In this document: one piece after another, positions 1 to 34,655 of the stretch
How positions within the stretch are numbered: the first letter of the stretch is position 1
Layout of the letters: every line of letters begins with the position of its first letter
IMG/VR virus record: IMGVR_UViG_2531839666_000023
DNA: 34,655 nt
Source of the DNA: a virus
Lineage: Duplodnaviria > Heunggongvirae > Uroviricota > Caudoviricetes
Reading direction: 5' to 3' (one strand)
Position numbers and translations under genes: made by a program
The notes under the pieces: generated by a model
Databases searched by the model: none
What the model saw: only the letters and a program-made list of their open reading frames with translations
What the model was told of the DNA's origin: nothing

Positions 1-993
1 CTAATCGATGGACAGTTTATGGACACTTTCAGCCAGCGGATTAAAGCTGATTGCATCCTGTAAAAAGTCCGGCGAAAAATGCGCATACGTCATCGTTTGT
101 TGAATCGTGGCATGGCCCAGGATTCGTTGTAGCGTAACGATATTTCCGCCATTCATCATGAAATGTGTAGCGAATGTATGACGCATGACATGGGTGGCCT
201 GCCCTTTCGGCAAGTCCGGCTTCACCTCCTGAAGGATCTCCCGAAATCTGAGGTAATCAGCCTGGTACAACAATCCGGTTCTGCGGGTTTTAATTAACGC
301 AAGTACCGCATCAGAAACGGGAACGGCGCGAGATTTTCCGTTCTTGGTGTTAAAGAACATCACGCGGTTACCTACAATATGTTCCCCACGTAAACCAGCT
401 GCTTCGCCCCACCTTGCCCCCGTGGAAAGACACAGAATGGCAACACGCCGCGCATCTCCATCGAGTCGTTCAAGCAGTCGTTCAATCTCCTCATCTGAAA
501 GAAAGGCCATCTCTGTGTTCCTGACTTTCAGCTTACGTATTCCCCGAACCGGGTTTTCGTTATGGAACACCTCACCCTCAATCAGCGAGCTGAACATTGC
601 AGACAAGGCACACAAATCGCGGTTAATGCTGGAAGGCATTAACCCGGCCTGTAATTTGTCGGACCGGTACCCGAGCATAAATTTTCGCGTCATCTGACTG
701 GCACGAGGATCACCCATCTCACGGTTTATCTTTTCCAGTCTGACCCTGTAGGTATCCCCGTAATCCTGGTTACGACCATCAAGCAACCACCAGGCCTCTA
801 TCAGTTCGGATAACCGACGCTGATCTGCTGGCTTAGCCTGCCATGGCTTATCATGAAAATTCTGCAAAACATACCTTTCAAACTCCTGCGCCTTTGACTT
901 CAGGGTAAAAATCTTACGAATCCGCTTTCCTTCCGTCCCTTGTGGCCTTACATCAACCTTATAACGTCCGTCTTTGAGTTGCTTAATCGACAT
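1..993 (-). CDS. int: Tyrosine integrase, P2 Int-like
   Basis: 330 aa from ATG at 993-991 with GGAGG-like RBS upstream; C-terminal catalytic region (HVMRHTFATHF...LGH...YAH) and overall similarity to P2 Int as recalled; stop codon at 3-1. Confidence 0.9.
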   Translation of the reverse strand: MSIKQLKDGRYKVDVRPQGTEGKRIRKIFTLKSKAQEFERYVLQNFHDKPWQAKPADQRRLSELIEAWWLLDGRNQDYGDTYRVRLEKINREMGDPRASQMTRKFMLGYRSDKLQAGLMPSSINRDLCALSAMFSSLIEGEVFHNENPVRGIRKLKVRNTEMAFLSDEEIERLLERLDGDARRVAILCLSTGARWGEAAGLRGEHIVGNRVMFFNTKNGKSRAVPVSDAVLALIKTRRTGLLYQADYLRFREILQEVKPDLPKGQATHVMRHTFATHFMMNGGNIVTLQRILGHATIQQTMTYAHFSPDFLQDAISFNPLAESVHKLSID

Positions 994-1062
994 GATTAGC
1001 CCCTCCAACGGATAAATTAACCAAACACTCCCTGCGGGATGAAACCCGCTCGATGTGTAACG

Positions 1063-1449
1063 TCAGCCAGCATTGCGGCCTGATCGGGATGATTTTTGGG
1101 TAACGTCGATTGAAGCCAGATCGCCCTCCGACTGAGAAGATCCATCAAGAGAGAGAGCCGGGGCAATTTGACCCCCAGCTTCAAACGTTTCATCAGTTGT
1201 TAACCAAAGTGCATATTTTTTAAAACGTAAATTTTTTGTGATCTTTAATAAGATCTCACTTCCGATTCCATCTTGCCTTCCCGTTTCGTAATACCTCTGC
1301 GTATTAACAGGAATCCCTGTAAGCTCAAAGAATTGCTTCCTTGTAAGCCTCTCACTTTTCCGGATCATCAAGATTTTTTCACCGATACTTATTGACAGTG
1401 TCGAATTCATACCACTAAAATCCTCGCAAAAGTGTCGTAATTTCGACAT
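1063..1449 (-). CDS. Phage repressor, XRE-type helix-turn-helix (CI-like)
   Basis: 128 aa from internal ATG; HTH segment LTRKQFFELTGIPVNTQRYYETG; divergent from the Cox-like gene across a ~60 bp intergenic switch. Confidence 0.6.
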   Translation of the reverse strand: MSKLRHFCEDFSGMNSTLSISIGEKILMIRKSERLTRKQFFELTGIPVNTQRYYETGRQDGIGSEILLKITKNLRFKKYALWLTTDETFEAGGQIAPALSLDGSSQSEGDLASIDVTQKSSRSGRNAG

Positions 1450-1475
1450 TAAACAAACCAAAACAAACCTTCATA

Positions 1476-1499
1476 AGGTGCAATAGGCGCACCTGTGCG
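1476..1499. promoter_or_regulatory. Candidate operator palindromes in repressor/Cox divergent promoter region
   Basis: Inverted repeat AGGTGC-N7-GCACCT (1476-1494) overlapping CGCAC-CT-GTGCG (1488-1499), between divergent start codons at 1449 and 1512. Confidence 0.4.
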
Positions 1500-1511
1500 A
1501 GAGGATAACAA

Positions 1512-2039
1512 ATGCGGGACTTCATTGCCGATAAAGAGTTATCTGACACCGATCACACAACTGGAGCGGCGTACATCAACGCCGATACCAGTCAACAAGA
1601 AGCAACAGATAACAACGACGAACAAAAGCCACAGCGCACATATAAAAAAGGGGCAACCCTGCGGCTGGATGGCCCAATAGCCGGGCTTTGCTCACTTGAA
1701 AAAGGGGCCGCCTACATCGGATTAACAAAAACAGCATTACGCGCAGCTCTTCAGCGTAACCAGATGCCAGGGCATAAAACCCGCTCAAACCCTGAAGATG
1801 AGAATTCGGATGGTGTTTGGTGGTTTAACGTCAGAGAGTGGGACAAGCTGGCCGACGAACTCCCGGAATGCGAGCCACCAGAATGGCACAACTGGAAAAG
1901 CTACTGGACATACGACCGCCAGAAAAGAAAGTTTACCCCGGCTGATAAGGAAGATTGCCAGACCGTCAATGGTAAGAGGGTTTACAAAGGCAGAAAGTCA
2001 AAGTTAGAGCAGAACCTAGATAACAGAAAAAACCAGTAA
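1512..2039 (+). CDS. Cox/excisionase-like regulator, unusually long (175 aa)
   Basis: First gene of rightward early operon, divergent from repressor; internal HTH-like segment (GAAYIGLTKTALRAALQ); RBS GAGAGG upstream of ATG. Confidence 0.4.
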   Translation: MRDFIADKELSDTDHTTGAAYINADTSQQEATDNNDEQKPQRTYKKGATLRLDGPIAGLCSLEKGAAYIGLTKTALRAALQRNQMPGHKTRSNPEDENSDGVWWFNVREWDKLADELPECEPPEWHNWKSYWTYDRQKRKFTPADKEDCQTVNGKRVYKGRKSKLEQNLDNRKNQ

Positions 2040-2059
2040 CCCGGCACGCGGGAGGACAT

Positions 2060-2410
2060 ATGGCGAGAACAAAAATTTTTAGTATCAATGAAGCACCAAC
2101 ACTGCCAACCGTGTTTATTCGCATAAACGATAAAAGAACTCCAGGCGGCAATATTTTTTTCAGACTGGATAAACTCGAGGAAGTTTACACCTGCGACAAT
2201 ATTGGCTTAACACCAGAAATAAAGATAAATGGTAGTTCAATCACCCCCACAATCACCTATGAGCAATTTATTAACTTTATCACCGAAGTCATTGATGACG
2301 TTAATAAGGGTATCGAGGGGATAGGAATTTACGAGCTTGTAGTGGATGAAAATACGGTGCGAGACATTGCGCCGCGCACCCAAAAAACAAAGGTTATTAC
2401 ACCAAACTAG
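2060..2410 (+). CDS. Hypothetical protein (116 aa) in A+T-rich insertion
   Basis: ORF in a conspicuously A+T-rich block (by eye); no recognisable motif; 3' end overlaps the convergent ORF by 4 nt. Confidence 0.45.
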   Translation: MARTKIFSINEAPTLPTVFIRINDKRTPGGNIFFRLDKLEEVYTCDNIGLTPEIKINGSSITPTITYEQFINFITEVIDDVNKGIEGIGIYELVVDENTVRDIAPRTQKTKVITPN

Positions 2411-2895
2411 AAGAGAGGTTTATAGAACTTACTGGAAGGGTGAATATCTTTGATACCATGCTCTCTTGCGTACCTTAATGAAAATCTGGAAGCTGATATC
2501 AGTACGTTATATCCATCGTAAATTTTAGCTTTATAAATTAGGTCGCAAAATAACTGAGCATCAGATTGTGCCTGTTCTTTTGTTTTGTTTTTATCTCCTG
2601 TGAATCCATATATTTTCGCAGGTTTATCATCAAAAACATAGAACAAAGACCACACCCAACAGGATTTGATCTCTCTTAAAACTACAGTAACCGAATTTTC
2701 AGAGGCAAGATTTTCATCAACGCATTTTCCATCAGATTCAATAAAAACAGGTGTTTTTATCAGCGTTGTGAATTTTTCAAGTGCCTCGATGCAGTCATCA
2801 CCATGCTCGAAGGCAGGGCTCACAAATAAAAGATTGTCATTAATCAACTCCCAATAAGGAGGAACATCTTTATTTTGACGAACAACAATTTTCAT
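2407..2895 (-). CDS. Hypothetical protein (162 aa) in A+T-rich insertion
   Basis: Internal ATG start preceded by AGGAG at 7 nt spacing; A+T-rich codon usage; convergent with the 2060-2410 ORF. Confidence 0.5.
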   Translation of the reverse strand: MKIVVRQNKDVPPYWELINDNLLFVSPAFEHGDDCIEALEKFTTLIKTPVFIESDGKCVDENLASENSVTVVLREIKSCWVWSLFYVFDDKPAKIYGFTGDKNKTKEQAQSDAQLFCDLIYKAKIYDGYNVLISASRFSLRYAREHGIKDIHPSSKFYKPLF

Positions 2896-3039
2896 TTTCA
2901 GACTCCTGTGCGTTGTTAGTGATTTCTCCGGTCGCCGCGACGTCAACCGGACACAACAATACTAACACGACAACACGCGCCGGGCGTGGTTAAACATCCC
3001 GGCACTGATTTTCATTTAACTTAAACGGGGTTTTCCGAT

Positions 3040-3378
3040 ATGACACAGCGACGCAGCTTCCGCACTGGCGCAGAACGCCACGCTAACCGTTTCTCAACCA
3101 GCGCATCACGCAGCAACTCGCACTACAGCCTGCAGGAAACGCACGCCACACCTGACGGGCATCTGGTTAAACAAACCGGTAAACACACCTGGCTGATTAA
3201 TGATGCCGGAATTGTCATACACAGAGGCGCACGCAACCCGATTACCGGAAATACCTGTTACTCCCTGACTCGCGGAGATGAGCAGTTCGGGCAGGATTTC
3301 ACCCTGCACGAAGCATTAAGAACGGCAGACCGGTTAATCAGCGGTCGCAGTTTTCAGCACCCGGAACATCGCCGCTGA
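3040..3378 (+). CDS. Hypothetical early protein (112 aa)
   Basis: ORF on early-operon strand; no motif recognised. Confidence 0.4.
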   Translation: MTQRRSFRTGAERHANRFSTSASRSNSHYSLQETHATPDGHLVKQTGKHTWLINDAGIVIHRGARNPITGNTCYSLTRGDEQFGQDFTLHEALRTADRLISGRSFQHPEHRR

Positions 3379-3397
3379 TAAATAAAAGGATTCAGCC

Positions 3398-3640
3398 ATG
3401 ATCGAAGCCTACAAAATACTTATTAATAATGCGTTGCAGCGTTATCACTTCGAACTTGCAAACCGGGGTGTAACCCGTGACGAAGGACTTCGTAACTCAC
3501 TGCGGGGCGCAATTATGGGACTGTATAACTGCGCACTGGGCAGCGATGACCGCGAAGCACTGGAAGAATTAAAAGTTATTGTGGCCGAACTGTTTGAAGG
3601 TGAAATCGTTGAGCCTTATTTCACAGAGGTGGCAGCATGA
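3398..3640 (+). CDS. Hypothetical early protein (80 aa)
   Basis: ORF on early-operon strand; stop overlaps next start as ATGA. Confidence 0.4.
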   Translation: MIEAYKILINNALQRYHFELANRGVTRDEGLRNSLRGAIMGLYNCALGSDDREALEELKVIVAELFEGEIVEPYFTEVAA

Positions 3641-3762
3641 GCGTATTTCTTTCATGGGTGATTCTGATTATTTCCGTGCTTATGGCGATTGGCATTATGC
3701 GAATTATCGAAGCGCTGAAAAATATCGAATCTTTATTTACTGGCGAAGAACGCCGTAAATAA
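3637..3762 (+). CDS. Small single-pass membrane peptide (41 aa)
   Basis: Below the 60 aa ORF-track cutoff; hand translation MSVFLSWVILIISVLMAIGIMRIIEALKNIESLFTGEERRK; ATG overlaps the upstream stop (ATGA). Confidence 0.35.
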   Translation: MSVFLSWVILIISVLMAIGIMRIIEALKNIESLFTGEERRK

Positions 3763-3841
3763 ATAACCAACCGGACAGAAAACATTAAAACCATCCGCAT
3801 CTGCGGAGGGCTTCACTCAATCCAGAAACGGAGAAACAGCT

Positions 3842-4120
3842 ATGAGCATCAATACACCTACAGAAATAAACAAACTATTTACCGACCCGGCGCATATTGA
3901 ATTGACGCAAAAAGCGCTGACTGAAATAACCAATGTACTGGATGAAAGAATGTCAGAAATAGATAAAGACAAGCATTTTGCCACCTACATGGCCCTGCAA
4001 ATGCAAAGCATGGCAATGGTGACAGCAAAACAGACCATCAGTGAACTCTATATGAAAAACCTGCGCCTCGAGCGCGAACTGGCAGAACTCCGGGCACAGT
4101 CCGGCCAGTTTTCAGCGTGA
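3842..4120 (+). CDS. Hypothetical early protein (92 aa), coiled-coil-like C-terminus
   Basis: ORF with plausible spacing in operon; no motif recognised. Confidence 0.4.
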   Translation: MSINTPTEINKLFTDPAHIELTQKALTEITNVLDERMSEIDKDKHFATYMALQMQSMAMVTAKQTISELYMKNLRLERELAELRAQSGQFSA

Positions 4121-4383
4121 GGGGCAGGACGATGAACAGCATATTTACCGCCACAAGACGAACCCTGCTGACGCATTTCACCGATGCCGCGGGCCGCGAG
4201 TTCATGGTGGAAAGTTATTTAATCACAACGACCACGCCGTGCCCGTCAGACGCTGACTATCTCTACATCCATCTGGTTGACGGAACACAAATCACCGCGA
4301 TTGCCAGTACCGTTCGCGAAGTAATGACCATCAGAGGGGCATGGAAATCAGAAACACAAGCCCACGGAGAGCTGCGGCCATGA
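4117..4383 (+). CDS. Hypothetical early protein (88 aa)
   Basis: Start overlaps upstream stop; downstream gene starts by ATGA overlap. Confidence 0.4.
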   Translation: MRGRTMNSIFTATRRTLLTHFTDAAGREFMVESYLITTTTPCPSDADYLYIHLVDGTQITAIASTVREVMTIRGAWKSETQAHGELRP

Positions 4384-4592
4384 TCAGCAAGTACACCACC
4401 AACGCACGTAAACCAGGTAAAGACGCACGCCACCACATCGTCGTACTCCGCAATCTGTTACTGGAGGAAATCGACGACTTCACGGCGACGCTGAGCGGTC
4501 CGGGCGCACCAGTAACACCAGGTGAGATCCACCGGGACCTTAAACGCCGTATTGAAAACGCCATTGATTACACCCTGAACCCGACCGAATAA
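4380..4592 (+). CDS. Hypothetical early protein (70 aa)
   Basis: Internal ATG of the 4341-4592 ORF, overlapping the upstream stop as ATGA. Confidence 0.35.
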   Translation: MISKYTTNARKPGKDARHHIVVLRNLLLEEIDDFTATLSGPGAPVTPGEIHRDLKRRIENAIDYTLNPTE

Positions 4593-4618
4593 CCGGAACA
4601 GTAACGGAGGTTATCGCG

Positions 4619-5173
4619 ATGAGACTTACACCAATGGGAATACCGGGCAAAGCCCCGGCACATGTGAAGGCGTGGACACAGCAGGAAGATCGGTTACTCA
4701 TCTCACTTTATCAGGAACACAACACACATCAGCTCGCCGAACGAATTCAGCGAACCCGTAAAGCAGTTATGTACCGGATTCGTTTTTTACGTAATCGTGG
4801 GCTGATTGGCCGCAAGAGAAAAGCACCACTGAGTACAGAAGCCATAGCCTTTCTTATTAAAAACCGTCATGTAAAAACCGCACAGGAAATGGCTCTGGAA
4901 GTGGGATGCAGTGAGTGCACAGTGAGGTACACACTGCGTAAACGGGGTTACAACCTGAAAAAATGCGGTGAGAACCACCATTGCGCCAGATACAGCGATC
5001 ATCTGGTTGAGCTGGTCACGGAGCTACGCGACATACACAACATGACGTTCTGCATGATCGCTGAACACATCAACAGCACGATACAGATGCACATTAACGA
5101 CGATGCGGCGTTTCATCTCTACCACCGCCGCACCGCGGCTGACGCCGTGCTCTGTGAACTGTTACCGGGCTGA
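4619..5173 (+). CDS. Hypothetical early protein (184 aa), possibly DNA-binding
   Basis: Basic helical N-terminal region (WTQQEDRLLISLYQEH...RIRFLRNRGLIGRKRK) suggestive of a DNA-binding fold; assignment is inference only. Confidence 0.4.
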   Translation: MRLTPMGIPGKAPAHVKAWTQQEDRLLISLYQEHNTHQLAERIQRTRKAVMYRIRFLRNRGLIGRKRKAPLSTEAIAFLIKNRHVKTAQEMALEVGCSECTVRYTLRKRGYNLKKCGENHHCARYSDHLVELVTELRDIHNMTFCMIAEHINSTIQMHINDDAAFHLYHRRTAADAVLCELLPG

Positions 5174-5293
5174 GTGATCATCATGCACACACAAAAAACC
5201 GCTTGCCAGCGCTCGTCGTGTCGGGTTACATTTCCGCTGCACCTCATAAAACGGGTGCCGGGATTGCAACCCCCGCCGACTATGCACGCGCAC

Positions 5294-5314
5294 AACCGCG
5301 CCAGCGGTTTTTTT
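5294..5314 (+). terminator. Rho-independent terminator-like hairpin
   Basis: Stem AACCGC, loop GCCA, stem GCGGTT, followed by a 7-T run on the + strand. Confidence 0.45.
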
Positions 5315-5492
5315 GTGCGTACTGTATCGCCACGTCTTTTTCGCATCGAAATTATGGCGGGGCGTACGGGGCCGACTTCGGTCGGGCCGGGTTCGTGCGT
5401 AGCCGGTGGTTGCAACCCTGTACGTCTCGCCACCCAGAATTGCAACCTCTGGATGGTGAGTTTTCAAAACTTACTACGTACGAGGCCACACC

Positions 5493-5720
5493 ATGGCAAA
5501 CCGCAAACAACAGCGCGCCCGCGCTGAGCGTCTTCACATCCGCACTGAAATCAACCGCAGGCTCTGGCGCGCATCACGCGTCGCGCAAATCATGTACATC
5601 AACATGCTGCATGAACACGCACACGCGCTGTCAGACCGTTACTGTGCCGCCGTCTTCAGCTACCTGGCGGATGACCTGGCAGAGCTGCAGGACCTTATCA
5701 ACCAGCAACACCACCACTAA
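5493..5720 (+). CDS. Hypothetical protein (75 aa)
   Basis: ORF following the repeat/hairpin-rich non-coding stretch; basic N-terminus. Confidence 0.35.
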   Translation: MANRKQQRARAERLHIRTEINRRLWRASRVAQIMYINMLHEHAHALSDRYCAAVFSYLADDLAELQDLINQQHHH

Positions 5721-5788
5721 ACAACATCCTGAAGCCATCCCGCACCCGTACGCGGGAGGCTTCCGTACGTCTGTTACCGGAGGTTCTC

Positions 5789-6199
5789 ATGAAGAGCGTT
5801 AAGGGACTTTCAGATATTCAGGATTTTTTTAACTGGATGTGGGCAGTGGATCCCCGGCTGGCTTCCCGCCTGAACGACTGGCACGACTATTACCGCCGCG
5901 CCTGTAAACAGGCCGCCAGACACGTCACCACATACGGGGATTTCTCCTTCACCGTTGACGACCGTTACCGCGTGGACGTGAAAGGTGATGGTTTTGGTTT
6001 ATTTCACATCAACGGAACCGACAGCACCGCCATCAGTTGGTCGTCGTCAGAGATGACGCTTGTTCTGGAAATGACAAACCACAGCGTGGCCGTGAAAGGT
6101 ATATACACCGCAGAAGACTTTATCGGTGAATACCAGCGCCTTCTCGTGCTGTACCGCGCGGCGTTTCAGGCGGCGACTGCCGGGGAGTGCGACGCATGA
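5789..6199 (+). CDS. Hypothetical protein (136 aa) upstream of replication gene
   Basis: ORF whose 3' end overlaps the start of the replication initiator gene. Confidence 0.45.
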   Translation: MKSVKGLSDIQDFFNWMWAVDPRLASRLNDWHDYYRRACKQAARHVTTYGDFSFTVDDRYRVDVKGDGFGLFHINGTDSTAISWSSSEMTLVLEMTNHSVAVKGIYTAEDFIGEYQRLLVLYRAAFQAATAGECDA

Positions 6200-8715
6200 G
6201 CGACCATAATGCACAACTGGCGTACCCGTGGAACGCCCCGCTACCGGTTATCGATCCTGAAACGTTCGGCAGAGCGCAGCCAACCGCATTACGCCAGGCC
6301 ATTCAGAGCTACATCAACGAGGATATTCGCACTGACGCCAGACTGGATGAAGAAACCGTCGCCTTCCTGACAACCACAGACGAAGGGAAGCGAATTAATT
6401 CGCATCTTTACCACGACGAAGAGCGTCGGATCAGGCTGGAAAAACTGGCGCGGCACAAACACGAGAATCCGCCAACACTGGTATCTGAAGCCATGGCAGA
6501 GCTGCGCGCCCTGCCGCCGTTTCTTGCCGGTCCGCTCATCCGTGACCTGGCGCGCCTGAGCCGCAAACAGGAGAGCGCACGCCGGGAAGGGCTTAAGAAT
6601 AACAGCGCATATGCGGCGGATAACTTCGTTCGTCACGGGCTGCGTGCCCGCCTGAAACGTATCGCCCGTGTGAATGAACGCTTTGCCACCCCGGCCTTTA
6701 AGGCCACCGCCGCGCGCGAACGGCTGGATGAACTGCTTATGCTGCCACAGCTGAGCCGTGACGAAATCCAGCGCCTTGCCACCCTGACCGCCACCGCGTT
6801 TTCCACCGCACTGGAGCGCGCATGTGATGAAGTCATCGAAAAGACCGGCAGGGGTGACGATGACCTGCTCACCTGGTTACTGACCTACCAGCCACTGGCA
6901 CACATGGCGTTAAAACTGGGTATCACGCCACCCTGCTGGCCGTCGCTGGAAATCAGGCCCGACCGCCGCACCGACCCCGACCCGGAACGGGTGCCGGGTG
7001 CGGTCATGCGCCTTTCCTGTGCGACATGGTGGAACAGTCAGTTAAGACACCTCCGGGACATCTGGCGTGAAGAACTGTTACGCGCCGCAGGTCTGGTGTC
7101 ACGTAAGACATCGGTATATATCAGCCATGAAGCGTTACTGGACTGGCGCGAAAAACGCCAGCGCACCCGCGATTTTCTGAAGGCCTGGGACATCGAGAAC
7201 GAAGAGGGAGAACGGTTCAGCCTTGAGGATATCTACTGGGCAGGTCTCTCTAATCCGCGTAACCGCCGTAACGAGATGATGACCTGCGCCCGGGGAATGG
7301 AGCAGGTCGCCGAAGCACGCGGCGACGTGGCGTTTTTCGTCACCGTCACAGCCCCTTCCCGTTTTCACAGCGTGAACGATGACGGCAGCCTGAACCCGAA
7401 ATACTGCGGAGCAACGGTACGCGATGCCAGTGATTATCTGGTTTACCGCTTTTTCGCCGCCGTCCGCAGGGCCATCGACAAGGCCGGGCTGGGCTGGTAC
7501 GGCGTGCGCACCGTGGAGCCCCACCACGACGGTACACCGCACTGGCACATGCTGGTATTCACCAGCCAGGAAAACGAAGCCCGTATCACTGAAATCATGC
7601 GCAACGCCGCCATCAGGGAGGACCGCGCAGAGCTGGGTGATGATATCTCCCCGCGTTTTAAATGCAAAAAAATCGACCCGGCAAAAGGCACACCGACAAG
7701 CTATATCGCGACCTATATCGGTAAGAACCTGGACGCCAGCACCTTCATGGGGAATGACCCGAAAACCGGCAAACCTTACGTCGATAAGGAATCAGGCAAA
7801 ACCATGGCCGAAACCGTGGAGAACGCCATCGGCTGGGCAGGCCTTCACCGCATCCACCAGTTCCAGTTCTTCGGTATCCCTCCCCGCCAGGTATGGCGCG
7901 AACTCCGCCGTCTTGCCGGGCAAATGGCCCGTAACCCGGCTGCCCCGCAGCGTCTGGACCATGACGACATTGACGCCATACTGGCCGCCGCCGACGTGGG
8001 ATGTTTTGCCACCTATATCACCCGCCAGGGTGGTGTGCTCATTCCCCGCAACACGTACCTGGTCCGCACCGCATACGAAACTGCCGAAGAGGCCAACGAC
8101 TACGGCGAATTCCCGCAACGCATTTACGGCGTCCGCGCCCCGTCACTCGGGGAGCGCTACACCATATGCACCCACCCGGACACCTGGAAACTGGTCAGAC
8201 GTAAGCCGGAAAACGAAGACCGCACGGACGAGGGTTTTGACGTTGAGTGCGGCTTTGCCGCACCTTGGACTCGTGGCAATAACTGTCCCCCTGACCAGAA
8301 TCTGACCATAAACGCCCCGCCAGAAAGGCAGCCGGACGGACGCAGGGAGCAGCGACTTACCCTGCCGGAAGGTGATTTGGGTGAATGGTTAAGGTCACTG
8401 ACACCCACAGAGCGAAAACAACTCACCAGGCAGCTGAAAAACCCGCCACCTGACACGGAAACCGTGAAAAACGGCGGCATCAGTGCGCCCGCTGGCGGCG
8501 TTCGCGTGAGTGTCGCTCTGACCGCTGAGCCACACATCACCGCACAAATCACCCGCGAGCTTGATGCGCTGGGCGTACAACTGCATGAAAGCGCCGTCGT
8601 TTCCGTCCGTCACGGTGCCCGCGTGCGCCTGGCTGACGGACGCACCGCGTACTGGAATGACAGCACCCGCCGCATTGATATCACCCCCGCACCGAATACG
8701 GAGGCGCCACAATGA
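6187..8715 (+). CDS. Rolling-circle replication initiator/endonuclease, P2 gpA-like (HUH)
   Basis: 842 aa; HUH motif in TPHWHMLVF (around 7537-7560) and YxxxY catalytic-tyrosine motif in SYIATYIGK (around 7699-7725). Confidence 0.85.
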   Translation: MRRMSDHNAQLAYPWNAPLPVIDPETFGRAQPTALRQAIQSYINEDIRTDARLDEETVAFLTTTDEGKRINSHLYHDEERRIRLEKLARHKHENPPTLVSEAMAELRALPPFLAGPLIRDLARLSRKQESARREGLKNNSAYAADNFVRHGLRARLKRIARVNERFATPAFKATAARERLDELLMLPQLSRDEIQRLATLTATAFSTALERACDEVIEKTGRGDDDLLTWLLTYQPLAHMALKLGITPPCWPSLEIRPDRRTDPDPERVPGAVMRLSCATWWNSQLRHLRDIWREELLRAAGLVSRKTSVYISHEALLDWREKRQRTRDFLKAWDIENEEGERFSLEDIYWAGLSNPRNRRNEMMTCARGMEQVAEARGDVAFFVTVTAPSRFHSVNDDGSLNPKYCGATVRDASDYLVYRFFAAVRRAIDKAGLGWYGVRTVEPHHDGTPHWHMLVFTSQENEARITEIMRNAAIREDRAELGDDISPRFKCKKIDPAKGTPTSYIATYIGKNLDASTFMGNDPKTGKPYVDKESGKTMAETVENAIGWAGLHRIHQFQFFGIPPRQVWRELRRLAGQMARNPAAPQRLDHDDIDAILAAADVGCFATYITRQGGVLIPRNTYLVRTAYETAEEANDYGEFPQRIYGVRAPSLGERYTICTHPDTWKLVRRKPENEDRTDEGFDVECGFAAPWTRGNNCPPDQNLTINAPPERQPDGRREQRLTLPEGDLGEWLRSLTPTERKQLTRQLKNPPPDTETVKNGGISAPAGGVRVSVALTAEPHITAQITRELDALGVQLHESAVVSVRHGARVRLADGRTAYWNDSTRRIDITPAPNTEAPQ

Positions 8716-9116
8716 CCCGCTTTTATTGCGCCATGCAGCGCCAGCGTTTTGACGAAATGATGCGCCAGCGCACGCCCTTACTGACCCTGAACAACATTGC
8801 CACGGGGCCACAACCGGGCGATGAGCTGGAAATCACGGTCGTCAGTCCCGATCGCACCACCACGGCCATCATCACCGACATACTCAACGGACGACCGGAC
8901 AGCACCAACCGCAGCTGGCTTGTCGCCGTTCGTCCGCGCCGTCCGCCCGGAGAGCCGGAGCCGCTCACGCCTGCCGGAAAAATCATGCGGCAGTACCACG
9001 AAGAGCAGGCACACAAACACAACGCAGAACTGACCAGAACACTGGCATCGATTAACCGCAAAGCGGCAATTGCCCGCTATGTGCATTCAGCCGCTGGCAG
9101 ACAATCACGCAGGTAA
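8712..9116 (+). CDS. Hypothetical protein (134 aa), coupled to replication gene
   Basis: ATG overlaps the stop of the upstream gene (ATGA); no motif recognised. Confidence 0.4.
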   Translation: MTRFYCAMQRQRFDEMMRQRTPLLTLNNIATGPQPGDELEITVVSPDRTTTAIITDILNGRPDSTNRSWLVAVRPRRPPGEPEPLTPAGKIMRQYHEEQAHKHNAELTRTLASINRKAAIARYVHSAAGRQSRR

Positions 9117-9125
9117 ACAAAGACC

Positions 9126-9335
9126 ATGAACATAACCAGAAACAGCCAACTAAAGGAGCGCACCATGAACAGCACCAGGAGGATCAGCGACAGAGAGCTT
9201 ACGAAAATGATTGAGTCGGCGCAGCAGCTGCTTTCACGACAAAACCCGGTCGTGGAAGAAACATGGTGGGAGAATTTACTGGCAGCACTGACCGAACTCC
9301 GGGAACGCCGGAACAACGAAGGAGCCGCCAAATGA
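9126..9335 (+). CDS. Hypothetical small protein (69 aa or shorter from internal ATG)
   Basis: ORF in the operon; stop overlaps the next start as ATGA. Confidence 0.3.
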   Translation: MNITRNSQLKERTMNSTRRISDRELTKMIESAQQLLSRQNPVVEETWWENLLAALTELRERRNNEGAAK

Positions 9336-9658
9336 AGACCCCAGGAATGACCGGAAAGGAAATCATTTTACGCTACCTGGAAACGCACGCACGTTTCAGC
9401 GCCCCAGAACTGGTAGAAAAACTGGGCGTGAAAAGAACCGTCATTAATCAGGCCGCCGGAAAAATGGTACGGGAAGGGTTGCTGGTTGTGGACGGGTACA
9501 CGGACAAGATAACGCATTACCGGAAGCCAACGGAAAAGGAACGACAGGAACTGGCGCAACGGGCTGAACAGCAGCAGGAAAAATCAGTCATCGAAGCCTG
9601 CAAGCGCAGCGAAATCATGAAGCGAATTCTGTTTATCTACGGCGCTGCATTCCGTTAA
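9332..9658 (+). CDS. Hypothetical protein (108 aa), possible winged-helix fold
   Basis: Internal ATG of the 9263-9658 ORF; pattern LVEKLGVKRTVINQAAGKMVREGLLV resembles a small DNA-binding domain (inference). Confidence 0.4.
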   Translation: MKTPGMTGKEIILRYLETHARFSAPELVEKLGVKRTVINQAAGKMVREGLLVVDGYTDKITHYRKPTEKERQELAQRAEQQQEKSVIEACKRSEIMKRILFIYGAAFR

Positions 9659-9672
9659 AGGAGCTGGTGAGT

Positions 9673-9697
9673 CGGGGCAAAAATTCTTTTTGCCCCG
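9673..9697. terminator. Bidirectional rho-independent terminator between convergent genes
   Basis: Perfect hairpin CGGGGCAAAAA-TTC-TTTTTGCCCCG, flanked by A/T runs on both strands. Confidence 0.7.
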
Positions 9698-9723
9698 GCG
9701 AAGCAGCAGACAAGCGAAGCGCG

Positions 9724-9987
9724 TCAGGAACGCCGCGACAGTAGTTCAAGCGCATACCGGCGATCTTCCGGGCACATGGCATCAACAAGAAACTTCACCA
9801 TATTGCGACCGGAGCGGGCGCCGGGGCTGAGGGTATGGGAAAAGGTCATCGTACAGACGAAGGTATGCCCGCATTCGACATCACTGCATGCACAGTACAG
9901 ATCCGCAAGTTCAGGGGTTTTCCAGTCTGTCTTCCGGATGACAGCAGGTGCGCCACAGTCCGGACACCGGGCTTTAAAAATCCGCAT
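9724..9987 (-). CDS. ogr: Ogr/Delta-family zinc-finger late transcription activator
   Basis: 87 aa from internal ATG with GGGAGG RBS; cysteine pattern CPDC...CACSDVEC typical of the Ogr/Delta zinc finger; sits just downstream of the portal gene on the same strand. Confidence 0.6.
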   Translation of the reverse strand: MRIFKARCPDCGAPAVIRKTDWKTPELADLYCACSDVECGHTFVCTMTFSHTLSPGARSGRNMVKFLVDAMCPEDRRYALELLSRRS

Positions 9988-10024
9988 CTTACCTCCCGAT
10001 AACACGTATCCCGGGGAGGACATT

Positions 10025-11077
10025 TTACCCGACCGGCACCGCTTTTTCTTCCGCCACATGCCCGGCATCCACATCAAAACGAAGATAAAGGTGTTCCGGT
10101 ATATCGGGATCGCTGTTCACGGCGTTCATGATTTTACGCTGAAGCGGTATCACCTCATCCTTGCGGTACGTTTCACGCGTCGTTTCCGGGTTAGGGATGG
10201 TGGCCCCGTTCGTGGGGATGATCCCCGCAAGACCGGCAGGAAAGCGGTGTGCCGTAAACACATCCTGGGCGCTGATCCCCTTGATGTTTGAAAATTCATC
10301 CTTGGCGCTCACCTCACCAATCGGAATAATTTTCACCCCATCCGGCGAACCTTTGGGGATGTTGATGTACAGATTGCGGAAATTTCCCAGCCCCTTAGAC
10401 TCCGCCACCTTCTCGCGGATCTCATCCTCCATCTCCGTGGTGATCCCCGGGTCGTTCGTATACAGCAAAAACCCCATATGCGCCCCGTTGTTGTAGTAAC
10501 GGCGACGAAAAAGGCTGGCCTCGCTGTTCAGCAGCGCCGAGTGAATGCCACCGATATAATCCGGCAGCCCGTAAATTTGCTGACGCGGATCATACATCCG
10601 CAGAAAGATAATATCTTCCGGCGTATAGACCAGCGCGGGGCCTTCCTGAAGCACCACGAACTCACCGGTTTTGCGGCGCCGGAGATACAGCGACGGAAGC
10701 GGCTCAAGTGCCACGACGTCGCCGAATACGTTACGCACCTTGAGCAGGGCGAGATCGCCGAACAACAGGTAGTCAAATACCGCCTGTTCCATCTGGTCCG
10801 TTGTGAGGCCACCACCGGTATAGCCCCCCGCCACCATGTTACGGCGGGCATACAGCACCCCACCGTGCTGGGCGTTAAGGTTCGGGAGCTGCGCCAGTGC
10901 CAGGCGGTTAATCGGCAGCTGCCAGTGGTTGTGTTCGTTGTCATACCAGATGTTATGGTAGTCCGTGCCGGTGGTCAGCACCGGTTCCGGCTGACCAAAC
11001 GTGATTGTGCTGCCACGTGCGGGCGTGAATGCTTTTTTCGTCACGCGTGACGTTTTGTTTCTGCGTTTCTTGCTCAT
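10025..11077 (-). CDS. Portal protein, P2 gpQ-like
   Basis: ~350 aa directly downstream of the terminase gene on the same strand, divergent from scaffold/capsid genes as in P2; start may be 11098 or 11077. Confidence 0.8.
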   Translation of the reverse strand: MSKKRRNKTSRVTKKAFTPARGSTITFGQPEPVLTTGTDYHNIWYDNEHNHWQLPINRLALAQLPNLNAQHGGVLYARRNMVAGGYTGGGLTTDQMEQAVFDYLLFGDLALLKVRNVFGDVVALEPLPSLYLRRRKTGEFVVLQEGPALVYTPEDIIFLRMYDPRQQIYGLPDYIGGIHSALLNSEASLFRRRYYNNGAHMGFLLYTNDPGITTEMEDEIREKVAESKGLGNFRNLYINIPKGSPDGVKIIPIGEVSAKDEFSNIKGISAQDVFTAHRFPAGLAGIIPTNGATIPNPETTRETYRKDEVIPLQRKIMNAVNSDPDIPEHLYLRFDVDAGHVAEEKAVPVG

Positions 11078-12900
11078 GCGGCTTTCCCGAAGGCCCATGT
11101 GGACGGGCGTTCATAGTCATAATCTACAGGCTCATTAATCACGGCGTGCGAAATGGCAAAAAACACATCCGCATGCCCCGTAACATCCGACCGTTCCGCC
11201 ACGAACGTCAGCGCGTTACCGCTTTTTGTGGTGGTGCGGCGTATGGACATGAACGACGCGGGGATCTCCGTGCGTTCACGGCTGGCCTCATCAATGGCGT
11301 CTTTCGCCCACTCGATACGCTTATGGGCCACCACGTCTATCATTTTCATCACCAGGCGGTTTTTGCTCTCCACGCTGTAAAGAATGGCGTTAGCCTCACG
11401 TGGCGCAAAGCGACTGACGATATCAAACACCCCTTTCCCGATACCGGTGATATCTATGCCGATATAGGTAATGTTAAAACGCTGCATCAGTTCGCGGATC
11501 TGATCGGCCTGCCAGGTGAAGTTAAATCCCTGCCACTGCCAGACGGCGAGCACACGGAACCGCTCGCCCTCATGGACAGGCGGGGCCACAATCACAAACG
11601 TGGAATTATCCCCGGACCTTGACGGGTCAAAGCCCGCCCACACCTCACGATTGCCGAACGGACGTGCCGCCGTGGGATCGTAGTCACCCCACGTCTCCAT
11701 CTCCACCTCACACCTGACCAGTTCGGAGAACTTAAATACCGCATCCTTGCTGTCAACAAACTCGCAGCCGTACAGCATCGCGTAAGTGGTCGGATTGTAG
11801 CGGTTCCTGATACGTTCAATATCAACCCGAGCAGACAGGCCACCCGCCACCGCCTCTTCCAGCCGGATAATGTAGCGCCAGATCCCGTCAGGGCATTCAC
11901 AGCCCACACGCATCGCGCTTTCTTTCGGAAACTCAACAGCACGACGCGCCGGGTCATCCCCGCGCCAGTCGTCACCATTCCAGACCAGATAAGCCTGGTG
12001 GGTTTTGGCGCTGGGTGTGGAAAAATACGTCGTGCGGTATTTGTCGTGGGTCGCCATTGCCGAGGCCACTTCATGCAGTCGCGTGAATTTTGGGATCCAG
12101 AACACCTCATCGCCGTAAAGGTGGCCGTTAAATCCCTGGGCGGTACTGGCATTGGTGGACAGGAAACGCAGCATTGCACCATTGCTCAGACGGATATGTT
12201 TACCCGTGAGCGTGATCCCGAACTGCAGGGCGAAGTTAATAATATATTCACGGAAGATTTCCGCCTGTACCCGTGACGCAGAAAAGAAAATCTGGTTATC
12301 ACCGGTCACCACCGCATCTTCGAACGCCTCCCATGCAAAATACCAGGTCATGCCGATCTGGCGGCTCTTGAGGATGAAACGGCGCTCACGGTGCCGGTTC
12401 TCGCGGCAGTGCAGCTGGTAGGCATAAAGTTTTTTACGCGCCCATTCATCCAGCATTTCAGCAGTCAGTCCGGAAACGTCGTTTTTCCGGTAGCGCCGCT
12501 TTTTCCCTTCTCCCCCGCCGCAGGTCCCCGCAGCCGCGCCGTCCTCATACCCTGCCGGACGCAGGGCGGCAATTTCCGCCATCCTTTCAGCGTGTTTGTT
12601 TTTCTGGGCGATGATCTTCACGTGCTGCGCGATAAGTTCACGCAGTTCGGCAAGTTCACACTCTGTCTTGCCCTCCCGTCCGGTCAGCACATCAATACGC
12701 CGGGCGATCACGTCCTCAACGGATTCAGCGGGCAGCAGGGTAGCCCACTGCCCCACATCACACCAGTGGTAAACCGTGCGCGGCGGAATACCGAGTTCCG
12801 CCGCAATATCGCGGGGGTGCCACCGCTTCAGGTAAAGCGATCGCGCCGCCTCTTTGATTTCGTCAGAATATTTAGCCATGCGCCCATTATGGCGGCGCAT
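11074..12900 (-). CDS. Terminase large (ATPase) subunit, P2 gpP-like
   Basis: ~600 aa with N-terminal HTH-like segment (RDIAAELGIPPRTVYHWCD) and P2 Q-P/O-N-M-L synteny; start may be 12900 or 12879. Confidence 0.85.
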   Translation of the reverse strand: MRRHNGRMAKYSDEIKEAARSLYLKRWHPRDIAAELGIPPRTVYHWCDVGQWATLLPAESVEDVIARRIDVLTGREGKTECELAELRELIAQHVKIIAQKNKHAERMAEIAALRPAGYEDGAAAGTCGGGEGKKRRYRKNDVSGLTAEMLDEWARKKLYAYQLHCRENRHRERRFILKSRQIGMTWYFAWEAFEDAVVTGDNQIFFSASRVQAEIFREYIINFALQFGITLTGKHIRLSNGAMLRFLSTNASTAQGFNGHLYGDEVFWIPKFTRLHEVASAMATHDKYRTTYFSTPSAKTHQAYLVWNGDDWRGDDPARRAVEFPKESAMRVGCECPDGIWRYIIRLEEAVAGGLSARVDIERIRNRYNPTTYAMLYGCEFVDSKDAVFKFSELVRCEVEMETWGDYDPTAARPFGNREVWAGFDPSRSGDNSTFVIVAPPVHEGERFRVLAVWQWQGFNFTWQADQIRELMQRFNITYIGIDITGIGKGVFDIVSRFAPREANAILYSVESKNRLVMKMIDVVAHKRIEWAKDAIDEASRERTEIPASFMSIRRTTTKSGNALTFVAERSDVTGHADVFFAISHAVINEPVDYDYERPSTWAFGKAA

Positions 12901-13045
12901 CCGGCCCGCATTCAGGCAGAAAATTTCGGCTGTGTTCGGCTATTCCGTGTTATCCGAATGCAACCGAATTAATCCAGTAGCCCCCTGCCGTAAAAATCCC
13001 GACACTCACCGGAGTTCTTCAGATTTTCACGTAAAAGAGGCCACG

Positions 13046-14095
13046 ATGCCGCAGCCAACGTTGATGACCGACTGGACATGCATCGCCACATCAGGGCCGA
13101 CCGCTGACGGTCGCGAAATTGATCCGCAGTGGCTGATTGATGCCGCTGAAACCTATTCCCGCAACACCTACACGGCGATGCTGTGGCCCTGCCATGAGAA
13201 CGACACCAGTTACCGCCAGTACACCTTCAATCTGGGCGAAGTGGACGCGCTGAAAGTGGAAACCCGCGAGGACGGTAAAACCCGTCTTTACGCGCGACTG
13301 GTCCCTAATCAGTACCTGATTGAAGCCAACAGGCTGGGGCAAAAACTCTTCACATCAGCCGAATTAATACCGAACTTTGCCAAAAGCGGACGCGACTATC
13401 TCATGGGTGTGGCGGTGACGGATATCCCCGCCAGTCTGGGGACGGAAAAAATCCGCTTCACCCTGAACAACGAGGAATACACGGCACAGCGGGCGAACTG
13501 CCAGACGTTCACGCTGGGCAGCCTGTCACCGGACACCACCCCTGCCCCCCGTAAACCTGAGTCATTCCTGAAACGCCTGTTCAGCGCAGGACAGACCGAC
13601 AACACCGACACCAGTAAGCCTGATACAGGCGAGGACGCAAAAATGGACGAAATTAAAGCACTGCTTGAAAAGCTGATCACCCTGGTGGAAGGCGGCAGCG
13701 CCGCTGCCGCTGGCGAGGGCACAGCAGACACACCGGAAGAAGCAAAAGCCGAAGTCGCGGAAATCGCCGCCGAAATCGCCGATGCCGCCGCAGAGGTGGC
13801 AGAGCTGGCAGAAGAGGTGGAAGCCGCCCCGGAAGATGAGGTTAAGGCTGAAGCCTTCAGCGCCGCGAAAGCGAAGCTGGAAGACGCGATTAAAGCGTTC
13901 AGTGCCATCACACCGGAAAAAGGCGAACGTTACCGCCGCTTTGCCGCCCGTCGCCGGGACGACACCGACAAAGAAGAAATCAAAGCCATTGCCGAAAAAC
14001 TTAACGACCTGACCACGAAGCTGTCAGCCACCGGCATCACGCCACGCCCGGCTGGCACACCGGCAGAAAGCGAAAAACCGTTTGACTTTGTTTAA
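13046..14095 (+). CDS. Capsid scaffolding protein, P2 gpO-like
   Basis: Internal ATG with AAGAGG RBS; Ala/Glu-rich acidic C-terminal half typical of scaffold proteins; precedes the major capsid gene. Confidence 0.75.
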   Translation: MPQPTLMTDWTCIATSGPTADGREIDPQWLIDAAETYSRNTYTAMLWPCHENDTSYRQYTFNLGEVDALKVETREDGKTRLYARLVPNQYLIEANRLGQKLFTSAELIPNFAKSGRDYLMGVAVTDIPASLGTEKIRFTLNNEEYTAQRANCQTFTLGSLSPDTTPAPRKPESFLKRLFSAGQTDNTDTSKPDTGEDAKMDEIKALLEKLITLVEGGSAAAAGEGTADTPEEAKAEVAEIAAEIADAAAEVAELAEEVEAAPEDEVKAEAFSAAKAKLEDAIKAFSAITPEKGERYRRFAARRRDDTDKEEIKAIAEKLNDLTTKLSATGITPRPAGTPAESEKPFDFV

Positions 14096-14106
14096 GGATA
14101 CGCAAC

Positions 14107-15135
14107 ATGCAACTGAACCAGAAAACCGAATCACTGCTTCGTAAGTACGCTGCCGGGCTGGGTGCGGCAAACGGGGTTGACGACGTCACACGCTATTTTG
14201 CGCTGTCTGACCCGAAGGAGACCGCGCTGCGTGACGCCATCATGCACTCCGACGAGTTTTTATCAAAACTGCCGAACGTGCTGGATGTTGAACAGGTGAC
14301 AGGCCAGGTGGTTACCACCGGCGTTCCGGGCCTCCATACCGGACGTAAAAAAAATGCCCGCTTCACCCTTCCGCTGGGTGTTACCGGGAATGAATACAAG
14401 CTGGCTGAAACCGATTCCGGTGCCCACCTCCTGTACACCACACTGGTCACCTGGGCAAACGCAGGCGGTGAAAACGAGTTCTTTAACCGCATTCAGAATT
14501 TTGTTAACAGACAGATCGCGCTGGATATCCTGCGCATTGCCTTTAACGGTACCAGCGTGGCCGAAGATACCGACCCGGTAACCAACAAAAACGGCGAGGA
14601 CGTCAACACCGGCTGGCATGCCATCGTCAAAGGCCGCAGCGCAAAACAGATCGTGGAGGCTGGCCCGACGCTGGGCAAGGGTGGCGACTTTATCGGGCTG
14701 GATGCAGCCGTGGCAGACCTCGTGCACACCCTCATTGATGAGTCGTATCGCGGTCATCCGGATCTGGTGGTACTGGTTGCGCCCGATCTTGTGGCACAGG
14801 ACAAGGTGACGCTGCTTAACGCCATCGACGCCCCCACGGAAAAAGTGGCCGCGCAGCTTATCGGTCGCCAGATCGCCGGGCTGACAGCATACACCCCGCC
14901 GTTCATGCCGGAAGGACGCCTGATTGTCACCACGCTGGCAAACCTTCACATCTACACGCAGCGCGGCACCCGTCAGCGCCGTGCGGAGTGGAACGACGAT
15001 CGCAAGCGTTTTGAAAACAACTATCTGCGCATGGAAGGTTACGCCGTGGAGCACGACGAAATTTACGCGGCCTACGACAAGCTGACCATCAAGGGCGCAG
15101 AAGCGGCAGAAGAGCCCGCACCTGGCGGCGCATAA
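14107..15135 (+). CDS. Major capsid protein, P2 gpN-like
   Basis: 342 aa, position and size as P2 gpN between scaffold and small terminase genes. Confidence 0.85.
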   Translation: MQLNQKTESLLRKYAAGLGAANGVDDVTRYFALSDPKETALRDAIMHSDEFLSKLPNVLDVEQVTGQVVTTGVPGLHTGRKKNARFTLPLGVTGNEYKLAETDSGAHLLYTTLVTWANAGGENEFFNRIQNFVNRQIALDILRIAFNGTSVAEDTDPVTNKNGEDVNTGWHAIVKGRSAKQIVEAGPTLGKGGDFIGLDAAVADLVHTLIDESYRGHPDLVVLVAPDLVAQDKVTLLNAIDAPTEKVAAQLIGRQIAGLTAYTPPFMPEGRLIVTTLANLHIYTQRGTRQRRAEWNDDRKRFENNYLRMEGYAVEHDEIYAAYDKLTIKGAEAAEEPAPGGA

Positions 15136-15152
15136 GCACAGAGGGCGGCGCA

Positions 15153-15851
15153 ATGACACCCTGCCAGCGACACCGGGCGAAAATCCGCACACAGGAGGCA
15201 CTCGAACGCCGGGAAGCGCTGACGGCCTCCCCGGTCAGCTTCCACCTGTTACGCGCGGAGCTTGATCGCGATGTGGCACGGCTGCGCAGTCTTCCTGTCC
15301 GCGAAGAGCGGCTGGCGTTCAAGCGCGACATTCTCCTGCCGCGCTGGCTGCCCGTCGCGGAGCGCTATATCGCTGACGGAAAGCGCCACGCCTGCCCGGT
15401 ACTGGTGTACTGCATCATCTGGCTGTTCGACACGGGCGACCTGAGTCGCGCCCTTGACTGGGCAGACATTGCCATCAGTGAAGGCCAGGCCACGCCGGAC
15501 AACTTCCGCAGCACCCTGCCCGCCTTCGTGGCCGACACGGTGTTGCAGTGGGCCACCGACAACAGCGAGGCCGGACACAGCATAGAGCCGTATTTTTCGC
15601 GCACCTTCAGGAACGTCACCACCACGTGGCGGCTGCATGAGGAAATCCGCGCGAAGTGGTTCAGATTTGCCGGGCTGTATCTTCTGCGCGACGAGGCAGG
15701 CAAACCGAGAGCCACCGCGATTAATGATACTGCCGTACTGGAAAAGGCAGACGCATACCTGGCACAGGCGGCAGCACTGAGCCGTACCGCTGGCGTAAAA
15801 AGTATCAGGGCGCGCATCAGGGCACGCATCAGCGCCCTTAATGCAGCGTAA
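15153..15851 (+). CDS. Terminase small (endonuclease) subunit, P2 gpM-like
   Basis: 232 aa following the capsid gene; P2 head-operon synteny. Confidence 0.7.
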   Translation: MTPCQRHRAKIRTQEALERREALTASPVSFHLLRAELDRDVARLRSLPVREERLAFKRDILLPRWLPVAERYIADGKRHACPVLVYCIIWLFDTGDLSRALDWADIAISEGQATPDNFRSTLPAFVADTVLQWATDNSEAGHSIEPYFSRTFRNVTTTWRLHEEIRAKWFRFAGLYLLRDEAGKPRATAINDTAVLEKADAYLAQAAALSRTAGVKSIRARIRARISALNAA

Positions 15852-15958
15852 ACGACTACCCGCAGGGCCGGGCGGGCGCGGGAGGAGGCATCAGTGACGG
15901 AAACTGTATGGCCGTGGAATCCCGGACAGCCCGCCTTTTTATTCATATGAGGCACGTC

Positions 15959-16432
15959 ATGAGCGAACCGAGCTTCAGCGTCAGCGGTAAACCGCTGAAA
16001 TCCACACCGCAGACGGTGACAAACGGCGAGCCGTTCTGGCCGGACCTTGATCTGGCTGAGCTTCAGGGGTCACGCACGCTTCCGGCTGATTTACCCGACG
16101 ACACGGCGGCCATGGCGCTGCTTGCCGCAGTGGCCGAGGTAAACACCACGCTGGCGCCGGTTGTGGCGCACTGGAAGGCGCAGGGGCATGAACGCGCCGC
16201 AGACGTACCGGGGGCCAGGCTGGGCGATGAAACCCAGCTGGTCGCACAGTACAAAAAGGCCGTTTATGCCCGTGCCAAGGCCGATCTTATGGGCGAGTTC
16301 GCCACCATTGGTCGCCGTGAAACCTATCCGGGGCAGGAAAGCGAGGACACACGCGCCACCTTACTGGCTGAAGCCTCGCTGGTCATGCGTAACATGCTGG
16401 GGCACAGACGCGCGGGAGTGCACATTATATGA
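15959..16432 (+). CDS. Head completion/stabilisation protein, P2 gpL-like
   Basis: Internal ATG with GAGG RBS in the 15908-16432 ORF; position after the small terminase gene. Confidence 0.6.
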   Translation: MSEPSFSVSGKPLKSTPQTVTNGEPFWPDLDLAELQGSRTLPADLPDDTAAMALLAAVAEVNTTLAPVVAHWKAQGHERAADVPGARLGDETQLVAQYKKAVYARAKADLMGEFATIGRRETYPGQESEDTRATLLAEASLVMRNMLGHRRAGVHII

Positions 16433-16902
16433 ACCAGCTGGAAAGCCTGACCGCCTTCATTACCGAAAATCTGCCGCCTGACGCCATGCAGTTCTTCATG
16501 AGCAGTCAGGAAGACGCGCAGCTTATCCGCAGTCAGAAGGCGCTGGGTAACGACCAGATCCGCATGGGCGTGATGACGTACACCGGCGTGATTGCATGGG
16601 ATAACTTCCCGTTCCGCAAATACTCACCGGGGCTGGTTTACGCGCTGGTCATGGCCTGGCTGGAAGAGCACGCGGACCCGCTGAGGGAGGAATTCCGCCC
16701 GGAGGATGTGAACGTCGACCCGCAGTTTAACGACGAGGACTCGTGCCTTCTCGATATCACGGTGGGACTGGCTGACCCGCTGATCATCCGGGTGCAGGAA
16801 GAGGGTCCCGTTCCGTACAGGGGGAAACGCTGGACACTGGTTAACCCTGAAATCTGGACGGCGGAAACCATGGATCTGTTTGTCAGCAGGAGCCGCGAAT
16901 GA
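16429..16902 (+). CDS. Putative head-tail joining or tail completion protein
   Basis: 157 aa, translationally coupled after the head genes; function assigned by position only. Confidence 0.35.
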   Translation: MNQLESLTAFITENLPPDAMQFFMSSQEDAQLIRSQKALGNDQIRMGVMTYTGVIAWDNFPFRKYSPGLVYALVMAWLEEHADPLREEFRPEDVNVDPQFNDEDSCLLDITVGLADPLIIRVQEEGPVPYRGKRWTLVNPEIWTAETMDLFVSRSRE

Positions 16903-17609
16903 TAAGCGGCCAGCTGAACCCGCAGCAACTGGCAGAAGCGCAGGCGATGCTTCAGTCGCTGGATCTGCCCCCGAAAAAACGCCGTCGCCTGTTATGGCGT
17001 ATTGCCCGGCACGGCATTATCGCCGCTGCCAGACGCCATCAGCGCGATCAGGCCGCACCGGACGGTACAGCATGGGCACCCCGGAAACGCGGTAAGGGGA
17101 AAATGTTCAGAAAGCTGCCGCGTCTTCTGGCGGTCCGTGAGATGCCCGGACAGGATGCCGTAAAGGTTTATTTCCGTAACGGCAATCACACCAGTGGCAG
17201 GAGCCGCATCAGTGCCGGTGCCGTGGGCTGGGTTCACCACAACGGCGCAGAAATCCGGGTCAGTGCTGACAGCTTCAGCGGTCAGGACCAGAACGGGCAG
17301 ACCGCCACCCGCCGACAGGCAAAACGACTGCGGGAGCTGGGCTTTAAGGTACGCCAGAAGGGGCGCTGGCGGAAAGCATCCATGAAATACCTGTTAACGC
17401 TTTCGCGGGCGCAGGCCGGGTTGCTGATCACCATTATGGAAGATCAGATTATCGCCGGACCACGCCAGCAGAAGGCCCGGACATGGACCATTACCCTTCC
17501 GTCGCGCGTCTTTCTGGGGGTAACAAACGAAGAATTTTCACACATCCTGGCACGCCAGATGAACGCAATGGGCTACGGCCTGGACGTTGACGCACAGGAT
17601 ATCAGATAA
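16899..17609 (+). CDS. Putative virion morphogenesis/tail completion protein
   Basis: 236 aa between head genes and tail sheath gene; function assigned by position. Confidence 0.4.
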   Translation: MISGQLNPQQLAEAQAMLQSLDLPPKKRRRLLWRIARHGIIAAARRHQRDQAAPDGTAWAPRKRGKGKMFRKLPRLLAVREMPGQDAVKVYFRNGNHTSGRSRISAGAVGWVHHNGAEIRVSADSFSGQDQNGQTATRRQAKRLRELGFKVRQKGRWRKASMKYLLTLSRAQAGLLITIMEDQIIAGPRQQKARTWTITLPSRVFLGVTNEEFSHILARQMNAMGYGLDVDAQDIR

Positions 17610-17620
17610 GGAGTCACACC

Positions 17621-18766
17621 GTGAGCTGGCCGAATGTAACCGTAAGCCATCAGAACCGTTTCAACGGTGCCACCCGTGAAGTGGAGCGCACGCTGCTTTT
17701 TGTGGGCTATGGCAAAAAGAACACAGGTAACACCCTTTCCGTCTCCCCTGAGACCGACCTGGACGACGTGCTGGGACCGGATGAAAGCCTGCTTAAATCC
17801 ACGCTTACCGCCGCAATCGCCAACGGTGGCCAGAACTGGTTTGCCTATGTTCACGTTCTGTCTGAACCCAAACCCCCGGCACCGGAGGGCGGCGACGCTA
17901 ACGCCGCATGGGTGGACGCGGTGAAAAAAGCGCAGACCATTGCTTCTGCCGAAGGCGTGGTGATTGCCATTGACATCACGGCTAAAGATGCCGTTAACCG
18001 CGCCACCGAAACCCGCGCCCTGCTTCAGTCCGCTTATGGCCGTTTTGTCTGGTTCATACTGTGCGTGGCCGGACCGGGCAAGGATGAGGCATGGGCGGCA
18101 TACGTCACCCGCATCAGCGCCATACAGGACGGCGTGGCAGCACCTGGCGTGATGGTGGTTCCCCGCTTATGGGGAAATGAGCCCGGCGTACTGGCGGGCC
18201 GTCTCTGTAATCCTTCTGTCACCGTTGCGGACAGCCCGGCACGCGTGGCAACCGGTGCCCTGGTGGCGATGGGTAACGATGAGCTCCCGCAGGACGGCAA
18301 GAAACAGCCCCTTGAGCTGGCCACGCTACGCTCGCTGGAAGGCAAACGCTTCAGCGTGCCCATGTGGTATCACGATTTCGACGGGCTCTACTGGTCAGAC
18401 GGACGCACCCTTGATGTGGAGGGGGGCGATTACCAGGTCATCGAAAACGTGCGCGTGGTGGATAAGGTCTCCCGCCGTGTACGTCTGCGTGCCATTGCCC
18501 GCCTTGCGGATCGCGCGCTCAACAGCACACCGGGCAGCATTGCCGCCAGCCAGACATATTTCAGCCGCACGCTGCGTGAAATGGCGCTCGCCACGGAGAT
18601 TAACGGCGTACCGTTCCCCGGCGAGGTTAAACCGCCACAGGACGGGGATATCACCATCGTCTGGACCAGCAGTACACACGTGCAGATTTACATTGTGGTA
18701 CGCCCCTACGAGAGCGCAAAAGCCATTGGCGTAAGTATTGAACTCGACACAGCACTGGAGATCTGA
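17621..18766 (+). CDS. Tail sheath protein (contractile tail)
   Basis: 381 aa with GTG start after an AGGAG RBS; immediately followed by a ~150 aa tube-sized gene, the classic sheath-tube pair. Confidence 0.5.
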   Translation: MSWPNVTVSHQNRFNGATREVERTLLFVGYGKKNTGNTLSVSPETDLDDVLGPDESLLKSTLTAAIANGGQNWFAYVHVLSEPKPPAPEGGDANAAWVDAVKKAQTIASAEGVVIAIDITAKDAVNRATETRALLQSAYGRFVWFILCVAGPGKDEAWAAYVTRISAIQDGVAAPGVMVVPRLWGNEPGVLAGRLCNPSVTVADSPARVATGALVAMGNDELPQDGKKQPLELATLRSLEGKRFSVPMWYHDFDGLYWSDGRTLDVEGGDYQVIENVRVVDKVSRRVRLRAIARLADRALNSTPGSIAASQTYFSRTLREMALATEINGVPFPGEVKPPQDGDITIVWTSSTHVQIYIVVRPYESAKAIGVSIELDTALEI

Positions 18767-18767
18767 C

Positions 18768-19229
18768 ATGGCCGGAAATGAACGTATCAGCGGCGGCGCG
18801 TTTGATATCAACTACGACGGGATCATGATCCACGTGGAAAGCGCCACCGTTACCATCACCGACAACAGCGCCGTGGCACAGACGCGCGGCGTGCCGAACG
18901 GCTACACCCGTGGTTCTGTTTCTGCCGATGTGGAGGTGGAAGTCGACGCGCAGAACTTTAAAAAGTTTGGTGCCGTGGCCCGCTCTGCGGGGTCATGGCG
19001 TGCCATTCCTGAAAAGGATTTTCTCTTTTATGCCAACAACGGCAGCGAGGAGGAAAAAATCGAGGTGTTCGGCTGCGTCCCCATGTTGTCGGACGTGGTG
19101 AACATCAGCGCAGGTGAAGCCGGAAAGACCACGAAAAAAATCAAGTTCATGGTCACAAGCCCGGACTTTATCAGCATTGACGGCGTGCCCTACCTGTCAG
19201 CCCGTGACACCCGCGATCTGAAGGGGTGA
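18768..19229 (+). CDS. Tail tube protein
   Basis: 153 aa following the sheath gene; start overlaps the sheath stop region. Confidence 0.5.
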   Translation: MAGNERISGGAFDINYDGIMIHVESATVTITDNSAVAQTRGVPNGYTRGSVSADVEVEVDAQNFKKFGAVARSAGSWRAIPEKDFLFYANNGSEEEKIEVFGCVPMLSDVVNISAGEAGKTTKKIKFMVTSPDFISIDGVPYLSARDTRDLKG

Positions 19230-19233
19230 TGCC

Positions 19234-19539
19234 ATGCCGGACGGTCAGACTTCACTCCTGGCAAAACTGATTATCATCGGTGCTGCCATCGGGCTGGGGC
19301 GTCTCATGGTGAGCCGCGATCGCATCACAGCCCGTCTGCTTATCGGGCGAATGATTATGGGCTCTGCCGTGGCACCGGTTGCCGCCATTCCGCTGTTTAA
19401 ATTTCCGGACATGCCGGAGCTGGTAGTGGTCGGTCTGGCGTGCGCGCTGGGCATTATGGGCAGCGCCTTTATTGAAGAATGCTTTTGCCGTCTGGCAGAC
19501 CGCTACCTGAAGCAGAAGGAACGCAGAAATGACCCATAA
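19234..19539 (+). CDS. Holin-like membrane protein
   Basis: 101 aa with three hydrophobic segments and a charged C-terminus (RYLKQKERRNDP); sits in the lysis cassette upstream of the endolysin and spanin genes. Confidence 0.5.
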   Translation: MPDGQTSLLAKLIIIGAAIGLGRLMVSRDRITARLLIGRMIMGSAVAPVAAIPLFKFPDMPELVVVGLACALGIMGSAFIEECFCRLADRYLKQKERRNDP

Positions 19540-20281
19540 GCCTTACATTTCGCCTTCCCTGAGCCTGTATCACGCGCAGGCGCATGACGTTCTGCGGATG
19601 CTGCCGGAAAACAGTGTGGACGCGCTCATCACAGACCCGCCATACAGTTCAGGTGCCACACACAAGGCGGGGCGGACATGCCAGGGCAGCCACGCCAAAT
19701 ACATCAACGATGAAGATCTTCACCGCTTTGAAGGCTTCGAAGGCGAGAACATGGACGCCCGTTCATGGGAATACTGGACGCATCTGTGGATGACACAGGC
19801 ATGGCGCACGGTACGACCCGGTGGTTACGCCCTGGTCTTCACCGACTGGCGGCAGTTGCCCGCGCTGACGGACGCATTCCAGGCCGCCGGCTTTACCTGG
19901 CGGGGGATCGTGGCATGGAACAAGGGACGGGCCTCAAGAACACCGCATACCGGTTATTTTCGTCACCAGTGCGAATATGTGGTCTGGGGCAGTAAAGGCG
20001 CGCTGGGCAAATCCCCTTCCGGGCCGTTCGACGGCTGCATCACGCACCACACACGCCCACAGGAGAAACAGCACCCGACAGGTAAACCGGAATCGTTGAT
20101 GGATGAGCTTGTGCGCGTGTGTGAACCCGGAGGGCTGATCCTCGATCCGTTTATGGGGTCCGGCACCACGGGCGTGGCCGCCCTTCGCCGGGGCTGCCGT
20201 TTTACGGGTATTGAACTGAACGCCCACTATTTCAGCGTAGCACAGGCGCGTCTTACGGGGACGGAACAGAGGAGTGACTGA
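19529..20281 (+). CDS. DNA methyltransferase, beta-class amino-MTase, probably N6-adenine; no restriction partner seen
   Basis: DPPY catalytic motif near the N-terminus (ITDPPYSSG) and AdoMet-binding FxGxG motif near the C-terminus (LDPFMGSGTTG); motif order IV then I indicates beta class. Confidence 0.8.
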   Translation: MTHKPYISPSLSLYHAQAHDVLRMLPENSVDALITDPPYSSGATHKAGRTCQGSHAKYINDEDLHRFEGFEGENMDARSWEYWTHLWMTQAWRTVRPGGYALVFTDWRQLPALTDAFQAAGFTWRGIVAWNKGRASRTPHTGYFRHQCEYVVWGSKGALGKSPSGPFDGCITHHTRPQEKQHPTGKPESLMDELVRVCEPGGLILDPFMGSGTTGVAALRRGCRFTGIELNAHYFSVAQARLTGTEQRSD

Positions 20282-20619
20282 TGAAACTGAGCGAAAAACA
20301 ACAACTGTTTGCCGTCATGATTGCCGATCTCATCCACTGGGCACAGGAGCACGGCTATCGCCTGACCTTCGGCGAGGCATACCGCACGCCGGAGCAGGCC
20401 GCACTGAATGCGAAAAGCGGAAAAGGCATTCGCAACAGCCTTCACACGCTGCGCCTCGCGGTGGACTTCAACCTGTTCATTAACGGCAAATACCAGGCCG
20501 ACACCGACGCCTACAGGCCGCTGGGGGAATACTGGGAATCCATCGGCGGCACATGGGGCGGGCGCTTCAGCCGGGCAGACGGCAATCATTTCAGCCTTGA
20601 GCACAACGGGGTGAAATGA
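20281..20619 (+). CDS. Endolysin, peptidase M15-like (L-Ala-D-Glu endopeptidase type)
   Basis: 112 aa with zinc-ligand pattern SLHTLRLAVD and C-terminal H (GNHFSLEH); position between MTase and spanin genes. Confidence 0.65.
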   Translation: MKLSEKQQLFAVMIADLIHWAQEHGYRLTFGEAYRTPEQAALNAKSGKGIRNSLHTLRLAVDFNLFINGKYQADTDAYRPLGEYWESIGGTWGGRFSRADGNHFSLEHNGVK

Positions 20620-21002
20620 TGAAACAGCTGGCGGGCTGCCTGGTGATCCTCTTTGCCGCCATGTGGGCGGGCTGGCTGGCCCATGACTGGCATGACGCCA
20701 GGGTGGCGCTTGCCGAACAGGAAGCCATGGAAGCCACGCGACGGGCGGTGACAGAAGCCGGGCAGCAGTCCGCCCGCATACTGGAAAAACGGCTGGAGGC
20801 GTTAAAGGGCAATGAAATTCACACTGAACGCGTTATTCACACGGAAACCGTCCGCCCGGTATTCCGCAATGTGTGCGCTACTGATGATTACGTCCGGCTG
20901 TTCAACGCCCGTGCTGAAGCCGCTGAGCGTACCCTGGCAGGAAAACCAGCTGACGGAATGCCCGAAGACACTGCCGAGACTGGCAGGCCCGACGGGCGCT
21001 GA
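20616..21002 (+). CDS. i-spanin (Rz/LysB-like)
   Basis: N-terminal transmembrane segment followed by charged helical region; start overlaps the endolysin stop (ATGA). Confidence 0.55.
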   Translation: MMKQLAGCLVILFAAMWAGWLAHDWHDARVALAEQEAMEATRRAVTEAGQQSARILEKRLEALKGNEIHTERVIHTETVRPVFRNVCATDDYVRLFNARAEAAERTLAGKPADGMPEDTAETGRPDGR

Positions 21003-21105
21003 TTTTGATGCGGCACTGCGAACCCTCACGAGCCGCTACACCGAATGCGCCGCCAGGCATAACAGCCTGGTGGAAACCATACGAAACACGGAGAAACTGC
21101 AATGA
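20812..21105 (+). CDS. o-spanin lipoprotein (Rz1/LysC-like), overlapping the i-spanin in another frame
   Basis: Lipobox-like LMITSGC after a short hydrophobic leader; Pro-rich mature region; ORF overlaps the 3' end of the i-spanin gene. Confidence 0.5.
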   Translation: MKFTLNALFTRKPSARYSAMCALLMITSGCSTPVLKPLSVPWQENQLTECPKTLPRLAGPTGADFDAALRTLTSRYTECAARHNSLVETIRNTEKLQ

Positions 21106-21377
21106 CCACGAAGAACACCGGCACCATCATCCTGTCCGTTGCGGGCGTAACCCTGAGCTTTGAACCGAACAAAACGGCATTTAACAACCTCATCAACGAA
21201 ATCACGATGACCAACAAGGTGGCGCCGATGAGCACCTATCTTAACCGCATCGTGACACCTGCCAGCCGCGACGCACTGGCTGACCTGATTGCGCGTTATC
21301 CGGGCTGTGAGATGCAGATCGTCGAGAAGATTAACGAGGTTTACTCCCCGAAATTGGAGATTGAGTTAAAAAACTGA
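21102..21377 (+). CDS. Tail assembly chaperone, gpE-like
   Basis: 91 aa immediately upstream of the tape measure gene; ends at the slippery heptamer. Confidence 0.55.
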   Translation: MTTKNTGTIILSVAGVTLSFEPNKTAFNNLINEITMTNKVAPMSTYLNRIVTPASRDALADLIARYPGCEMQIVEKINEVYSPKLEIELKN

Positions 21378-21565
21378 CCGCGCGGGTCGAAAGCATCCGC
21401 CGCAATCCCCTTGAGCAGTATCTGGCATTGCGGCGTCACTACCTCCCCGGAGAGCCGGACGACGAAGAGAGCATCGCCCGTGCCATCTGGCTGGATGAAT
21501 ATTTTGCCCGTACCCGCGCCAACAAGACCGCTGAAGGTATAGCGATCGCATTTAACGGAAGGTGA
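21102..21565 (+). CDS. Tail assembly chaperone frameshift product (E+E'-like), -1 frameshift at A_AAA_AAC
   Basis: Slippery heptamer AAAAAAC at 21368-21374; the -1 frame is open for 63 further codons from 21374 to a TGA at 21563-21565, 1 nt before the tape measure ATG. Confidence 0.5.
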
Positions 21566-21566
21566 C

Positions 21567-23753
21567 ATGGCCAGCCAGCTGGATTTCATTATCAATCTGA
21601 CAGACCAGCTTACCCGCCCGCTGCGGCAGGTTCAGGAATCCGTGACGGGATTCGCCGAACGCTCGCAGGGCGCGTTCGCGCGTATCGGTGTGGGTGTGGC
21701 CGGACTGTGGGGCGTGGCCGAAGGTATCCGCGCCGCGATGGATCCGGCGTGGGAGATGCAGAAGGCGCTGGGCGAGCTTGAGGCCAAAGGCGTCGGGGCG
21801 CAGGCGCTGACCGCCCTCACCACGCAGGCCATGAAACTGGGGACCGCATTCGGTCAGTCTTCCACGGAGATCATCCGTTCCGCATGGCATATTCGCGGCG
21901 CACTGGACGGACTGAGCGACGGGGATTTACCCCGTGTGACGGCAGCAACCAGCACCCTGGCCGTGGCTGCCCGCGTCAGCAGCGAAGAGGCGAGCGGCTA
22001 CCTTGCCGCCATGGGTGCCCGTTTCCGCAGTGAGTTTTCTGCCATGGGTGCCGTGGGGTTTGCTGAAGATCTGGCAGGTAAAACCGCGTGGATGGTTCAG
22101 CAGTTCGGTGTGGAAATGAGCACCATGCAGGAGCTTATTGAGGGCACCAAAAACGCGGGCGCGGATTTTGGCGTCAGCATGGCAGAGCAGTTTGCCATAC
22201 TGGGCACCCTGTCACGGACCATGGGCACCGAGGCATCGGGCATCTATGAGGAATTCCTGCGCAGTGCCCCCGCTGCCGCACAAAAAATGGGGATGAGTTT
22301 TGTCGATGTCACCGGGAGGATTTTACCCATGGGTGACATCCTCGACCGTCTGCAGGCGAGGTTCGGCAGGAACATTGAGGGTAACGTGGCGGCACAACAG
22401 GCGCTGGATGACGCCTTCGGCAGTGGCGCGGACGTGATTAAAAAACTCTGGGGACAGCAGGAAATGCTTAACCGGAGCATATCAGCGCTGGGGCGTAATG
22501 ACGGCATGAAGCGTGCCACGGAAATGGCTGAAGCCATGACCGACCCGTGGGATCGCCTTGTGGCCTCCTTCTACAACATCCGGGCCGCCATCGGTAATGC
22601 CCTCTACCCCATTCTCGCACCACTGGCTGGCCGTTTTGCCGATATCGGCGCGACGTTCGTGCGCTGGCTGAACATGTTCCCGAACATCGCCCGCTGGCTG
22701 GGTTACATCACGCTGACCATGCTGGCGCTGGGCGCAGCCGGTGCGGTCACGAACATCGTGCTGGGTGTGTTCAGCTTCATCATGGAAGGCCATAAGGCCA
22801 TCATAAAGGGCGCCAGGGCAGCCTGGAGTCTGTACACGCTTGCACTCACAAAAGTACGCAGTGCCATCATTGCCACCAGTCTTGCCGCGCGTCTGGCGGG
22901 CGTGTCGTTTCTGACCATGAGCGCCCCGGTCCTCCTGGTTGCCGCCGCCATCGCTGCTCTGGTGGTGGTGGCCATTAAGTTCTGGCAGCCCATCAAAGCC
23001 TTTATTCGCGGCTTTATTGATGGTTTTACCAGCGCACTGGACGCCATGAGCCCGGTGACTGCCGCGTTCGGTGACATTGCCCGGGCGCTGGCCCCGGTAT
23101 GGCAGGGCATAAAAACCCTGTTCAGTGCCTTCTCCGATCTGTTTGCACCGGTACAGCTGACCACGGGACAGATGAACAGCGTCACCCGTGCCGGGGAAAC
23201 ATGCGGTCGCGTGGTGGCCGCAGCGGTAAGCCTGATATCCCCCGCGCTGGAGGTGGTTATCAGCGTGATCAGAACCCTGATCGACATCTTCGCCATCGTC
23301 ATCAGAGGGTGGCAGGACGTGGTGGCTGCATTTGACCCGACCGCCCCGGTCGAATCCTTCCGGAAAATGGCGGGGATCATCGGTAACGTCTTCGGGGACT
23401 TATGGAACGTCATTAAAAACTCGTTTAACCGGACGTGGAACTGGCTTGCGGAAAAGCTGAACAAAATCCCCGGTATCAGTATCGACATGAAGCCCACGGA
23501 GCAGGTGAACACCATGACGCGGGGCGCAACAGGCAGCACCGTACCTCCGCAGATTGCAGAAACCGCCGTCCCGGCACTGGCAGGCAACCGCATCAGCGCA
23601 GAGCTGCCACCCGGAGGCATACGCAACCAGATACGCACGGACACCTCAACCCGTATCGACAACAGCCGGACGTTCGGCAATCTGACAATCAACACGCAGA
23701 ACCCGATGACGCCGGGGCAACTGGATGAATGGACGGAGCTTTACGCGGGATGA
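21567..23753 (+). CDS. Tail tape measure protein
   Basis: 728 aa, Ala/Gly-rich with hydrophobic segments, directly after the chaperone and frameshift pair. Confidence 0.8.
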   Translation: MASQLDFIINLTDQLTRPLRQVQESVTGFAERSQGAFARIGVGVAGLWGVAEGIRAAMDPAWEMQKALGELEAKGVGAQALTALTTQAMKLGTAFGQSSTEIIRSAWHIRGALDGLSDGDLPRVTAATSTLAVAARVSSEEASGYLAAMGARFRSEFSAMGAVGFAEDLAGKTAWMVQQFGVEMSTMQELIEGTKNAGADFGVSMAEQFAILGTLSRTMGTEASGIYEEFLRSAPAAAQKMGMSFVDVTGRILPMGDILDRLQARFGRNIEGNVAAQQALDDAFGSGADVIKKLWGQQEMLNRSISALGRNDGMKRATEMAEAMTDPWDRLVASFYNIRAAIGNALYPILAPLAGRFADIGATFVRWLNMFPNIARWLGYITLTMLALGAAGAVTNIVLGVFSFIMEGHKAIIKGARAAWSLYTLALTKVRSAIIATSLAARLAGVSFLTMSAPVLLVAAAIAALVVVAIKFWQPIKAFIRGFIDGFTSALDAMSPVTAAFGDIARALAPVWQGIKTLFSAFSDLFAPVQLTTGQMNSVTRAGETCGRVVAAAVSLISPALEVVISVIRTLIDIFAIVIRGWQDVVAAFDPTAPVESFRKMAGIIGNVFGDLWNVIKNSFNRTWNWLAEKLNKIPGISIDMKPTEQVNTMTRGATGSTVPPQIAETAVPALAGNRISAELPPGGIRNQIRTDTSTRIDNSRTFGNLTINTQNPMTPGQLDEWTELYAG

Positions 23754-24100
23754 ACACGCCATCGCTTTACATCGACCTGCTTATCACTGACGGCAGTTTT
23801 ACGCTGAACAGCGGAAACGAGCCACAGCGATGTGATAACCGGGTCAGCATCGGCCAGGACGTGGTGCACAGCATTATCGAAAGCGGGATCGCCGCCCTGC
23901 TTATCGGCGAACGCAGCCCGACGCTGCGCAGCGACATCATTACCCGGCTTATCCTCCTGGTTGAGGATGATGAACGGCTGGTTCCGGGGACGGTGTTCAT
24001 TAACGAAGAGGCACCGGGCAGGCTGCATGTGACGGCAGAGACACAGGATTTTGGACGCATAAACACCAGGGTGAACTATGAAAGGGAAACCGGACGTTGA
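23750..24100 (+). CDS. Baseplate wedge protein, gpW/gp25-like
   Basis: 116 aa, ATGA-coupled to the tape measure gene, immediately upstream of the J-like gene as in P2; contains a GER motif (LLIGERSP). Confidence 0.45.
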   Translation: MNTPSLYIDLLITDGSFTLNSGNEPQRCDNRVSIGQDVVHSIIESGIAALLIGERSPTLRSDIITRLILLVEDDERLVPGTVFINEEAPGRLHVTAETQDFGRINTRVNYERETGR

Positions 24101-25262
24101 TTTTAATCAGGTATTCCGTGAAAGCGGTATGCCGGAAACAGAAGAAGAGATCGCCACCCTCTTTCATGAGGATGTACAGAAAACCGGACTCATCACCAAC
24201 ACCTCGCCCATGAGTCCCTTCTGGCGGCTCATTCTGACCATTGTCATACGACCCGTTCAGTGGCTGCGTGATGCGCTGGTTGACGTTGTGCTGCCCGGTA
24301 TGTTTGTCGCCACGGCTGACCGGTCACTTCTTCTGCTTCATGCGCACGACGTCAACATCACCCCAAAACCGGCCAGTAAGGCCCGTGGCGTGATCTGGTT
24401 TGCCAAAACCAGAGCAAATGATGATGTTCTCATCCCCGAAGGGACCATCGTCCAGACCGCCAGAATTAACGGCGTGATATACAGCATGGCCGTCACGGAG
24501 GAAACGCTTATCAGCAGCGGTAAAAGCGGCGCATCCGTTCCCGTGGAAGCCACCACCGAAGGCAGCGGGCACAACCTCGCGCCGGGGTACTTCCGAATCC
24601 TTCCCGTTGCCATTCCCGGCATTGCATCCGTGGTGAACCGGGAAGACTGGCTGACCGTACCGGGTGCCGATGAGGAAAGCGACGACGAACTGCGCGACAG
24701 AATACGCAACCAGTTTAACCTCGTGAGCAGTTACCACACGGACGCCGTCTACCGGGGACTTATCGCCAGCGTGGCGGGCCTGAGCATCGACCGGATCTAC
24801 TTTCAGCACGACGCCCCGAGAGGACCGGGAACGGCCAACGCCTACCTGTTACTGGACAGCGGCGAGGCCTCTGCCCCTTTTATTGAAGCAGTCAACCGCT
24901 ACATCAACGAAGAGGGGCACCACGGACACGGGGATGATTTGCAGTGTTTCGCCATGCCGGAGACGCGTCACCGTCTGGACGTCACCGTATACATCAGAAG
25001 CTCAACCACCCTGCCACCGGACGGCGCGGAAGGGCTGAAACAGGATATCAGCGACCTGATACGCTGCGCTTTTCGGGAGAATGCCCGCTTTAATGTGAAA
25101 AAAGTCTGGCCCTATTCGCGCTTTTCGTTTTCCACGCTGGGCAAGGAAATTCATCAGACCTTCCCGGTGGTGGCTTCGGTTCAGTTTTCACTGGAAGACA
25201 TCATCAGCGATCTGGCCGTGCCACGGCTCGAATCCCTGACAGTGGAGGTGGTCATTGAATGA
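24078..25262 (+). CDS. Baseplate protein, gpJ-like
   Basis: 394 aa at the W-J-I-H-G position of the baseplate module. Confidence 0.65.
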   Translation: MKGKPDVDFNQVFRESGMPETEEEIATLFHEDVQKTGLITNTSPMSPFWRLILTIVIRPVQWLRDALVDVVLPGMFVATADRSLLLLHAHDVNITPKPASKARGVIWFAKTRANDDVLIPEGTIVQTARINGVIYSMAVTEETLISSGKSGASVPVEATTEGSGHNLAPGYFRILPVAIPGIASVVNREDWLTVPGADEESDDELRDRIRNQFNLVSSYHTDAVYRGLIASVAGLSIDRIYFQHDAPRGPGTANAYLLLDSGEASAPFIEAVNRYINEEGHHGHGDDLQCFAMPETRHRLDVTVYIRSSTTLPPDGAEGLKQDISDLIRCAFRENARFNVKKVWPYSRFSFSTLGKEIHQTFPVVASVQFSLEDIISDLAVPRLESLTVEVVIE

Positions 25263-25803
25263 CTTTTTGCAGCGACTTCGCTCGCTGAAACTGCCCTCCT
25301 GGATGGACAGGGGGGAACCCGACAAACTGCTGCGGGCCGCGCAGGCGTTCTGGTCCCGCGTATGGGAATGGATCACCTGGCCCGTGCGCCAGTTTGACCC
25401 CATGACATGTGCAGAGCCCGTACTTGATTTACTGGCATGGGAGCGGGACATCACCCGTTTTAAAGGTGAACCCACATCACTGTACCGCCGCCGTATCGCC
25501 CACGCCTTTGTCAATGCACAGGACGCCGGAGAGGTGGCAGGATTTATTGCCATTTTTGAACGGCTGGGCATTGGACATGTGGAGTTGCAGGAGCGCAAGC
25601 CCGGCGTGGACTGGGATGTGATCCTGGTGCAGGTGACAGACAGCCAGATAGCCGACAACAGCGATCTTCTTCTGGAGATCATCCGCAAATATGGCAGGAC
25701 ATGCCGCCGTTACCGTTTTGAGGTGGAAACCCTTAACCCCTTCATCATCCATTATGGCGCATACGAAGGGGAGTATATCTGCTGGACGGCCAGGGCAGAG
25801 TGA
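25255..25803 (+). CDS. Tail/baseplate protein, gpI-like
   Basis: 182 aa overlapping the J-like gene end and preceding the tail fibre gene. Confidence 0.6.
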   Translation: MNDFLQRLRSLKLPSWMDRGEPDKLLRAAQAFWSRVWEWITWPVRQFDPMTCAEPVLDLLAWERDITRFKGEPTSLYRRRIAHAFVNAQDAGEVAGFIAIFERLGIGHVELQERKPGVDWDVILVQVTDSQIADNSDLLLEIIRKYGRTCRRYRFEVETLNPFIIHYGAYEGEYICWTARAE

Positions 25804-25825
25804 ATGACTGAAGGAGTATGACTTT

Positions 25826-27885
25826 ATGGCGAAATCTGTAATTACCAGCGCCTTTATCCGGCTCAAGGCACAGCAGGCGGCGGAAGGCACCCCCGTTGTG
25901 CTGGATGAGTTTGTTTTTGCAAACGTCCCGGACCTCAACCCGGAAACACCGGTATCCCCCGACGAAACCCTGCCACCTGAAGATCAGATTGTTCACCGCC
26001 AGGCCGTTGGCAAAACCGGCGTGGTGAATGAGAATGCCGTGGTTTATTCGGTCACCCTGGGGGCAGAGCTGGGTGATTTTGAATTTAACTGGGTGGGACT
26101 GGTCAGCAAAGCAACCAGCACGCTGGCCATGATTGTTCACGCCCCCACACAGAAAAAAATCAGAACCCACAACGGTAACGAAGGTAATGTGCTGGTCCGT
26201 TCCATGCTCATGGAGTACAGCGGTGCGAAGGAAGCCACAGGTATCACCACCCCGGCGCAGACCTGGCAGATAGACTTCACGGCACGCCTGGCGGCCATGG
26301 ACGAGCGCCAGCGCCGGGAAAACATCGATATTTACGGTAACGCTGCATTCTTTGGGGACGGCTGGCTGGTTAAAAAAGGCGAAAGATGGTCACTCTGCAA
26401 AGGGACCGGTTACGTGGAGGGATTACGCGCAGAGCTGACCGAAGACATACCGCTGACCACGCCAGACTTCCCGTCCCGTATCTGGCTGACAGTATGGTGG
26501 ACCGGTACGCTCACCAGTGAATGGACGGTGGAGCACGATATTATCATGGCCGACCCCGCCGCCACGGAAGAGATCCTGCTGGAAGCACACAGGAAGGAGG
26601 CCGCCCGGCAATATTTTTTTGCCCTTGCTGACATTGATGAAGACGGCAACGTGACTGACCTGCGCCCCAGAGGAACGCCGGAAGAACGCCGCTGGCTGGA
26701 CGCTCTGAAAAAACACGAGAAATCACGCAACCACCCGGACGCAACGCTGAAAGAAAAGGGCTTCACACAGTTAAGCAGCGCCACCACCAGTACATCAGAG
26801 ACACAGGCAGCCACGCCAAAGGCTATAAAGATCGCCATGGACAACGCCGATGGTCGGCTTGCGAAAAACCGCAATGGTGAGGACATCCCCAACAAGGAGC
26901 TGTTCCTGATCAACGTGGGCGCACCACGCGTTTATGCAAAAGACGGGTACGTGGGTGAAGCAGGGCAACGCTGGACAACAGAACAATTCGTGGAATGGCT
27001 GAATGAACGTGGCGCCTTCAGACCAGGACTCTGGATATTCAAAGCCAATATTTCACTTTCCCGGCACAGCGTGCTCACTGATACGGGCTATGGTGATATC
27101 TGCCTTGGAGGCTGCCTTATCGAAGTATCAGGCGACATCAACGGGGGGATCATCAGGATCACGACAGGTCTCGAAAGCCCAAACCCTGCCGACATGCACC
27201 TCCGCACACAGTTCACCGGGGTTGTTTTAAATAAAGGGAAAAGCACCATCTGGTACCGCACTTACACGGACAAAAACAAACCCACACCACAGGACATCGG
27301 CGCACTGCCTGCAAGTGAGTTGTTACCCGCAGGCGTTCCCCTGCCGTGGCCGTCAGACACCCCACCTGCCGGTTACGCCATCATGGTGGGGCAGACATTC
27401 GATAAAGCACGATATCCCCTGCTGGCAAAAGCCTATCCGGATGGTCGTATCCCGGATATGCGTGGCTGGACAATCAAGGGAAACCTGCCAGCGGTCGTGC
27501 GGTATTGTCACAGGAGCAGGACGGCATCAAATCGCACACCCACGGAGGGAGCGTCTCAAATACTGACCTTGGCACAAAAACGACCTCATCCTTCAATTAC
27601 GGCACAAAAACAACAAACAGCGCGGGGCCGTTCAGCGCAACAATATCATTAAGAACCGCCACCGCGTCACCGGAAGGCAGCGGTGACTGGACCGCATACG
27701 GGCCGGGCTCCGGGGCGAACCTGATCGCCAGAGTTTCGGAACACACACATTCGGTAAGCATTGGCGAACACATCCACACGCTCGCACTGGGTCAACATGG
27801 CCACGGCCTGACCATTAACCCCACCGGTAATGCGGAAAACACCGTCAAAAACATCGCATTTAACTACATCGTGAGGCTTGCATAA
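25826..27885 (+). pseudogene. Tail fibre protein (gpH-like) with reading frame interrupted near 27478-27483
   Basis: N-terminal ORF 25826-27652 and overlapping C-terminal ORF in another frame to 27885; the fibre-like sequence ([22 protein letters not shown]...[15 protein letters not shown]) continues in the second frame from the GGGAAA tract; its stop overlaps the tail-fibre-assembly start (TAATG). Confidence 0.7.
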
Positions 27886-28481
27886 TGACCTTTAAAATGA
27901 GCGAACACCCACAGACAATTAAAATCTACAACCTGTCAGCCGGAACAAATGAATTTATCGGCGAAGGCGATGCCTGGATCCCTCCGCATACCGGACTGCC
28001 TGCGCACTCAACGGACATTGCCCCGCCTGACATTCCTGAAGGACACGTGGCTATCTTTGATGAGGATGAAAACGCCTGGCACCTCATGGAAGATCACCGG
28101 GGTAAAGCCGTCTGGCGTCTGGAGTCGGGGAGCGCCTTACTGATTACTGAGCCGGGCCCGTTACCGGAAAACGTGACAGAAATAAAACCGGACGGGGAGT
28201 TCTGCCGGTGGGATGGTTCATCATGGGTTAAGGATGAAGCAGCAGAACAGGCTTACCGGGTGAGCGAGGCGGAGAACAAAAAACGGGAATTAATACAGGA
28301 AGCAACAAATACAATAAACATCCTCCAGGATGCCGTGGATTTAAATATGGCGACCGACGATGAAAGCGCCCTGCTTCCCCTGTGGAAAAAATACCGGGTA
28401 TTACTGAACCGGACAGACACGGGCAACGCGCCGGATATTGTCTGGCCTGAATCCCCTTCGCCGGATCATCACGCAGGCTGA
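27885..28481 (+). CDS. Tail fibre assembly protein, gpG/Tfa-like
   Basis: 198 aa directly downstream of and coupled to the fibre gene. Confidence 0.7.
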
Positions 28482-28492
28482 CCGGAGGCACC

Positions 28493-29218
28493 ATGACGTG
28501 GACAAGAAAAACAATCAGCGTCAGCGCTGACATGCCCCCGCTGAGCTGTTCCGTCATCCCCGTCACACCGTGGACTTACGGGCTGGGACGATATGAAGAA
28601 TCGGGGGTATATTTAAGCCCTCCGAACGCCATAAACTGGCTGGCCGGGAAAATGGCCGGAAGCCGTGCATCCGGCGACGTGACCATTATCATGATTGCCG
28701 AAAACACCCACGATCTTTTTATACAGTCAATGGCGGCACTGACCACCGTTCTGCCCGTGCCGGTATTCACGCAGGCACAGCGCATGGCACAGGCTGCCGC
28801 CAGTCTGAGCACTGACAAAATGCAAATCCCGATCACCACCGACACCCTGCCCGCACCTGTGCATCTTTCCGTTTCCACAATACGCAGCGCAGTCAGTGCC
28901 GCCCGTGCAGCACAGGCCAGGCAGCTGGCAGCACAACGCCCGGATGCCGCAGGGCTTCGCCGCCAGATAAGCCGCTTTATCAGCAGACGGGCTGGCGCAC
29001 TTGCCGGACTGGAAGAGGGGATCAGAACACTGGCAGAACAGAAGGCGCAGGCCTGGGTATTTCAGTACCGGGGGTATCACCGCGCCGCAGCGGCGGCCAT
29101 GGTGAAGGATATCCCGGCACCGACCGCCGTACATACTGTGGCCGCACTCCTGGCGGCAGACTCATTAACCGAACTGGGGAAAATGATCCATGAGCCAGAC
29201 CGCACTGCTCGCCCTTGA
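28493..29218 (+). CDS. Hypothetical protein (241 aa) after the tail fibre assembly gene
   Basis: ORF with Ala/Arg-rich helical C-terminal half; no motif recognised. Confidence 0.35.
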   Translation: MTWTRKTISVSADMPPLSCSVIPVTPWTYGLGRYEESGVYLSPPNAINWLAGKMAGSRASGDVTIIMIAENTHDLFIQSMAALTTVLPVPVFTQAQRMAQAAASLSTDKMQIPITTDTLPAPVHLSVSTIRSAVSAARAAQARQLAAQRPDAAGLRRQISRFISRRAGALAGLEEGIRTLAEQKAQAWVFQYRGYHRAAAAAMVKDIPAPTAVHTVAALLAADSLTELGKMIHEPDRTARP

Positions 29219-29732
29219 TGGTGAGGGTATTTTCATGCAGAACATGGTGATTTCGCCCTCGATGCAGTTCCAGGAAAAGGACCAGTCCGGTCAGACATCG
29301 AGCACCGCGAACGCCGAGCAGGGCATCAAGGCCAAAGAGCTTCGCGTAACCGGGATGATCACCTTTGACAATGAGCGGGCCCTTCAGCGCATTTTCCAGC
29401 TGGCCTCTGCCACCACCGGGGACGGTGCCCTGAAAGTTTACCGTATCGCAAACGCCACCGCTGCCGCCATTAACTTTCGTGAAGGGACATTTTCCGGGCA
29501 GATAGACGCACAGCAGCAGACCGACCGCCTCGCCTGGCAGGTCAGCTTCACATTACGCGAAAGACGAAGCGTACCGGAAAAACGCCAGGCACGCGCCACC
29601 CCCGGCAGCAGCCGTAAACAGACGCCGCAGACGCCCGGCGCAAAAGGCAAAACCGTGGCCAACGAAACACCGGAGAAAATGACCTGGTTCGAAGAAAAGG
29701 TCCTCAAACCCGTCAATGATGCGCTGGAGTAA
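29190..29732 (+). CDS. Hypothetical protein (180 aa or shorter from internal ATG at 29235)
   Basis: ORF overlapping the previous gene end; alternative start at 29235 has a GGTGAGGG RBS; function unknown. Confidence 0.35.
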   Translation: MSQTALLALDGEGIFMQNMVISPSMQFQEKDQSGQTSSTANAEQGIKAKELRVTGMITFDNERALQRIFQLASATTGDGALKVYRIANATAAAINFREGTFSGQIDAQQQTDRLAWQVSFTLRERRSVPEKRQARATPGSSRKQTPQTPGAKGKTVANETPEKMTWFEEKVLKPVNDALE

Positions 29733-29734
29733 CC

Positions 29735-31408
29735 ATGAACCCCACTAAACGTCTGTTACTGGGTAACGACACCATTCAGCTGGTCAGCTGTTCCGTCATG
29801 CTTGAGCTGAACGCGTGCGGACGCGGATTTATCACGGCCAGAACGGAGCAGAACTACACCGGGCGCCCTGTTCGTCTCGATATCGGATACGGAAACGACC
29901 TGGTGCGCTGGTTTACCGGATACGTTGAACGCAGCCAGCCCGCTGAAAACGGCTCGGTGCGGCTTCTGATTCGTGAAATGGCGGGGATCCTTGATCACCC
30001 CTTCCCCTGTTCATTTCAGCACCCGACAATGCGCACGGTCACACAGTGGCTGAGTGAGACCAGCGGGCTGGAAATCATCCTGCCGGACAACGCGGCTTAC
30101 ACTGACAGACCCGTTCCGCATTTCACGCACAGCGGCACGGGCTACGAACTGCTGGCCAGTCTGGGGCGTATTTTCTCCGTACCGGACTACATCTGGCATC
30201 CGTTACCGGACGGCGGCATTATGGCCGCTGCCGCCGCGCAGGGGATGTTTTCCGGTCGCCCCGTCACCATCCCGCACGAGTTCAGCCAGGCATCAACGGG
30301 CGGACACAGTATGACCCTCCCGATGATTCAGACGCTGCGACCGGGTGTGGAGGTGAACGGTCAGCGCCTGACGATGGTCATGCTGGAAGATGACAACATG
30401 ACCATCACGTGGACACCACGCAATAAAGCCACCGGCGCCCCCCTCCAGAAGTCCCCTTTCCGTCGCCAGGCTGAAAAGGCCTTCCCTGAACTGGCATCAG
30501 GGCTTCACCTGCCCAAACTGGCACGTGTTGAGGCGCCGACCGAAGCCGTCAGCGCGGGCAATATTGCCGACCCGTTCAGACCCCGCTACGCGGTGAGTCT
30601 CCAGCTGCTTGACGAGAACGGCAACCCGGCAGCGGATACGCCCGTTTATAACGCCGTTCCCCTCCCCGTTCCTATGGCGGGCAGTGAGTCCGGCATGTTC
30701 CAGTTCCCGCCACCCGGAACCCTGGTGGAAGTGGGATTTGTGGAAGGCCGGGCGGATAAGCCCTTCATCCGCCAGATAATGGCAGAGGGCCACAATCTGC
30801 CCGACGTGAAGCCGGGCGAGCAGTTGCAGCAACAGCGCGACGGCGTATCGCAGCGCGTGACGGTCGCCGGAGACTGGGAGCGCCAGACAGACCAGCGGAT
30901 ACAGGAGACATCACGCGAGCGCGTGGTGAGCGCAGACGAGGAGACGCGGAGCCTGACCAGCCGGGAGACCACCATACAGGCAACCGACACAACCACCGTC
31001 CTGGGCGTATCCACGCTTCAGGCTGGCGCAGTCACCCATATCACTGAAGAGAACTACAGCATCAGCACGGGCGGGCACATGATGGTGGTTGCCGGTACCT
31101 GTGAGCGCGACGTGGAAGGCGACACACTGGACACCGTGGGCGGCAGCCTTACCGAAAAGATTAAGGGCGTCCGTCACAGTATTGCGCTGGCGCAGAAGCT
31201 GGTTGGCGATACGGTGAAGCTGGGAAACGAGGACATTAATGTACTGACCATGCTGACGGACCTTGCCGATGTGGTGGAAGAGCTGGCCGATATTACGGCA
31301 TCACATACCCACCCCAAAACGGGCACGTCTCCGCAGGCCGCACAGTTCAGCCAGGTCGCTCAGGAGTGCCGCCAGCTTAAAAATAAATATTCACCAATAA
31401 TCGAATAA
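29735..31408 (+). CDS. Putative baseplate spike/hub protein (gpV-like OB-fold and beta-helix-like C-terminal region)
   Basis: 557 aa; central segment GMFQFPPPGTLVEVGFVEGRADKPFI resembles the gpV OB-fold signature; C-terminal repetitive beta-strand-like segments; the last ORF of the prophage. Confidence 0.4.
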   Translation: MNPTKRLLLGNDTIQLVSCSVMLELNACGRGFITARTEQNYTGRPVRLDIGYGNDLVRWFTGYVERSQPAENGSVRLLIREMAGILDHPFPCSFQHPTMRTVTQWLSETSGLEIILPDNAAYTDRPVPHFTHSGTGYELLASLGRIFSVPDYIWHPLPDGGIMAAAAAQGMFSGRPVTIPHEFSQASTGGHSMTLPMIQTLRPGVEVNGQRLTMVMLEDDNMTITWTPRNKATGAPLQKSPFRRQAEKAFPELASGLHLPKLARVEAPTEAVSAGNIADPFRPRYAVSLQLLDENGNPAADTPVYNAVPLPVPMAGSESGMFQFPPPGTLVEVGFVEGRADKPFIRQIMAEGHNLPDVKPGEQLQQQRDGVSQRVTVAGDWERQTDQRIQETSRERVVSADEETRSLTSRETTIQATDTTTVLGVSTLQAGAVTHITEENYSISTGGHMMVVAGTCERDVEGDTLDTVGGSLTEKIKGVRHSIALAQKLVGDTVKLGNEDINVLTMLTDLADVVEELADITASHTHPKTGTSPQAAQFSQVAQECRQLKNKYSPIIE

Positions 31409-31422
31409 TCATTCACTTTAAC

Positions 31423-31447
31423 AGGCCGCGCAATGTGGCCTTTTTTA
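31423..31447 (+). terminator. Rho-independent terminator-like hairpin after the last tail gene
   Basis: GGCC(G)...GTGGCC stem followed by a T-run (GGCCTTTTTTATT). Confidence 0.4.
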
Positions 31448-31536
31448 TTCCCCCGACAATAAAAAATATTCATCACCGGACATCACCCACCACGAAAAAA
31501 CCGTCCGCAGCAGAAAAAAAGATGGACGAAACGCCC

Positions 31537-32099
31537 CACGTAATCCCCACGTAAAACGTCGCGTAACGAAGAGATAACCCCGCCAGCCTGATTCGATCCC
31601 CTGACATCAGAAAACGATTTCTGCGCCCCAAAATCGCCGCAAATGGCCGGAAATTTTCGGGGGCGACGTAACGCGTAAAGTGACGTAATCGGCGCTACCC
31701 CGCACACGCCTCCGGTATTTGTGTACGATAAATTTTGCAAATCGAAATGGGTGCAAAACACCCCGCCAGGGCGCGCCATTACTGAGGTTTTCCCTTCTGA
31801 ATGGTTTTGCACTTTGTGCAAGGTTTTGCAAAAGTGTGCAAAAACTCCGGCTTTCTGAGGATCCCGAAAAATTTTAATGCACTGAATAACAAGAGATTTT
31901 TAAAATTACGTCACGATCGAAGATCTGAAAAAGGATCCGGCGACGAAAACGAAAAAATCAGGAAAGCCAGAACTGGCGCGGCCTGGCGGGGAGTGGCAGC
32001 AAAAATCACTTTTGCACACTTTTGCACAACTGCTCCGAAAGAGGATGGCGAAGGGGAAGGAAAACAGCCGGATCATCCGTTGCACGTAACGGACGTAAA
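31537..32099. repeat. Dispersed paired (C/G)ACGTAA heptamer repeats
   Basis: At least seven copies in both orientations, several as pairs spaced ~9-11 bp (e.g. 31537-31543 and 31548-31554; 31665-31671 and 31683-31688; 32083-32089 and 32093-32099). Confidence 0.5.
31733..32028. repeat. Cluster of TTTTGCA(C/A)A boxes (DnaA-box-like) with GATC palindromes
   Basis: Two tandem perfect TTTTGCACA at 32010-32018 and 32020-32028; further copies or near-copies at 31733, 31751, 31805, 31814, 31824 and 31835; GATC palindromes GGATCC 31859-31864, CGATCG 31914-31919, AGATCT 31921-31926, GGATCC 31933-31938; A+T-rich spacer 31866-31910. Confidence 0.5.
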
Positions 32100-32260
32100 A
32101 GGTAAATTACGCGCGGGTGCCTTTCGGCTGACGGCTGGAAGGAATACCTGAAGGCCGGATGTGAAAAGGCCCCGAGTCAACTAACGTTAACCCGAGGCCC
32201 TGACACTTCCTACCTGACAAGTGGAAGGTTAGCGCCTCCCTGTAAAAGGAGTCAAGCGCT

Positions 32261-32401
32261 ATGCCGCAAAAAACGATCATAGTGAGCATTTTATGCATAA
32301 CTATTTTGATGATTGTCTGGATGATACACAAGTCACCGTGTGAGTTCAGGCTTAACATCATGTGGTCACAATTTGCGGCGTTCTTGCAGTGTAAACAGTA
32401 A
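32261..32401 (+). CDS. Hok/Gef-family type I toxin peptide (46 aa), copy 1
   Basis: Hand translation MPQKTIIVSILCITILMIVWMIHKSPCEFRLNIMWSQFAAFLQCKQ; hydrophobic N-terminal helix plus KSxCExR...AAF signature as recalled for Hok-family toxins; below ORF-track cutoff. Confidence 0.65.
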   Translation: MPQKTIIVSILCITILMIVWMIHKSPCEFRLNIMWSQFAAFLQCKQ

Positions 32402-32491
32402 GAAACCGCAGCGGGGGTGAAAGCCCCCGCTATCCGGTTGCCGGGTTCGGTCGATATGGCACCCTTTCTCCGTTGGATTACAGACGTATTT

Positions 32492-32514
32492 GCCCGCGAC
32501 ATGCGGGCCTTTTT
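32492..32514 (+). terminator. Rho-independent terminator after hok-like copy 1
   Basis: GCCCGC-GACAT-GCGGGC hairpin followed by CTTTTT. Confidence 0.6.
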
Positions 32515-32982
32515 GTTCAGTTGTATTTATTGTGGTCGTTACTGGCAGTGGTATTAACTGATTTTGCATGAATAGCACAAATTTTTTCCACGATAACACC
32601 ACACGCTTCAAGATCTTCCGAGCGTGAAACCTTTATTTTTGTAATAGTCTCAGGATTATCAGCCGTTCCACTTTGCACAACCTCAATTTCAATTTTTTTC
32701 TTGAAAGAATCATTTTCATCGCCCCGACACAGGACAGAGTAAGCCTGTGCGAAAGAATATCACCAGTGCGATAGCGTTGTCTGCTTCAACGCCAGGCATT
32801 GCGCACACAAAGGGAAATCAGTACATTACACGCGGGTGCCTTTCGGCTGACGGCTGGAAGGATTACCTGAAGGCCGGATGTGGAAAGGCCCCGAGTAAAA
32901 CATTTGTTTAACCCGAGGCCTAACCCTTCCTACCCTAGACAAGTGGAAGGTTAGCGTCTCCCTGTAAAAGGAGTCAAGCGCT

Positions 32983-33123
32983 ATGCCGCAAAAAACGATC
33001 ATCGTGAGCATTTTATGCTTAACCATGTTGTTGACCGTCTGGATGATACACCGTTCTCCGTGTGAGTTCAGACTTAACATCATGTGGTCAGAATTTGCGG
33101 CGTTCTTGCAGTGTAAACCGTAA
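32983..33123 (+). CDS. Hok/Gef-family type I toxin peptide (46 aa), copy 2
   Basis: Hand translation MPQKTIIVSILCLTMLLTVWMIHRSPCEFRLNIMWSEFAAFLQCKP; same architecture as copy 1. Confidence 0.65.
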   Translation: MPQKTIIVSILCLTMLLTVWMIHRSPCEFRLNIMWSEFAAFLQCKP

Positions 33124-33216
33124 GAAACCGCAGCGGGGGTGAAAGCCCCCGCTATCCGGTTGCCAAAGGTTCGGTCGAAAGTCGCACCCTCACACAAAAG
33201 TCACAAAGAAAAACAA

Positions 33217-33247
33217 AGCCCGCAGCGTAAAAACTGCGGGCTTTTTT
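33217..33247 (+). terminator. Rho-independent terminator after hok-like copy 2
   Basis: AGCCCGCAG-CGTAAAAA-CTGCGGGCT hairpin followed by TTTTTT. Confidence 0.7.
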
Positions 33248-33362
33248 GTTTCAAAGATGGACGTTATCTGGACACACGAAAATAAAAAATCTTTATTTTC
33301 AATATGTTAACCACCCACTAAAACCACCCGCAGGCGCTTTTTAGATTCAGAAAAATTGGGTA

Positions 33363-34655
<1,293 letters not shown>

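Follow-up and report, generated by a model that had tools for sequence, protein, structure and literature searches.

The region immediately to the right of cox in this P2-like prophage of Escherichia coli carries an exchangeable cassette of two convergent genes, of 116 and 162 codons, which recurs on different prophage backbones. Reversed genes of this kind are preceded by a dyad, an invariant extended −10 element (TGnTAnnnT) and a covarying leader hairpin, a combination described here for the first time. The pair is a good, though unproven, candidate for a prophage accessory system, and its function is one that we infer. In the reading that we tentatively prefer, and to which we grant somewhat less than an even chance, the two genes of this P2-like accessory cassette are tied to opposite phage states and encode an effector and its self-immunity partner. 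The features are listed in Table 1; ‘the window’ refers to the whole stretch of phage DNA analysed (34.6 kb).

Table 1. Features of the post-cox cassette and its flanks (positions in the window).
Feature	Position	Strand	Basis or remark
cox	1512–2039	+	Neighbour on the side of the 116-aa gene
Exchangeable cassette (forward gene, reversed gene, its −10 element and leader)	2003–2973		Homology breakpoints
Shine–Dalgarno sequence GGGAGG of the 116-aa gene	2050–2055	+	Sequence
116-aa gene, PHROG 10410	2060–2410	+	Same orientation as cox
Overlapping stop codons, palindrome CTAG	2407–2410	both	Sequence; a terminator has no room between the convergent genes
162-aa gene, PHROG 9021	2407–2895	−	ATG start at 2895
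Shine–Dalgarno sequence AGGAG of the 162-aa gene	2903–2907	−	7 nt before the ATG; conserved in relatives
Leader stem TCCGGT/ACCGGA	2927–2951	−	Predicted 5′ end of the 162-aa mRNA
Extended −10 element TGtTAGTAT	2959–2967	−	Alignment of 13 loci
Dyad GCGCCGGG-N13-CCCGGCAC (plus-strand letters)	2977–3005		Conserved; 90% of cells paired
DUF4761 gene	3040–3378		Flanks the far side of the cassette
gpA	6187–8715		Cassette lies upstream of gpA

The block from 2060 to 2895 has a G+C content of 0.372, compared with 0.558 across the whole window. It is the minimum among sliding windows of 836 nt (mean 0.559, sd 0.051), an equally low value being reached in 0.06% of them. The 116-aa and 162-aa genes have GC3 values of 0.41 and 0.31, respectively, below those of cox (0.53) and the DUF4761 gene (0.58). 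The first-pass annotation had described an A+T-rich block of foreign composition with tail-to-tail ORFs of 116 aa (plus strand) and 162 aa (minus strand) overlapping by 4 nt at their 3′ ends, a strong AGGAG ribosome-binding site on the minus-strand gene, and proteins free of known motifs. All of this was confirmed: the block is the lowest stretch of its size, the overlap and the ribosome-binding site are present in the sequence, and Pfam, NCBIfam and PADLOC gave no match for either protein. Its wording of an ‘undescribed’ accessory system is right in so far as the proteins are uncharacterised; their families had already been catalogued as being of unknown function (PHROG 10410 and PHROG 9021). 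Relatives are packed equally tightly, their gene ends overlapping by 4 or 8 nt or being separated by 1–4 nt. With dN/dS values of 0.10–0.24 in both families, the two genes are real and under purifying selection. Both proteins are small, mildly acidic and hydrophilic overall (GRAVY about −0.2); comparison ruled out that they are paralogues. An Rfam scan of positions 1000–4200 gave no match.

The forward gene starts 20 nt past the cox stop codon (2039) on the same strand, and a simple consensus scan of the plus strand from 1421 to 2060 found no promoter-like site. As the gene has only a ribosome-binding site of its own, we assign it to the early lytic (Pe) operon, so that its product would not be expected in the lysogen. 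The earlier claim of independent orientation and lysogen expression therefore fails for this gene. The 116-aa protein has a pI of about 5 and is rich in β-strands with one long helix; neither a recognizable fold nor a helix-turn-helix was predicted. Only full-length alleles were seen in the Escherichia coli contigs surveyed for frameshifts.

For the reversed gene, the program-made ORF list extends to a TTG at 2946 (179 aa). We set the start at the ATG at 2895 instead, because all homologues begin with MK(I/F) at this ATG, downstream of a Shine–Dalgarno sequence. The predicted structure is a tandem YegP/DUF1508-like fold of two β-β-β-α units. Each unit has conserved strand tryptophans (W15 in one, W80 and W82 in the other), in strands which we take to resemble the W-x-W-x-L strand of DUF1508, and a conserved C-terminal tail follows (DIHPSSK; D150-I-H152-P153-S-S-K). 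Pfam searches gave no match for the protein from the window at E ≤ 0.1 or for seven members of the family at E ≤ 5, and a profile search of the family against PDB sequences matched no UPF0339 chain. Natural frameshift alleles in about 20 of about 170 E. coli contigs suggest that the 162-aa gene is dispensable.

The borders of the cassette were located by homology breakpoints. Homology to P88-like phages ends at 2002 and resumes at 3056. In 11 complete E. coli genomes that are about 98% identical on the DUF4761 side, homology begins exactly at 2974, and this cassette junction coincides with the dyad. Different cargo occupies the slot in P88-like phages and in 12 complete E. coli genomes whose flanks are closely related; near-identical E. 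coli prophages have other convergent pairs or a single forward ORF. The alternative contents seen are pairs of 140 and 63 aa, 131 and 64 aa, or 183 and 91 aa, and a single 76-aa ORF. A reading of the alternative pairs at L010 and L030 as one co-evolving family was rejected; their forward genes are weakly similar and their reversed genes are not. The variability expected for the slot is therefore real: the block is absent from near relatives and is not a conserved P2-family early function. Odd composition is combined with variable presence, as in morons. Of a moron's own promoter and terminator, a conserved extended −10 element with leader is present at the reversed gene and a terminator is lacking, while sequence and promoter scan revealed no promoter for the forward gene. 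Between integrase and primase lie 8% of the recognised defence systems of P2-like prophages (PMC13586616). The cassette, between cox and the DUF4761 gene, is outside the gpA–portal old/tin, Z/fun and tail–CI hotspots and falls only inside this broad interval, which is treated generically in PMC13586616; cox is unmentioned in PMC9122126.

A forward gene stands tail-to-tail with a gene of the 162-aa family in every lineage found (L001, L012–L017, L018–L022 and L024–L027). The called reversed genes of 153–155 aa in L032–L035 are also counted, the family-profile scores covering the other loci only. The forward partner clearly belongs to the 116-aa family except in the most divergent lineage, L016/L017; the partner in L016 was not accepted as a clear member, as only a short motif is in register (hhalign probability 1%). 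Among the IMG/VR loci found via the 116-aa protein, nine of ten have the partner. In L023 the reversed gene that faces the member of the 116-aa family is an unrelated one, and the tie between the two families is thus strong but not obligatory. To judge from these sequences, the pair is inherited together across lineages down to about 30% identity.

Wherever neighbouring genes can be seen, Cox is on one side of the pair and the remaining P2-like early operon on the other, on different backbones. In L013, int–C–cox is 80% identical to the window at the DNA level, whereas the proteins of the pair are only 32% and 47% identical. The pair follows both short (89–95 aa) and long (175–185 aa) Cox proteins, at different chromosomal sites, and is found on the other side of a DUF4754 gene in L014 and L016. 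By this comparison it moves between different int/C/cox backbones and attachment sites. Instead of a one-off insertion, as first read, it is a conserved two-gene module of many Enterobacterales P2-like prophages. Searches of deposited phage genomes and plasmids with the block and both proteins (megablast, tblastn) gave no match, P88-like phages matching in int–C–cox only; none of the complete E. coli RefSeq genomes carries the pair, and a conserved-peptide scan of GTDB species genomes confirmed no locus; the pair was found in draft assemblies and metagenomes only.

All reversed genes in cassette-related loci have dyad, extended −10 element and leader hairpin upstream, and this promoter-like region, conserved across lineages, supports the first-pass interpretation for the minus-strand gene. 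GTGnTAnnnT is invariant in 13 of 13 aligned loci, and the promoter lacks a −35 hexamer. The same element, as TGgTATTCT, also stands before the unrelated 64-aa reversed gene of L030. A hairpin folds at the leader position in all 13 leaders; RNAalifold gives seven pairs, five of them with compensatory changes. Of the cells, 88% are paired, and the covariation score is 0.506, whereas shuffles score 0.295 (none of 500 reaching the observed value) and slid partners 0.10–0.16. The dyad GCGCCGGG-N13-CCCGGCAC has its centre some 39 bp upstream of where transcription of the 162-aa gene is predicted to start, and it shows two compensatory changes among relatives. A second dyad nested within it (CACGC/GCGTG) is 88% paired, and in three of its pairs both partners have changed. 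Chance alone would produce the pattern 0.04 times per window. Across lineages the spacer of the dyad varies from 8 to 13 nt with unchanged arms, and the dyad is missing in the sole related prophage without a reversed gene.

Several identities for these elements were considered and set aside. The dyad was rejected as an intrinsic terminator on either strand because a U-tract follows it in some lineages only, and it does not fit a LexA box, an Ogr/Delta site (TGT-N12-ACA) or half-sites shared with the Pe/Pc switch region. A terminator left of the 116-aa gene that would end the leftward transcript was likewise discarded, the hairpin at 2045–2032 being weak and not conserved. The antisense strand showed no conserved terminator, and none that convinces in the interval from the 162-aa gene to C.

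The first-pass annotation had further proposed an antiphage or exclusion function, for which the analysis gave no support. Neither protein matches known or candidate defence proteins of PADLOC-DB v2 at E ≤ 1, no homology or model was found that ties either to a known defence system, and the hydrophilic character indicated by the GRAVY scores, the only measure used, does not suggest membrane proteins typical of classical exclusion.

We propose the following mechanism for the preferred effector/partner reading. In the lysogen, the C repressor would close Pe, and the only product would be the 162-aa protein, whose gene would be transcribed from its own extended −10 promoter by the sigma-70 enzyme. 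The protein would bind a nucleic acid or protein partner via its pseudo-dimeric body and the DIHPSSK tail, and the binding would interfere with an incoming phage or with lytic development. Upon prophage induction, Pe transcription would yield the acidic 116-aa protein straight after Cox and would also run antisense through the 162-aa gene into its promoter. Antisense and collision from Pe are thus proposed to switch off the effector at the RNA level, and the 116-aa protein would neutralise it at the protein level as its cognate partner. Effector and self-immunity factor would be made mutually exclusive by the convergent transcription. Early-region phage genes are, however, equally often counter-defence or host take-over genes, which counts against an effector. 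It also counts against this reading that a dyad placed over the −35 region could render the promoter activator-dependent and thus silent in the lysogen.

The cassette might instead be an accessory lysis–lysogeny circuit analogous to cII/pE of coliphage 186, which we consider unlikely. An early protein after Cox, the 116-aa protein or another, would act at the dyad and activate leftward transcription. The transcript would encode the 162-aa protein and cross the 116-aa gene and cox in antisense, perhaps continuing into C and int, with the effect that establishment or stability of lysogeny is favoured. The position agrees with this, both modules being immediately to the right of the apl/cox (excisionase) gene. 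So does the geometry in the window: the promoter pE of 186 (ATGTTTG-N13-CAAACAT, then 10 nt to TACAAT) and the predicted promoter of the window (TGCCGGG-N13-CCCGGCG, then about 13 nt to TAGTAT) are both leftward, lack a −35 hexamer and have inverted arms of 7–8 bp placed 13 bp apart, with the −10 element 10–13 bp beyond the arms. Among the cassette relatives, however, the arm spacing ranges from 8 to 13 nt. The pE transcript and the predicted 162-aa transcript are both antisense to the early operon, the dyad occurs only where a reversed gene is present, and the way from the 162-aa gene to C lacks a convincing terminator. However, neither protein is related to 186 CII (hhalign probability ≤ 0.6% for either family), the 116-aa protein is acidic and without a predicted DNA-binding helix-turn-helix, and a spacer of 8–13 nt between constant arms is a poor fit to a fixed dimeric activator site. 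L023 has the same dyad and leader before an unrelated gene. Swapping of the cassette does not follow the immunity module, and close relatives have unrelated or no cargo; the cassette is thus not a core component of the switch. Unlike cII/pE it is exchangeable cargo outside the immunity module, and its predicted leftward transcript begins with a protein-coding gene.

Improbable in our view is that both genes serve counter-defence or host take-over during infection, the reversed gene using its own promoter and neither serving the lysogen. The genes do lie in the early region, right after the first early gene, and at the corresponding position 186 has its host take-over genes fil and dhr. In L012 and L034 the gene next to the pair encodes Fil, both proteins are of small size, hydrophilic and mildly acidic, and the cargo changes rapidly. 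Yet a terminator-less gene opposing the early operon would be read against by Pe just when needed, and the strict pairing and overlapping stop codons would be left unexplained. Anti-defence catalogues on P2-like prophages gave only anti-RM and anti-CRISPR genes, carried by 28 elements (PMC13586616). The tight two-gene unit with overlapping 3′ ends, its mobility as a unit, and frameshift alleles in one gene of the two only could also point to a toxin–antitoxin-like module for addiction or stabilisation, in which the convergent transcripts would regulate each other through their antisense overlap. This appears very improbable: the genes are convergent, unlike the co-transcribed pairs with a recognisable fold of type II systems, and one of them lies behind the repressed Pe, so that an antitoxin encoded there would be absent in the lysogen. 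Moreover, Pfam and PADLOC revealed no toxin or antitoxin family, and the models show no nuclease-like or membrane-active fold.

P2-like prophages are a main source of newly found antiphage systems, and screens of them have centred on the gpA–portal and Z/fun loci. The present data define another exchangeable slot, beside the immunity switch, and its precise junctions and conserved expression signal make it easy to mine for cargo. A wider reading, doubtful as yet, is that the post-cox region of this P2-like group is an undescribed cargo site with a fixed landing-pad signal (dyad, extended −10 element and leader hairpin, serving the reversed genes), at which split-orientation cassettes are swapped; the convergent effector/partner pair found here would then represent a new self/non-self exclusion or induction control and the first function for a YegP/DUF1508 fold. 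The cassette is compact (<1 kb) and can be cloned directly. An activity of the 162-aa protein, if there is one, would provide the first functional handle on YegP/DUF1508-like folds. The terminator-less convergent wiring to the C/Cox switch is a simple natural way to tie expression to the phage state. Should phage challenge and induction assays reveal no effect, the pair is just another set of early-region ORFans.

Among known systems, the conversion genes old, tin and Z/fun of P2 are likewise A+T-rich in a P2-like prophage. P2 tin and old are on the minus strand with mapped transcript starts, and the reversed gene here similarly opposes the phage operon, with a predicted promoter. As in the P2 hotspots, slot content differs between otherwise similar prophages; unlike the hotspots gpA–portal, Z/fun and tail–CI (bioRxiv 10.1101/2024.10.15.618418), this slot is placed directly after cox. 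The cassette differs from the P2 conversion genes in having one gene within the early lytic operon, no terminator, and no homology to old, tin or Z/fun.

We know of no YegP protein with a known function. YegP/DUF1508-like folds recur beside immune operons, without a known role: such domains are N-terminal putative sensors of Menshen NsnA (PMC12065111) or are fused to ubiquitin-like proteins of Bub operons (PMC11601603), and yegP homologues occur downstream of the DNA-damage regulators capK–capS (PMC13373217). Tandem DUF1508 domains form a pseudo-dimer that has been likened to the single-strand binders sPC4/Whirly (PMC12065111). The model of the 162-aa protein appears to share the two β-β-β-α units with YegP/UPF0339/DUF1508 structures (PDB 2k49, 3bid, 6q2z and 2k7i). 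In contrast to YegP/DUF1508 (PF07411), it matches no Pfam model or PDB sequence even at permissive thresholds, and it has about 40 extra C-terminal residues with an invariant D-x-H-P motif.

BstA with its aba element is a prophage defence gene with a built-in self-immunity element, which is a DNA element and not a protein. BstA and the cassette have no sequence or fold relationship, and their likeness would be functional only: the logic proposed here for the cassette is shared with BstA/aba, in that an effector of the prophage state would harm the lytic growth of its own phage, and a linked element would exempt the prophage from this harm.

The composition of the region downstream of cox had been described in the first-pass annotation as A+T-rich, and this was confirmed: the G+C content from 2060 to 2895 is 37.2%, compared with 55.8% for the window, and this is the lowest-G+C 836-nt stretch in the 34.6 kb. 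The proposed pair of tail-to-tail genes with overlapping 3′ ends was also found, coding for 116 aa (forward) and 162 aa (reversed) and both terminating in a common CTAG palindrome, as was the AGGAG ribosome binding site, 7 nt upstream of the start codon of the reversed gene. The dN/dS values between diverged copies (0.10–0.24 for both genes) indicate that both genes are real. Neither protein has a match in Pfam, NCBIfam or PADLOC, in agreement with the initial failure to recognise a motif; they belong to PHROG 10410 (116 aa; E = 4e-38) and PHROG 9021 (162 aa; E = 2e-23), two families of unknown function.

The control region of a P2-like prophage occupies the left end of the window, with the pair located directly after cox and before the DUF4761 gene. 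As serS is found at the right end and dmsABC lies left of int in relatives, the prophage occupies the dmsA–serS interval of E. coli. Identical proteins are encoded on about 150 draft contigs of this species.

Features of the control region, the gene pair and the signal upstream of the reversed gene
Feature	Position	Strand	Remarks
Integrase gene	1-1008	-	
C repressor gene	about 1063-1419	-	Xre-type
Cox-family gene	1512-2039	+	long; PF10743 match at residues 59-130; PHROG 23196
116-aa ORF	2060-2410	+	PHROG 10410
162-aa ORF	2407-2895	-	ATG at 2895; PHROG 9021
AGGAG	2907-2903	-	
Leader stem TCCGGT/ACCGGA	2951-2927	-	
Extended -10 TGtTAGTAT	2967-2959	-	
Spacer	between dyad and extended -10		about 13 nt
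Dyad GTGCCGGG-N13-CCCGGCGC	3005-2977	read on -	nested second dyad CACGC/GCGTG
DUF4761 gene	3040-3378		downstream of the cassette
DUF4754 gene	3398-3640		after the DUF4761 gene
gpA replicase	6187-8715		early operon extends up to gpA
serS	33363-34655	-	right end of the window

Several other features of the early region were observed. At 175 aa, the Cox-family protein is roughly twice as long as P2 Cox. It is extended by an acidic stretch at the N-terminus and ends in a basic tail; its PF10743 match is confined to the central residues and, at 27.4 bits, falls just short of the Pfam cut-off (27.5). A 41-aa ORF (3637–3762, +), hydrophobic in its N-terminal half (MSVFLSWVILIISVLMAIGIM...), overlaps the end of the DUF4754 gene and may encode a small early-operon membrane protein; several relatives have an equally long gene called at the corresponding position. 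Rfam matches at gathering level were obtained for the isrK sRNA (5239–5314, +; 56.8 bits) and the C4 antisense RNA (5350–5437, +; 78 bits), both in a G+C-rich gap that appears to lack genes. The ORF downstream of this gap (5493–5720, +; 75 aa) resembles, by position and length alone, the PF25738 ‘Derepression’ gene called in relatives. Together these resemble an antirepressor module under RNA control, of the P1 c4/ant or IsrK type, within a P2-like early operon.

When 1.8 billion representatives were searched exhaustively by phmmer, the 162-aa protein gave only eight clusters, one of them spurious. Upon inspection of the genomic context of all real clusters, the gene was found tail-to-tail with a gene for 96–116 aa in the loci L001, L012, L013, L014, L015 and L016/L017, the two genes either overlapping by 4 or 8 nt or being separated by 1–4 nt; the partner in L016/L017 is diverged too far for confident assignment to the 116-aa family. 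Where enough context is available, the pair lies between Cox and the remaining P2-like early operon. The 116-aa profile identified 34 clusters from Escherichia, Citrobacter, Salmonella, Yersinia, Kluyvera, Buttiauxella and Sodalis, and nine of the ten IMG/VR loci found via this family have a 162-aa family gene directly tail-to-tail. The same layout, with reversed genes called at 155 and 153 aa, occurs on two further backbones: an E. coli prophage that lies next to pdxB and has a Cox of 95 aa, and a Salmonella prophage in which Fil follows a Cox of 91 aa. This shows that the two genes are a conserved unit, inherited together. In the locus L023 (1237–2026), the member of the 116-aa family is extended at its C-terminus (183 aa, +), and the reversed gene opposite it (91 aa, -; PHROG 32592) is unrelated.

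The pair is exchanged between backbones. L013 is 80% identical to the window in DNA over int-C-cox to position 2008, while the proteins of the pair are only 32% and 47% identical. P88-like phages have int-C-cox in common to 2002 and homology returns at 3056; the interval holds a 140-aa forward and a 63-aa reversed gene. On the DUF4761 side, twelve complete E. coli genomes are about 98% identical to the window. In 11 of these, homology starts exactly at 2974 and the slot contains a 131-aa forward and a 64-aa reversed gene; in the twelfth it starts at 3011 and the slot contains an unannotated 76-aa forward ORF alone. In L014 and L016 the pair is on the other side of the DUF4754 gene. This swapping and the variable slot content identify the cassette as prophage accessory cargo. 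The accessory nature proposed initially thus holds, although not as a unique insertion, since the pair is a widespread module. Cargo of unknown function throughout was seen at L010 8035–8655 (140 aa, +; 63 aa, -), L030 2856–3459 (131 aa, +; 64 aa, -; with a clean intrinsic terminator between), L031 2747–2977 (the single 76-aa ORF) and in L023.

The 162-aa protein was modelled with confidence (pLDDT 87, pTM 0.80); two beta-beta-beta-alpha units come first, then short helices, and the end is disordered. Strand tryptophans are conserved in each unit (W15; W80 and W82), and in the C-terminal region, which has the motif D-I-H-P-S-S-K, D127, F138, D150, H152 and P153 are invariant. Three further UPF0339 chains are among the matches listed for this model. 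Sequence profiles gave no link to DUF1508, so that membership in DUF1508/YegP is at the fold level only. We know of no activity for YegP-type domains. The 116-aa protein is acidic (pI about 5) and rich in beta-strands with one long helix (pLDDT 77), and its model has no significant structural neighbour; the family-wide alignment (A4) contains the motif R-T-P-x-G-N-x-F-F-R-L-D with nearly invariant residues. The two proteins are unrelated to each other. Both are hydrophilic by overall hydropathy score, which makes a classical membrane-bound exclusion protein less likely. YegP-type domains recur beside immune systems. They have been proposed to act as sensors in Menshen NsnA, and their tandem form has been likened there to sPC4/Whirly single-strand binders (PMC12065111). 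They are also found at the N-terminus of ubiquitin-like proteins of Bub operons (PMC11601603), and yegP homologues occur downstream of the DNA-damage regulators capK-capS (PMC13373217).

Despite diverged flanks, every 162-aa family gene is preceded by the same non-coding plan of dyad, extended -10, leader stem and ribosome binding site, a predicted conserved expression signal that is new here. All 13 aligned loci have the pattern GTGnTAnnnT without exception. A -35 hexamer is lacking upstream of the reversed gene, and a simple promoter scan did not detect the site, probably because it demands a match in this first hexamer. In the leader stem, 88% of cells are paired and both sides have changed in five of seven pairs; covariation is 0.506, compared with 0.295 for shuffles (none of 500 as high) and 0.10–0.16 for slid partners. 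The stem is maintained by compensatory changes. The dyad arms are 90% paired and mostly invariant, while the nested dyad covaries. The unrelated reversed genes of L023 and L030 are preceded by the same dyad, -10 element and leader, the dyad is absent in the only prophage without a reversed gene, and the cassette junction abuts it. On neither strand is the dyad a terminator consistently; it is a candidate either for an operator bound by a protein or for a hairpin.

Inside gpA, TGCCGGG-N14-CCCGGC (expected 0.04 per window) is matched exactly a second time (7914–7940, +); some gpA alleles of this prophage family have the match and others lack it, so it is probably due to chance. GCCGG...CCGGC dyads also occur inside C repressor genes of relatives (L002 9716–9735; L018–L023, e.g. 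L023 577–596), where they encode the conserved peptide A-G-Q-I-A-P-A near the C-terminus; their likeness to the promoter dyad may be a coincidence.

In the window, the geometry of the signal matches that of the CII-activated promoter pE of phage 186 (ATGTTTG-N13-CAAACAT, 10 nt, TACAAT), which is at the equivalent place, just right of apl. A circuit of this type establishing lysogeny is nevertheless rather unlikely: the spacer of the dyad measures between 8 and 13 nt in different lineages, and neither cassette protein is related to 186 CII. The forward gene lacks a promoter of its own and starts 20 nt behind cox, and is therefore an early lytic (Pe) gene. The reversed gene has its own conserved promoter-like signal, and no terminator separates the converging genes. 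Both genes might serve early counter-defence or host take-over, a reading we regard as improbable.

As the likeliest reading, we tentatively propose that the module consists of an effector and a self-immunity factor tied to the C/Cox switch. In the lysogen, C would silence Pe and the YegP-like protein alone would be made. Upon induction or infection, Pe transcription would yield the 116-aa protein and, running antisense through the 162-aa gene into its promoter, would shut this gene off, while leftover effector would be neutralised by the conserved partner. An effector with its immunity factor would explain why pairing is strict, why the stop codons overlap, why whole cassettes are swapped and why the 162-aa gene is hit by frameshifts. 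These occur in natural E. coli alleles (proteins P0044, P0045 and P0007), one at the codons GDKNK/TKEQ giving a 109-aa product (17 + 3 contigs) and another a 70-aa product (about 20 contigs for both products together), beside 146 contigs with the intact gene; for the 116-aa gene, the alleles listed by cluster look-up were all full-length. This suggests that the 162-aa gene is dispensable and perhaps costly. A stabiliser resembling a toxin-antitoxin pair is very unlikely; the cassette is outside all named defence, toxin-antitoxin and CII families.

Overall, the initial observation is confirmed and its interpretation is supported in part. The cassette is a well-defined, clonable candidate of unusual wiring and putative function. 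Hotspots have been described in P2-like phages at the gpA-portal (old/tin), Z/fun and tail-CI loci (bioRxiv 10.1101/2024.10.15.618418; PMC9122126); cox is not mentioned in PMC9122126. The gpA-portal hotspot of this prophage (8712–10100) contains only a 134-aa unknown ORF, a MarR-like 131-aa ORF and ogr, and no recognisable defence cargo. A 2026 survey placed 8% of the recognised defence systems of P2-like prophages somewhere between integrase and primase (PMC13586616). The cox-proximal slot, with its exact junctions, common promoter signal and convergent cargo of two genes, is undescribed in the literature as far as we could find.

Follow-up and report, generated by a model that had tools for sequence, protein, structure and literature searches.

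The question raised by positions 5,174 to 5,492 of the DNA studied here (a single stretch of 34,655 nucleotides, referred to below as the window) is what an interval of about 320 bp, rich in repeats and hairpins, does at the head of an operon leading into a replication gene. A preliminary description made from the letters alone had proposed either a small RNA or operator sites for this operon. The interval begins immediately after the end of a 184-aa ORF at position 5173, and it holds two RNA families together with target sites matching them, all on the + strand. We propose, with a probability of roughly 80%, that it is an RNA immunity cassette of the P1/P4 type ('IsrK-C4') within the early operon of a P2-like (P88-type) prophage, in which a c4 RNA would block an epsilon-like gene and an IsrK-like RNA would counteract this block. 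This reading is supported directly by family membership, by the architecture, by four complementarities and their covariation, by the overlap of one target with a Shine-Dalgarno sequence and by the homology of the gated gene.

The window as a whole is a P2-like prophage (Peduoviridae), as indicated by its Int-C-Cox switch, its gpA and its P2-type portal and terminase. The gene order runs from an integrase, a C-like regulator, Cox, DUF4761 and DUF4754 proteins and an HTH protein to the RNA cassette, which is followed by a 75-aa ORF (5493..5720, + strand), a 136-aa ORF (5789..6199, + strand; phrog_3237), the P2-type replication endonuclease gpA (an 842-aa ORF at 6187..8715, + strand; Pfam Phage_GPA, E 3.5e-105; phrog_91), the portal and the terminase. 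The nearest phage records are P88/Xuanwuvirus, and P88 carries isrK, C4, a 'derepression protein' and gpA in the same order as the window. Identity as a P4-like satellite, an element with the alpha primase and sid/psu/delta but devoid of structural genes, was considered and rejected, the window having gpA, portal, terminase and tail genes. When related loci were inspected, gpA followed the cassette in 75 of the 75 relatives with enough downstream DNA, and P4 alpha, orf151 and orf106 were found in none of 80 loci. A search of P2 and 186, covering their early regions, found neither isrK nor C4.

Scanning of the whole window with Rfam at gathering thresholds gave exactly two matches, isrK and C4, both within 5174-5492 on the + strand, with the same outcome under permissive filters, while a tRNA/tmRNA scan of the whole window gave none. 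The small-RNA reading of the preliminary description was therefore right, except that there are two RNAs, each from a known family (isrK, RF01394, and C4, RF01695). The upstream match, to RF01394 at 5239..5314, extends over the full-length model with 56.8 bits against a gathering threshold of 50, and corresponds to the P4 seqA region and to the c4-a1b1 leader. No match in the window was obtained at E values up to 10 with RF03163, the narrower c4-a1b1 model; the same model scores 51 bits on P1 and falls just short on P4 (44.1 against a threshold of 46.7). As expected of the isrK family, a putative promoter of its own, two 5' hairpins (hairpin 1 at 5239-5258 and hairpin 2 at 5259-5274), a Rho-independent terminator and a location directly upstream of c4 were all found. 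The terminator consists of AACCGC-GCCA-GCGGTT at 5294-5309 followed by a run of seven U up to 5314; it was recovered by the terminator scan and is the same element that had been noted beforehand as a terminator-like hairpin with a T7 run. In the relatives described below, conservation extends to hairpin 1 and to the terminator, the latter being 99.7% paired. Taken alone, the IsrK sequence folds no better than its shuffles (z -0.9).

The promoter-like site obtained by promoter scan lies at 5203..5232 on the + strand, with a -35 hexamer TTGCCA (5203-5208), an 18-nt spacer and a -10 hexamer TACATT (5227-5232), matching the consensus at 9 of 12 positions. It stops 6 nt short of the 5' end of IsrK, which is also position 1 of the Rfam isrK model. 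Both hexamers are invariant in 53 relatives, unlike the spacer, in which there are 0.27 differences per site. The site occupies the position of the annotated P1c4 promoter in the GenBank record of P1, and aligns in P4 with TTGCCT/TATAGT, which we take to be PLE.

The second match, to C4 (RF01695) at 5350..5437, reaches 78.0 bits against a gathering threshold of 45 (E 8e-14) and covers the full model, positions 1-87; its counterpart in P4 is the 'CI RNA'. In this family the mature RNA, cut from a longer transcript, is about 77 nt long and represses in trans. The predicted structure comprises a 17-bp outer stem (5355-5371/5416-5432), a UUCG hairpin (5372-5385) and hairpin 2 (5386-5407), and its minimum free energy of -49.3 kcal/mol on the + strand (z -3.7) was attained by none of 200 shuffles, compared with a z of -1.1 on the - strand. 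The CCGAC-UUCG-GUCGG hairpin at 5372-5385 that had been pointed out earlier is present and corresponds to the first hairpin in the C4 model. Two patches of c4 are exposed, as expected of this family: b' (UUCGUGCGUAG, 5392..5402), in the loop of hairpin 2, which recognises b1 and b2, and a' (GGUUGCAA, 5408..5415), in a single-stranded junction, which recognises a1 and a2. Both are complementary to downstream sites, a2 and b2, that cover the ribosome-binding site of the first gene.

The targets of these patches lie on either side of c4 and on the same strand. Upstream, a1 (UUGCAACC, 5264..5271) occupies the hairpin 2 loop of IsrK and forms 8 consecutive pairs with a' at 5408-5415 (-11.4 kcal/mol), and b1 (CUAUGCACG, 5280..5288), between hairpin 2 and the terminator, forms 9 consecutive pairs with 5394-5402 in b' (-13.2 kcal/mol), one of them G·U. 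Downstream, a2 (UUGCAACC, 5440..5447) begins 3 nt past the c4 match and forms 8 pairs with a' (-11.6 kcal/mol), and b2 (CUACGUACGAG, 5474..5484) forms 9 consecutive pairs with b' within a 9-nt window, in a wider helix of 11 positions of which two are read as G·U (-15.4 kcal/mol). The two b targets are not identical in the window, yet both pair with b' by means of wobbles. The gap between a2 and b2 folds into a leader hairpin (5454..5476, + strand) whose stems are altered in relatives while the hairpin is kept (GGTGA..TCACC and GTGAGT..ACTCAC in the alignment). The Shine-Dalgarno sequence GAGG at 5482-5485, which b2 overlaps, precedes the ATG at 5493 by 7 nt. Full-length RNAduplex calculations between c4 and its flanks were uninformative because they ignore intramolecular structure, and were replaced by the patch-level analysis given here.

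The repeats that drew attention to the locus can be placed within this layout. The three + strand copies of TTGCAACC are indeed present at 5264, 5410 and 5440, and the palindrome GGTTGCAACC at 5408-5417 was confirmed, which entails an additional TTGCAACC match on the - strand at 5408. The palindrome spans a' and runs two bases into the outer stem, and only the a-type of the window has it. The count of TTGCAACC in the whole window, 4 against 2.13 expected, is by itself not significant, 4 or more being obtained in 17 of 100 shuffles. All copies are nevertheless inside 184 nt with none elsewhere in the 34.6 kb, and, as they are so confined and as their counterparts in relatives co-vary, their clustering is not due to chance. 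A second triad is formed by CTATGCACG at 5280-5288, the complement CGTGCGTAG at 5394-5402 and CTACGTACG at 5474-5482; the corresponding motif CTAYGYACG occurs at three places in the whole window, all of them b sites, with 0.71 expected. Neither this b triad nor the promoter-like site at 5203-5232 was on the list of elements drawn up in the preliminary description.

The pairing of c4 with its targets was then followed at 80 loci from IMG/VR with relatives of the 75-aa ORF, IMG/VR relatives numbering 211 in all; the 300 nt upstream of the ORF gave 53 distinct sequences, and pairs were counted on an alignment built without fitting to structure. A near-invariant scaffold runs through these 53 sequences, made up of the promoter hexamers, the stems and UUCG loop of c4, the terminator and hairpin 1 of IsrK. 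The six patches, on the other hand, are hypervariable: their pairwise differences amount to 0.356 per site, 4.5x the 0.079 of the rest of the transcript, and for the b' loop the figure is 0.37, compared with 0.08 for the scaffold. Despite this variability, the b'-b2 helix is paired in 95% of cells, with compensatory changes at 6 of 11 positions and as many as five pair types at a single position, and the a'-a2 helix in 91% (4 of 8 positions compensatory). The corresponding values are 89% and 7 of 10 positions for b1-b', 87% and 3 of 8 for a1-a', and 100% and 3 of 27 for the c4 stems. The covariation score of the c4 stems, a'-a2 and b'-b2 together was 0.30, a value reached in 0 of 500 shuffles, compared with 0.09 for shuffled data, and dropped to 0.03-0.09 when the partners were slid; with a1-a' and b1-b' replacing the downstream helices it was 0.23 against 0.075. 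The presence of G·U wobbles in the a and b helices, together with the fact that b1 and b2 are different and both pair with b', indicates pairing of RNA and on the + strand only. Folding and covariance analysis in relatives, which had been suggested as a check, accordingly found the hairpins kept and the repeats co-varying across the 53 distinct loci.

Six a' types and 15 b' types occur among the 53 relatives, in 27 combinations, and the b' type of the window is unique among them; the patches of another type read, for example, ACUGCGAA / CUUUGCUAG. Duplexes between c4 and its targets average -22.4 kcal/mol for cognate and -7.3 kcal/mol for non-cognate partners. Since the patches are ordered a1, b1, b', a', a2, b2 along the DNA, one change of specificity requires matched changes at three separate sites. 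Cognate triads are kept at nearly all loci in spite of this three-site requirement, which argues for selection for matching. The few relatives with non-cognate patches (L014, L063 and L076) look like recombinants. When modules reside together, three of the four pairs differ in type and one is identical, although these are only four pairs.

A sequence of events can be proposed on this basis. The promoter at 5203-5232 would produce a transcript starting at about 5239, and most transcripts would end at the intrinsic terminator (5294-5314) to give an IsrK-like RNA of about 76 nt carrying a1 and b1. Read-through RNA would contain c4 (5350-5437), probably excised by RNase P, which processes the c4-type RNA in P1 and P4, and the antirepressor leader. 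The c4 patches, loop b' and junction a', would pair with b2 and a2 in the leader, and c4 would in this way block translation of the antirepressor, because b2 overlaps the Shine-Dalgarno sequence. The lost translation, by Rho polarity or premature termination, would probably lower the expression of gene A as well. The IsrK-like RNA, which bears the same targets, may be a competitor or decoy for c4, or a second target in cis, and would tip the switch to expression like IsrK in Gifsy-1, the sign of its effect being uncertain since IsrK is an activator in Gifsy-1 but is needed for the establishment of immunity in P4. The production and processing of both RNAs, the direction of regulation and the inactivation of the prophage C repressor by the 75-aa protein are what we infer from the arrangement of the locus.

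Published work on related systems agrees with this scheme. In Gifsy-1, the terminator of IsrK is read through and STnc1160, of about 80 nt, is processed from the read-through RNA, while IsrK binds Hfq and acts in trans to activate translation of the antirepressor operon that lies downstream (PMC4825925). In P1/P7, c4 blocks ant translation at the ribosome-binding site and defines heteroimmunity (PMC12197685). The P4 CI RNA comes from an untranslated leader and pairs with seqA and seqC, whereby the replication genes are left unexpressed (summarised in PMC4825925), and the structural homologs of P4 seqA and CI are IsrK and C4 (PMC3632133).

The control of the downstream operon suggested in the preliminary description is therefore plausible, with the target now identified as the ribosome-binding site of the epsilon-like first ORF; control of gene A would be exerted through polarity or termination. 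It is possible, though rather doubtful, that the locus works instead in the manner of P4, where c4 would mainly terminate transcription of the early operon by pairing with a1/b1 and a2/b2 in the nascent RNA, translational control being secondary, so that gene A would be silent in the lysogen and superinfection immunity would be RNA-based. The gene order isrK-C4-epsilon-...-replication gene is shared with P4, gpA invariably comes after the cassette and an intrinsic terminator is present within the early operon at 5294-5314, all of which would suit such a mode, and the P4 CI RNA pairs with seqA/seqC and terminates transcription before the replication genes (PMC4825925, PMC3632133). However, b2 overlaps the Shine-Dalgarno sequence as in P1, whereas seqC of P4 is about 245 nt from epsilon, and the terminator scan gave no terminator-like site on the + strand in 5438-5900. 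In P1, which displays Rho-dependent polarity, the translational block itself causes termination, and a P4-like mode is for this reason compatible with the translational switch that we prefer.

The IsrK-like RNA could also be mainly a trans-acting, Hfq-dependent sRNA directed at host genes (a lysogenic-conversion 'moron'), with its proximity to c4 incidental. This we regard as improbable. The isrK family is described in Rfam as an Hfq-binding RNA and the copy in the window has its own promoter-like site and terminator, in agreement with an autonomous role, but isrK is always found beside c4 in P1, P4, P88 and the loci scanned, and its sole variable segments are two patches that co-vary with c4, which makes a purely host-directed role unlikely.

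That the repeats are DNA operators for the prophage repressor, Cox or another protein, as was first envisaged, is very improbable in view of the same alignments. Three copies of an 8-mer in 184 bp upstream of an operon, one of them inside a 10-bp palindrome, would be a reasonable arrangement for operators. Nonetheless, the palindrome exists in the a-type of the window only and the other five types are not palindromic. The repeats sit in RNA loops and junctions, with the copy within c4 inverted relative to the two direct copies, and compensatory changes in 53 relatives keep their Watson-Crick/G·U complementarity, which operators do not need. In addition, the a and b types are nearly unlinked to the type of C repressor or Cox (adjusted mutual information, AMI, of 0.06-0.17), and the P2 record places the C operators O1 and O2 at Pe beside C/cox, by analogy about 4 kb upstream of the interval. 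The preliminary interpretation, taken overall, is partly supported.

The idea that the interval codes for a small protein, either an 'ash family' or hypothetical CDS or an orf45-like leader peptide over c4, is just as hard to credit: ORFs of 101-199 aa do overlap it, a CDS is drawn over it in the P88 record and an 'ash family protein' in one RefSeq genome, and in Gifsy-1 the translation of orf45 over the equivalent region affects downstream expression (PMC4825925), but the four overlapping ORFs are without Pfam or NCBIfam match, in keeping with the earlier remark that no ORF here is convincing, conservation follows RNA stems and not codons, and the ATG-initiated ORF spanning c4 is inconsistent in relatives, varying in frame and in length from 16 to >100 aa because of indels of 1-2 nt.

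With the IsrK-C4 cassette as the preferred reading, the nature of the gated product becomes of interest. The 75-aa ORF matches Pfam PF25738 'Derepression' with 30.8 bits against a gathering threshold of 27, belongs to phrog_3688, and its close relatives are named 'derepression protein' in RefSeq. Its resemblance to P4 epsilon is remote in BLASTP (32% identity over 50 aa, E 1e-7) and is found by hhalign with 94% probability (E 9e-8), while comparisons with P1 Icd and with solved structures gave no similarity. If this protein inactivated the C repressor as a cognate partner, variants of both would be expected to occur together. Across 65 loci the AMI between epsilon and the C repressor was 0.18, compared with 0.73 for C-Cox, 0.59 for a-b and 0.43 for b-epsilon, and the AMI series decays with distance across the loci. 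Moreover, one epsilon variant was found with four different C clusters. Since epsilon variants do not track C types, a cognate pairing of antirepressor and repressor is not supported; the epsilon-like protein is either a broad-specificity antirepressor or acts on another target, and its inactivating the C repressor would be the weakest step of the scheme.

The module is widespread. The 319-bp interval was found at ≥80% identity in 1165 of 5426 complete E. coli genomes, in up to four places per genome and in 1316 places in total, mostly without annotation. The module is likewise present in P2-like prophages from Salmonella enterica and from E. albertii. A scan of species-representative genomes with an epsilon profile gave three loci, in Salmonella enterica, in E. 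albertii and in a probably misassigned 'Vagococcus' contig, a taxonomic breadth that is poorly sampled because the back-translated patterns are strict. Standard annotation leaves the interval blank or covers it with spurious CDSs. In a prophage family that is very common in E. coli and Salmonella, the module offers a concrete point, open to testing, at which induction and replication would be controlled.

In the literature searched, outside which most of the classical P1, P4 and N15 papers lie, the module was not found in P2-like helper-type phages, and neither the gating of an epsilon homolog there nor large-scale combinatorial a/b patches were found within the same scope. The mechanism is known, and its setting in a P2-like prophage upstream of an epsilon-like gene is not previously described in the literature searched. 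According to a survey of P4-like satellites, clear homologs in P2-like phages exist for a single P4-specific gene, delta (PMC8628076). On a tentative note, one may speculate that a large subgroup of P2-like helper-type prophages has a native, RNA-gated epsilon antirepressor forming a second, P1-like immunity layer over C/Cox, that the immunity-epsilon module of P4 has a common origin with a helper module, and that the six patches constitute a combinatorial RNA 'barcode' of at least 6 x 15 specificities, its triads staying matched while selection for orthogonality between prophages and satellites in one host diversifies them. If this were true, the barcode would decide which elements of a polylysogen silence or awaken one another. 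The patches could explain heteroimmunity of otherwise near-identical prophages, and the matched hypervariable sequences, being a natural library of orthogonal RNA-RNA pairs, could serve as synthetic regulators.

Among known systems, the immI region of P1/P7 is close to the window in its layout. Its GenBank record gives the order a1, b1, c4, a2, b2 and icd/ant, the same order of elements as here, and in the P1 sequence a (UUGACAG) pairs with the c4 junction and b (GUUAGUG) with the loop of c4 hairpin 2. The position of a2 is shared as well, and the P1 b2, GUUAGUGAGG, runs into the Shine-Dalgarno sequence before icd, which it covers 7 nt before the first ORF as in the window. Both also have a promoter immediately ahead of hairpin 1, a hairpin resembling a terminator downstream of b1 and a further hairpin between a2 and b2 (CAGGTT-GTTA-AACCTG in P1), and the gated product of P1/P7 is an antirepressor, as proposed here. 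Differences in patch sequence between P1 and P7 define the specificity of immunity (PMC12197685). In contrast to P1/P7, however, the first ORF of the window is epsilon-like and not Icd, there is no Ant homolog, the phage belongs to the Peduoviridae, and the diversity of specificities, 6 x 15 types, goes beyond the two classical types.

Similar genes are present in some lambdoid prophages, where IsrK-C4-like sequences have been recorded (PMC3632133). The isrK-orf45 (STnc1160)-anrP region of Gifsy-1, a Salmonella prophage, has an IsrK with a leaky terminator and a processed RNA of about 80 nt complementary to IsrK, and its antirepressor gene is controlled at the level of translation, as is proposed for the window (PMC4825925). 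The region between is read there as orf45 with translational coupling (PMC4825925), whereas no consistent ORF spans c4 here. Gifsy-1 also differs in being lambdoid and in having an AnrP unrelated to the antirepressor of the window. In the phage-plasmid N15, a small processed c4-like RNA reportedly controls the antirepressor gene, as Ravin et al. are said to have described in 1999. The anti-immunity system of N15 has been cited as structurally similar (PMC3632133), the phage type and the antirepressor proteins being different.

The name 'IsrK-C4 immunity system' was given to that of P4, similar RNA systems being those of P1, P7 and N15 (PMC3632133). In P4 (PLE-seqA-CI RNA/seqB-seqC...epsilon-orf151-alpha), isrK and C4 matches are found directly upstream of epsilon in the order and orientation of the window, the replication gene is further downstream in the same operon, and the gene gated here is the homolog of epsilon. 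The a'/b' patches of P4-like satellites are hypervariable, as they are in the relatives of the window. No pairing was predicted in either direction between the CI patches of P4-like satellites and the targets of P88-like modules; a single weak a'-a' match (-7.8 kcal/mol), likely due to chance, was the exception. The host element of the window differs from P4 in being a complete P2-like phage and not a satellite, its replication gene is gpA and not the alpha primase, DNA identity between the two is low, and the target overlaps the epsilon Shine-Dalgarno sequence 56 nt after c4, whereas epsilon of P4 starts about 245 nt after CI. Through a common RNA-plus-epsilon module, the cassette connects helper phages with P4-like satellites.

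The DNA of the IsrK-like (5239-5314) and c4-type (5350-5437) RNA genes is unannotated in most RefSeq genomes. It is overlain by a CDS on the minus strand of P88, among the closest phage records (SF19_gp13, 'hypothetical protein', 5033-5221 of locus L001), and by an 'ash family protein' CDS in one E. coli genome (RefSeq match H17), both of which are probably spurious calls across the RNA genes. Directly upstream of the promoter-IsrK-c4 cassette lies a 184-aa ORF (4619-5173) displaying weak Myb/HTH matches and corresponding to phrog_323 (D5-like transcriptional regulator). Because this ORF was found in only 24 of the 80 related loci, the position adjoining the 5' side of the cassette is one of variable gene cargo. 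On the integrase side, the sRNA STnc130 (RF02084) was located both in the prophage of E. coli strain Bongo (L002, NZ_CM153263.1; 660-794), where it is flanked by dmsA and the integrase gene, the latter about 75 nt away, and in an E. albertii prophage (L087, 1481-1615), suggesting that related prophages share an integration site adjoining the STnc130 gene.

The same Bongo prophage carries a tandem pair of full promoter-IsrK-c4-epsilon cassettes (L002 6020-7160). Their c4 recognition patches differ in specificity, with AGTTCCAA (a') and CGTGCGTAG (b') in one cassette versus ACTGCGAA (a') and CTTTGCTAG (b') in the other, and their two epsilon copies are 88% identical.

In the window, the UUGCAA core of the a-type patches is self-complementary in a' (within the palindrome at 5408-5417), in its IsrK partner a1 (5264-5271) and in its partner a2, 3' of c4 (5440-5447), so that, judging from base complementarity, a' of one c4 molecule could bind a' of another and a1 could bind a2. 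This palindromic a-type is restricted to 5 of the 53 distinct upstream sequences among the relatives. Non-cognate patches were observed in three IMG/VR relatives (alignment A1, columns 74-98 and 207-228): in L014 both a1 and b1 are mismatched to its own c4, in L063 the mismatch is at a1, and in L076 b' is mismatched to both b1 and b2. These three loci look like recombinants, and their switch would be expected to be altered or broken.

The epsilon-like proteins encoded by the window (5493-5720) and its relatives are mosaic, with conserved N- and C-terminal thirds and several distinct versions of residues ~24-50 (e.g. WRASRVAQIMYINMLHEHAHALSDRY versus TRAAHIAFIMQSNTLHRLNSTISADY), a variable stretch which may represent a specificity region. 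A protein 75% identical to that of the window was also observed in a record labelled Vagococcus sp., a Gram-positive (L086, NZ_JBQPOM010000071.1), most likely reflecting contamination or misassigned enterobacterial DNA.

In the ~300 nt upstream of epsilon in P4-like satellites (L167-L246), a' falls into 4 types and b' into 8, with 13 combinations represented, and no cross-pairing of these patches with those of the P2-like set was predicted. The epsilon proteins accompanying such diverse patches are 97-100% identical to P4 epsilon. Since satellites with a near-P4 epsilon vary as well, patch hypervariability is general in the IsrK-C4 family and extends beyond the P2-like set.

Follow-up and report, generated by a model that had tools for sequence, protein, structure and literature searches.

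Three small genes behind the replication initiator of a P2-like Escherichia coli prophage: a lambda Ren homologue and the probable end of the replication operon

From gpA to the portal operon

We have analyzed a window of 34,655 nucleotides (virus record IMGVR_UViG_2531839666_000023), and within it the stretch that follows the gene of the replication initiator gpA. Three small genes, here called g1, g2 and g3, are found there, followed by a hairpin, a probable cos core and an ogr/Delta-like gene that converges on them (Table 1). The initial annotation had proposed open reading frames of 134, 69 and 108 amino acids, and all three were confirmed at the positions given. They are truly coding, as indicated by their codon-position bias and by dN/dS values of 0.16–0.45 against homologues, i.e., they are under purifying selection. 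For gpA we have used the start given by RefSeq; the longest open reading frame begins at a GTG at 6187. The ATG of gpA in turn overlaps the stop of a 136-aa open reading frame upstream, as ATGA.

Table 1. Features of the gpA–ogr region, in window coordinates
Feature	Position	Strand	Remarks
gpA replication initiator	6196..8715	+	839 aa from ATG 6196; Pfam Phage_GPA, E 3.5e-105
Co-diverging block	8287..9036	+	C-terminal tail of gpA (~residues 700–839) and most of g1
g1	8712..9116	+	134 aa; orphan; start overlaps gpA stop (ATGA)
g2	9126..9335	+	69 aa from 9126, or 56 aa from 9165; orphan
g3	9332..9658	+	108 aa; by sequence, lambda Ren homologue; RefSeq label MarR family regulator
Palindrome/hairpin	9671..9699	.	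10-bp core stem, 3-nt loop; 13 pairs if extended
cos core (probable)	9696..9716	.	GGCGAAGCAGCAGACAAGC, directly behind the hairpin
ogr/Delta-like zinc-finger late activator	9724..9987	-	Pfam Ogr_Delta, E 1.1e-15; RefSeq annotation

Translational coupling through ATGA overlaps had been proposed for the entire row of genes, and we found it at two of the three junctions. The gpA stop (TGA, 8713–8715) overlaps the ATG of g1 (8712–8714) and the g2 stop (TGA, 9333–9335) overlaps the ATG of g3 (9332–9334). Between g1 and g2 there is no overlap; the TAA of g1 is located at 9114–9116 and g2 starts either 9 nt (9126) or 48 nt (9165) further on. The first of these starts has a weak Shine-Dalgarno sequence (SD), the second a strong AAGGAG 6 nt upstream, and the second is also the one chosen by RefSeq in the annotation of a 99.8%-identical prophage. 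The start of g2 is nevertheless ambiguous because in two relatives the codon equivalent to 9165 is ATT, so that the upstream ATG is needed there.

The promoter scan detected no sigma-70-like site within 8000–10000, either inside or just upstream of the three genes, the scan being a consensus-based one that a weak internal promoter could escape. The G+C content was 0.61 for g1, like that of gpA, and 0.52–0.53 for g2 and g3, a level also covered by the phage genes around them. As to the time of expression, we infer that g1–g3 would be made in lytic growth, along with gpA, the rolling-circle initiator; they would not be expressed as lysogenic-conversion genes.

The core of the hairpin, GGGGCAAAAA-TTC-TTTTTGCCCC, is located at 9673–9695 and extends to 13 pairs over 9671–9699, with a predicted RNA folding energy of -30 kcal/mol (z -4.6). 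It lies between the converging early operon and the ogr-portal operon and is conserved in the relatives, in which a compensatory A>T / T>A change keeps the pairing. The description of this element as a perfect bidirectional terminator was right regarding the palindrome, which is perfect, but no U-run follows the stem on either strand (GGCGAAGC on the plus and GACTCACC on the minus strand) and the element was absent from the list of the terminator scan. A canonical bidirectional intrinsic terminator is thus unsupported. The layout and the conservation point to GGCGAAGCAGCAGACAAGC as the probable cos core, and P2 has the same arrangement, with a hairpin and directly behind it cosR (GGCGAGGCGGGGAAAGCAC). 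The hairpin/cos element was conserved, and always portal-proximal, even in relatives with portals only ~30% identical, and the 74 bp at 9656–9729 were 92–93% identical in P88-like phages.

g1 and the C-terminal tail of gpA

The g1 family was found in E. coli only, in 67 genomes of the ecoli_genomes set. At every locus that could be evaluated, with gpA identities of 53–99% and portal identities of 30–100%, g1 remained linked to gpA: at all annotated junctions its start overlaps the stop of gpA, and at the other loci, including that of the most distant member of the family, g1 is located directly behind gpA. By sequence, g1 is an orphan. Pfam, NCBIfam and PADLOC gave nothing, tblastn against 50,697 phage records gave no match, and a profile search over 1.84 billion representatives recovered only the family itself and low-complexity matches. 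The comparison of the g1 profile with the PDB sequences produced only noise (best match RuvA, E 0.32).

The end of gpA and most of g1 diverge together. When compared with the locus L006, the nucleotide identity was 93–100% over 6187–8286, fell to 59–70% over 8287–9036 and rose again to 85–95% over 9037–9636, indicating that the middle block is a deeply diverged allele between far more similar flanks. The block begins right behind the P2-type nick motif, since the stretch homologous to the nick motif of the P2 ori is located at ~8260–8290 and aligns at gpA residues 689–700. The dS values reflect the same partition, being ~0.6–1.8 for g1 vs. 0.11–0.37 for g2 and g3.

In a sister clade of gpA (52% identity, ~1,380 genomes) g1 is missing, and no other gene is coupled to gpA. 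Because this clade does without it, g1 is not generally required in gpA-type replication. The gpA proteins of the sister clade are also longer by 80–105 aa, which, together with the constant company that g1 keeps with the gpA tail, could be taken to mean that g1 is a remnant or a split portion of the gpA C-terminus, or else a dispensable reading frame kept through its linkage to gpA and the ori. We consider this very improbable. The comparison of g1 with the long gpA tails revealed no profile similarity (hhalign probability 0.03–0.04%), and on these figures an origin as a split-off part of the longer sister-clade gpA is rejected. Besides, g1 carries its own SD and ATG, has 31 invariant residues among 30 sequences and shows dN/dS values of 0.24–0.45 at a dS of ~1. 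For these reasons, i.e., the lack of similarity to the gpA tail, the start signals, the invariant residues and the dN/dS, g1 is considered to be maintained as a protein of its own.

The AF2 model of g1 shows a small beta-barrel at the N-terminus and, behind it, a long basic helix (residues 87–133) at the C-terminus. The best structural matches of the N-terminal domain, modelled with a pLDDT of only 54–73, were ASCH domains. This domain is probably a degenerate ASCH-like barrel, an assignment in which we have low to moderate confidence; neither Pfam ASCH nor DUF3850 matched g1 or any of the 30 family members. P2 has in Orf91 (DUF3850/ASCH) a protein of the same ASCH family as the top matches of the model, and its gene, like g1, overlaps by 4 nt the stop of the replication gene, gene A. 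The landmarks FD...GDxLxI...ITD[VI] have a comparable spacing by eye in both proteins, and g1 differs by its additional 47-residue C-terminal helix. Similarity between the two sequences was undetectable (hhalign probability 0.2%), the likeness being one of fold and position only. g1 is the positional counterpart of P2 Orf91 and, judging from the model, probably also its structural counterpart.

Because its start overlaps the gpA stop, g1 would be produced together with gpA. It is probably a clade-specific partner of the initiator, and the biochemical role that we infer is that of a replication accessory, acting either with the gpA tail or on the ori or nucleic-acid intermediates.

The lambda Ren homologue g3 and the g2–g3 block

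At the sequence level, g3 is homologous over its full length to Ren of phage lambda, itself a winged-helix protein. BLASTP aligned it with Ren residues 1–93 of 96 (42% identity, E 7e-27), tblastn located the match in the lambda genome (J02459, 40268–40558; 40.8% identity over 95% of g3, E 1e-14), and g3 matched phrog_142, 'Ren-like exclusion protein', with an E value of 6.3e-29. The differences from Ren are 5 additional residues at the N-terminus and a longer linker. A small DNA-binding fold had been guessed for this gene and a sub-threshold Pfam match and the AF2 model bear it out as a winged helix (wHTH), located at residues 8–64 (pLDDT 85–91) and followed by C-terminal helices.

The junctions through which both genes are translated are also alike. 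At g2/g3 the AAGGAG is separated by 8 nt from the ATG, which in turn overlaps the TGA of g2, and the P/ren junction of lambda is identical (AAGGAG-N8-ATGA), each of the two genes being the last coupled one in its replication operon. However, lambda ren follows O and P, whereas g3 follows a P2-type HUH rolling-circle initiator and two orphan genes. The g3 matches in the collection of 50,697 records of sequenced phage isolates, none of which exceeded 60% identity, adjoin P or DnaC-like loaders; upstream of g3 itself there are gpA, g1 and g2 and no such association with lambda-type O/P or DnaC-like loaders is found.

The classical phenotype of Ren is reportedly the protection of the phage itself from exclusion, and not the exclusion of other phages (Toothman & Herskowitz, 1980). 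By analogy, g3 would shield the replication phase of its own phage when resident lambdoid prophages impose Rex-type exclusion, and would probably do so by contacting proteins or DNA. In lambda, ren is co-transcribed with O and P and has been described as 'likely involved in DNA replication', and the Rex proteins contact O and Ren in two-hybrid assays (bioRxiv 10.1101/2021.04.19.439022); a RexB-Ren contact also figures in the lambda interaction map (PMC3224144). A Ren role tied to O and P could not be transferred to g3, because g3 follows a HUH initiator.

The RefSeq label suggests a different function, that of a MarR-type regulator timing ogr and the late genes, or host genes, with no part in exclusion or replication. 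The winged-helix fold would be consistent with it, and so would the structural neighbours of the model (ArsR/MarR-type repressors), a MarR_2 score of 26.2 bits vs. a cut-off of 27, the precomputed PF12802 match of some relatives and the location of g3 beside ogr. Yet the match to lambda Ren is full-length and far stronger than that to MarR, and the Foldseek search of the PDB with the g3 model returned generic winged-helix proteins only, with no match at E <= 0.001. MarR proteins are typically ~140–150 aa long, and their wHTH stands between dimerisation helices at the N- and the C-terminus. g3 has 108 aa and a wHTH that begins at residue 8, and it lacks the N-terminal helix. Furthermore, five close relatives (L003, L004, L086, L087 and L089), with gpA 97–98% and ogr 96.5–99% identical, do without g3, and this speaks against g3 being an essential regulator. 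A purely regulatory g3 is therefore unlikely in our view, and we retain the reading of g3 as a Ren-type protein.

The remaining gene, g2, encodes a small protein, apparently of two helices. It matches phrog_14672 (E 3.3e-32, function unknown) and the C-terminal half of phrog_7520, and falls into 75 clusters at 76% identity or more, all those with a named source being from E. coli; tblastn against the 50,697 phage records gave no match. The dN/dS was 0.30–0.43. It may be an adaptor, or merely a gene that delivers ribosomes to g3. A homologue, WP_012601394, is listed as 'hypothetical' in the locus table of Rousset et al. (2022; PMC9122126).

Together, g2 and g3 are a separate and recently exchanged block. 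They were found in 38 members of ecoli_genomes vs. the 67 that carry g1, i.e., about every second prophage with g1 has them, and g3 has been replaced in relatives whose gpA is 97–98% identical. Six loci (L003, L004, L086–L089) have g2 without g3, and other relatives have lost g2. An obligate pair, such as a toxin-antitoxin, is ruled out by the presence of g2 without g3 at these six loci.

A more specific proposal would be that g2–g3 is a portable cassette against abortive infection, of anti-Rex type, which came from lambdoid O/P modules into a P2-type rolling-circle module, and, separately, that g1 is a degenerate ASCH-fold subunit specific for its cognate allele of the gpA tail. We regard it as possible but doubtful. 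If true, the transfer of g2–g3 would show that Ren acts without O and P, its target being the exclusion system or a host factor. For its part, g1 would be a component of HUH phage initiators, for specificity or as an accessory, that had so far escaped notice, and P2 Orf91 would be its remote counterpart.

Defence cargo or early genes

Between gpA and the portal, P2-like phages have a documented variable hotspot close to cos (Rousset et al., 2022, PMC9122126). What we found there in the relatives includes a Rosmer-like RmrA (HTH and M78 peptidase) together with a PIN protein, a TumE/HVO_A0114 toxin-antitoxin pair, a short SSB, a DUF4760 protein and an IS insertion; the prophage analyzed here has nothing more between g3 and the hairpin/cos element. 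P2 itself carries tin and old between gene A and cos/Q (P2 map; PMC9122126), and the parallel drawn with P2 in the initial annotation was correct by position. It could imply that g1–g3 are cargo of the same sort, expressed from the prophage and protecting the lysogen from superinfection, and the variation of g2 and g3 among close relatives, the defence-like genes of other relatives and the PHROGs category of phrog_142 ('moron, auxiliary metabolic gene and host takeover', under the name 'exclusion protein') are in agreement with such a role. The equivalence does not extend beyond the position. The P2 genes are located on the opposite strand and have their own mapped mRNA starts (P2 map), unlike g1–g3, which share the strand of the early operon, are coupled with gpA and show no promoter-like site. 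One of the three, g1, is invariant in its clade and always tied to gpA. PADLOC gave nothing for g1 and g2 and only weak matches for g3 (best E 1.6e-4, all inside residues 9–94), the composition of the three genes is core-like, and the phenotype that Ren is said to confer is protection of the phage from exclusion, not exclusion of other phages. We consider a defence or superinfection-exclusion function of the three genes very unlikely.

The variability among relatives expected of cargo was found for g2 and g3, but g1 never varies. Conversely, the core-like conservation and kinship with replication accessories that would speak against cargo are apparent in g1, partly in g3 and not in g2. The three-gene cluster probably consists of ordinary early genes of already known kinds rather than of a tin/old-style defence cassette, and we think it probable that g1–g3 form the tail end of the replication operon in a rare P2-like prophage of E. 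coli.

If this is right, the hotspot of P2-like prophages does not hold defence cargo only; the genes next to gpA can be accessories of the replication operon, and a search for defence systems should first separate them from the real cargo. It would also place a Ren homologue outside the lambdoid O/P modules, and g3 would offer a simple genetic handle on whether Ren acts on Rex or on the replication proteins. The practical stakes of the reading are modest.

Elsewhere in the window, three hypothetical genes at 28493–31408 were examined with Pfam as possible cargo. The 241-aa reading frame had no Pfam match, and the other two are of baseplate type, one matching HP1 ORF34 (E 1.2e-53) and the other, weakly and below the threshold, Phage_base_V.

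Gene order and coding capacity

A P2-like E. coli prophage makes up the window. At 8500-9800 it shares 99.8% identity with a prophage of strain 2013C-3033 that is inserted between dmsABC and serS. The local order is a 136-aa ORF, gpA, the three small genes (g1, g2 and g3), a hairpin and then the convergent ogr, the portal and the large terminase, with no further gene in the gap between g3 and the hairpin. We found no Pfam family for the 136-aa ORF. Its stop overlaps the gpA ATG (6196) as ATGA, and the coupling chain therefore runs from this ORF through gpA to g1.

Features around the gpA-ogr interval and a cargo system found in two relatives (loci L095 and L096)
Feature	Coordinates	Remarks
136-aa ORF	5789-6199	upstream of gpA; conserved, preceding gpA in all relatives
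gpA	6196-8715	Pfam Phage_GPA, E 3.5e-105
g1	8712-9116	134 aa
g2	9126-9335	69 aa; 56 aa with the 9165 start
g3	9332-9658	108 aa
Hairpin	9671-9699	13 pairs; dG -30 kcal/mol, z -4.6
ogr	9724-9987	convergent on the three genes; portal, then large terminase beyond
Rosmer-like RmrA (XRE HTH + M78 peptidase), then PIN-domain protein	L095 8313-9966; L096 7046-8699	RmrA, PADLOC E 3e-35

All three reading frames claimed after gpA in the initial annotation are present. Coupling by ATGA, which had been extended to the whole series, holds at gpA/g1 and g2/g3 but not at g1/g2, where either a 9-nt spacer with a weak SD leads to the ATG at 9126, or a 48-nt spacer leads to the ATG at 9165, which a strong AAGGAG precedes at 6 nt. 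For g2 of the identical prophage RefSeq takes the 9165 start; in two relatives the equivalent codon is ATT and an upstream ATG serves as start. Differences from the homologues pile up at third codon positions in all three genes, and the dN/dS values (0.24-0.45 for g1, 0.30-0.43 for g2 and 0.16-0.35 for g3) are low as well, indicating that these are genuine genes under purifying selection.

The interval had also been equated with the one in which P2 carries the defence genes tin and old. In P2 these two are read from the other strand, from mapped transcript starts of their own, whereas g1-g3 share the orientation of gpA and overlap as ATGA at two of three junctions. A scan for sigma-70-like sites found none within or just before g1-g3, and PADLOC returned nothing for them except weak matches confined to g3. 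The G+C content of g1 (0.61) is like that of gpA, and that of g2-g3 (0.52-0.53) falls among the values of the phage genes next to them. Strand, coupling, promoter scan, PADLOC and G+C all indicate that g1-g3 are not a tin/old analogue.

g3 and lambda Ren

Judged from its sequence, g3 is a homologue of lambda Ren. Its PHROGs match is phrog_142, 'Ren-like exclusion protein' (E 6.3e-29), and pairwise BLASTP against Ren gave 42% identity (E 7e-27) over Ren residues 1-93 of 96. By tblastn, 170 of the 50,697 phage records were matched. Phages of E. coli or of enterobacteria account for most of them, and lambda itself is included (g3 40.8% identical over 95% of its length, E 1e-14); among the matches listed, the position was that of annotated ren, adjoining either P, the helicase loader gene, or a DnaC-like loader. 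The g2/g3 junction even repeats that of lambda P and ren: AAGGAG, then 8 nt, then an ATG that overlaps TGA. The small DNA-binding fold suspected in the third gene is borne out by the AF2 model, in which residues 8-64 form a canonical winged helix (pLDDT 85-91) and the helices after it are less confident. Pfam MarR_2 scored 26.2 bits, just under the 27-bit threshold, and the structural neighbours of the model were generic wHTH proteins, none of them at E <= 0.001.

Mutants of lambda ren are reportedly sensitive to Rex exclusion, the classical phenotype. The gene is transcribed from pR together with O and P and has been called 'likely involved in DNA replication', and the Rex proteins have been described as contacting O and Ren in two-hybrid assays (10.1101/2021.04.19.439022); a yeast two-hybrid hit between RexB and Ren is also on record (PMC3224144).

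The region is a P2-type module in which a Ren homologue stands beside two already catalogued orphan PHROG families, g1 and g2. The three genes would be expressed with gpA on lytic development. The Ren-like g3 may protect the phage during replication from abortive infection of the Rex type; lambdoid prophages that carry RexAB occur in the same E. coli host. The g2 product, small and apparently made of two helices, might also bring ribosomes to g3, and g1 could be a clade-specific accessory that works together with the gpA tail or on nucleic acid near ori. We regard this reading of the three genes as somewhat favoured overall, and each biochemical role as less probable than the whole. The initial observation was partly confirmed and its interpretation partly supported.

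g1 and the gpA tail

The sole PHROGs match of g1 was phrog_14984, with function not assigned there. Its family comprises 35 clusters, with E. coli in all, and only three representatives among 1.84 billion proteins; a search of the phage collection (50,697 records) gave no match. It occurs in 67 genomes, at 78 places. We surveyed 40 relevant loci for g1-g3 (L001-L012 and L086-L113, from relatives). In every locus with a visible junction g1 is directly 3' of gpA, and the carrying loci span gpA identities of 53-99% and portal identities of 30-100%. The overlap with the gpA stop is 4 nt wherever gene calls or annotation exist, including the metagenomic P0111, the most divergent family member.

Sliding nucleotide identity against the comparison locus L006 revealed a sharply bounded, deeply diverged block (8287-9036) made of the gpA C-terminal tail and most of g1, with values of 93-100% upstream, 59-70% within and 85-95% downstream. 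The dS was about 1 for g1 vs 0.1-0.4 for g2 and g3. The block starts immediately after gpA residues 689-700 (8260-8290), a stretch with homology to the nick motif in the P2 ori (P2 GCCGCGCCTCGG/AGTCCTGTCAATAAC, window GCCGCACCTTGGACTCGTGGCAATAAC); the P2 nick-site motif GCCGCGCCTCGGAGTCCTGTCAATAAC has its counterpart, GCCGCACCTTGGACTCGTGGCAATAAC, inside gpA.

In P2, the small gene orf91 occupies the same position as g1: its overlap with the stop of gene A is 4 nt, and it encodes a Pfam DUF3850/ASCH protein. Sequence comparison detects no similarity of g1 to Orf91 or ASCH, so that the link consists of position plus a tentative fold match.

In a commoner sister gpA clade (52% identity over residues 1-749; 921-946 aa; about 1,380 of 5,426 E. 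coli genomes), two loci (L116 and L117) were examined; their gpA ends in another, longer tail at the C-terminus, and they contain neither g1 nor a gene coupled to the gpA stop. Constant in its own clade and absent from these loci, g1 is core within the clade and not across P2-like phages generally. The sister-clade gpA-portal intervals contain an AAA ATPase and an S8 peptidase, or ParM, a partition protein and an Ead/Ea22-like protein.

The variable interval, the hairpin and other prophage genes

The g2 product matches phrog_14672 (75 clusters at no less than 76% identity, the source-named ones all E. coli), and homology searches gave no informative homologue. Counted over the surveyed loci after removal of duplicates, g2 and g3 occur together at about 10 distinct loci, g2 alone, its C-terminus recombined at the junction, at 6, and neither at about 15. 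Among the complete E. coli genomes, 38 had g2-g3 DNA (full-length in 33) vs 67 with g1. The cargo of relatives 3' of g1 or g3 includes, besides the Rosmer-like RmrA and PIN pair, a short SSB, DUF4760, an Ead/Ea22-like protein, several unknown genes and, in some, a TumE/HVO_A0114 pair, and IS3-family insertion was seen in the gpA-ogr interval of some of them. Variability of cargo at this junction is true of g2, g3 and the downstream genes, but g1 is constant. The varied cargo agrees with the published gpA-gpQ hotspot (PMC9122126); in the table of loci of that paper a g2 homologue already figures as 'hypothetical'. In some relatives the short SSB follows the Ren homologue.

What had been described as a perfect bidirectional terminator is indeed a perfect palindrome, GGGGCAAAAA-TTC-TTTTTGCCCC, but neither strand has a T-run after it, and it was missing from the output of the terminator scan. 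Both the palindrome and GGCGAAGCAGCAGACAAGCGAAGCGCGTCAG behind it are kept in relatives, always adjoining the portal or ogr stop, even at ~30% portal identity, and one variant, with A>T / T>A as compensatory change, still forms the palindrome. P2 has the same layout, a hairpin and then directly the 19-nt cohesive end GGCGAGGCGGGGAAAGCAC; at 9671-9730 the window (palindrome plus GGCGAAGCAGCAGACAAGC) reproduces the hairpin-then-GGCGA layout of the P2 right end. Besides, 74 bp (9656-9729) showed 92-93% identity in P88-like (Xuanwuvirus) phages. Conservation, portal-side position, P2-like layout and P88-like identity indicate that the element most likely belongs to cos, whatever its role in termination.

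Elsewhere in the prophage, a 75-aa early-operon ORF (5493-5720) matches PF25738, the 'Derepression protein family' of Pfam (E 2.4e-7), and RefSeq names its counterpart in relatives 'derepression protein'; a truncated ash-family pseudogene is annotated by RefSeq just upstream (about 5177-5437). The RefSeq annotation of the identical prophage also places a DNA methyltransferase in the lysis cassette, between the holin and the M15 endolysin (about 19529-20281), and three Hok/Gef-family toxin genes at the end adjoining serS (about 32261-33599). The hypothetical genes just upstream of the latter (29190-31408) gave baseplate-type Pfam matches, strong to HP1 ORF34 and weak to Phage_base_V, and so do not look like cargo.

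Follow-up and report, generated by a model that had tools for sequence, protein, structure and literature searches.

What is a DNA methyltransferase (MTase) gene doing between the holin and endolysin genes of a prophage? The question is raised by a 34,655-nt stretch of DNA (here called the window), for which the initial annotation described a beta-class MTase embedded in the lysis cassette and proposed that it protects progeny DNA from restriction. The evidence assembled here indicates that the gene encodes a solitary beta-class MTase carried as dispensable cargo at the holin/endolysin junction, and that its late, holin-coupled expression would probably serve to methylate progeny DNA against restriction.

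The window is a nearly complete E. coli prophage of the HP1/P2-like (Peduoviridae-type) kind. A copy with 99.9% identity is located between dmsA and serS in E. coli strain 2013C-3033, where the MTase gene lies within a complete HP1/P2-like prophage that extends from its integrase gene to the serS side. The annotated order in this copy begins with integrase, repressor, Cox, replication endonuclease and an ogr/Delta-like late activator, continues with portal, terminase, scaffold, capsid, head completion, sheath and tube, and ends with holin, DNA-methyltransferase, M15 peptidase, spanin, tail chaperone, tape measure, baseplate and fibres. The module is found in 12 of 5426 complete E. coli genomes, and all 12 carry the MTase. 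A megablast search of the phage collection with this region returned no match, so the lineage is without a sequenced isolate in that collection. The features around the gene are listed in Table 1.

Table 1 Positions and supporting evidence for the MTase gene and its neighbours in the window.
Feature	Position	Strand	Evidence and remarks
Tail sheath (DUF2586) and tail tube (HP1 Orf24), directly upstream of the cassette	17621..19229	+	PF10758 1e-129, PF10772 3e-51
Holin, 101 aa	19234..19539	+	PF04550 E=1e-19, phrog_175 6e-31; last 11 nt overlap the MTase start
Predicted mRNA hairpin, candidate translational-coupling element (tentative)	19518..19558	+	Predicted fold
Orphan beta-class DNA (probably N6-adenine) MTase, 250 aa	19529..20281	+	ATG start; ORF, PF01555, phrog_67, AF2/Foldseek
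Endolysin, M15-family peptidase, 112 aa	20281..20619	+	PF13539 3e-10, phrog_1768
Rz-like i-spanin	20616..21002	+	phrog_1152 5.5e-31
Rz1/LysC-like o-spanin, starting within Rz in another frame	20812..21105	+	phrog_2425 8e-22, phrog_456, PF23793 weak
Tail assembly chaperone and tape measure, directly downstream of the cassette	21102..23753	+	PF10963 9e-31; L001 annotation

A functional beta-class MTase is expected to retain the characteristic motif order and fold of this class. The gene product matches Pfam PF01555 (N6_N4_Mtase) with 97.8 bits (gathering score 26.7), phrog_67 (DNA methyltransferase) with E=3e-70 and, over its full length, PADLOC MTase_II with E=7e-62, and more than 7000 homologues at E<=1e-10 were found in a large protein collection. 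As originally described, the 250-aa ORF carries DPPY near the N-terminus and FxGxG near the C-terminus. These are motif IV at residues 36–39 (within ITDPPYSSG) and motif I, FMGSG, at residues 208–212, which is the beta-class order with the catalytic PPY N-terminal and FxGxG C-terminal. Every residue that is invariant in an alignment of 25 homologues (50–70% identity) is kept, and the invariant blocks include DPPYSSG, DWRQLP, PH.GY.RHQ.E, H-x-T-G-K-P and DPFMGSG. An AlphaFold2 model built on this alignment is confident overall (mean pLDDT 81.9, pTM 0.81) but less so in loop 42–74 and in a short stretch at 139–142, and its predicted Rossmann-type fold can be superposed on those of solved beta-class MTases. 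Foldseek against the PDB returned CcrM as the top match (E=1.6e-19), a rotifer N4-cytosine MTase as the second, and M.BceJIV, M1.HpyAVI, TTHA0409, M1.MboII, M.PvuII and M.RsrI as further matches; the best matches are all beta-class DNA amino-methyltransferases, with TM-scores of about 0.65–0.73. A sequence search of the PDB (phmmer, E about 1e-21) gave an agreeing list. Thus motifs, profiles and predicted fold together identify the product as a beta-class DNA MTase, as the initial annotation had claimed.

The chemistry of the enzyme is most probably N6-adenine methylation, judging from the catalytic motif and the naming of its relatives. DPPY, rather than SPPY, favours N6-adenine. Relatives of the protein are named adenine-specific in their sources, and Bpm of Bordetella phage BPP-1 is annotated as an adenine methylase. 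An N4-cytosine enzyme would leave the anti-restriction logic unchanged while altering the chemistry, but DPPY makes it the less likely of the two. Both activities occur within PF01555 (PMC3091744), and both the rotifer enzyme in second place and PvuII are among the fold matches. However, all members of the family alignment have DPPY, as do characterised m6A enzymes, adenine MTases head both the sequence and the fold matches, and the homologues, including BPP-1 Bpm, carry adenine-specific names, so N4-cytosine activity seems to us distinctly improbable. Identity to solved beta-class enzymes is only 18–26%, and specificity is not transferable from solved structures that are only 22–26% identical. 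No curated equivalog in NCBIfam matches the protein, and a literature search on its accessions found no paper naming them; across NCBIfam, the solved structures and the literature on these accessions, neither a characterised close relative nor a family member with an assigned target motif was found.

MTases of restriction-modification (R-M) systems are expected to have a restriction endonuclease nearby. The RefSeq annotation of the whole 99.9%-identical prophage contains none, and the hypothetical ORFs of the window gave no PADLOC or nuclease-domain matches in PADLOC and Pfam scans. Three ORFs that follow the tail-fibre genes (28493–31408) were considered as candidate restriction partners and rejected: one matches HP1 ORF34 strongly, one matches a Phage_base_V spike weakly, one is unmatched, and none of the three has a PADLOC match. 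A linked endonuclease gene, as in a type II R-M system, is therefore lacking from the annotation and both scans, and the claim that the window holds no restriction partner stands; an overlooked cognate gene next to the MTase, which would have contradicted it, was looked for and not found. Solitary phage MTases can also belong to Com/Mom-type modules, in which a Com zinc-finger gene lies immediately upstream. Here the upstream gene is the holin gene, and tblastn with the Com proteins of Chuche and Smp131 found nothing significant in the window. The MTase is thus solitary within the prophage, encoded on an element that bears no cognate endonuclease, as is typical of orphan MTases.

Genes of a late operon are expected to be read together from a common promoter. 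Since the sheath and tube genes lie upstream on the same strand, the lysis cassette is placed within the late structural operon, and an unbroken, tightly packed array of same-strand genes extends from the head-completion and tail genes through the tape measure. No promoter-like or terminator-like site was found on the + strand between a promoter-like site at 18802 (in the tube gene) and a terminator-like site at 22881 (in the tape measure gene). The MTase, described earlier as embedded in the lysis cassette and co-transcribed with it, is thus almost certainly read together with the lysis genes, given this same-strand packing and the lack of internal signals. The prophage also carries an ogr/Delta-like late activator gene according to the annotation of the 99.9%-identical copy. 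A dedicated Ogr-box promoter for the MTase was considered and rejected, since TGT-N12-ACA matches in the window are not above chance (7 observed, 7.5 expected). Because the gene lacks its own promoter and terminator, lies in a same-strand late array and shares the prophage with an Ogr/Delta-type activator, its expression is expected to be late and to be absent in the lysogen.

The same observations bear on a different role, in which an internal promoter would drive MTase expression in the lysogen and the enzyme would methylate the host chromosome, either altering gene expression or protecting the cell from a methylation-sensitive system. Dam and CcrM, both orphan MTases, are indeed regulators (PMC7544214), and one TGT-N12-ACA box lies within the holin gene at 19394–19411. 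However, such boxes occur at the chance level given above, no sigma-70-like promoter is found from the tube gene (nearest promoter-like site, 18802) to the MTase, and the start of the gene is buried in the 3' end of the holin gene and possibly also in a hairpin. Characterised prophage MTases are, moreover, silent in lysogens: M.EcoGII (PMC5778455) and Hin1523 (PMC3299994) are both silent there and presumed to be switched on at induction. Lysogenic conversion or epigenetic regulation by this MTase is thus improbable. In the proposed late-expression scheme, the MTase would instead be read from the Ogr-type late operon with the tail and lysis genes, with no transcription signals of its own, remaining silent in the lysogen and being made only late in the lytic cycle.

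Within such an operon, overlapping start and stop codons can tie the translation of one gene to that of the next. The MTase ATG at 19529 lies 11 nt inside the end of the holin ORF, whose stop codon TAA occupies 19537–19539. At the other end, the last base of the MTase stop TGA (20279–20281) is the first base of the endolysin ATG (20281), so that the junction reads TGATG; a GAGGAG lies 7 nt upstream of this ATG, inside the 3' end of the MTase gene, and the endolysin start region is predicted to be unstructured. The initial annotation, which placed the gene between holin and endolysin with overlaps on both sides, thus proved right in all details open to checking, and profile matches for both neighbours confirm it. 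Start/stop overlaps on both sides are the classic arrangement for coupled translation, suggesting from the layout of the genes that MTase translation is coupled to that of the upstream holin through the 11-nt overlap, and endolysin translation in turn to that of the MTase through TGATG.

Coupling at the holin junction is possibly reinforced by RNA structure. A predicted 12-bp hairpin pairs the SD sequence (GGAA) and AUG of the MTase with codons 6–10 and places the holin stop UAA in the loop, which would mask the start until it is opened. Its predicted stability (dG -11.7 kcal/mol, z = -2.29, with 3 of 200 shuffles equally stable) is only modestly better than that of shuffled sequences and comes without covariation support, so we treat the hairpin as tentative. 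The sole variant among MTase-bearing copies, C19557U, changes a G-C to a G-U pair, and an MTase-less relative (L004) has a pair-breaking change in the segment; these are single events and prove nothing about the hairpin. At the holin/MTase junction of Salmonella Mu-like prophages, no significant SD/AUG-masking hairpin was found, and the hairpin was therefore rejected as a general feature of lysis-cassette MTases.

If the MTase is cargo, related prophages are expected to lack it at the same slot. The comparison of related prophages that the initial annotation had proposed as a check was carried out with the tail tube protein as the query for fetching related loci. In all close relatives fetched, the lysis genes lie between tube and tail chaperone. 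In 41 IMG/VR phage contigs (tube 80–87% identical), the holin gene abuts or overlaps the endolysin gene with nothing between them, and the two genes also abut in at least four genomes, in prophages of Citrobacter meridianamericanus, Kluyvera sp., Rahnella ecdela and Buttiauxella ferragutiae. Among the related loci fetched, the MTase is confined to near-identical copies (L001, L003 and L006). The MTase is also missing from L004, whose flanking genes are 98–100% identical to those of the window: of the MTase ORF, the initial ~52 nt remain (MTHKPYISPSLNLYNAQ), followed by a short new junction and then the endolysin ATG. Because the 5' end of the ORF is retained, L004 is best read as a deletion derivative. 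The absence of the gene from ~45 relatives and from L004 therefore marks the MTase as dispensable cargo, gained in one sub-lineage and able to be lost without disturbing the module. An alignment of the junctions of 16 relatives, examined for whether the MTase ATG is a captured ancestral endolysin start, was ambiguous.

Horizontally acquired cargo of the moron type is expected to bring its own promoter and terminator and to stand out in base composition. Presence/absence variation between syntenic phages is indeed seen here, but both ends of the MTase gene overlap its neighbours in place of a promoter and terminator of its own, and its composition is not distinct. With a GC content of 60.0% and a GC3 of 68.1%, the gene is in the range of its neighbours in GC, GC3 and codon score alike. 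Composition thus shows no sign of a foreign origin and gives no pointer to the donor or the date of acquisition.

Dispensability also bears on whether the MTase serves the phage's own cycle, for example by acting at pac as P1 Dam does, by making late transcription dependent on methylation, or by timing lysis. Placement in the lysis cassettes of three unrelated phages and the tight coupling to holin and endolysin would fit such a role. Yet ~45 close relatives and the near-isogenic L004 lack the gene while the rest of the module is conserved, and the family is also found in the early, tail and terminase regions of other phages, so that a link to lysis is not required. We consider a role of this kind as improbable as one in the lysogen.

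The natural deletion might alternatively mean that the MTase is a functionless passenger on its way to being lost, and four copies elsewhere (L082–L085; two with Com upstream and two in another context) do appear interrupted. However, the copies in the lysis cassette tell against this, as all nine that were compared are full length, have no stops, and keep the invariant residues and both translational overlaps. Their polymorphic codons comprise 12 with synonymous changes only and 12 with amino-acid changes, with no change in an invariant column. This pattern is compatible with purifying selection, in a small data set that is dominated by the divergent allele L145. A functionless gene is, on this evidence, very improbable, the least so favoured of the alternatives considered here.

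To place the locus in the context of its family, neighbours were classified for the best 80 IMG/VR homologues of the MTase and for loci from exact-protein look-ups. Identities across the family, which has thousands of members, range from 43 to 73% and extend from enterobacterial to actinobacterial phages. Five contexts were distinguished. The first (22 loci) is found near the integrase end of P2-like prophages and has a gene for a Com-like zinc-finger protein directly before the MTase; the nearest homologue, in Escherichia phage Chuche (73% aa and 73% nt identity over the core), belongs here. Stenotrophomonas phage Smp131 has the same Com and MTase pairing beside its portal gene. In the second (about 14 loci), the MTase lies between an invertase or tail-fibre-assembly gene and the sheath gene, and in the third (8 loci), from Mu-like phages, it separates DUF1804 from the large terminase. 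The fourth (5 loci, to which Bordetella BPP-1 bpm can be added) has a cro/YdaS-like gene on one side and a primase gene on the other. The fifth is again a lysis cassette, and it occurs in two forms. In Salmonella Mu-like prophages the MTase follows a holin gene (PF04971/phrog_20) and precedes a lysozyme gene (PF00959) and a spanin gene, overlapping both of its neighbours at ATGA, and the P2-like phage L114 has the order L, X, holin, endolysin (phrog_7), MTase, Rz, Rz1, R, S. The holin and endolysin of the window have no detectable similarity to the lysis proteins of either, and the endolysins of the Salmonella Mu-like phage and L114 are only distantly related to each other. Because the lysis proteins are unrelated and the closest relative of the MTase is in a non-lysis context, the three lysis-cassette placements are independent.

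These comparisons qualify the earlier statement that the position is unusual. It is so within its own lineage, where ~45 relatives have the holin gene abutting the endolysin gene, but not across the family, given the two other, unrelated lysis cassettes. The novelty of the position was also overstated, since PF01555 MTases of ~250 aa were described in 2010 in the late tail-gene clusters of P2-like Burkholderia phages, where KS5 gp20, with Com gp21, and KL3 gp28 were interpreted as anti-restriction proteins (PMC3091744). No explicit mention of an MTase inside a lysis cassette, or between holin and endolysin, was found in the literature; coverage was incomplete, and this is a weak negative.

Taken together, these results are consistent with the following sequence of events. 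An HP1/P2-like E. coli prophage lineage would have acquired the MTase exactly at the holin/endolysin junction. After induction, the enzyme would methylate replicated phage DNA before packaging, and progeny would then be protected in the next host from restriction systems with a matching target. Of the readings considered, such an anti-restriction role for progeny DNA, which the initial annotation proposed, is the most plausible, and it agrees with how phage orphan MTases have been viewed in published work (PMC3091744, PMC5778455), although it is inferred rather than observed. The nearest relatives are under the control of Com, which activates translation very late; this suggests that the family needs tight late control, and for the window MTase, the overlap with the holin gene may supply this control in place of Com. 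A stronger version of this argument is that capture by a lysis cassette is a recurrent and selected alternative to Com control. Overlap with the holin gene, here combined with an SD/AUG-masking hairpin opened only by a ribosome terminating on the holin gene, would confine a potentially harmful MTase, perhaps of relaxed specificity, to the last minutes of the cycle, and three unrelated lineages would have converged on this solution. We regard this extension as speculative and rather unlikely.

The finding does not overturn current understanding, since the gene is of a known kind, a solitary beta-class phage MTase carried as cargo in the late operon of a P2/HP1-like prophage. Some mild added interest comes from the insertion exactly at the holin/endolysin junction with apparent coupling on both sides, from the convergence with two other lineages and from the natural deletion derivative. 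If the anti-restriction reading is true, the locus would be a further example of temperate phages that carry solitary MTases to escape restriction, and would indicate that translational overlap alone can be enough to bring such genes under late control, without a dedicated regulator. The natural near-isogenic deletion L004 and the 12 E. coli lysogens with an intact gene form a convenient system for studying both the fitness value of the MTase and holin-coupled translation. Determining a single target motif would help to annotate many genomes, given a family of thousands.

Among known systems, the Com-associated PF01555 MTases (that of Chuche, KS5 gp20 with Com gp21, and Smp131 gp04 with its 'translational regulator') are of the same family and size as the window MTase, and the Chuche enzyme is 73% identical to it over residues 4–242. 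Like the window MTase, they are solitary, belong to temperate Peduoviridae, lie in or beside late genes and are presumed to act against restriction (PMC3091744). They differ in their position in the genome and in being preceded by a Com-like zinc-finger activator, whereas the window MTase has a holin gene upstream, no Com, and apparent coupling by overlap. The Salmonella Mu-like MTase (P0011; L055–L057 and L087) is 60% identical, also has 250 aa, and occupies the same slot between holin and endolysin with overlaps on both sides. The phage type is transposable, however, and the holin (PF04971/phrog_20) and endolysin (PF00959 lysozyme) belong to other families; since, in addition, the lysis proteins have no detectable similarity, this insertion is independent. 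Bpm of Bordetella phage BPP-1 is 51% identical over nearly its full length and is likewise a solitary phage MTase, but unlike the window gene it lies in the early region, and its position between cro and the primase gene suggests that it is probably expressed early.

More distant systems share part of the same logic. M.EcoGII and M.EcoGI are non-specific adenine MTases of E. coli prophages that, like the window MTase, have the beta-class motif order and are prophage-borne and solitary, and they are not expressed in the lysogen (PMC5778455); they were compared by description only, and are longer (349 aa versus 250 aa), and their lack of specificity gives no ground for assuming the same of the window protein. 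CcrM (6pbd), M.BceJIV (8urk) and M1.HpyAVI (5hek) share the fold and the catalytic and AdoMet motifs (Foldseek E 1e-19 to 1e-15), but CcrM carries an extra C-terminal domain, and these enzymes are chromosomal regulators or R-M enzymes whose targets (GANTC, GAGG) are not transferable to the window MTase. Finally, Hia5, Hin1523 and Nma1821, which are controlled by Com and replace Mom in Mu-like prophages, follow a like logic of tight late control, silence in lysogens and broad protection from restriction (PMC3299994). They are nevertheless alpha-class, Dam-related enzymes of another family, with DPPY near residue 194, and the non-specific MTases Hia5 and Hin1523 were therefore rejected as relatives.

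The methyltransferase encoded in the lysis cassette was intact in all nine copies compared. A natural deletion allele, open to experimental use, was found in a near-isogenic prophage (IMGVR_UViG_2579778804_000007, L004:6740-6840), which is without the gene except for its first ~52 nt, followed by a new ribosome-binding site for the endolysin. Among P2-like prophage contigs in IMG/VR, four copies of a methyltransferase homologue (L082-L085) are apparently in two ORF pieces, with Com, a zinc-finger translational activator, encoded upstream in two of the four and another context in the other two. Because the reading frame appears to be split in two, these sequences suggest pseudogenes, or the two pieces may be the result of sequencing error. 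In a further related prophage (L054:6001-6210), the region from the middle of the tube gene to Rz1 is absent, holin and endolysin included, and this loss suggests that it is a decayed element.

Within the methyltransferase, residues 42-74 (window 19652-19750) are the sole long low-confidence segment of the predicted structure (pLDDT < 50) and exhibit the highest variability in the family alignment. This segment lies immediately C-terminal to the catalytic motif, and is therefore a candidate specificity loop, as judged from the model and the alignment.

TGT-N12-ACA dyads are the form taken by P2 Ogr-dependent late promoter boxes. Two lie in the tube and holin genes, and the whole window contains 7 matches, on a par with the 7.5 expected by chance.

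Coordinates of additional features in the window
Feature	Window position	Strand	Details
TGT-N12-ACA dyad	19087-19104		inside tube gene
TGT-N12-ACA dyad	19394-19411		inside holin gene
Tail assembly chaperone gene, then 45-aa ORF	21102-21565		chaperone PF10963; ORF 21428..21565
Direct repeat pair	32216-32442 and 32938-33164		93% identical; spacing about 720 nt
Hok/Gef-type toxin ORFs	32261..32401 and 32983..33123		46 aa each, one per repeat
isrK sRNA	5239-5314	+	Rfam match, gathering level, 56.8 bits
C4 antisense RNA	5350-5437	+	Rfam match, gathering level, 78 bits

A frameshifted chaperone product may arise in the region of the tail assembly chaperone gene and the 45-aa ORF. The 45-aa ORF is annotated as DUF6890 in the reference, and the tape-measure gene is directly after it. 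The direct repeats are sited between serS and the right end of the prophage; the reference strain (E. coli 2013C-3033) has three of these Hok/Gef-type copies, versus two in the window.

In the early region, the isrK and C4 RNA matches are immediate neighbours, and an 'ash family' pseudogene in the reference annotation adjoins the pair. By its sequence match, the C4 element is a P1/P7-type c4-like immunity RNA, here carried by an HP1/P2-like prophage.

Follow-up and report, generated by a model that had tools for sequence, protein, structure and literature searches.

The window, by which we mean the whole 34,655-nt stretch of DNA analyzed here, is a prophage located between dmsA and serS in Escherichia coli. 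Its P2-type genes encode an integrase, Cox, a replication endonuclease, Ogr, and the portal, terminase, scaffold, and capsid proteins, and a tail and baseplate module comes after them. The tail-fiber gene and the tail-fiber assembly gene (tfa) sit amid the baseplate genes, with baseplate J and a gpI-like gene upstream and with genes for a 241-aa hypothetical protein, an HP1_ORF34-like "baseplate complex protein," and a 557-aa hypothetical protein (no Pfam hit) downstream of tfa, at 28493 to 31408. Such a gene order is not the usual one where the head module of a prophage is of the P2 type. Several further features were observed elsewhere in the prophage. A DNA methyltransferase gene (19529 to 20281) lies inside the lysis cassette, between the holin gene (19234 to 19539) and an M15 peptidase gene (20281 to 20619), with both ends overlapping its neighbors. 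Rfam searches placed isrK at 5239 to 5314 (56.8 bits) and a C4 antisense RNA at 5350 to 5437 (78 bits), just upstream of an ORF for a 75-aa "derepression protein" (5493 to 5717); together, these form an antisense-RNA and antirepressor arrangement like that of P1/P7 immI inside a P2-like prophage. Indels in the prophage are densest around 5239 to 5437. Next to serS are two segments, 32102 to 32465 and 32821 to 33189, each of which matches the counterpart of the other in related prophages with ~90% identity. In the relatives, toxin genes of the Hok/Gef family are annotated at these segments, and the hok copy number varies (two or three genes).

The fiber ORF follows its native frame through codon 552 (GGA, 27479 to 27481) and leaves it at a GGGAAA tract (Table 1). 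The initial annotation had described the sequence after this point as an arginine-rich, low-complexity tail. The tail, which ends in QQYH, is indeed out of frame, but "low complexity" overstates its composition, with 7 Arg among the 56 residues and equal counts of Ala and Gln. The -1 frame is bounded by a TAA at 27403 and by a second TAA at 27883 to 27885, and this second stop overlaps the ATG of the 198-aa tail-fiber assembly gene (TAATG, 27885), as had been claimed. When one A was inserted at the tract, the window yielded a 2061-nt ORF of 686 codons with 0 internal stops. The product of the assembly gene is 100% identical to WP_000143163.1, and a GAGG lies 8 nt upstream of its ATG.

Table 1. 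Features at the tail-fiber locus, in window coordinates.
Feature	Coordinates	Strand	Basis or remark
Truncated tail-fiber ORF, 608 aa	25826..27652	+	Residues 1-552 native, 553-608 out of frame
Open stretch in the -1 frame	27406..27885	+	Native residues 553-686 encoded from 27481
1-nt deletion site, reads GGGAAA	27478..27483	+	Alignment to intact alleles
G_GGA_AAC, X_XXY_YYZ heptamer	27478..27484	+	In phase with the ORF from 25826
Out-of-frame tail, 56 codons plus TAA stop (27650-27652)	27482..27652	+	
Tail-fiber assembly chaperone, PF02413, related to Mu gpU (5YVQ_B)	27885..28481	+	Intact

Separate translation of the C-terminal fragment was considered and rejected. The fragment lacks an ATG and could first be initiated at a TTG (27505), which is not preceded by a Shine-Dalgarno-like sequence, and the Logan gene caller did not predict it. 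On its own, such a fragment would also be without the N-terminal attachment domain and would not be expected to join the baseplate.

We compared the fiber gene and tfa (25826 to 28481; 2656 nt) with 5,426 complete E. coli genomes by megablast. Near-full-length matches were found in 12 genomes; at 2657 or 2663 nt, each was longer than the query (2656 nt), and in 12 of 12 the fiber gene is one ORF with 686 or 688 codons (2061 or 2067 nt) and no internal stop. A metagenome scan that accepted either A3 or A4 at the tract returned one contig, which carries an intact A4 allele with an uninterrupted fiber ORF; a second occurrence of the deletion was not found in that scan. All 13 of these homologues have one base more than the window and a single ORF, which bears out the proposal of the initial annotation that one nucleotide was lost from the fiber gene at the GGGAAA tract and that this loss split it. 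The junction reads AAG GGA AAA CCT (GGGAAAA) in 8 to 9 of the genomes and in the metagenome contig, AAG GGG AAA CCC (GGGGAAA) in 4 genomes, and AAG GGA AAC CT in the window, and the two intact versions both encode Gly552-Lys553. In an alignment of eight sequences of the gene, the sole gap was one column at window position 27481 (1 nt, not divisible by 3). Because the nearest alleles read GGGAAAA, we take the lost base to be an A from an A4 run. H458Y is the one substitution that separates the repaired window gene from the allele of strain JNEC-KY171, and the 405 nt that follow the break match, with 100% identity, the C-terminal part that this allele carries in frame; the agreement between the -1 frame and the fiber is therefore not due to chance, and this frame is the continuation of the fiber gene, as had been suggested. 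A megablast search of a phage collection found no full-length relative, and in that collection the 3' end of the fiber gene together with tfa matched lambdoid phages at 73 to 78%.

The intact alleles are not always annotated as such. In 9 of the 12 genomes, RefSeq/PGAP annotates the uninterrupted 686- or 688-codon fiber ORF as two "incomplete" pseudogene pieces, corresponding to residues 1 to 328 and 501 to the end, although translation shows no internal stop. This two-piece annotation is probably an artifact of the mosaic nature of the protein. Given these calls, the intactness of the fiber must be judged from sequence and not from annotation.

The domain composition of the fiber indicates which part is affected by the break. 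Pfam places PF12571 at the N terminus (residues 3 to 157), a PF03406 fiber repeat at residues 307 to 348, and a PF07484 collar at residues 503 to 550. All three domains are upstream of the break, which falls two residues past the collar, and the separate 126-aa ORF of the -1 frame had no family match in Pfam. Among solved structures, the middle of the fiber matched Mu gpS (8JU3 and 5YVQ), and residues 500 to 686 of the intact allele matched the receptor-binding tip of T4 gp37 (PDB code 2XGF; E = 1.6e-58). In gp37, this region forms a six-stranded needle and a head, and the putative receptor-binding site is in the head (PMC9659904). The alignment with 2XGF is unbroken over the junction, PDMRGQTIKGKP-SGRAVLS (T4), with the T4 junction reading IKGKP-SGRAVLS. 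Since T4 gp37 aligns straight across it, the structural match also supports one gene that has been split. All four His-x-His motifs of the fiber (HTH, HTH, HIH, and HGH, at residues 573 to 663 of the repaired protein) are downstream of the break. In the window, the collar (PF07484), the needle and C-terminal strands, and the PF02413 gene at 27885 are all present, with the parts split between two frames. As predicted from the sequence, the product of the window would keep the attachment domain, the shaft, and the collar but would lose the T4 gp37-like needle and head. Such a truncated fiber would be expected neither to fold with the Tfa chaperone nor to bind a receptor.

The initial annotation had also raised the possibility of a decaying prophage, and this we reject. 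The JNEC-KY171 prophage is 99.1% identical to the window over 30 kb, and between 5440 and 32180 the sole indel separating the two is at 27481. Across the late-gene region (5745 to 31453), comparison with four relatives likewise gave 27481 as the sole indel, setting aside gaps that compensate one another, in pairs or triplets, within divergent stretches, and no other coding indel occurs in about 27 kb of prophage. The comparison covered 43 other prophage proteins, all of them full length, with no frame breaks and with 61 to 100% identity (all but one at least 95%), so the prophage is not generally decayed. Of the causes originally put forward for the split, sequencing error and an inactivating mutation both stand.

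Collectively, these comparisons identify the fiber split as a nonprogrammed loss of a single base. On balance, we favor the reading that the window carries a private and very recent loss of one A from the fiber gene, present as a real mutation in the DNA that was sequenced. The 608-aa truncated protein is in the NCBI databases (WP_001371289.1 / EII22486.1), and the same protein was found on one Logan contig (run SRR063742), which shares 7.8 kb of identical sequence with the window. The truncated allele is thus on 1 contig, compared with 532 contigs carrying the intact 686-aa allele. A serious competitor, which we regard as a little less than an even prospect, is that the strain really carries GGGAAAA and an intact 686-codon fiber and that the consensus is short of one A because of an undercall. 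The truncated allele is a singleton from one sample, and what sets it apart from the intact one is one base of a mononucleotide run, where a homopolymer undercall would look identical. Except for one substitution, the repaired gene is the intact allele, and there is no decay after the break, which fits an artifact as well as it fits a very recent mutation. The SRR063742 accession is an early one, from a time when platforms prone to homopolymer errors were in common use, and we counted this in favor of a miscall. Against it, a run of 4 nt is short for a miscall at the consensus level, and the plus-strand prophage genes contain 300 other runs of at least 4 nt, all of them in frame. Two different assemblies both give A3, although they probably derive from the same reads. 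When we checked for homopolymer undercalls elsewhere, the window was found to be one base short at two noncoding runs, at 5193 (A6 versus A7 in 4 of 4 relatives) and at 32693 (T7 versus T8 in three), as an undercalling consensus would predict. At 33242, however, it has an expansion (T6 versus T5), so noncoding run lengths differ in both directions, and such runs vary naturally; all three positions are in the divergent hok/sok and immunity segments. Assemblies alone do not separate a mutation from a homopolymer miscall.

The remaining explanations involve the ribosome or the tract. The deletion left a heptamer that conforms to X_XXY_YYZ in the correct phase (Table 1), with the native C terminus in the -1 frame. 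Slippage by -1 at 27478 to 27484 would yield the junction peptide GWTIKGNPASGR and would restore the native C terminus with a K553N change, and some IS elements probably use G_GG.A_AA.C (PMC4066793). One version of this explanation is that occasional -1 slippage gives some K553N fiber and that the prophage stays weakly infectious. Translational frameshifting would then buffer a frameshift mutation, making this a self-rescuing indel, but we consider it very improbable. Even less credit, if only slightly, is due to a programmed or rescuing -1 ribosomal frameshift by which the 608-aa form and a full-length 686-aa (K553N) fiber are both made. The two-frame layout is found in 0 of 13 homologues, and the heptamer is not conserved synonymously, the intact alleles reading GGA AAA or GGG AAA. 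For the 96 nt downstream of the heptamer, the folding energy is -27.6 kcal/mol (z = -0.87), a value reached by 39 of 200 shuffled sequences; Rfam gave no family match in this downstream sequence. In E. coli, moreover, G_GG.A_AA.C has low efficiency, with the best motifs reaching ~0.3% without a stimulator (Sharma et al. 2014, PMC4066793). In-frame heptamers of the X_XXY_YYZ type are common in this prophage, with 22 in 6795 codons, including a second GGGAAAC at 31222. The G_GGA_AAC heptamer in the fiber gene is a by-product of the deletion (G_GGA_AAA to G_GGA_AAC).

Elsewhere in the window, we observed what is likely its genuine recoding site. A 91-aa tail assembly chaperone ORF (21102 to 21377) ends in TTA AAA AAC TGA, with an in-phase A_AAA_AAC heptamer at 21368 to 21374, one codon before the stop. 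A DUF6890 ORF, just upstream of the tape measure gene, occupies the -1 frame, which is open between 21365 and 21562. This site looks like a conserved programmed -1 frameshift of the G/GT type (P2 E/E+E').

The weakest explanation is a phase-variable switch, in which the tract would act as a contingency locus and reversible slippage would turn the fiber on and off: the frame change does sit in adjacent G and A runs, but high slippage rates at contingency loci need much longer runs than the 3 and 3 to 4 nt present here, and the single out-of-frame allele contrasts with a fiber that is in frame at 13 of 13 homologous loci and intact on 532 contigs, which makes such a switch scarcely credible. On the same grounds (runs of 3 to 4 nt and 1 truncated contig against 532 intact), the slippage-prone tract suggested by the initial annotation was not upheld.

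Returning to the loss of one A as a real mutation, we propose the following sequence of events. In a P2-like prophage that is otherwise intact, the A4 run in AAG GGA AAA CCT would have lost one A to give AAG GGA AAC CT, for which replication slippage in a short mononucleotide run would be the simplest source. Translation of this allele exits the native frame after Gly552, just beyond the collar, and reaches a stop 56 codons on. The truncated product would keep its baseplate-attaching N terminus and its shaft, and the needle and head missing from its C terminus would be the receptor-binding part and the expected target of the Tfa chaperone. With this tip lost, particles produced upon induction would be without fibers or unable to adsorb.

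If the deletion is real, the prophage has complete head, tail, lysis, and replication genes but no receptor-binding tip, and its induction would probably end in host lysis with no infectious particles released. This would be a textbook first step of prophage domestication, parallel to the stf lesion of lambda PaPa. If the deletion is an artifact, then the 608-aa RefSeq protein WP_001371289.1 is a spurious entry. Beyond annotation hygiene, the significance of the split is small; it is an ordinary one, and the truncated protein is already in public databases.

The locus can be compared with three kinds of known system. Like lambda G/GT and P2 E/E+E', the fiber site has an in-phase X_XXY_YYZ heptamer with a continuation in the -1 frame. 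Unlike those systems, its two-frame layout is unique to one sequence and unconserved, with no evident stimulator. The fiber tip resembles that of T4 gp37 (2XGF), with residues 500 to 686 of the intact fiber aligning to the collar, the His-x-His needle, and the C-terminal strands of gp37, of which the very end is conserved. Receptor-binding proteins of the lambda and T4 types share a module of ~215 aa with a variable specificity insert (PMC9659904). In contrast to T4 gp37, the window fiber has a central head segment (residues ~603 to 636) that is shorter and unrelated in sequence, and its N-terminal two-thirds are of the P2/Mu type (PF12571; Mu gpS, 8JU3 and 5YVQ). The chaperone of the fiber is of the lambda/Mu Tfa type (PF02413).

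The closest parallel is the stf gene of lambda PaPa (orf401/orf314), as compared with the intact stf of Ur-lambda. [quoted passage not shown] In both cases, a frameshift splits a fiber gene with a T4 gp37-like C terminus just upstream of tfa, and the 3' end of the window fiber gene together with tfa matches lambdoid stf/tfa DNA at ~73%. Unlike the lambda stf lesion, the window allele is known from one sample and is a probable rather than an established feature of the DNA. The two lesions would also differ in their consequences. The side fibers of lambda are accessory, adsorption being mediated by gpJ, and the lambda mutant was viable and became the laboratory strain; the window fiber, encoded within a baseplate module in a prophage with a P2-like head module, is instead probably the main adhesin.

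Follow-up and report, generated by a model that had tools for sequence, protein, structure and literature searches.

A terminal three-gene block of the late tail operon in an HP1-type Escherichia coli prophage and its proposed role in the baseplate

Organization of the locus and its counterparts in HP1-type phages

The window analysed here, a stretch of 34,655 nucleotides (IMG/VR record IMGVR_UViG_2531839666_000023), is a complete HP1-subgroup Peduoviridae prophage of an E. coli host, integrated beside serS. It carries the HP1-type genes for a DUF2586 sheath, an HP1_Orf24 tube, DUF2590, gpJ, gpI, gpL, gpR, gpS, gpA, and an integrase, and its lysis genes are located between the tube and tape measure genes, which is a trait of HP1-type phages. 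Three genes on the plus strand, the strand of the tail genes, follow the tail-fibre-assembly gene (TFA; P2 gpG/HP1 orf32 type; 27885..28481, plus strand; Pfam Caudo_TAP, 1.7e-38). They were assigned by orthology to HP1 and encode an orf33-like protein of 241 aa (28493..29218), an orf34-like “baseplate complex protein” of 180 aa (29190..29732), and an orf35-like baseplate protein of 557 aa (29735..31408). The initial annotation had reported the same ORFs, and its coordinates agree with the RefSeq boundaries.

The genes are closely packed. The 11-nt gap between the TFA stop and the 241 aa gene contains, by direct reading of the sequence, a GGAGG ribosome-binding site (28484..28488, plus strand) 4 nt 5′ of the ATG; the 241 and 180 aa genes overlap by 29 nt, and the 180 and 557 aa genes are separated by 2 nt. 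Neither a terminator nor a promoter-like site was found between TFA and the 241 aa gene, and positions 27500–32300 contained no promoter-like site. The G+C content of the block (0.57–0.63) agrees with that of the late region. A hairpin resembling an intrinsic terminator (31423–31441; 8 pairs, 5 of them G-C) with its T-run (together 31423..31450, plus strand) begins 15 nt past the 557 aa stop codon and probably closes the late tail operon; in K139, the annotated terminator T39 lies in the equivalent place, 3′ of orf39.

Comparative evidence indicates that the three ORFs are real genes and not chance ORFs. In the NCBI/RefSeq annotation of a 98.5% identical prophage of E. coli strain 48, the same three CDSs have identical boundaries, two of them labeled “hypothetical protein.” All three proteins have homologues at the protein level across at least seven Peduoviridae genera, and all matched PHROG families: phrog_1677 for the 241 aa protein (3.5e-59), a family matched at 4.3e-66 for the 180 aa protein, and phrog_2258, “baseplate protein,” for the 557 aa protein (9.6e-242). 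The HP1 genes orf33-34-35 (UniProt P51737, P51738, and P51739; 258, 187, and 533 aa) represent the same three families in the same order. BLASTP gave E-values of 6e-20, 6e-39, and 7e-142 and identities of 27, 43, and 38%, respectively, over most of the length of each protein and over the full length of the 557 aa protein. Apart from host and integration site, the differences are confined to sequence divergence. Identity with Salmonella phage SI7 ranged from 48% (orf33) up to about 68% (orf35).

The order and content of the block were the same in seven reference phages drawn from different genera, namely HP1, K139 (orf37-39), F108 (orf42-44), ESSI-2, SI7, vB_YenM_324, and PfPro, and the block was colinear in 78 of 79 IMG/VR loci. 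In the window, as in the other HP1-type phages, it follows the fibre and fibre chaperone genes, completes the late operon, and is itself followed by a terminator. The gene order is ancestral to the HP1 subgroup as a whole (compare HP1 orf31-35) and is not a rearranged P2 layout. The initial annotation had considered that hub, spike, and terminator genes might have been displaced to the end of the tail module; since this order is standard in the HP1 subgroup, nothing has been displaced. As described below, a hub and a spike are probably encoded there, whereas a terminator is not.

The 557 and 180 aa proteins

Sequence comparisons indicate that the 557 aa protein is a hub-spike fusion of VgrG-like architecture. 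Its HP1 homologue, orf35, was assigned as a gpD+gpV fusion by HHpred, with the N-terminal half as gpD (PMC10612066, Table S1). In PfPro, the two halves are separate genes: a 234 aa gene aligns to residues 1–236 (hub module; 29735..30442, plus strand) and a 323 aa gene to residues 239–557 (spike module; 30449..31408, plus strand). The hub module matched phrog_196, “baseplate hub,” at 4.6e-6, and hhalign gave a weak colinear match to Mu gp44 (E 0.0096, hhalign probability 4%). The part that the initial annotation had described as an N-terminal extension of unknown function probably corresponds to a hub module, as indicated by the PfPro split, the phrog_196 match, and the published HHpred assignment.

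Sequence searches did not place this module among the reference hubs: no match to Pfam Phage_GPD was found, and P2 gpD and Mu gp44 belong to phrog_52 and phrog_177, whereas the N-terminal half matches phrog_196. A PDB profile search with the hub module returned nothing significant; the 581 aa chain of AlgoCIS 7aef (“SerB,” three copies, which may be the VgrG-like protein of that system) ranked first at E 0.9, a score unusable as evidence. The module has 236 residues, far fewer than gpD (387 aa), Mu gp44 (379 aa), or the gp27-like part of VgrG.

The spike module matched phrog_4011 at 3.8e-78 and is predicted to comprise an OB fold (residues ~310–345), a beta-helical needle (~360–510), and an apex. 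The OB-fold segment noticed in the initial annotation is present; in the 557 aa protein alone, the Pfam Phage_base_V match (residues 310–345) reached 18.6 bits, below the 23.8 cut-off, but it was clearer family-wide, where seven of nine members matched (best E-value 3.5e-5). Single or double matches to Gp5_trimer_C, Apex, Gp5_C, and DUF2345 were also obtained among family members. The orf35 family profile matched VgrG 8gra (E 9.4e-4) and aligned weakly to C-terminal beta-helix fragments of T4 gp5 (E 0.02–0.04). The apex bears an HxH motif (H524-T-H526; 31304..31312, plus strand), which all 78 IMG/VR homologues and every reference phage retain. Equivalent motifs occur in P2 gpV (HTH, 195–197) and Mu gp45 (HIH, 183–185), and we predict that the motif of the 557 aa protein is a metal-binding apex of the gpV type.

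A gp27-like hub that continues, in the same polypeptide, into a gp5-like OB fold and beta-helix is also found in VgrG of the T6SS and in Afp8/Pvc8 of extracellular contractile injection systems, whereas in P2 the hub gpD and the spike gpV are two proteins. The single-sequence PDB search with the 557 aa protein gave only marginal matches to Pvc8 and VgrG. Taking the single-sequence and profile searches together, the best PDB matches were VgrG chains and Pvc8, marginal in score (E 1e-3 to 0.2) and confined to the OB fold and helix of the spike half. Here, the gpV-type HxH apex is built into the chain, and a separate PAAR cap appears to be absent, judging from the annotation. Alignment of the orf35 family with single P2 gpD and gpV sequences by hhalign gave no signal.

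The initial annotation found no recognizable motifs in the first two proteins of the block. This was correct for the 241 aa protein but not for the 180 aa protein, which matched Pfam PF25759 (HP1_ORF34) at 1.2e-53. In the predicted model of the latter, residues 7–125 (29208..29564, plus strand) form a core with the beta-sandwich-plus-helix topology of the tube protein family, with pLDDT >90 over most of residues 50–125. A low-confidence linker (127–161) then precedes a conserved C-terminal helix (residues 166–179; 29685..29726, plus strand; from the secondary structure of the model), in which F167, E168, V171, L172, P174, and L179 were invariant among 70 orf34 homologues. The best structural matches of the model were the pyocin and Pa193 ripcords and tube initiators. 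These relatives comprise the pyocin R2 “ripcord” PA0626, Pa193 gp38/gp39, the initiators of Pam3, A-1(L), Bas63, and PhiTE, and Mu gp43, with which the 180 aa protein shares 9–13% sequence identity; it has no LysM domain. Its arm is short (a linker of ~35 residues and one 14-residue helix), and in this respect it is nearer to P2 gpU than to the long pyocin ripcord. The C-terminal helix of P2 gpU touches the wedge triplex (bioRxiv 10.64898/2026.09.14.750843).

On the basis of these structural matches, we predict a tube-initiator role for the 180 aa protein, as a functional analogue of P2 gpU and the pyocin ripcord. The model combines the tail-tube fold with the C-terminal helix expected of a tube initiator; the tube fold by itself does not distinguish an initiator from other tube-like baseplate proteins. 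HP1_ORF34 was the sole Pfam match, with none to Phage_P2_GpU (PF06995); hhalign of the orf34 family against P2 gpU gave E 0.26, that is, no sequence similarity, and the single-sequence PDB search returned nothing. The published gpU assignment was flagged “uncertain,” and the ACA1 homologue was not detected in virions (PMC10612066). A tail terminator among the three proteins was also considered, but none matched the gpR family in Pfam or PHROG. Because a gpR-type homologue is located upstream (16429–16902; PF06891, 7.2e-18), that reading was rejected.

The 241 aa protein and alternative readings of the block

The 241 aa protein represents a family that, judging from its homologues, is conserved and stand-alone. 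An exhaustive HMM search with the orf33 family recovered 239 cluster representatives, and the members among the 150 matches listed were no longer than 323 aa. No Pfam or PDB sequence relatives and no match to any canonical tail protein were found for it. The AF2 model had a pLDDT of 75.8, and a fold search with this model returned only generic alpha/beta matches and no fold relative. Of the canonical proteins gpU, gpD, and gpV, which the initial annotation had set against its own proposal, the 180 aa protein thus corresponds to a predicted gpU analogue and the 557 aa protein to gpD plus gpV, but the 241 aa protein corresponds to none.

Virions of one distant phage, ACA1, yielded 2 spectra of the homologue gp46, with a spectral count per mass of 0.09, compared with 0.08 for gpW, 0.05 for gpJ, and 0.06 for gpV (PMC10612066, Table S2). 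In addition, the divergence of orf33 tracks that of orf34 and orf35 (Spearman rho 0.52–0.57, p ≤ 2e-6). The most probable role of the 241 aa protein is that of a low-copy component of the baseplate or of its assembly.

Several other readings were weighed. The 241 aa protein could be part of the fibre system and serve either as an additional fibre chaperone or as an adaptor between fibre and baseplate: its gene adjoins the fibre chaperone gene here and in 46 of 72 IMG/VR loci, and it is the fastest evolving of the three (median identity among IMG/VR relatives 40%, versus 57 and 63% for the other two genes). Fast evolution is often seen in fibre-associated proteins. However, the divergence of orf33 was not significantly correlated with that of TFA (rho 0.25, p 0.08), and the orf33-like gene shares 29 nt with its orf34-like neighbor. 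In ACA1, where a DGR-diversified antireceptor cassette replaces the fibre module, the orf33 homologue still lies beside the gpU, gpD, and gpV homologues, and in F108 it is set apart from the fibre genes by other small ORFs. Membership in the fibre system is thus improbable. A non-structural factor for hub or tape-measure assembly (cf. T4 gp51 and gp26/28), or an internal protein that is ejected, is a stronger candidate, though still unlikely: the ACA1 homologue was present in CsCl-grade virions at a normalized level like that of gpW, gpJ, and gpV (PMC10612066). The homologue in vB_YenM_324 is annotated as a “structural protein,” which is a label only, and a literature search found no paper on that phage.

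A further reading concerns the whole block. The initial annotation placed it in the position of the P2 Z/fun variable slot and offered accessory genes as one explanation of its content. In P2, the non-essential fun(Z) does occupy the position after gene G, and the 241 aa protein is without a recognizable domain. However, fun(Z) lies on the opposite strand behind a terminator, whereas the block lies on the same strand, 11 nt past TFA. The same block follows the TFA gene across relatives, with content invariant across genera and in all but one of the 79 metagenomic loci; therefore, this is not a variable slot of the Z/fun type. The block also lacks an independent transcription unit and an atypical composition, baseplate signatures are present in two of its three genes, and a prophage deprived of it would lack the hub, the spike, and the tube initiator. 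The conserved order and content, the shared strand, the short gap, and the G+C content refute the moron-slot proposal, and an origin as accessory cargo, whether a moron or a defence island, is extremely improbable.

Proposed role of the block in the baseplate

We consider it highly probable that the three genes, the last late tail cistrons, encode the central baseplate hub module of an HP1-subgroup P2-like myovirus. Direct support comes from orthology, synteny, the two-module split, the spike domain signatures, the tube fold, and the operon context. The operon would run from the sheath and tube genes through the lysis genes, chaperone, tape measure, gpW-like protein, gpJ, gpI, fibre, and fibre chaperone to the block and the terminator. 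All other core tail parts are accounted for; therefore, the block must supply the hub, the spike, and the tube initiator. When P2 gpX, gpU, gpD, and gpV and Mu gp43–45 were searched by tblastn and phmmer against the six frames of the window, the block included, only chance-level matches were obtained (all E > 0.02); a similar search with P2 gpW found nothing elsewhere in the window. Pfam scans of the other ORFs of the window revealed no hub, spike, or tube-initiator domain.

From these data, we infer the following arrangement. The 557 aa protein would form a trimer, with its N-terminal ~236 residues as a hub seated on the tube initiator and its C-terminal ~320 residues as a membrane-piercing spike composed of the OB fold, the beta-helical needle, and the HxH apex. 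The 180 aa protein, presumably a hexamer, would be placed between the hub and the first ring of the tube and initiate tube polymerization, while its C-terminal helix, on a flexible linker, would extend to the gpJ/gpI wedges, as in P2 gpU and the pyocin ripcord. The 241 aa protein would be a conserved partner that may occupy the hub-to-wedge “glue” position of P2 gpX.

P2 requires the same set of functions and supplies them with gpU, gpD, gpV, and gpX: its tube-fold initiator carries a C-terminal helix, its hub is trimeric, and its spike combines an OB fold and a beta-helix with an HxH apex. The P2 proteins nevertheless show no pairwise or single-profile sequence similarity to the block, and their genes are distributed over the V operon and the distal part of the F operon, whereas here the genes follow those of the fibre. 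P2 also has the LysM protein gpX; in this prophage, no gpX homologue was detected by pairwise search, and an unrelated protein of 241 aa is present instead.

In conclusion, the block consists of ordinary, already described structural genes of HP1-type P2-like phages. A gene order that appears odd from the viewpoint of P2 is the standard arrangement in the family's other large branch, so the block should be kept out of counts of prophage cargo and defence hotspots. The annotation of the 557 aa gene can be upgraded to a predicted hub-spike fusion and that of the 180 aa gene to a putative tube initiator. A less likely reading is that the orf33-like protein exemplifies an undescribed type of contractile-tail baseplate part, which lacks LysM and takes the place of gpX across the HP1 subgroup of Peduoviridae as “glue” or as an adaptor between hub and wedge. 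If so, this adaptor would have a fold absent from all solved baseplates.

Prophage context of the three-gene block

The window contains a single P2-like prophage, complete and belonging to the HP1 subgroup, which adjoins the serS gene (33363-34655, minus strand). The integrase gene (1-1008, minus strand) is followed by a cox-like gene and the gene of the gpA replication protein, by the portal and large terminase genes (minus strand), and by those of the gpO scaffold, the P2-type capsid and the small terminase. Next come gpL, gpR and gpS, the DUF2586 sheath and HP1_Orf24 tube, and then the holin, a DNA methylase, the M15 endolysin and the spanins. The tail chaperone, the tape measure (21567-23753), DUF2590 (the gpW equivalent), Baseplate_J, Tail_P2_I, the fibre and the fibre chaperone precede the block. 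The core tail parts encoded outside the block are all present except the hub, the spike and the tube initiator; Pfam scans found no such domain in the remaining ORFs of the window. Searches with P2 gpX, gpU, gpD and gpV and Mu gp43-45 against its six frames (tblastn, phmmer) gave chance-level matches only (all E > 0.02), the block included.

The tail-fibre gene (25826-27885) is frameshifted at ~27481, where, compared with three related IMG/VR contigs (L011, 99.5% identity; L012; L013), an A-run is one A short (GGGAAAACC to GGGAAACC). L011 has an intact ORF of 686 aa; the window has pieces of 608 and 126 aa, and in RefSeq the fibre of E. coli strain 48, which carries a near-identical prophage, is likewise represented by pseudogene fragments. 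Either the frameshift is a genuine inactivating mutation, which would leave the prophage incapable of adsorption, or it reflects a sequencing error in the homopolymer.

From the prophage end to serS (~32100-33200), the hok/gef toxin locus occurs twice in tandem, and the similar pair of ORFs at 32107-32502 and 32826-33197 (minus strand) mirrors this ~720-bp repeat. In other E. coli strains, the hok/gef pair and serS lie beside an ogr/Delta-like gene, without this prophage; thus, different P2-like elements appear to use the site next to serS.

Organization and conservation of the block

The genes of the 241 aa (28493-29218), 180 aa (29190-29732) and 557 aa (29735-31408) proteins, all on the plus strand, directly follow the tail-fibre-assembly gene (Caudo_TAP; 27885-28481), as the initial annotation had stated. 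The 98.5% identical prophage of strain 48 has CDSs with the same boundaries, labelled in RefSeq, in gene order, "hypothetical protein," "baseplate complex protein," and "hypothetical protein." The block is a translationally tight unit: it starts 11 nt after the chaperone stop, GGAGG lies 4 nt upstream of the first ATG, the 241 aa and 180 aa genes share 29 nt, and the 557 aa gene follows the latter after a gap of 2 nt. No promoter-like site was found in the block, and a strong terminator-like hairpin with a T-run (31423-31441) lies 15 nt after the last stop. The G+C content (0.57-0.63) is similar to that of the other late genes, declining only beyond ~31500. Downstream of the terminator, at 31433-32160, two small ORFs (84 and 111 aa; "hypothetical proteins" in strain 48) occupy a stretch of lower G+C ahead of the hok/gef repeats.

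The last late genes of HP1 are orf31 (fibre), orf32 (chaperone), orf33 (258 aa), orf34 (187 aa) and orf35 (533 aa, "baseplate protein"). The three proteins of the block match the last three with 27% (E 6e-20), 43% (E 6e-39) and 38% identity (full length, E 7e-142), respectively, which indicates that the block is the conserved orf33-34-35 block. The gene order is identical in Salmonella phage SI7 (Irrigatiovirus), Yersinia phage vB_YenM_324, Cronobacter phage ESSI-2, Vibrio phage K139 (orf37-39, then an annotated terminator), Pasteurella phage F108 and Pseudomonas phage UFJF_PfPro. [quoted passage not shown] The exception (L022; IMGVR_UViG_2834113715_000003, 2284-3998) carries umuD, umuC and a different fibre gene ahead of the orf35 homologue, in place of orf33 and orf34; this prophage has probably been rearranged or has decayed.

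The initial annotation had placed the block in the position of the variable P2 Z/fun slot. However, fun(Z) of P2 lies on the opposite strand, beyond the V-operon terminator, whereas the block is conserved, translationally tight, without a promoter-like site, and matches the late region in G+C. Thus, a Z/fun-like variable slot is ruled out. It is not the block but the N6/N4 DNA methyltransferase gene (19529-20281, plus strand; N6_N4_Mtase 1.2e-27, phrog_67) that looks like a real inserted accessory gene: it lies within the lysis cassette, flanked by the holin and M15 endolysin genes, in a position that is empty in SI7 and HP1.

Predicted hub, spike and tube initiator

Sequence comparison divides the 557 aa protein into two modules. 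In PfPro (L007, 6241-7889), two overlapping genes encode products of 234 aa, aligning to residues 1-236, and 323 aa, aligning to residues 239-557; phrog_4011 covers residues 242-556 only. As for the gpV-like OB fold proposed for this protein, Phage_base_V is weak in the window sequence (residues 310-345; 18.6 bits versus a cut-off of 23.8) and clearer across the family (7/9 members, best E 3.5e-5). Gp5_trimer_C, the gpV Apex motif, Gp5_C and DUF2345 are each matched by one or two members, and the family profile matches VgrG chains (8gra, E 9.4e-4, OB fold and helix) and T4 gp5 beta-helix fragments. An HxH motif (H524-T-H526), alike in kind to HTH 195-197 of P2 gpV and HIH of Mu gp45, is kept in all 78 IMG/VR homologues; in the published gpV structure this motif reportedly binds iron in the apex. 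These features identify the C-terminal module as a putative spike of the gp5/gpV/VgrG type.

The N-terminal module matches phrog_196 "baseplate hub" (4.6e-6) and is colinear with Mu gp44, although weakly (hhalign, 117 columns, E 0.0096, probability 4%). It lies outside the gpD (phrog_52) and Mu gp44 (phrog_177) PHROGs, and a Pfam scan and PDB search found no sequence relative. In the study of ACA1, an HP1-subgroup phage, HHpred assigned the N-half of HP1 orf35 to gpD and its C-half to gpV, fused in HP1 (PMC10612066, Table S1 and footnote d). On this assignment and the weak profile matches, what had been called an N-terminal extension of unknown function may be read, less certainly than the spike, as the hub. 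Since hub and spike are two genes in PfPro and reportedly also in ACA1 and C5a (PMC10612066), gpD-like and gpV-like modules have undergone both fusion and fission within the HP1 subgroup.

The 180 aa protein matches Pfam PF25759, "HP1 ORF34 baseplate complex protein" (1.2e-53). Its AlphaFold2 model (70 homologues, mean pLDDT 72.6) has a confident core of beta-strands and one helix (residues ~7-125, mostly pLDDT > 90), with a low-confidence loop (38-44), a disordered linker (127-161) and a C-terminal helix (166-179) with many family-invariant residues (F167, E168, V171, L172, P174, L179). Structural matches include the tube initiators of Pam3, Bas63, A-1(L) and PhiTE, LysM tube-initiator proteins of contractile injection systems, and Mu gp43. 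In P2, six gpU tube initiators sit atop the gpD trimer, and the gpU C-terminal helix touches the gpJ/gpI triplex; the pyocin ripcord is treated as an equivalent (bioRxiv 10.64898/2026.09.14.750843). The fold matches, the conserved helix and this architecture together predict that the 180 aa protein is a functional analogue of gpU. By sequence it falls outside the gpU family (hhalign versus P2 gpU, E 0.26); the published gpU assignment is marked as uncertain, and virions of ACA1 yielded no detection of its homologue (PMC10612066).

The orf33 family and the HP1-subgroup layout

The 241 aa protein matches phrog_1677, of unknown function (3.5e-59). Exhaustive HMM searching against 1.84 billion cluster representatives gave 239 family members (E <= 0.001). 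The 150 of these that were listed are at most 323 aa long; those of full length form two groups, around 235 and 297 aa, and none leaves room for an added domain. No Pfam domain was found in 26 diverse members, and the family profile had no PDB relative.

An orf33 homologue always accompanies orf34 and orf35, even in ACA1, where a DGR cassette takes the place of the fibre module. The divergence of orf33 correlates with that of orf34 and orf35 (rho 0.52-0.57), and its correlation with that of the fibre chaperone is not significant (rho 0.25); as the loci are not phylogenetically independent, this is modest evidence for the link. The ACA1 homologue was found in virions, its normalised count being similar to those of gpW, gpJ and gpV, and HHpred listed no gpX homologue for ACA1 (PMC10612066); pairwise search detected none in the window. 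A glue position between hub and wedges is plausible for orf33; an assembly factor or a fibre adaptor is also possible.

The alternative that hub, spike and terminator genes lie at the end of the tail module was essentially right once corrected: hub and spike are present, as a fusion, together with a predicted tube initiator instead of a terminator and one additional conserved partner. They are not displaced, and the gene order is the ancestral HP1-subgroup layout. All of this was already known from the HP1 genome annotation, Pfam HP1_ORF34, the PHROG "baseplate protein" label and PMC10612066; what is new is confined to the uncharacterised orf33 family.

What the first reader, a model, noticed from the sequence alone, without database searches (positions are those of the whole stretch)
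32108..33250. Tandem pair of hok-like type I toxin loci between the prophage and serS
Two ~360 bp units about 720 bp apart each encode a 46 aa peptide with an N-terminal hydrophobic helix and the Hok/Gef-like KSxCExR...AAF signature, and each ends in a GC-rich hairpin and terminator. The peptides are below the 60 aa cutoff and therefore missing from the ORF track, where spurious antisense ORFs (32107-32502, 32826-33197) occupy the space. The copies differ at several residues (for example ITILMIV versus LTMLLTV), so the duplication is not recent. Hok-type loci stabilise mobile DNA and can act in abortive infection, so a duplicated pair flanking a prophage is notable.
Basis: partly seen in the sequence, partly recalled or inferred. 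Interest (0 to 1): 0.55.

Follow-up and report, generated by a model that had tools for sequence, protein, structure and literature searches.

The report
Two prophage-borne hok/sok toxin cassettes
The region holds two tandem copies of a known small membrane-toxin plus antisense-RNA cassette (Hok/Sok family) carried at the right end of a P2-family prophage; databases already annotate this family, so the finding is real but ordinary.

Summary
Two direct-repeat units (about 32080-32520 and 32799-33250, 719-722 bp apart) each encode a 46-aa peptide. Both peptides pass Pfam's Hok/Gef cut-off and match PHROG 251.

Each unit has most of the hok/sok RNA anatomy:
- a closing helix between the 5' and 3' ends of the mRNA (tac/fbi), supported by covariation in 38 homologues;
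- a sequestered ribosome-binding site and start codon;
- a predicted antisense RNA of about 60 nt, whose terminator hairpin is more stable on the minus strand in 38 of 38 homologues.

No mok reading frame is present.

The genomic context was misread. Comparison with the empty serS-dmsA site of K-12 puts the attR core at 33327-33334 and integrase arm repeats at 33255-33274. Both units therefore lie inside the P2-family prophage, as cargo next to attP. They neither flank the prophage nor belong to the chromosome.

RefSeq already calls both genes "Hok/Gef family protein". The unit-2 peptide is listed in a 2026 Hok catalogue, which also reports tandem hok "islets" and enrichment of hok in prophages. 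Related arrays hold 1-3 copies.

One point of mild interest: neighbouring copies differ almost only in the Sok/target segment.

Verdict: already known; low interest.

The parts
32080..32520 (+). hok/sok-type cassette 1, from promoter to terminator
   Evidence: Direct repeat with cassette 2. Promoter-like TTGCAC (32080-32085), 17-nt spacer, TAAATT (32103-32108), at the position of the hokW promoter in the alignment. The consensus scan did not report it.
32115..32131 (+). 5' end of hok mRNA 1 (tac-like element, GGGTGCCTTTCGGCTGA)
   Evidence: The Rfam sok/hok-leader match starts at 32115. It pairs with 32447-32464 in the minimum-free-energy (MFE) fold and in the consensus structure.
32163..32219 (-). 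Predicted Sok-like antisense RNA 1 (about 57 nt). Its promoter is TTGACT (complement of 32250-32255), 18-nt spacer, TAACCT (complement of 32226-32231).
   Evidence: The hairpin is far more stable on the minus strand (-25.6 vs -12.0 kcal/mol); fold. The -10 hexamer and start position align with the annotated sokW of 933W. No expression data.
32261..32401 (+). Hok-family toxin ORF 1 (46 aa); SD GGAG at 32248-32251
   Evidence: RefSeq calls the near-identical gene in strain 48 'Hok/Gef family protein'.
32409..32432 (+). GC-rich hairpin just after the stop codon of hok 1
   Evidence: Five covarying pairs in the homologous helix 15.
32447..32464 (+). fbi-like 3' element 1 (TCGGTCGATATGGCACCC), complementary to the mRNA 5' end
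32492..32518 (+). Intrinsic terminator of cassette 1
32520..32795 (-). 276-bp insert between the cassettes, holding a frameshifted small ORF (67 aa when intact)
   Evidence: Absent from arrays with a 471-473 bp period. Present in L001 and L021, where the ORF is intact; in the window a T7 run replaces T8. PHROG 14142, unknown function, E 1.4e-6.
32799..33250 (+). hok/sok-type cassette 2, from promoter to terminator
   Evidence: TTGCGC (32799-32804), 17-nt spacer, TACATT (32822-32827). Rfam leader match 32834-32997, 53.6 bits, E 9e-11. MFE z-score -8.8.
32834..32850 (+). tac-like 5' element of hok mRNA 2
   Evidence: Pairs with 33171-33189.
32882..32941 (-). Predicted Sok-like antisense RNA 2 (about 60 nt). 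Its promoter is TTGACT (complement of 32972-32977), 18-nt spacer, TAACCT (complement of 32948-32953).
   Evidence: No expression data.
32983..33123 (+). Hok-family toxin ORF 2 (46 aa); SD GGAG at 32970-32973
   Evidence: Identical to WP_001135720.1 and to peptide #1307 of the Hok catalogue.
33131..33154 (+). GC-rich hairpin just after the stop codon of hok 2
33171..33189 (+). fbi-like 3' element 2
33215..33250 (.). Bidirectional intrinsic terminator ending cassette 2
33255..33274 (+). attR arm-type direct repeats (GATGGAC-N5-TGGACAC), presumed integrase arm sites
   Evidence: The same motif pair occurs at window 6-25, next to the integrase gene. Function inferred.
33327..33334 (.). attR core (CCCGCAGG) inside the serS terminator
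   Evidence: K-12 sequence resumes at window 33320. The left junction in strain 48 ends at ...GCGCCCGCAGG.
6..25 (+). attL-side arm-type repeats at the end of the integrase gene
   Evidence: Integrase position.

Best explanation
Identity. The region holds two self-contained hok/sok-type type I toxin-antitoxin cassettes. They are carried as cargo ('morons') at the attP-proximal right end of a P2-family prophage that is integrated in the serS terminator.

Anatomy of each cassette:
- a weak sigma-70-like promoter;
- a highly folded mRNA of about 400 nt, whose 5' end (tac) is locked to a 3' element (fbi);
- a Shine-Dalgarno sequence held in a local hairpin;
- an AUG paired with the downstream codons that encode FAAF;
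- a 46-aa Hok-family membrane peptide;
- on the opposite strand, a Sok-like antisense RNA of about 60 nt. Its -35 hexamer overlaps the hok Shine-Dalgarno sequence, and it ends in a strong hairpin plus a short U run.

Mechanism (inferred). By analogy with hok/sok of plasmid R1 and hokW/sokW of prophage Sp5, the unstable antisense RNA would pair with the leader of the stable toxin mRNA. That would keep the mRNA untranslated and mark it for RNase III. Loss of antisense supply would then let the peptide be made and damage the inner membrane.

What is shown and what is inferred. Shown here: family membership of the peptide, the conserved and covarying mRNA fold, the strand-asymmetric antisense hairpin, and the position inside the prophage. 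Inferred: transcription of both RNAs, toxicity of these exact peptides, the mode of repression without mok, and the biological role (prophage retention, help with lysis, or phage exclusion).

Origin of the array. It most likely arose by unequal or inter-phage recombination between hok cassettes. Related prophages carry 1-3 copies.
For: Peptide family:
- Pfam HOK_GEF above its cut-off for both peptides.
- PHROG 251, E 2e-19.
- RefSeq annotation as Hok/Gef family protein.
- The unit-2 peptide is #1307 in the Hok catalogue. Cluster representative 82_1289 appears in its plasmid table, and the three peptides named as non-toxic (3 of 45 tested) do not include it.

mRNA leader and fold:
- Rfam hok-leader hits with E 9e-11 and 5e-6.
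- Collinear alignment with the annotated hokW/mokW/sokW locus, including promoter, GCGGGTGC 5' end, GCACCC 3' element and sok -10 TAACCT.
- MFE folds close the 5' end onto the 3' element, with z-scores -8.8 and -6.2.
- In 38 non-redundant homologues, 97.1% of cells are paired vs 34-43% in slid controls, and 18 pairs change on both sides vs 2-8. All four pairs of helix 10-13/365-368 covary.

Antisense RNA: the hairpin is more stable on the minus strand in 38 of 38 homologues, by 9.7 kcal/mol on average.

Coding conservation: the hok ORF is 46 codons in 37 of 38 homologues.

Context:
- The K-12 empty site places both units inside the insertion.
- Matching arm repeats occur at both ends.
- Sequenced phages P88 and Chuche carry the cassette between the tail/ogr genes and int.
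- Other loci hold arrays of 2-3 copies.
Against: - No expression or toxicity data exist for these two units.
- The Rfam matches are below the gathering score (53.6 and 35.8 vs 59), and nine related loci also fail it. hokW itself scores 113.5.
- NCBIfam HokA/Hok scores are below their cut-offs.
- The consensus promoter scan found no sigma-70-like site, so both promoters rest on alignment with hokW.
- mok, which is required for hok translation in R1, is absent from both units. One or both copies could therefore be translationally silent.
- The MFE of a 3'-truncated mRNA still keeps the SD and AUG paired, so the activation step is not explained.
Confidence: 0.85

Rival explanations
1. The cassettes are decayed relics. 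They are recognisable hok homologues that are no longer expressed as toxins, like several inactivated chromosomal hok loci of K-12. At least unit 1, which has no usable leader ORF, would be such a relic.
For: - No mok frame: the longest leader ORF is 7 codons in unit 1, and 24 codons in unit 2 ending 29 nt before the AUG.
- In R1, mok translation is required for hok translation.
- The promoters are weak by consensus.
- Degenerated chromosomal hok loci are documented (introduction).
Against: - The ORF length is kept at 46 codons in 37 of 38 homologues.
- The SD GGAG, the tac/fbi helix and the antisense hairpin are all intact and covary.
- Only 7 of 38 homologues have an ORF starting at position 45-47 that overlaps hok, so lack of mok is the norm in this subfamily rather than a lesion.
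- A cluster representative appears to have been toxic in the catalogue's assay.
Confidence: 0.12
2. The units are resident chromosomal hok loci next to serS, comparable to hokA-E, and the prophage merely integrated beside them.
For: - The serS-proximal peptide (WP_001135720.1) is identical next to three different prophage right ends.
Against: - K-12 has no hok between serS and dmsA. Its sequence stops at the attL core and resumes at window 33320, downstream of both units.
- Arm-type repeats that match the int-proximal end lie between unit 2 and the core.
- Phage genome records (P88, Chuche, Stx phages) carry the same cassette.
Confidence: 0.03

Closest known systems
hok/mok/sok of plasmid R1 (the type I toxin-antitoxin paradigm; Pfam PF01848, Rfam RF01794)
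   Same: - A small N-terminally hydrophobic peptide with the conserved Cys-Glu motif.
- A long folded mRNA with 5'-3' (tac/fbi) pairing.
- A cis-encoded antisense RNA of about 60 nt in the leader, ending in a terminator hairpin.
- A GC hairpin after the stop codon.
   Different: - The peptide is 46 aa rather than 52.
- There is no overlapping mok frame.
- The leader scores below the Rfam gathering threshold.
- The cassette sits on a prophage, not a plasmid.
hokW/mokW/sokW of Stx2 phage 933W / Sakai prophage 5 (shown experimentally to be a type I TA that aids phage release, PMC8621323)
   Same: - Prophage-borne.
- Collinear promoter, GCGGGTGC 5' end and GCACCC 3' element.
- Antisense promoter with the same -10 hexamer TAACCT, at the same position relative to the hok SD.
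   Different: - HokW is 51 aa and clearly diverged.
- mokW is an in-frame N-terminal extension. Here an in-frame stop lies 6 codons upstream of the AUG.
- sokW is 71 nt.
- It is a different locus: 933W carries hokW and, separately, an unannotated copy of the present 46-aa cassette downstream of lom.
46-aa Hok subfamily: P88 gp52 and Chuche CDS0012 ('MokW-like host killing', PHROG 251); RefSeq WP_001135720.1 and WP_001562544.1; cluster 82 of Escalera-Maurer et al. 2026
   Same: This is the same family. The unit-2 peptide is identical to a catalogued sequence, and the DNA is 73-87% identical to these phage loci.
   Different: Here there are two copies, separated by an extra 276-bp insert. Most phages carry one copy (96.3%).
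Tandemly repeated type I loci with copy-specific antitoxins (ibs/sib, ldr/rdl, zorO-orzO/zorP-orzP)
   Same: - Tandem copies in one intergenic stretch.
- Differences between copies are concentrated where the antisense RNA meets its target.
   Different: - The toxin families are unrelated.
- Discrimination between copies has been tested for those systems, not for these hok units.

Membership tests
Hok/Gef toxin family (Pfam PF01848) | Peptide matches the family profile above the curated cut-off | tested here: met
   26.0 and 27.8 bits vs a cut-off of 22. PHROG 251, E 2e-19.
Hok/Gef toxin family (NCBIfam HokA NF007290 / Hok NF007279) | Score above the NCBIfam curated cut-off | tested here: not met
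   36-38 bits vs 89, and 27 bits vs 73. The units are therefore not HokA equivalogs. RefSeq names the genes only at the family level.
[quoted passage not shown] | Short peptide of about 50 aa with an N-terminal transmembrane helix and a conserved Cys-Glu motif | tested here: met
   46 aa. The hydropathy maximum starts at residue 5. C27-E28 and A39-A40-F41 are invariant in alignment A1.
[quoted passage not shown] | Long structured mRNA whose 5' end (tac) pairs with a 3' element (fbi) | tested here: met
   MFE folds. Consensus helix 1-13/365-379, with four covarying pairs, in 38 homologues.
[quoted passage not shown] | Cis-encoded antisense Sok RNA in the leader, with its own promoter and terminator hairpin | tested here: inconclusive
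   Supported by sequence only. The hairpin favours the minus strand in 38 of 38 homologues. The TTGACT-N18-TAACCT promoter aligns with that of annotated sokW. The consensus scan found no promoter, and there are no transcript data.
[quoted passage not shown] | Overlapping mok reading frame that couples hok translation to the Sok target | tested here: not met
   No leader ORF reaches hok in either unit. There is no start codon at the position aligned with the mokW start, and an in-frame stop lies 6 codons upstream of the AUG.
[quoted passage not shown] | Leader matches the Rfam RF01794 covariance model at the gathering score | tested here: not met
   53.6 and 35.8 bits vs 59, although E is 9e-11 and 5e-6. 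Nine related loci also fail. hokW scores 113.5.
[quoted passage not shown] | The peptide is toxic and the antisense RNA neutralises it | not testable with these tools
   Indirect evidence only. A cluster representative (82_1289) is in the plasmid table of the Hok catalogue. That paper names only three other sequences as non-toxic.
Prophage cargo (moron) of a P2-family phage | Lies within the att-bounded element and occurs in sequenced phage genomes | tested here: met
   attL/attB/attR comparison and arm repeats. P2-family gene set. P88 and Chuche genome records carry the cassette.

The most novel reading that the evidence does not exclude
This 46-aa Hok subfamily may work without mok. Within prophage hok arrays, the antisense/target segment may be exchanged or diversified independently of the toxin gene, so that neighbouring copies are separately controlled (orthogonal) toxin-antitoxin modules rather than redundant duplicates.

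Supporting observations:
- In L021 the two coding sequences are 100% identical, but the Sok segment is only 79% identical.
- Differences fall in a 48-column patch in 14 of 16 cases in L021 and 14 of 20 in L008 (the patch boundaries were chosen after looking at the alignment).
- In the window, cognate Sok/leader duplexes are predicted at about -122 kcal/mol and non-cognate ones at about -77. The longest perfect match is 57-60 nt for cognate pairs and 13 nt for non-cognate pairs.
Probability: 0.3. Interest if true: 0.4.

Novelty: already known. Interest (0 to 1): 0.2.

Why it matters
It matters little for discovery, and mainly for annotation and context.
- The small-ORF cut-off hid two real genes and let spurious antisense ORFs stand in their place.
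- The cassettes belong to the prophage, which corrects the picture of what the phage carries next to attP.
- The Rfam sok model misses this branch of the family at its gathering score.
- If copy-specific antisense segments and mok-independent control were confirmed, hok arrays would join sib/ibs and zor/orz as examples of how duplicated type I systems avoid cross-talk. That would extend a known principle, not establish a new one.

Tried and rejected
- Att-type repeat shared by the hok units and the left prophage end: none was found. The idea that the phage integrates into a chromosomal hok locus was dropped.
- mok: I searched all leader ORFs with ATG, GTG or TTG starts in 38 homologues. Only 7 have an ORF from position 45-47 that overlaps hok, so I rejected a conserved mok. 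The in-frame extension seen in mokW is blocked by a stop codon.
- Activation step: a 3'-truncated mRNA was folded. The 5' end refolds locally, but the SD and AUG stay paired, so there is no clear answer.
- PADLOC defence models: no hit.
- GTDB species-representative scan: only 5 loci (Salmonella, E. albertii and three probably contaminated assemblies), too few to use.
- Literature search for the serS-dmsA integration site: nothing relevant.
- Exact search for hokW primers in 933W positions 1-44000: no hit, because hokW lies at 58460-58615.
- The annotated 'hypothetical' ORF 31801-32151, which overlaps the promoter and 5' end of unit 1: no PHROG match, so I treated it as doubtful.
Full report
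**What is in the sequence.** The window holds two direct-repeat units. The repeat blocks are 32102-32180 vs 32821-32899 (94% identity) and 32216-32442 vs 32938-33164 (93%), spaced 719-722 bp apart. By blastn the shared unit spans about 370 nt at 89.5% identity. Each unit contains a 46-codon ORF on the plus strand, at 32261-32401 and 32983-33123. The peptides differ at 7 of 46 residues. Both have a hydrophobic N-terminal segment starting at residue 5. Each ORF is followed by a GC-rich hairpin (32409-32432 and 33131-33154) and then by an intrinsic-terminator-like site (32492-32508 and 33215-33244). Only 3 of 38 homologous units keep 110 or more open codons on that strand, whereas the hok ORF is 46 codons in 37 of 38. 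I therefore regard the antisense ORFs as spurious.

**Family of the peptides.** Both peptides exceed Pfam's gathering score for HOK_GEF (26.0 and 27.8 bits vs 22). Both match PHROG 251 'MokW-like host killing' with E about 1e-19. They fall below the NCBIfam cut-offs for HokA and Hok and have no PADLOC match. RefSeq annotates both genes as 'Hok/Gef family protein' in E. coli strain 48, whose locus is 97.9% identical to the window. DNA similar to unit 2 occurs in 666 of 5426 complete E. coli genomes, under that same annotation in every listed record. A 2026 preprint cataloguing Hok homologues lists the unit-2 peptide exactly (#1307), and lists a one-residue variant of the unit-1 peptide (#1297). 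A representative of the same 46-aa cluster (82_1289) appears in that paper's plasmid table. The text names only three other sequences as non-toxic, out of 45 tested.

**RNA anatomy, sense strand.** The Rfam 'sok' model (RF01794) in fact models the hok leader on the sense strand. It matches 32834-32997 (53.6 bits, E 9e-11) and 32115-32272 (35.8 bits, E 5e-6). Both scores are below the gathering score of 59. For calibration, the annotated hokW leader of phage 933W scores 113.5 bits, and nine other loci of the 46-aa subfamily give no hit at gathering level. This is therefore a divergent branch that Rfam-based annotation misses.

Both full-length transcripts fold far better than shuffled controls (z -8.8 and -6.2). 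In both, the 5' end GGGUGCCUUUCGGCUGA pairs with a 3' element UCGGUCGA..GCACCC, which is the tac/fbi arrangement of hok mRNAs.

I collected related loci from IMG/VR, GenBank phage records and E. coli genomes and aligned 38 non-redundant units. The RNAalifold consensus keeps this closing helix. In the pair count:
- 97.1% of cells are paired, against 34-43% when partners are slid by 1-3 columns;
- 18 pairs change on both sides, against 2-8 in the slid controls;
- all four pairs of helix 10-13/365-368 covary.

The consensus also holds the SD GGAG in a local hairpin with CUCC. It pairs the start codon region AUGCCGCAA with UUGCGGCGU, the codons for the conserved FAAF motif.

**RNA anatomy, antisense strand.** The leader hairpin at 32168-32201 and 32886-32921 is interrupted by C-A mismatches on the sense strand. 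On the minus strand those positions become G-U pairs and the stem is continuous. In all 38 homologues the minus-strand hairpin is the more stable one, by 9.7 kcal/mol on average. It is followed by UUU(U)C.

Upstream on the minus strand lies TTGACT, an 18-nt spacer, then TAACCT. The -35 hexamer overlaps the hok SD on the other strand. In an alignment with the hokW/mokW/sokW locus annotated in 933W, the two loci are collinear. They share the promoter position, the GCGGGTGC 5' end, the GCACCC 3' element and the same TAACCT hexamer. That hexamer sits 6 nt before the annotated sokW 5' end. The primers listed in PMC8621323 for the 'promoter-less' sokW mutant change that hexamer to GAGCCG (this is my reading of the primer sequences).

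I therefore predict Sok-like RNAs of about 57 and 60 nt at 32163-32219 and 32882-32941 on the minus strand (folds). No transcript data are available. The simple consensus scan reported no sigma-70-like promoter anywhere in the region, so both sense and antisense promoters rest on homology.

**The missing mok.** In R1, translation of hok depends on the overlapping mok frame (review PMC4147584). In 933W, mokW is an in-frame N-terminal extension of hokW. Neither window unit has such a frame:
- the longest leader ORF is 7 codons in unit 1, and 24 codons in unit 2 ending 29 nt before the AUG;
- the position aligned with the mokW start has no start codon;
- an in-frame stop lies 6 codons upstream of the hok AUG.

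Only 7 of 38 homologues have an ORF from position 45-47 that overlaps hok. The defining mok feature is thus tested and not met. How the antisense RNA would block translation here is open; RNase III cleavage, or interference with refolding, are possibilities. A 3'-truncated mRNA refolds at its 5' end but still keeps the SD and AUG paired in the MFE prediction.

**Genomic context.** The window is a P2-family prophage. The near-identical element in strain 48 carries integrase, Cox, replication endonuclease, ogr/Delta, portal, terminase, GPO scaffold and a P2-family capsid. It is inserted between dmsA and serS. The K-12 serS-dmsA intergenic region matches the left junction up to ...GCGCCCGCAGG, and matches the window again only from 33320. 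The core is therefore CCCGCAGG at 33327-33334, inside the serS terminator, and both hok units lie within the inserted DNA.

A pair of direct repeats, GATGGAC-N5-TGGACAC, sits at 33255-33274, between the last hok terminator and the core. The same pair sits at window 6-25, beside the integrase gene. I read these as integrase arm sites of a single attP; this is an inference.

Phage genome records carry the same cassette:
- Chuche has it between ogr and the com/methylase/int genes;
- P88 has it near the end of its genome record;
- lambdoid Stx phages have it downstream of lom, at 78-87% identity.

The units are therefore phage cargo next to attP. They are neither chromosomal loci nor loci flanking the prophage.

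**The array.** The exact arrangement in the window, including a 276-bp insert at 32520-32795, occurs in 7 of 5426 complete E. coli genomes. Copy number varies in relatives:
- strain 154 has three hok genes with a 472-473 bp period before serS;
- strain STEC17-183 has two copies, 471 bp apart, directly after ogr of a different P2-like prophage;
- IMG/VR contigs show further arrays of 2-3 copies.

The serS-proximal peptide is identical in all three genomes. The window's 722-bp spacing equals the usual period of about 472 bp plus the insert. The insert carries a 67-aa minus-strand ORF that is intact in two relatives and frameshifted here. The Hok catalogue already reports that 10% of hok genes lie in islets of 2-6 copies (13.5% in Escherichia) and that hok is enriched in prophages. 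Tandem duplication is a recognised habit of type I loci.

**A side observation.** Neighbouring copies differ mostly in the segment that encodes the antisense RNA and its target. In the window this segment is 73.8% identical, against 96-97% for the flanking leader and 90% for the coding sequence. It is the least conserved segment in all 11 adjacent pairs examined. In L021 the coding sequences are identical and 14 of 16 differences fall in a 48-column patch. In L008 the figure is 14 of 20; the patch boundaries were chosen after inspection, so the p-values are optimistic.

Predicted cognate Sok/leader duplexes are about -122 kcal/mol and non-cognate ones about -77. The longest perfect matches are 57-60 nt and 13 nt respectively. 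There is a trivial explanation: a cis-antisense pair stays complementary whatever mutates, so this segment is free to drift. A more interesting explanation is exchange, or selection for copy-specific control, as known for sib/ibs and zorO/orzO. I cannot decide between them.

**Verdict.** The context was misread, mok is absent, and the arrangement is not unusual for this family. The genes are already annotated in RefSeq, PHROGs and a recent catalogue. I rate the finding as already known and of low interest (0.2). I give a modest chance (0.3) that mok-independent control and copy-specific antisense segments would prove a worthwhile extension of known type I biology.

Noticed in passing
window 5239-5314 and 5350-5437 (+): Rfam finds isrK (56.8 bits) and a C4 antisense RNA (78 bits), both above gathering, in the prophage early region. 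In the near-identical prophage of strain 48, RefSeq places a 'hypothetical protein' CDS on this same stretch (L003 11208-11435). This probably means RNA genes were called as a CDS.
   Followed up: partly
window 31720-32040: At least seven copies of TTTTGCA(A/C)A or its complement, several arranged as short palindromes (TTGCAC-N3-GTGCAA), lie between the last tail-region ORF and hok unit 1. They look like a cluster of binding sites, with no explanation. The annotated 111-116 aa ORF here (31801-32151) has no PHROG match.
   Followed up: partly
window 32520-32795 (-): A 276-bp insert between the two hok units carries a 67-aa ORF. The ORF is intact in L001 and L021 and weakly matches PHROG 14142 (unknown function). 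In the window it is frameshifted by a one-base difference in a T run (T7 vs T8).
   Followed up: partly
L007 1501-1877 (phage 933W, AF125520 45492-45868) and L096 11461-11735: Phage 933W (and the Sp5 record VT2-Sakai) carries two hok-type loci: the annotated and studied hokW/mokW/sokW, and a second 46-aa hok cassette between lom and L0129. The second one is not annotated in the GenBank record.
   Followed up: yes
L021 2326-3505; L008 2068-2995; window 32163-32219 vs 32882-32941: Within hok arrays, differences between neighbouring copies cluster in the Sok/target segment, while the coding sequence can be identical.
   Followed up: partly
window 33319-33345: The prophage integrates in the serS transcription terminator. 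At attR it supplies a replacement half of the hairpin (..AAAACCACCCGCAGGCGCTTTTT), so serS keeps a terminator.
   Followed up: no
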